From positions 80,872 through 93,296 of the forward strand of contig JAZKIQ010000010.1 of NCBI GenBank assembly GCA_040384765.1: a DNA stretch of 12,425 nt, in the 5' to 3' direction. The stretch is from Patescibacteria group bacterium (GTDB taxonomy: Bacteria; Patescibacteriota; Minisyncoccia; Phycocordibacterales; JBBUBG01). The position numbers and the translations under genes are program-made. The number at the start of each line of letters is the position of its first letter. The first letter of the stretch is position 1. Below, piece after piece: positions 1 to 12,425 of the stretch. The notes beneath the pieces are model-generated. The model did not search any database, had not been told where the DNA came from, and worked only from the letters and a program-made list of their open reading frames with translations.

Positions 1-2225
1 GGCTGACCATCAATGAGAAGCTTTGCTACCACATTGAAGTTATCAAGTGAGATCAAGTCTTTCTCGGTAAACTCGGGACCGAATATTTTAACAAACGTCT
101 CCTCGTCGGGATTTCCAATACGGAAGGTGACCATGGAGCCCACGTTTCCAAAAACAGCGTCTCGAATATCGTCGGTCAGCTGTCCAATAAACTGATGGGC
201 AAGGATTAGGTTCAGGCGATATTTGCGAGCCTCTGAAAGGATCGTTGAGATTGAGTCGGTCGTAAAGTTCTGAAACTCATCAATATAGAAATAGAAGTCT
301 TTGCGCTCCTCCTCCGCTATGTCAGTACGCGAAAGAGCCGCCATCAATATACGCCCCGTGATAACCATACCAAGAAGTTGTGCGTTGATATCACCAATCT
401 TTCCCTTTGCAAGCGAAACGAGCAGAATTTTTTTTGTATCCATCACGTCACGGAAGTTGAACGCGCTTTTAGGCTGGGCAACAATCGGACGGATAAAGTC
501 GTTCGCGAGGAAGGTGTTGAACTTTGAGGTGATGTACGGAGTAAAGTTGCCAAGGCTCTGGTCCCCTGTCATCTTTGGCACCTCTTTCTCCCAGAAGTCG
601 ATCACGTTTGGACTCTTGATTCTCGCAAGTTTTGCTTTGCGATACGGCTCATCGGTAAAAATACGCGGTACATCCACAAGTGTTGGCGGGTCATATGCCG
701 CGTCCTCCATCAGAAGCAAAAGGGAGTAGCGCAAGAACTGTTCAAACTGAGGACCACCTGTTGCCTTGAGATCGTAAAGGCGGTCAAAGATACCGAGAAA
801 TTCGTTAACAATAAAGGTCTTTTCCTCCGGATTCTCCATATTGTACTCAAGCATGTTGAGCGAAAGTGGCCTCTTTACGTCTGCCGGGTTGAATACAATC
901 ACGTCATCGATCCGGTCTTTTGGTACGTGCGACAAAATATCGTCGATGAGCCCCCCGTGAGGGTCGATCACGCAGATCCCCTTTCCAGCCTGCATATCCT
1001 GAATAGCCATCGGCAAAAGGAGAGATGAGGACTTTCCCGTTCCAGTCTGTCCGATCATATACACATGCCGGCGACGGTCTTCGTCTTTCATGCGCACGAG
1101 TCGTGCCTCGCCACGAAAAACACTCTCGCCAAGCACTATCCCCTCCGGAGAAAGGTTGAGTGGTGGCGGAGCCTCTCGGGTTTTGATCCATTTAATACGA
1201 GGAACATCGGTCGTAAATGTCGGCAGGTGAAACATGCTCGCGATCTCTTCCGTATTGAGGACAATCGCCTCGTACGGATCGTACTGGCGAAACGAAAAGC
1301 GCGAGAGGAGCGAGCCTTTATTTTTCTCTTTCTGAACGACAATACTGTTGCGAGTGGGCGTCGCAAACTGACTAAACGATCCAGCGATGGCAAGGACGAT
1401 ATCCTCTGCGCGGTCGTCAGAGTCGGCGCCAGCGATAATGCGAACATTCACGTTGAAAAGCGGCTTTGCCATCTTTGCAGTGAGAGCCTTTACCGCCTCC
1501 TCATCTACAAACACCTCTTTTTTTATCTGGTCTTTGTCATCTTCGGAATGGTCCATCTTGGTCATCGTACCGAGATGCTCGATGAGAGACTTTTCTCCCA
1601 AGATATCTCGCAAACTCTCTCCTTTCTTTAATTTCTTGAGCGCATCGAGAAACTTGGCCTTAATCTTTGGCTTTGCAGGGCGCATCACAAACTGGACAAC
1701 AGCCCCCTCACCTTCCTCTCGGAGCTTGGAAAGAGTACTCACGATAGGAGCAAACGTATCTATTGAAGCCTCGGCATAGGTGCGCAGCGGCACAATATCA
1801 TTATGAGCAAGCCGAAGTGTTGCCACTGATGCAGCACTCTTCGGAGCAAACAGCTCGTAGAACGGAGCACTTTCTACGTGAGCATTGGGGAAAAACCCTT
1901 GGACCTGGCGCATCACGAACTCGCTCTTCTCTTTGGGAACTGCAATATAGAAGTTGATCTCTTCACCGACAGAGTGTACCGCGATCTCAAGAGAAAACGG
2001 CACGTCGAGCGATGCGAGCGACGAAACGAGCTGCTCTGAAAGCGCTATCTCTTTCACCAGATCAGGATCCTTCTCGTTCTCCTTTTTGGCGAGCTTTACC
2101 CGCAACAGCTCCAGGCTGAGCGCCCGCGGATCGAATGCCCGTGCACGGATATACAGAAGATACAGTACGACAAGCGTACAGAACGTCAGAAGAAGAAACA
2201 GTCCAAAAAAGAAGACGGGCGTCAT
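1..2225 (-). CDS. Membrane-anchored type IV coupling protein-like ATPase (VirD4/TraD/TrwB-HerA/FtsK superfamily), 3'-partial, >740 aa
   Basis: Not in the ORF track because it has no stop inside the window. Manual translation from ATG at 2225: MTPVFFFGLFLLLTFCTLVVLYLLYI (TM helix), then RRRHVYMIGQTGTGKS (Walker A, 1029-1052), ICVIDPHG, FYFYIDEFQNF (Walker B, ~264-296), LSEARKYRLNLILAHQFIGQL and AVFGNVGSMVTFR, open to position 1. Confidence 0.9.
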   Translation of the reverse strand, partial: MTPVFFFGLFLLLTFCTLVVLYLLYIRARAFDPRALSLELLRVKLAKKENEKDPDLVKEIALSEQLVSSLASLDVPFSLEIAVHSVGEEINFYIAVPKEKSEFVMRQVQGFFPNAHVESAPFYELFAPKSAASVATLRLAHNDIVPLRTYAEASIDTFAPIVSTLSKLREEGEGAVVQFVMRPAKPKIKAKFLDALKKLKKGESLRDILGEKSLIEHLGTMTKMDHSEDDKDQIKKEVFVDEEAVKALTAKMAKPLFNVNVRIIAGADSDDRAEDIVLAIAGSFSQFATPTRNSIVVQKEKNKGSLLSRFSFRQYDPYEAIVLNTEEIASMFHLPTFTTDVPRIKWIKTREAPPPLNLSPEGIVLGESVFRGEARLVRMKDEDRRRHVYMIGQTGTGKSSSLLLPMAIQDMQAGKGICVIDPHGGLIDDILSHVPKDRIDDVIVFNPADVKRPLSLNMLEYNMENPEEKTFIVNEFLGIFDRLYDLKATGGPQFEQFLRYSLLLLMEDAAYDPPTLVDVPRIFTDEPYRKAKLARIKSPNVIDFWEKEVPKMTGDQSLGNFTPYITSKFNTFLANDFIRPIVAQPKSAFNFRDVMDTKKILLVSLAKGKIGDINAQLLGMVITGRILMAALSRTDIAEEERKDFYFYIDEFQNFTTDSISTILSEARKYRLNLILAHQFIGQLTDDIRDAVFGNVGSMVTFRIGNPDEETFVKIFGPEFTEKDLISLDNFNVVAKLLIDGQ

Positions 2226-2227
2226 AG

Positions 2228-2650
2228 CTAGATCAATCCTCTCGATTTGAGCTCGCTTACGAGCTGCTCCACGATAACTTTATGATATGCCTGGATGATA
2301 AACGGCGAATGCGACGGCAGCTCTTTTACTGCGGACTTAATCCCCTTATTGAAGGTCACCTCGATAAGACCGTTGAGCTTTTCGGAGTCCTCGCTCGAGA
2401 GCGCAGCCAAGTACGACTGCGATTGGGACGCCTGTGGGTGAAAACCACCAGCAGGGAGAGTGCCGAGCTCATCTTTAATGCTGTTCGCAAGTACGGCGTG
2501 CACTGTCTCCTCGGGACTCTCGATAATCTCGACCCCTTTCTCCTTCTCTACGTTGGCCTCCAAAACCCTTCTGCGTGCCTCTATCTGCTTCGAGAGTTCA
2601 GCAATTTCAGCCTCTACAATCTCCGGTTTGAATATCTGTTGTTCGAGCAT
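2228..2650 (-). CDS. Hypothetical helical/coiled-coil protein (140 aa), co-transcribed with the ATPase
   Basis: ORF MLEQQIFKPE...ELKSRGLI; its stop lies 2 nt before the ATPase ATG. Start moved to ATG 2650 because TATACT lies 6 nt upstream. Confidence 0.8.
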   Translation of the reverse strand: MLEQQIFKPEIVEAEIAELSKQIEARRRVLEANVEKEKGVEIIESPEETVHAVLANSIKDELGTLPAGGFHPQASQSQSYLAALSSEDSEKLNGLIEVTFNKGIKSAVKELPSHSPFIIQAYHKVIVEQLVSELKSRGLI

Positions 2651-2656
2651 GACTCT

Positions 2657-2662
2657 AGTATA
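2657..2662 (-). promoter_or_regulatory. -10 box (TATACT) of a probable leaderless transcript
   Basis: Minus strand reads gc-TATACT-agagtc-ATG. Confidence 0.6.
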
Positions 2663-2694
2663 GCGCATGCTCCAAAAACCACCTCCGATAGGAG

Positions 2695-2723
2695 TGTACA
2701 AAGCAGTATTTATGTGCTACATT
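2695..2723 (+). promoter_or_regulatory. Sigma70-type promoter for the tRNA-Arg pair
   Basis: TGTACA, 17-nt spacer, TACATT with extended -10 TG; 9 nt before the first tRNA. Confidence 0.55.
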
Positions 2724-2732
2724 TTCGTGACC

Positions 2733-2804
2733 GCTCTCGTCGTTCAATGGATAGGACATAAGCTTGCGGAGCTTGTAATGTAGGTTCGATTCCTACCGAG
2801 AGCA
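2733..2804 (+). tRNA. tRNA-Arg(GCG)
   Basis: Acceptor GCTCTCG/CGAGAGC, D-loop AATGGATA (A20 Arg identity element), anticodon arm TAAGC-TTGCGGA-GCTTG with GCG at 2766-2768, T-arm GTAGG-TTCGATT-CCTAC; no encoded CCA. Confidence 0.95.
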
Positions 2805-2813
2805 TCCTAAGAC

Positions 2814-2885
2814 GCACCCGTCGTTCAATGGATAGGACATATCCCTCCGAAGGATAAAATTGTGGTTCGATTCCACATGGGTGCA
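2814..2885 (+). tRNA. tRNA-Arg(CCG)
   Basis: Acceptor GCACCCG/TGGGTGC, anticodon arm TATCC-CTCCGAA-GGATA with CCG at 2847-2849, T-arm TGTGG-TTCGATT-CCACA; no encoded CCA. Confidence 0.95.
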
Positions 2886-2899
2886 CAAGAAAATCACCC

Positions 2900-2933
2900 A
2901 ACAAAAAACCGCCCTTCCGGGCGGTTTTTTGTT
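2900..2933. terminator. Bidirectional intrinsic terminator between the tRNA pair and rpsT
   Basis: Perfect 15-bp inverted repeat AACAAAAAACCGCCC-ttcc-GGGCGGTTTTTTGTT with a U-tract on both strands; touches the rpsT stop. Confidence 0.9.
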
Positions 2934-3174
2934 ACTTCGCTTTCTTGAAAGCTTTAACGAGGCGAGACTTCTTTCGTGCGGCTGTGTTTTTCTTGATCAG
3001 GCCACCCTTTACTGCTTTATCGATAGCCTGGTACGCCTTCGAGAGAGACTCCTTCGAGCGGTCAGCCCGAGCGTCTTTAATAGCCCCTTTGAGGGTATCT
3101 TTTCGGCGGAGATTTACTGCGCGCTTGCGAGCGCTTCCGCGGAGAGCCTTCTTGGCTGATTTCGTAATTGGCAT
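2932..3174 (-). CDS. rpsT: 30S ribosomal protein S20
   Basis: MPITKSAKKALR...AIDKAVKGGLIKKNTAARKKSRL is the classic bS20 signature; start at ATG 3174. Confidence 0.97.
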   Translation of the reverse strand: MPITKSAKKALRGSARKRAVNLRRKDTLKGAIKDARADRSKESLSKAYQAIDKAVKGGLIKKNTAARKKSRLVKAFKKAK

Positions 3175-3184
3175 ATGTGGAAAA

Positions 3185-3213
3185 AGGATACCAGAAAGTA
3201 GCGGAGAGCGCAA
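3185..3213 (-). promoter_or_regulatory. rpsT promoter
   Basis: TTGCGC, 17-nt spacer, TG-g-TATCCT, then 10 nt to the ATG. Confidence 0.65.
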
Positions 3214-3223
3214 GAGTTTTTTG

Positions 3224-3253
3224 CTTCATGTTTCATGCTTCATGTTCTATGAT
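3224..3253 (+). repeat. Heptamer tandem array (YTTCATG-like x4) forming the putative ruvA promoter
   Basis: cttcatg tttcatg cttcatg ttctatg at; TATGAT at 3248-3253 lies 6 nt before the ATG. Confidence 0.75.
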
Positions 3254-3259
3254 TACGGC

Positions 3260-3838
3260 ATGATTGGCATGCTTGAGGGCTCTATTTGGCACACGACCGA
3301 CCGAGCGGTGACGCTCGGCGTCGGCGGAGTTGGCTATATCATCTACGTCACCGAAGACACTCTTTTTGAACTTTCCACCTGGGGAGAGCGCCCTATTCGC
3401 CTCTTTACACACCTTGCAGTCCGGGAAGATGCGCTTGAACTTTTTGGTTTCCGTGCCGAAAAAGAGCTCCAGCTTTTCCAGATGATGATCAGCATCTCGG
3501 GCATTGGCCCGCGAAAAGCACTTGCGATTCTCTCTCTTGCCCCTACCGCCACCCTCACAAAAGCTATCGCAAATGGCGACACAGGGTACCTCACCAAGGT
3601 ATCGGGTGTGGGCCGGAAAAATGCTGAAAAAATTGTGATAGAGCTGCGCGAAAAGATGACCGGCTTCTTCGACGGCTCTGGCGGCGACCTCCAGGAAGAG
3701 GCCGATGTTATTGCAGCAATACAGGCGCTTGGCTATAGCGCAAGCGAAGCGAGAAACGCCCTCAAAGACATACCGGTTGATATCGTAGGTGCCGGCAACC
3801 GAGTGAAGGCAGCACTCCGCTCAATAGGAAAACAATAA
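3260..3838 (+). CDS. ruvA: Holliday junction branch migration protein RuvA
   Basis: MIGMLEG...GGVGY...LFTHLAVREDALELFGF, HhH motifs ISGIGPRKAL and VSGVGRKNAEKIVIELREK, C-terminal ALGYS domain. The track start at 2945 overlaps rpsT and is rejected. Confidence 0.96.
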   Translation: MIGMLEGSIWHTTDRAVTLGVGGVGYIIYVTEDTLFELSTWGERPIRLFTHLAVREDALELFGFRAEKELQLFQMMISISGIGPRKALAILSLAPTATLTKAIANGDTGYLTKVSGVGRKNAEKIVIELREKMTGFFDGSGGDLQEEADVIAAIQALGYSASEARNALKDIPVDIVGAGNRVKAALRSIGKQ

Positions 3839-3846
3839 ACGCACCC

Positions 3847-5127
3847 ATGGACTCGATTCTTCGTTTCGCAAAAAAACTGATTCCGCGATCGCTCTTTGGC
3901 GCTGTTGCTCCGACCTACCACTATCTACTCGCACTTCTTGCGGCACTCGCGTACCGCTTCCCCGGCCACTCCATCACCGTGGTGATGGTCACCGGCACCA
4001 AAGGCAAATCAAGCACACTCGAGTTTTTAAACGCAATGCTTGAGGCCGATGGAAAGCGCACCGCCCTCGCCTCGACCATACGCCACAAGATCGGCGAAAA
4101 GAGCGAGAAGAATATGTCAAAAATGACGATCCAGGGTCGCTTTTTTCTTCAGCGCTTTCTCCGCGAAGCGGTAGATGGCGGCTGCTCCGTCGCCCTTATC
4201 GAAATGACCTCTGCCGGCGCAAAGCAGTTCCGCCACAAATGGATCGACCTCGATGCGCTTATCGTCACCAATGTGTCGCCGGAACATATTGAAGACCACG
4301 GATCGTACGAAAACTATCTAGCGGCAAAAATATCTATCGCGGAGGCGCTTGAACAGTCGAAAAAAAAGGACCGCGTCTTGGTGGTAAACGCTCTCGACAA
4401 AGAGCACGAAGCCTTCGAGCACGCAGCTCCGCATGCGCGAGCGATCCCCTTTTCACTCGACCAGGCAAAGCCATTTTCGCTCGAACGCGATTCATCCCAG
4501 ATCACTATTGAGCGAGAGCACCTTACGATCCGTCTCCCTGGCGATTTTAATGTCGCCAACTTTCTTGCGGCATACACCCTAGCACGGCACTGGGGAGTAT
4601 CGCTCACAACGATCGCCGCGGCCGCAGACTCTCTTCGGACAATACCCGGCCGCGTAGAAGATGTTTCGAAGGAGCTGCCCGGCACACCATTTTCGGTAAT
4701 CGTTGACTACGCACATACACCAGACTCCCTTGAAAACGTATACAAGGCCTTTCCAAACCAGCGAAAGATCTGCGTCCTCTCGGGGACGGGAGGCGGGCGA
4801 GACACCTGGAAACGCCCAGTAATGGGCGGCATCGCAGATACCTATTGCGCCGAGATCATACTTACCGACGAGGACCCGTACGATGATGACCCCAAAGAGA
4901 TCGTGAAAGATATTGCGAAAGGGATTGCAAAAAAAGAGTACACCGTAGAGATGAATCGGCGCCTCGCTATCCGCGAATCGATACAGAGAGCAAAGCCTGG
5001 TGACGTCATCCTTATTACAGGAAAAGGGACTGATCCGTACATCATGGGGCCACGAGGTACCAAAATTCCGTGGAGCGATCATGACGTAGCACTCGAAGAA
5101 CTCGAGCTCGTGAAGCATAGATCATAG
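3847..5127 (+). CDS. murE: MurE-family amino-acid ligase (UDP-MurNAc-tripeptide synthetase), lacking the canonical N-terminal domain
   Basis: VTGTKGKSST P-loop, TNVSPEHIEDH...Y..AK, GDFNVAN, PGRVE, VDYAHTPDSL, GGRDTWKRPVMG, GDVILITGKG. Confidence 0.92.
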   Translation: MDSILRFAKKLIPRSLFGAVAPTYHYLLALLAALAYRFPGHSITVVMVTGTKGKSSTLEFLNAMLEADGKRTALASTIRHKIGEKSEKNMSKMTIQGRFFLQRFLREAVDGGCSVALIEMTSAGAKQFRHKWIDLDALIVTNVSPEHIEDHGSYENYLAAKISIAEALEQSKKKDRVLVVNALDKEHEAFEHAAPHARAIPFSLDQAKPFSLERDSSQITIEREHLTIRLPGDFNVANFLAAYTLARHWGVSLTTIAAAADSLRTIPGRVEDVSKELPGTPFSVIVDYAHTPDSLENVYKAFPNQRKICVLSGTGGGRDTWKRPVMGGIADTYCAEIILTDEDPYDDDPKEIVKDIAKGIAKKEYTVEMNRRLAIRESIQRAKPGDVILITGKGTDPYIMGPRGTKIPWSDHDVALEELELVKHRS

Positions 5128-5139
5128 AACATAAACCAT
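5109..5139 (-). repeat. Heptamer array in inverted orientation, spanning the murE stop
   Basis: cgtgaag catagat catagaa cataaac cat; reverse complement atg gtttatg ttctatg atctatg cttcacg. Confidence 0.65.
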
Positions 5140-5141
5140 CG

Positions 5142-5176
5142 GCACCCCGATTCGCTTTGCGAATCGGGGTGCTTTT
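5142..5176 (+). terminator. Hairpin / intrinsic terminator after murE
   Basis: Perfect 14-bp stem GCACCCCGATTCGC-ttt-GCGAATCGGGGTGC followed by TTTT. Confidence 0.8.
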
Positions 5177-5179
5177 GCG

Positions 5180-5209
5180 CTTCATGCTTCATGATTTATG
5201 TTTTATGAT
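5180..5209 (+). repeat. Heptamer array forming the putative promoter of the downstream gene
   Basis: cttcatg cttcatg atttatg ttttatg at; TATGAT at 5204-5209 lies 6 nt before ATG 5216. Confidence 0.75.
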
Positions 5210-5215
5210 GCATCC

Positions 5216-6133
5216 ATGGCCGATAAACCCGACAAGCCTGCAGCGCCGGTAAAGCTCAACCCGATCCAAGATTTTTTTATCTTCCTCGGTATTTTGTTTC
5301 TTATGTTCGTGGTGTGGGTCTCAACAGGAGGACCCGAGCGATACATCTCCCGAGCCGGGCCATTTCTCAACCCTCCAGCACCGCTCGGCAGCGGTACCGC
5401 GTACGACCTCGGAGAAGAGAGCTACACCACCTCATCCGGAGACGGTACGATTCTTTCCAACTCTAATGTCGTCTACACCGGCCCAACTCCCGGCGTAGGA
5501 GCACCAAGCCAAGGGGAGGCAAAGCCCCTCTCTCCTGAGAGCGAATTTTTGCAAATAACTCTTCCTGCAGGGAGCACCGGCCTTTCCCTTTCAAATCTGT
5601 ATATCGAAGACAACACCGGTGTCCGTATCCGTGTACCAAACGGCGCCACTCTCACTTCGCTCGGCACCACCCCAGCAGAGCGGCCAATCGTGCTTGCTCC
5701 CGGTGAAAAGGCGTATGTCATTAGCGGCCGCTCCCCTGTTGGCGTCTCTTTCAGGCTCAACCGCTGCAGCGGATATTTGAGTCAGTACCAAAAATTCATA
5801 CCCTCCCTCCCCCTTGAATGCCCCCTTGCTGTAGAAGAGATCGTCTCTCCTCCTCAGTGCTCACTCTACACGCGCACTCTCTCAAGATGCACAACACCCA
5901 CAGACACCGCCCTGATCGAGCGATACACGGGAAACCCTGACTGTGGACGGATCGCCCTGACAAAACTCACCTATAGCGGCTGTGTTGATACGCACCGATA
6001 CGAAGCGGGATTCGAGCGACCCGAATGGCGCATCTATCTTGGCAGCACGAAGCGTCTTTGGGACAAGAGCAAGACAATTCGGCTCACTGATGGAAAGGGC
6101 CTCACGATCCTCACATTCACCAAGGGCAATTAG
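5216..6133 (+). CDS. Membrane-anchored extracellular hypothetical protein; lamin-tail-domain-like fold with a Cys-rich insert
   Basis: N-terminal TM FFIFLGILFLMFVVWV; Pro/Gly/Ser/Thr linker; LTD-like pattern EFLQI...LSNLYIED...VLAPGEKAYV...TIRLTDGKG; six Cys in the C-terminal half. Confidence 0.75.
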   Translation: MADKPDKPAAPVKLNPIQDFFIFLGILFLMFVVWVSTGGPERYISRAGPFLNPPAPLGSGTAYDLGEESYTTSSGDGTILSNSNVVYTGPTPGVGAPSQGEAKPLSPESEFLQITLPAGSTGLSLSNLYIEDNTGVRIRVPNGATLTSLGTTPAERPIVLAPGEKAYVISGRSPVGVSFRLNRCSGYLSQYQKFIPSLPLECPLAVEEIVSPPQCSLYTRTLSRCTTPTDTALIERYTGNPDCGRIALTKLTYSGCVDTHRYEAGFERPEWRIYLGSTKRLWDKSKTIRLTDGKGLTILTFTKGN

Positions 6134-6597
6134 AGTAGGTGGTACACAACGATACCAGCGGCCACTGACACATTGAGCGACTCTTTCATTCCTCGCATCG
6201 GGATCACCAGACACTCATCTGCAAGCTCGACAAGCTGCTGGCTCACTCCATCAACCTCATTTCCAAGGACAAGAATCGTAGGTCGAGAAAGCTTTGCCTC
6301 CGTATAGGGGTGAGATTTCGGCGTTTGCTCAAGTACGAACACCTCTACTCCCTCGTTCTTTTTACCTCGAAGAAAAAGCTCTGCATCGGAAACATGTTCC
6401 CAGGGAAGCTCTTTTTCTGAACCGAGTGCGGTCTTTGCAAAATCTTTTCGCGTTCGTCCAAAGCGATCGACGGGGGTCGGGGTAACGCCTGCGCAATATA
6501 TGCGAGAAATACCCACCGCATCTGCGGTACGGAAAATGGAACCCACATTATGGACACTTCTAATGTTGTCGAGAAAGAGGGACAGCTCGGGTTTCAT
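6130..6597 (-). CDS. SpoU/TrmH-family (SPOUT) RNA 2'-O-methyltransferase, catalytic domain only
   Basis: Motifs LDNIRSVHNVGSIFRTADA, LVLGNEVDGV and IPMRGMKESLNVSVAAGI. Start at ATG 6597; the track start overlaps tRNA-Lys. Confidence 0.92.
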   Translation of the reverse strand: MKPELSLFLDNIRSVHNVGSIFRTADAVGISRIYCAGVTPTPVDRFGRTRKDFAKTALGSEKELPWEHVSDAELFLRGKKNEGVEVFVLEQTPKSHPYTEAKLSRPTILVLGNEVDGVSQQLVELADECLVIPMRGMKESLNVSVAAGIVVYHLL

Positions 6598-6600
6598 TCG

Positions 6601-6636
6601 TGGACAAATAGTACATTTTATCCTATTATTTTGCAC
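6601..6636. promoter_or_regulatory. Overlapping divergent promoters for tRNA-Lys (+) and the methyltransferase (-)
   Basis: Plus strand: TGGACA(6601)-17 nt-TATTAT(6624-6629). Minus strand: GTGCAA(6636)-17 nt-TACTAT(6613-6608). Confidence 0.55.
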
Positions 6637-6648
6637 TGACCACCATAC

Positions 6649-6721
6649 CCGCCCATAGCTCATTCGGTAGAGCAGCTCCCTTTTAAGGAGTTGGTGCCTG
6701 GTTCGAATCCAGGTGGGCGGA
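6649..6721 (+). tRNA. tRNA-Lys(TTT)
   Basis: Acceptor CCGCCCA/TGGGCGG, D-arm GCTC/GAGC, anticodon arm GCTCC-CTTTTAA-GGAGT with TTT at 6682-6684, T-arm CCTGG-TTCGAAT-CCAGG; no encoded CCA. Confidence 0.95.
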
Positions 6722-6771
6722 CTAAAAAGTAAGAGCAGAGCACCTGTCACTGCTATGCTAAACTCATCCCT

Positions 6772-7371
6772 ATGACCTTTTTTGAAAAAATAAAAACGAT
6801 CCTCGCGACCCCCTCCCTATTCTGGGAAAGTATATCAAGCGAAACTGGGTACCGATCAGCTTTTCGCTATCACGCAACCCTCACTCTCATTACAGCACTT
6901 ATCACCTCTGTTCTAAACAGCTACCTCCTAAGCACAGGATACGTTGACCCTATGCTTACCAAAGAGCTTGCGGAGCTATCAGCCAACCTCGGGATTGAAG
7001 GTGTTTTTGTGATACTGTTGGCCGTATTTGGGCTCTCTCTTTTTTCCCTACTCTTTACTGTGCTCGCAGCTCATTGGGGACATTTTTTTCTGGAACGGCT
7101 AGGAGGAGTCGGCAAACGAGAGGAAACATATCGTGCTTGGGCATACGCAAGCACGCCGGCAGTACTTGGTTCGGTTATCTCATTCATCCCCCTCGCAGGA
7201 AACATAGCCTCCATCTGGAGCATCTACCTTCGCTATCAAGCGCTTCAAAAATTCCACAAAATGAGCATCTGGAAAGTACTGGGAGCAGATCTTCTCGCGA
7301 TTCTCGTCGCCCTCGTTGTCTTTATCGTACTTATTTTTGCAATTATTGGTCCTCTTTTTTGGAAAGGTTAG
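6772..7371 (+). CDS. YIP1-family multi-pass membrane protein
   Basis: ILATPSLFWESI start, about 5 TM segments, LGGVGKREETYRAWAYASTP...FIPLAG...WSIYL pattern typical of prokaryotic Yip1 domains. Confidence 0.8.
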   Translation: MTFFEKIKTILATPSLFWESISSETGYRSAFRYHATLTLITALITSVLNSYLLSTGYVDPMLTKELAELSANLGIEGVFVILLAVFGLSLFSLLFTVLAAHWGHFFLERLGGVGKREETYRAWAYASTPAVLGSVISFIPLAGNIASIWSIYLRYQALQKFHKMSIWKVLGADLLAILVALVVFIVLIFAIIGPLFWKG

Positions 7372-7802
7372 GCCATCTCCCTTTTTATTTTCTCCGCAAC
7401 ATCTATCAGCTCTCGCTCCGGTGTAGCCTCTCGTGATCCCGGACGATACAAAAATGTGCGGGGTTCATACTCCGTAATCCCCTCATCCCCTTCCTTGCGT
7501 GGAAGCATGTGTAGGTGAAAATGCGGCACAGACTGACCGGCGATCTTCTCTTCGTTCCATGCATAGTTAAACCCTTCCGCGCCAAAAAGCTTTCCCAGTA
7601 CCGGCTTAAGCCGAAGCCTCATTTCAAGGATCGCCGCCAGCTCCTCCGTCGTCATATCTTCGAGCTTTGCTACGCATCGCACCGGTGCGATCAGTACATG
7701 CCCTGGAACTATCGGAATATTCGTAGGAAAAACCCACGCAAGCTCATTTCTAGCAATAGCTCGATCTTGTATCTCCGGCAGTTCACAGTATGCACATTTC
7801 AT
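7368..7802 (-). CDS. HIT-family nucleotide hydrolase
   Basis: N-terminal CAYC, PIVPGHVLIAP, GFN, and AGQSVPHFHLHMLPR histidine triad. Confidence 0.93.
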   Translation of the reverse strand: MKCAYCELPEIQDRAIARNELAWVFPTNIPIVPGHVLIAPVRCVAKLEDMTTEELAAILEMRLRLKPVLGKLFGAEGFNYAWNEEKIAGQSVPHFHLHMLPRKEGDEGITEYEPRTFLYRPGSREATPERELIDVAEKIKREMA

Positions 7803-7826
7803 CTTTTTTATTATTCGAAAAAATAG

Positions 7827-8489
7827 TTAGAGCGCAAGAATGAGTCGCTCCATTGCCATCTCGATCGGCAGTCCACCATTTTTATTTTCGTGATAGATCT
7901 TCACGATATCGCGAGACAGTCCTGAAAGCTGAAGAAAAAGCGGGCCACTTCGATCGCGCATCTTCGTAATCGAATCTTTTACTTTCCAGTTGAGCGGCCA
8001 GAGCAGCTCCTCCGCCGCCATCCCTTCCCGCAGGGCCTGCTCATACAAAAGCCATGCTCGTTTTTTTTCTCGAGCCACTACCGCATTGCCCAGATCAAAA
8101 CCGATCGTACTTCGAACTACCGGCTTTTTTGGAAGATCAAAAAAAAGGAGCTCTGGCTGTTTCAGTTTGCCCAAGGCGCGAAGGAGATCTTTTGAGAGAT
8201 CTTCCTCGGTAACAAAAATATGCGCTTCGCTCTTCGAAAGATCACTGAGAAACTGCAGGAAGACCGCACCGTGTTCTTTGTGAGCAAGGAGCTCTTTCGC
8301 AACCACCACCACCCCATCGTACAAAAAAGAGCTGCCGCCCACGGCGTTCTCGAGGAGTGCAGGATCCCATGACTCTGCAGAGAGTTCAAGGAGAAGCGGG
8401 TTGGAAAAAGTACGCACCGCACTTTCGTGTGCGGCATGAAACTCCCTGTTTCGCTTCTCTCTATCGGTACCGTAAAAAATCTGGATCAT
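7827..8489 (-). CDS. holA: DNA polymerase III delta subunit-like protein (shortened)
   Basis: MIQIFYGTD N-terminal strand, SFL...VVV clamp-contact region, collar-like FDLGNAVVAREKKRAW...G..AEELL, C-terminal ERLILAL; directly downstream of polA. Confidence 0.65.
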   Translation of the reverse strand: MIQIFYGTDREKRNREFHAAHESAVRTFSNPLLLELSAESWDPALLENAVGGSSFLYDGVVVVAKELLAHKEHGAVFLQFLSDLSKSEAHIFVTEEDLSKDLLRALGKLKQPELLFFDLPKKPVVRSTIGFDLGNAVVAREKKRAWLLYEQALREGMAAEELLWPLNWKVKDSITKMRDRSGPLFLQLSGLSRDIVKIYHENKNGGLPIEMAMERLILAL

Positions 8490-8492
8490 CTT

Positions 8493-10871
8493 CTATTCGA
8501 GCTCCTTAAGGTCACCCCAGTCCGCTCCCGCGGATACTTTTGCCGTAAACGGCACGGGAAACTCTGCCACATTCTCCATCACCTCTTTTACCATTTTTGC
8601 GACCGCTGCAAGCTTCTCTTTTTTTACTTCAAGCACCACATCATCGTGCACCTGGAGCAACATGCGCGCATCCTCGCCAAAAGCAGTCGTGAGTGCCTTG
8701 TCCATCTTCACCATGGCCAGCTTCATAATATCGGCGCTTGTCCCTTGGATCGGTGCATTCACCGCCATGCGCACCGCAGCTGCTTTTATATACGGGATCT
8801 TTGAGCGAATCTCCGGAAAGTAGCGGCGACGGCCAAAGTAGGTGGTGGTGTAGCCCGTGCGGCCCGCTTCGGAGGCAACCATATCGATATATGCCTTCAG
8901 ATCGCTAAACCTCTCAAAATAGGCATCGTGATATTTCTCCGCTTCGTCTTTTGATACGCCCAGATTTTGCTTGAGCGCCATCACCCCCATGCCATAGAGA
9001 ATACCGAAATTGAGCACCTTGGCACGGCGGCGCATGTCGACAGTCACCTCTTCTGCCCCTACCCCAAACACCTCCATGGCAACTGTCGTATGAATATCTT
9101 CTCCTCGCGAGAAAGCACCGACGAGCTTGCGATCGCCTGAAAGGAGCGCCGCAGAGCGCAGATCGATCTGCGAATAGTCAGCGGTAAGCAAGAGGTAGCC
9201 CGGCGAGGCTACGAAGGCTTTTCGGATATTTTTCCCAAGCTCCGTCTTGATCGGAATATTTTGGAGATTGGGATCGATCGATGCCATGCGGCCGGTCGCA
9301 GCGCCTATCTGTACAAATGTTGTGTGAATGCGCCCAGCCGGATCGGCAAGCGCACCGAGCGTATCGATATAGGTAGAGAGCAGCTTCTGGTATTCTCGAT
9401 ACTGCATAATCTCATCCACGATCGGGTGCGTCCCCACAAGCTTCTCAAGCTCGGACACCTTCGTGGAGCGTGCACCGCCCGCTGTTTTACGAAGCCCTTT
9501 TGCGGTAAGCCCAAGCTCGTCGAAAAGGACAGCCCCAAGCTGCTTCGGAGAGTTGATCGTGAACTCATGCCCCGCGTGTTCCCAGATCTTTTTTTCAAGA
9601 CGCACAAGCTCTATGTGATACTCCTTCGAAAGCTTCTCGAGGTGATGTCGATCGACCATGATCCCCTGCCGCTCCATCTTGCCAAGCACCGGTACAAGTG
9701 GAAGCTCAATCTCCTCCCACACCCGAGCGAGCCCATCATTTTCGATCCGTTTCAAAAGGAAGGTGAATGCCTCCTCAAGAGTTTTTGCTTTCGTGAGATC
9801 AAAAATATGCGCAGGTGTTGGTGCAGGCTCCGACGGGTCGATCACCGAATACGCAAGCGCCACCTTCTTGAAAAGGTCACTTTTCGTATCGAAATCTGGA
9901 CTGCTCTCTTCTGAACTCTGAACTCTGAACTCTGAACTCTTCTCTCCCAACTCTTCAAGGCGAGAGATGAGGCTCTTAAATCCGAGCTCTTTGGCAAAAG
10001 CCGCAGCCTTTGGCGCATCAAAGAGCTCTCTCCAACTTTTCTCTGGGAGGACAAACTCGATCGGCGCATCGCGCCTAATCGATGCAAGGGTCTTAGAAAA
10101 AAGCGCCTCCTCTTCGCCGTTCTTGAGGAGCTCAACAATCCGATCTTTGATGCCTGCCTCCTTGAGCTTTTCCGGACTCTTTTTTAGGGTCTTGTAGATA
10201 TTCTCGATCGATCCAAAATTGACGATAAGATCGGTTGCTGTTTTCTCGCCGATTCCCGCAATGCCGATAATATTGTCTGACGGGTCACCGCGAAGGCCTT
10301 TGTAGTCAGGCAGCAGTTCTGGCCCAAACCCAAATCGCTCTTTCACCTTTGCCTCGTTGTAGAGGATCGTATCGTTGATCCCTTTTTTAAGCGTGTAGAC
10401 GAGCACCCGATCATCATCAACAAGCTGCAGCGTATCCATATCGCCCGATGCGATGATCACCTGCACCTCCCCTTTTTTAAGAGCGGGCTGCAGCTGCTCT
10501 ACGATCGTGCCAAGCATATCGTCTGCTTCGAATCCGGGCTTTGAATATTCGACAAGGCCAAGGGCGTCGGCAAGCTCGTGCGCTCGAATGAGCTGAGCCA
10601 CAAGCGCCTCATCGGTCTTGGCGCGGCCCGCTTTATACTCTTTATAGGTGTCGTGTCTAAAGGTGGGGCCAGGCAGATCGAAGCACGCAAAGATATAGTC
10701 CGGGTTCATCTCTTTTATGAGCCGCAACAAAAGATTGGTGAATCCGTAAAGCGCCCCTGTTGGCTCCCCTCCCGGTGATACAAAGTCTGGCAGCGCATGG
10801 TAGCCGCGATGAAGAATCGCGTGAGCATCGAGCAAGACGATCTTCTTAGGCGCTGGCTTTTTACCACTCAT
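8493..10871 (-). CDS. polA: DNA polymerase I (5'-3' exonuclease + family A polymerase; 3'-5' exonuclease domain absent)
   Basis: LLDAHAILHRGYHA, GFEADD, SGDMD, LRGDPSDNIIGIAGIGEKTA; TGRMASIDPNLQNIP, motif A DYSQIDLR, motif B RRRAKVLNFGILYG, NAPIQGTSAD, motif C LQVHDD. Start probably ATG 10871, overlapping the tsaE stop. Confidence 0.97.
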   Translation of the reverse strand: MSGKKPAPKKIVLLDAHAILHRGYHALPDFVSPGGEPTGALYGFTNLLLRLIKEMNPDYIFACFDLPGPTFRHDTYKEYKAGRAKTDEALVAQLIRAHELADALGLVEYSKPGFEADDMLGTIVEQLQPALKKGEVQVIIASGDMDTLQLVDDDRVLVYTLKKGINDTILYNEAKVKERFGFGPELLPDYKGLRGDPSDNIIGIAGIGEKTATDLIVNFGSIENIYKTLKKSPEKLKEAGIKDRIVELLKNGEEEALFSKTLASIRRDAPIEFVLPEKSWRELFDAPKAAAFAKELGFKSLISRLEELGEKSSEFRVQSSEESSPDFDTKSDLFKKVALAYSVIDPSEPAPTPAHIFDLTKAKTLEEAFTFLLKRIENDGLARVWEEIELPLVPVLGKMERQGIMVDRHHLEKLSKEYHIELVRLEKKIWEHAGHEFTINSPKQLGAVLFDELGLTAKGLRKTAGGARSTKVSELEKLVGTHPIVDEIMQYREYQKLLSTYIDTLGALADPAGRIHTTFVQIGAATGRMASIDPNLQNIPIKTELGKNIRKAFVASPGYLLLTADYSQIDLRSAALLSGDRKLVGAFSRGEDIHTTVAMEVFGVGAEEVTVDMRRRAKVLNFGILYGMGVMALKQNLGVSKDEAEKYHDAYFERFSDLKAYIDMVASEAGRTGYTTTYFGRRRYFPEIRSKIPYIKAAAVRMAVNAPIQGTSADIMKLAMVKMDKALTTAFGEDARMLLQVHDDVVLEVKKEKLAAVAKMVKEVMENVAEFPVPFTAKVSAGADWGDLKELE
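9909..9940. repeat. CTCTGAA heptamer tandem repeat inside the polA linker
   Basis: ttctgaa ctctgaa ctctgaa ctctgaa ctct, encoding KSSEFRVQSSE. Confidence 0.85.
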
Positions 10872-11292
10872 ATATATGGGTTGTTTCATCCACGAAAGAG
10901 CACTCTACGGAAATCGCATCTGGAGGAATAAGTATTCGAACAATCTCCGGCCACTCAACACATACGATGTTTTTTGGATCGCTCACAATGTCGTGCCATC
11001 CCAAGAGAGCAAGCTCCTGTGGCTCCATGATTCTGTAGGCATCAATATGAATGAGGTGTGCGAACTCACTTTTTGGCAATTTATAAATCTTTTCAATAAC
11101 AAACGTGGGGCTTGTAATCGTTTCCGTTACCCCAAACGCCGCAGCAAGAGCCTGCACAAACGCAGTCTTGCCCGCACCCAGATCTCCCCCGAGCGCAATG
11201 ATCCGTGCTCTATTTGCGGCCGGCCGGAGACCAGCGGCAAACTCCTTTGCGATCACACTGGTCTCCTTGAGCGATTTCGACTCCCGTTTCAT
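10861..11292 (-). CDS. tsaE: tRNA threonylcarbamoyladenosine biosynthesis ATPase TsaE
   Basis: LGGDLGAGKT, ITSPTFVI, HIDAYRI, VEWPE motifs; start at ATG 11292 (alternative 11301). Confidence 0.96.
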   Translation of the reverse strand: MKRESKSLKETSVIAKEFAAGLRPAANRARIIALGGDLGAGKTAFVQALAAAFGVTETITSPTFVIEKIYKLPKSEFAHLIHIDAYRIMEPQELALLGWHDIVSDPKNIVCVEWPEIVRILIPPDAISVECSFVDETTHIYEW

Positions 11293-11319
11293 GGATCTCA
11301 TACTACTATCATTGGAGCA

Positions 11320-11353
11320 AAACAAAAGCGCCCCTCGCGGGGCGCTTTTGTTT
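11320..11353 (-). terminator. Intrinsic terminator downstream of the DUF11 gene
   Basis: Perfect 15-bp inverted repeat AAACAAAAGCGCCCC-tcgc-GGGGCGCTTTTGTTT; GCGA (GNRA) loop on the minus strand. Confidence 0.88.
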
Positions 11354-11359
11354 ACTAAG

Positions 11360-11385
11360 CTCTGAGCTCTAAACTCTGAACTCTG
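11360..11385. repeat. CTCTRAR heptamer array between stop codon and terminator
   Basis: ctctgag ctctaaa ctctgaa ctctg; same unit as the polA insert. Confidence 0.7.
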
Positions 11386-11388
11386 TTT

Positions 11389-12425
11389 TTAGACCAATGC
11401 TCGTACAAGAAGTGCTACGAGGATGAGCAAGATAAGCAATCCAAGCCATCCAAGAGCCGTCTTTGGGAAGAACCCACTGAGGGCAGATGAAGCCGTATTG
11501 TTTGTCTGTGTCGTCTCTACGATCGCACCAGTTGTCTCTCCGCTTGTACCCGTTGCTGCGCCACCCTGAAGCTGTGCTGTCGTTGGCGTACCTGATGCAG
11601 TGTTAAGCAAGATGGTGTTCACCGAGTTCGACTTCTTTGTCGAGCTACCGTTTGAAACGGTGGCAATGTTCTCGTGATTCGTGTTGCCCGGAAGTGAGCG
11701 CACACGTACCTGGAAAGCGACGGTGCGAGACTCTCCTGCACTGAGGGTGCCGAGATCCCATACCACGTCCGTCCCTTCGAGACGGCCGCCATTTGAAGCG
11801 CCGAGAAACTCGAAGTATGGCGAGAGCGTGTCGCGAACCGTGAGGTTCGAAGCAGCTGCCGATGCGCTCGTGTTTTTGAGGGTAATAGTGTACTCAACCA
11901 CGTCGCCTGGACGTGCTGCAAAACAGTCCTTTGTACCGTTCGGGAATGCAAGGTTTGCACCCGCTTTCGTGATCGTTACCTTAGAGAAACCGTTTGGAGC
12001 AACCGTCGTAGTGGTAACTACCGTTGGAGTAGCAGCTCGGAATGAAGTGGTGAACGCAAGCACGTTGCCGCGAACCACCTGGCCGTTTACGTTTGCAACT
12101 GCGCGGAAGAAGTAGGTCGTGTTTGGCGAAAGGCCAAGTACGATGCGCGAGAAGTTCTGCTGGCTAACCGGAGTAAACGGAAGAGTCTGCGGAAGCGACT
12201 GCTGAGGAAGCGTAACGTTCTGTGGTACGCCAAACGCGGGGTTGAAACCAAACGTTGCGGGACCATACTCAAACCATACCGTTGTCGGGAACGACACGTT
12301 CTGGTTTAGAAGACCATTGAGAATCGCCGAGTCGAACGATACACCCGTTGCTTGAAGCGTCTGAACAGAGGCGTTAAACGGAGTGACGGGATTGAACACG
12401 GTGTTCTGACCTGTCGTGAAGGTAA
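11389..12425 (-). CDS. Cell-surface protein with FN3-like repeat(s), DUF11 domain and C-terminal TM anchor, 5'-partial
   Basis: Frame is open to the window edge (TFTTGQNTVFNPV...). FN3-like SAILNG...WFEYG...GLSPNTTYFFRAVA...FTT; DUF11 ITK...PGDVVEYTITLKN...VRDTLSPYFEF...VVWDLGTLSAGESRTV...NIATV; Thr/Gly linker; hydrophobic C-terminus. Confidence 0.85.
   Translation of the reverse strand, partial: TFTTGQNTVFNPVTPFNASVQTLQATGVSFDSAILNGLLNQNVSFPTTVWFEYGPATFGFNPAFGVPQNVTLPQQSLPQTLPFTPVSQQNFSRIVLGLSPNTTYFFRAVANVNGQVVRGNVLAFTTSFRAATPTVVTTTTVAPNGFSKVTITKAGANLAFPNGTKDCFAARPGDVVEYTITLKNTSASAAASNLTVRDTLSPYFEFLGASNGGRLEGTDVVWDLGTLSAGESRTVAFQVRVRSLPGNTNHENIATVSNGSSTKKSNSVNTILLNTASGTPTTAQLQGGAATGTSGETTGAIVETTQTNNTASSALSGFFPKTALGWLGLLILLILVALLVRALV

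Follow-up and report, generated by a model that had tools for sequence, protein, structure and literature searches.

A DNA polymerase I from a Patescibacteria group bacterium appears to belong to a widespread natural variant whose steric-gate residue changes together with a nearby serine

The stretch of DNA analyzed here (the window, 12,425 nucleotides of a Patescibacteria group bacterium contig) encodes a DNA polymerase I (PolA) of a kind that, judged by comparison with its homologs, is widespread in nature: the residue of its steric gate and a nearby serine change in concert. In Pol I, textbooks treat the steric-gate Glu, which keeps out ribonucleotides, as 'invariant', and it is the first target in engineering DNA polymerases for RNA/XNA nucleotides. 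At this position the window PolA has Asp576 instead of the Glu of DYSQIELR and, with Ser718 in motif 6, it fits the Asp-gate/Ser-Thr class that we define in the present analysis.

The gene encodes an intact, single-copy DNA polymerase I of family A. The Pfam profile DNA_pol_A (PF00476) matched the open reading frame with E 4e-139 (464 bits versus a cut-off of 34.3), which rejects a chance motif, and no DNA_pol_A match other than the window polA turned up in the genome (822 kb, 99.8% complete). An alternative start at Met7 would give 792 aa (P0152). The gene and its features are as follows:
8493..10889, minus strand: polA, 798 aa, stop-free open reading frame with translation
10032..10844, minus strand: 5'-3' nuclease (FEN-like) domain, residues 16-286 (PF02739, E 8.9e-47; PF01367, E 1.7e-24)
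9648..10031, minus strand: all-helical linker, residues ~287-414, replacing the 3'-5' exonuclease domain (Pfam-empty; AF2 helices)
8511..9647, minus strand: family A polymerase domain, residues 415-793 (PF00476, E 4e-139, profile positions 2-381 of 381)
9156..9179, minus strand: motif A DYSQIDLR, residues 571-578, with catalytic D571 and D576 at the steric-gate position (aligned with Taq D610-E615)
8991..9032, minus strand: motif B / O-helix RRRAKVLNFGILYG, residues 620-633, intact (R620, K624, F628, Y632)
8730..8759, minus strand: motif 6 NAPIQGTSAD, with N711, Q715 and S718 (aligned with Taq N750, Q754 and A757)
8640..8654, minus strand: motif C QVHDD, with H748, catalytic D749 and D750 for Glu (aligned with Taq Q782-E786)

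The N-terminal 5'-3' nuclease (PF02739 and PF01367) gives the protein the architecture of Pol I. No Pfam match to a 3'-5' proofreading exonuclease of the E. coli type was found in the window PolA, and the AF2 model (mean pLDDT 93.2) has a helical linker there, consisting of helices only plus a disordered stretch at 321-329. This domain is also missing from most relatives of 780-840 aa and is not family-defining, since Taq likewise lacks the activity. The window PolA matched 92 PDB sequences (Pol I, theta, nu), the best solved-structure match being Taq Pol I (PDB 1TAQ, 1BGX, KlenTaq 3KTQ family; E 2e-161). Both enzymes combine a 5' nuclease with a polymerase, have no active proofreading and align without gaps in motifs A, B, 6 and C, but Taq has E615, A757 and E786 where the window PolA has D576, S718 and D750, and the vestigial exonuclease-like domain spans ~123 residues in Taq (284-407) versus ~59 in the window PolA (310-369) as aligned. 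E. coli Klenow (E710) and the Bst large fragment (E658) belong to the same family and share the catalytic residues, but have Glu at the gate, Glu in motif C and a 3'-5' exonuclease domain. DnaE is present in the same genome, as is RNase HII, which the preliminary description of this DNA had suggested looking for.

That description had reported two Glu-to-Asp substitutions in an otherwise intact active site, and both parts of this claim were borne out. Codon 576 is GAT at 9164-9162 on the minus strand and codons 748-750 are CAC GAT GAT at 8648-8640, read HDD; aligned with HMMER to Taq Pol I (E 2e-161), the protein has D576 under E615 and D750 under E786, with no gaps near either residue. The catalytic residues D571 and D749 are present and invariant across 313/313 aligned rows, and motif B retains R620, K624, F628 and Y632, of which the first two are invariant and the last two nearly invariant in alignment A1. 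N711 and Q715 of motif 6 are also intact, and three residues past this Gln sits S718, with codon AGC at 8736-8738. In the AF2 model, motif A consists of a strand (565-572) followed by a helix from 575, motif 6 lies within a single long helix (699-736) that places N711, Q715 and S718 at i, i+4 and i+7, and motif C is at a hairpin turn between strands 741-747 and 750-756. The gate side chain is not removed or much reduced as in the rNTP-accepting class: Asp keeps the carboxylate, one methylene shorter.

An Asp at the gate is not confined to this genome. It was found in 22/400 other genomes of the phylum, from 12 families that include f61 (4/4 genomes) and f91 (5 genomes), in 9/143 nearest 50%-identity representatives and in 6/119 of the closest 90% clusters, so the 'near-invariant' Glu of the preliminary description was an overstatement. 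One further candidate in the phylum survey (G435:C1, DYCQVDFR) was judged spurious. According to a passage in PMC3715850, this Glu is 'universally conserved within A-family polymerases', which our surveys contradict; Gln and His were also seen at this position, and since Glu is not universal there, it should not define family A. At least 120 species genomes also carry the gate Asp (Chloroflexota, Desulfobulbales, Elusimicrobiota and others), among them the cultured Desulfopila aestuarii DSM 18488, Desulforhopalus vacuolatus DSM 9700 and Desulfobulbus alkaliphilus DSM 24258. The natural Asp-gate PolAs of P0153, P0154 and P0156, of f61 and of Elusimicrobiota, Chloroflexota and Desulfobulbales all read DYSQIDLR, as the window PolA does; most also share its Ser/Thr718, but Desulfobulbales keep Ala. 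The gate Asp is clade-fixed in the window's lineage and common to its nearest relatives (P0153, P0154, P0156 and L004). Reconstruction on the gate tree gave 23-25 changes with 18-19 inferred gains (4 losses in the 19-gain reconstruction), suggesting that the gate Asp is recurrent, with about 18 independent origins.

The counts for the nearest 50%-identity representatives and the closest 90% clusters are alignment-based, the survey sequences are mostly MAG-derived, and sets picked for gate Asp are non-random samples. Eight of 321 sequences were dropped because they did not cover both motifs, leaving 313 rows. From the 120 genome_contigs loci listed, 2 without an in-frame motif and 17 without one motif were dropped; from the 120 metagenome loci listed, 4 without an in-frame motif and 14 without an aligned motif 6; and from the 116 viral loci listed, 10 and 11, respectively.

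Across the alignments, the gate Asp was shown to co-vary with Ser/Thr at the position of residue 718, a new observation. In the unselected sets, Ser/Thr occupied this position in 15/16 Asp-gate rows versus 23/268 Glu-gate rows. Of the 18 inferred origins of gate Asp, 12 show a gain of Ser/Thr718 on the same branch, 2 had it beforehand and 4 lack it. A treekit independent-pairs test of the gate against 718, restricted to supported branches, gave 12 pairs, of which 7.9 changed the same way and 0.2 the opposite way, with a median p of 0.008 that rose to as much as 0.18 over random pairings. The 718 column was picked by a post hoc scan of the whole alignment for gate correlates, in which it ranked top (0.69; next best 0.44); other co-varying columns (742, 592, 599 and others) gave a weak signal and were dropped. 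The same association was seen in fresh sets, where among the matches listed Ser/Thr718 was present in 80/102 metagenome Asp-gate rows versus 8/95 viral Glu-gate rows, and in the window's own clade, where rows with Asp carry S or T, and P0155 and P0169, with Glu, carry A. The partner is not obligatory: among the matches listed, 49/139 Asp-gate rows overall have Ala or another residue at 718, and 21/21 aligned Asp-gate rows from Thermodesulfobacteriota (Desulfobulbales) are without Ser/Thr there. The preliminary description did not include Ser718, the strongest correlate of the gate Asp, and in the literature passages on gate mutants we found no mention of an Asp gate combined with a motif-6 Ser/Thr.

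The relation between the gate Asp and the motif C Asp is more tentative. Close kin of the window read HDE, and HDD is private to the window genome among them; elsewhere gate Asp and HDD are fixed together, for example in the 4/4 genomes of f61, and HDD on an Asp gate also occurs in Endomicrobia and some Chloroflexota. Ten E-to-D events were inferred in motif C, 7 of which end on an Asp-gate background that makes up 27% of tree length (branch-length test, binomial p 0.006; ~0.015 without the window). The stricter independent-pairs test was not significant for gate versus motif C, with a median p of 1 for 313 rows and 0.25-0.5 for 414 rows. The suggestion in the preliminary description that the two substitutions co-vary was thus tentatively supported by the cruder branch-length test and not by independent pairs. 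Among the matches listed, HDD on an Asp gate was found only with Ser/Thr718 (Ser/Thr in 24/24; with Ala, 0/71).

With moderate confidence, we propose that the window PolA is a functional Pol I with a compensated alternative nucleotide pocket formed by Asp576, Ser718 and Asp750. As the single Pol I of the cell, with 5' nuclease and polymerase and no proofreading, it would fill gaps and remove primers alongside the DnaE replicase. Its nucleotide pocket would be a recurrent natural alternative in which the gate Glu is shortened to Asp576 and Ser718 takes the place of Ala one helical turn past the motif-6 Gln, with Asp750, as the second motif-C carboxylate, probably a later, lineage-private step. 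In solved relatives, the gate carboxylate, the motif 6 Asn/Gln and the motif-C Asp form one hydrogen-bond and electrostatic cluster flanking the sugar and the minor-groove edge of the incoming nucleotide. The passages we cite describe Taq E615, N750 and Q754 bonding a water that reads the incoming dNTP (PMC6125688), a close electrostatic group of Bst Q797, R615, E658 and D830 (PMC10520511), a bond between the gate Glu and the motif-6 Gln in Pol theta (PMC6158600) and a hydrogen bond from the Klenow gate Glu to the O-helix Tyr (PMC3715850). In the window PolA, the Ser/Thr hydroxyl may re-anchor the retracted Asp carboxylate; that residue 718 touches the gate is suggested by helix periodicity only. 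On this view DNA polymerization would remain efficient and the gate would be kept, though probably somewhat looser, so that rNTP discrimination would be modestly lowered, not abolished, and RNase HII would clear what slips through. Altered sugar selectivity is something we only infer.

We consider it rather unlikely that the E-to-D changes at the gate and in motif C are neutral, conservative polymorphisms, single third-position transversions with no measurable functional effect. The strong, replicated coupling to Ser/Thr718 points to epistasis and implies that in most backgrounds a lone Asp carries some cost or effect. Glu persists in about 90-95% of sequences although Asp is a one-step mutation, and viral contigs gave at least 116 matches to the Glu pattern and 0 to the Asp-gate pattern. 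On the side of neutrality are the many origins with some reversals, the Desulfobulbales with their gate Asp lacking the Ser/Thr partner, and the replacement of the motif C Glu (by Ala, Ser or other residues) in 45/95 viral Glu-gate PolAs among the matches listed. The same holds for Taq selections, in which E615D kept activity and is reported as the sole substitution tolerated at the gate (PMC4215692, citing Patel and Loeb 2000).

It is quite unlikely, in our estimate, that the Asp gate opens room for the 2'-OH and that the resulting tolerance of rNTPs is an adaptation to life as a nucleotide-scavenging, dNTP-poor cell, along the lines of a possibility raised in the preliminary description. Several properties of the window genome would suit such a cell: the 99.8%-complete assembly gave no match to a class I/II or class III ribonucleotide reductase (RNR), it has just a sub-threshold deoxynucleoside-kinase-like match, and RNase HII is available to remove embedded rNMPs. 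The link to scavenging was not supported, nor was the Asp gate associated with RNR loss: strong matches to class I/II RNR occurred in 10/23 Asp-gate genomes versus 8/28 Glu-gate order kin, and NrdD was found in 4/4 genomes of f61, the bearer of the same double change. The Asp gate also occurs beyond this small-genome phylum, in cultured Desulfobulbales and in Chloroflexota, with some contigs of 1.9-3.8 Mb, and a relaxed gate would be costliest precisely where the rNTP:dNTP ratio peaks. Patel and Loeb (J Biol Chem 2000) reportedly had E615D among the Taq mutants incorporating rNTP. Sugar choice is relaxed after gate side-chain removal in Klenow E710A and Taq E615G, and the known relaxing mutations in the passages cited are E-to-A and E-to-G (PMC3715850, PMC9738464, PMC10351887). 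Engineered enzymes (Taq E615G, Klenow E710A, Pol theta E2335G and a Taq E615D library variant) are altered at the same position, but the well-characterised rNTP-accepting mutants lose the side chain to Gly or Ala, whereas the natural variant keeps the carboxylate and usually adds a motif-6 Ser/Thr, which looks like conservation of the pocket and not its opening. Among the papers listed, our literature search gave nothing relevant on E710D in Klenow or on the effect of E615D on rNTP use; biochemistry of a natural Asp-gate PolA was likewise not found in the searchable literature, and the string DYSQIDLR was unmatched in full texts.

Within the preferred reading of a compensated pocket, a more specific version is doubtful, though possible: that the Asp gate, motif-6 Ser/Thr and motif-C Asp form a second natural family A pocket, with many origins and mostly in uncultivated lineages, that admits ribonucleotides or 2'-modified nucleotides in gap filling. 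If true, it would be a natural, compensated and fully active scaffold like those sought by directed evolution. The gate Asp arises naturally and repeatedly along with a specific second-shell Ser/Thr, and the gate, residue 718 and motif C would constitute a concrete epistatic triad, addressable by three point mutations. An effect of this triad on sugar selection or fidelity would account for a lineage-specific repair-synthesis property and offer scaffolds for biotechnology; if the triad is neutral, the conservation record is still corrected, and caution is advised when one 'catalytic' substitution in a MAG protein is taken as a sign of function.

A sequencing or assembly error at motif C (GAT for GAA/GAG at codon 750), with the gate Asp alone being real, is highly improbable. 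A base error is conceivable at this codon since D750 is confined to the window genome among close kin: HDD is found in 0/119 closest clusters and 0/29 order genomes, only one sequence run contains the window DNA (runs X2 and X3 contain next to none; mean word depth ~6.6), and no second full-length copy of the window PolA was found in the protein collection. P0272, a member of the same cluster, is a fragment of 52 aa without PolA likeness by eye. The codons, which the preliminary description had wanted confirmed, agree at every base with a Logan contig, assembled separately from that one run, that covers 8493-9939 (0 differing letters, 0 gaps, mean word depth 6.6), a contig-level check to which read-level variants are invisible and which is not independent evidence, since the run is probably the source sample. 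Among the matches listed, the Asp/Ser-Thr/Asp triple also occurs in 11 genome_contigs and 6 metagenome rows, besides the 4/4 genomes of f61; with the triple fixed in other lineages, HDD is biologically ordinary on a background of Asp gate and Ser/Thr.

The family A DNA polymerase encoded in the window, PolA, carries Asp at two active-site positions where Taq Pol I, its best solved relative (E 2e-161), has Glu. In alignments that are gap-free nearby, motif A reads DYSQIDLR in PolA versus DYSQIELR in Taq, which sets D576 opposite E615 (E710 in E. coli) at the steric gate, and motif C reads QVHDDVVLE versus QVHDELVLE, which sets D750 opposite E786. Motif 6, also gap-free nearby, reads NAPIQGTSAD versus NMPVQGTAAD, with S718 opposite A757. 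The codons, GAT at 9164-9162 for D576 and CAC GAT GAT at 8648-8640 for H748-D750, bear out both E-to-D changes at the sites named in the preliminary description. The catalytic apparatus is intact, as had been claimed (D571 and D749; R620, K624, F628 and Y632 of motif B), and so are N711 and Q715 of motif 6. An AF2 model (79-sequence alignment input; mean pLDDT 93.2, confident) placed D576 at the opening of the helix after the motif A strand, N711, Q715 and S718 within one long helix, and H748-D749 at a hairpin turn.

Sequencing error at these codons had been raised as a caveat. The stretch was present in one public run (0.99 of sampled words), which may be the source sample, and a separately built Logan contig of that run (2694 bases, depth 6.6) covered 8493-9939 with 0 differing letters and 0 gaps. 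This agreement excludes an assembler artefact, but it leaves a low-coverage base error possible, and the contig gives no independent check on the source. Relatives independently support the gate Asp; the motif C Asp has no such support.

polA is an ordinary, intact gene in a housekeeping neighbourhood, with TsaE, HIT hydrolase, SpoU methylase, Mur ligase and RuvA genes among its neighbours:

8493-10889, minus strand: polA ORF, 798 aa (translated ORF)
Residues 16-286 of PolA: two 5'-3' nuclease domains (profile matches)
9648-10031, minus strand, residues about 287-414: all-helical linker of PolA (AF2 model), with a disordered stretch at 321-329
Residues 415-793 of PolA: full DNA_pol_A domain (E 4e-139)
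10861-11325, minus strand: TsaE ORF, sharing 29 bases with the 5' end of the polA ORF

We took the polA start as uncertain because a 792-aa form starting at Met7 is in the protein collection beside the TsaE-overlapping 798-aa ORF. Since the model has only helices between the nuclease and polymerase domains, the 3'-5' exonuclease (proofreading) domain is wholly absent; the linker is shorter than the vestigial domain of Taq, and this layout is common to most PolA relatives of 780-840 aa. A search of the window's genome (822,710 bases, 12 contigs, 99.83% complete) found PolA to be its sole family A polymerase, alongside a DnaE-type replicase. The same genome also has a second, stand-alone ORF (307 aa, G000:C5:69885-70514) that resembles a 5'-3' exonuclease and shares 31% identity with PolA residues 14-221. 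Elsewhere in the window, a 741-aa ORF at 3-2225 (minus strand) leaves the window end and carries the type IV secretion coupling-protein domains T4SS-DNA_transf, TrwB and TraG-D_C.

The gate Glu, which the preliminary description called near-invariant and an excerpt of one paper terms "universally conserved within A-family polymerases" (PMC3715850), proved to be replaced by Asp repeatedly; the latter is less unusual than the literature states. First, among the 143 sequences covering both motifs, of the 150 nearest 50%-identity representatives, 9 had an Asp gate, 3 a Gln gate and 2 a His gate, and the 119 closest 90%-identity clusters held 6 Asp and 2 Gln. Second, an even phylum sample of 401 genomes matched a general motif-A pattern in 234 genomes and an Asp-specific one in 24; after removal of one spurious match and the window itself, 22 of 400 other genomes remained, spread over 12 families (among them Patescibacteria family f61 with 4 of its 4 genomes and family f91 with 5). 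Only 1 of 29 same-order genomes had the Asp, and it belongs to the same family (G001). Third, when 185,579 species genomes were searched with Ser as TCN only, at least 120 loci had DYSQIDLR, 118 of the 120 listed being in frame; the matches listed included Chloroflexota (27), Thermodesulfobacteriota of the Desulfobulbales (23, among them three cultured DSM strains), Elusimicrobiota (23) and several Patescibacteria groups. In viral contigs (IMG/VR) the same pattern had 0 matches versus at least 116 for DYSQIELR (L177-L292). On a FastTree phylogeny of 414 polymerase domains, including matches listed from the species-genome search, the gate residue must have changed at least 23 times, and 18-19 gains are inferred. 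Within the window's clade, three proteins (P0153, P0154 and P0156, with 70%, 68% and 61% polymerase-domain identity) and locus L004 have Asp, and P0155 (65%) has Glu. Gln (DYSQIQLR) and His (DYSQIHLR) gates occur among P0032, P0036, P0051, P0083, P0086, P0167 and P0269; one His-gate protein also reads HDQ at motif C.

Scanning every alignment column against gate state singled out position 718, the third residue past the motif-6 Gln. Of 18 origins of the Asp gate, 78% had Ser or Thr as their majority residue, versus 9% of Glu-gate rows with either residue, a difference of 0.69, with the runner-up column at 0.44; in unselected sets the counts were 15/16 versus 23/268. A crude sister-pair comparison counted 14 gains and 0 losses, with 5 ties. 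An independent-pairs test, restricted to supported branches of a tree from which the three trait columns had been withheld, gave 12 pairs, 7.9 in the same direction and 0.2 opposite (median p 0.008, range 0.002-0.18). The Ser/Thr gain fell on the gate change's own branch in 12 of 18 origins and earlier in 2. In the window's clade, rows with gate Asp have QGTS or QGTT, and P0155 and P0169, which have Glu, show QGTA. The association held again in fresh sequence data, with Ser/Thr in 80/102 metagenome Asp-gate versus 8/95 viral Glu-gate rows among the matches listed, shared descent being uncorrected. The exception is the Desulfobulbales, in which all 21 aligned rows among the matches listed combine gate Asp with Ala718. 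This uncompensated form (e.g. L076, L077, L152) includes cultured Desulfopila aestuarii DSM 18488, Desulforhopalus vacuolatus DSM 9700 and Desulfobulbus alkaliphilus DSM 24258, which are tractable test organisms.

Ser/Thr718 is a stronger partner of the gate Asp than the motif C Asp, whose co-variation with the gate had been proposed. By parsimony on the 414-row tree, 7 of 10 motif C E-to-D events end on an Asp gate, although that background accounts for 27% of the total branch length (binomial p 0.006; about 0.015 without the window, by hand calculation), but the stricter independent-pairs test was underpowered and not significant, leaving tentative support. HDD is private to the window's genome among close kin (0/119 clusters, 0/29 order genomes), occurs in 5/143 of the nearest 50%-identity representatives and is fixed in f61 (4/4 genomes); among the matches listed it occurs in 11/101 genome-contig and 6/102 metagenome Asp-gate rows. 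On an Asp gate, HDD has Ser/Thr718 in 24/24 cases and occurs on 0/71 Ala backgrounds, including rows from matches listed. The motif C Glu is itself not sacrosanct: viral Glu-gate PolAs among the matches listed (n=95) have E 50, A 20, S 19, D 3, Q 2 and N 1. A group of Patescibacteria PolAs (L009 in G035, P0177, P0255, P0259) combines HDS with a Glu gate.

These patterns point to a natural variant class with an Asp gate and Ser/Thr in motif 6, joined in its full form by Asp in motif C, and the window's PolA is a full member. The searchable open literature contained no description of this class, onto which the first observation of the two substitutions opens, and the string DYSQIDLR had no match in the open full text searched.

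Excerpts from three papers describe contacts that lead us to treat the three sites as one cluster: in Taq, a water hydrogen-bonded to E615, N750 and Q754 touches O2 of the incoming nucleotide (PMC6125688); in Bst, Q797, R615, E658 and D830 interact electrostatically at close range (PMC10520511); and in Pol theta, the gate Glu bonds an O-helix Tyr, the motif-6 Gln and an Arg (PMC6158600). N711, Q715 and S718 occupy positions i, i+4 and i+7 along a single modelled helix, a spacing that sets them on one face. We infer that shortening Glu to Asp would draw the gate carboxylate back toward residue 718, where a Ser/Thr hydroxyl could hold it, and that the motif C change would then be one more adjustment, which only the Asp-gate, Ser/Thr background allows. 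The predicted phenotype is an efficient DNA polymerase that keeps its gate, perhaps a looser one. Patel and Loeb (J Biol Chem 2000) reportedly had E615D among rNTP-incorporating Taq mutants. The characterised rNTP-accepting mutants in the excerpts of PMC9738464, PMC10351887 and PMC3715850 are E615G and E710A. Taq is reported to stay active with E-to-D at this site (PMC4215692). The rNTP tolerance suggested for PolA, a functional relaxation of sugar selection, is unproven.

The accompanying idea of a nucleotide-scavenging host found no support. The window's 99.8%-complete genome had no match to class I/II or class III ribonucleotide reductase (RNR), and a deoxynucleoside-kinase-like ORF (C10:41166-41636) matched only below threshold. 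RNR absence does not track gate state: class I/II RNR was found in 10/23 Asp-gate genomes versus 8/28 order genomes read as Glu-gate (plus 5 weak matches), and NrdD is present in 4/4 genomes of f61, the family with the same double E-to-D change. RNase HII, singled out earlier as worth checking, is present in the window's genome, and an RNase HI-like ORF aligns with no more than positions 3-75 of a 141-position profile. About 2 kb separates the RNase HII match from the DnaE match on one contig (G000:C1:133225-133782 and C1:135909-136694). In three other genomes (G064:C1:781976-787351, G130:C6 and G259:C57), RNR large-subunit matches were repeated or split several times inside very long open frames (e.g. 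2118 aa), which suggests inteins or tandem copies.
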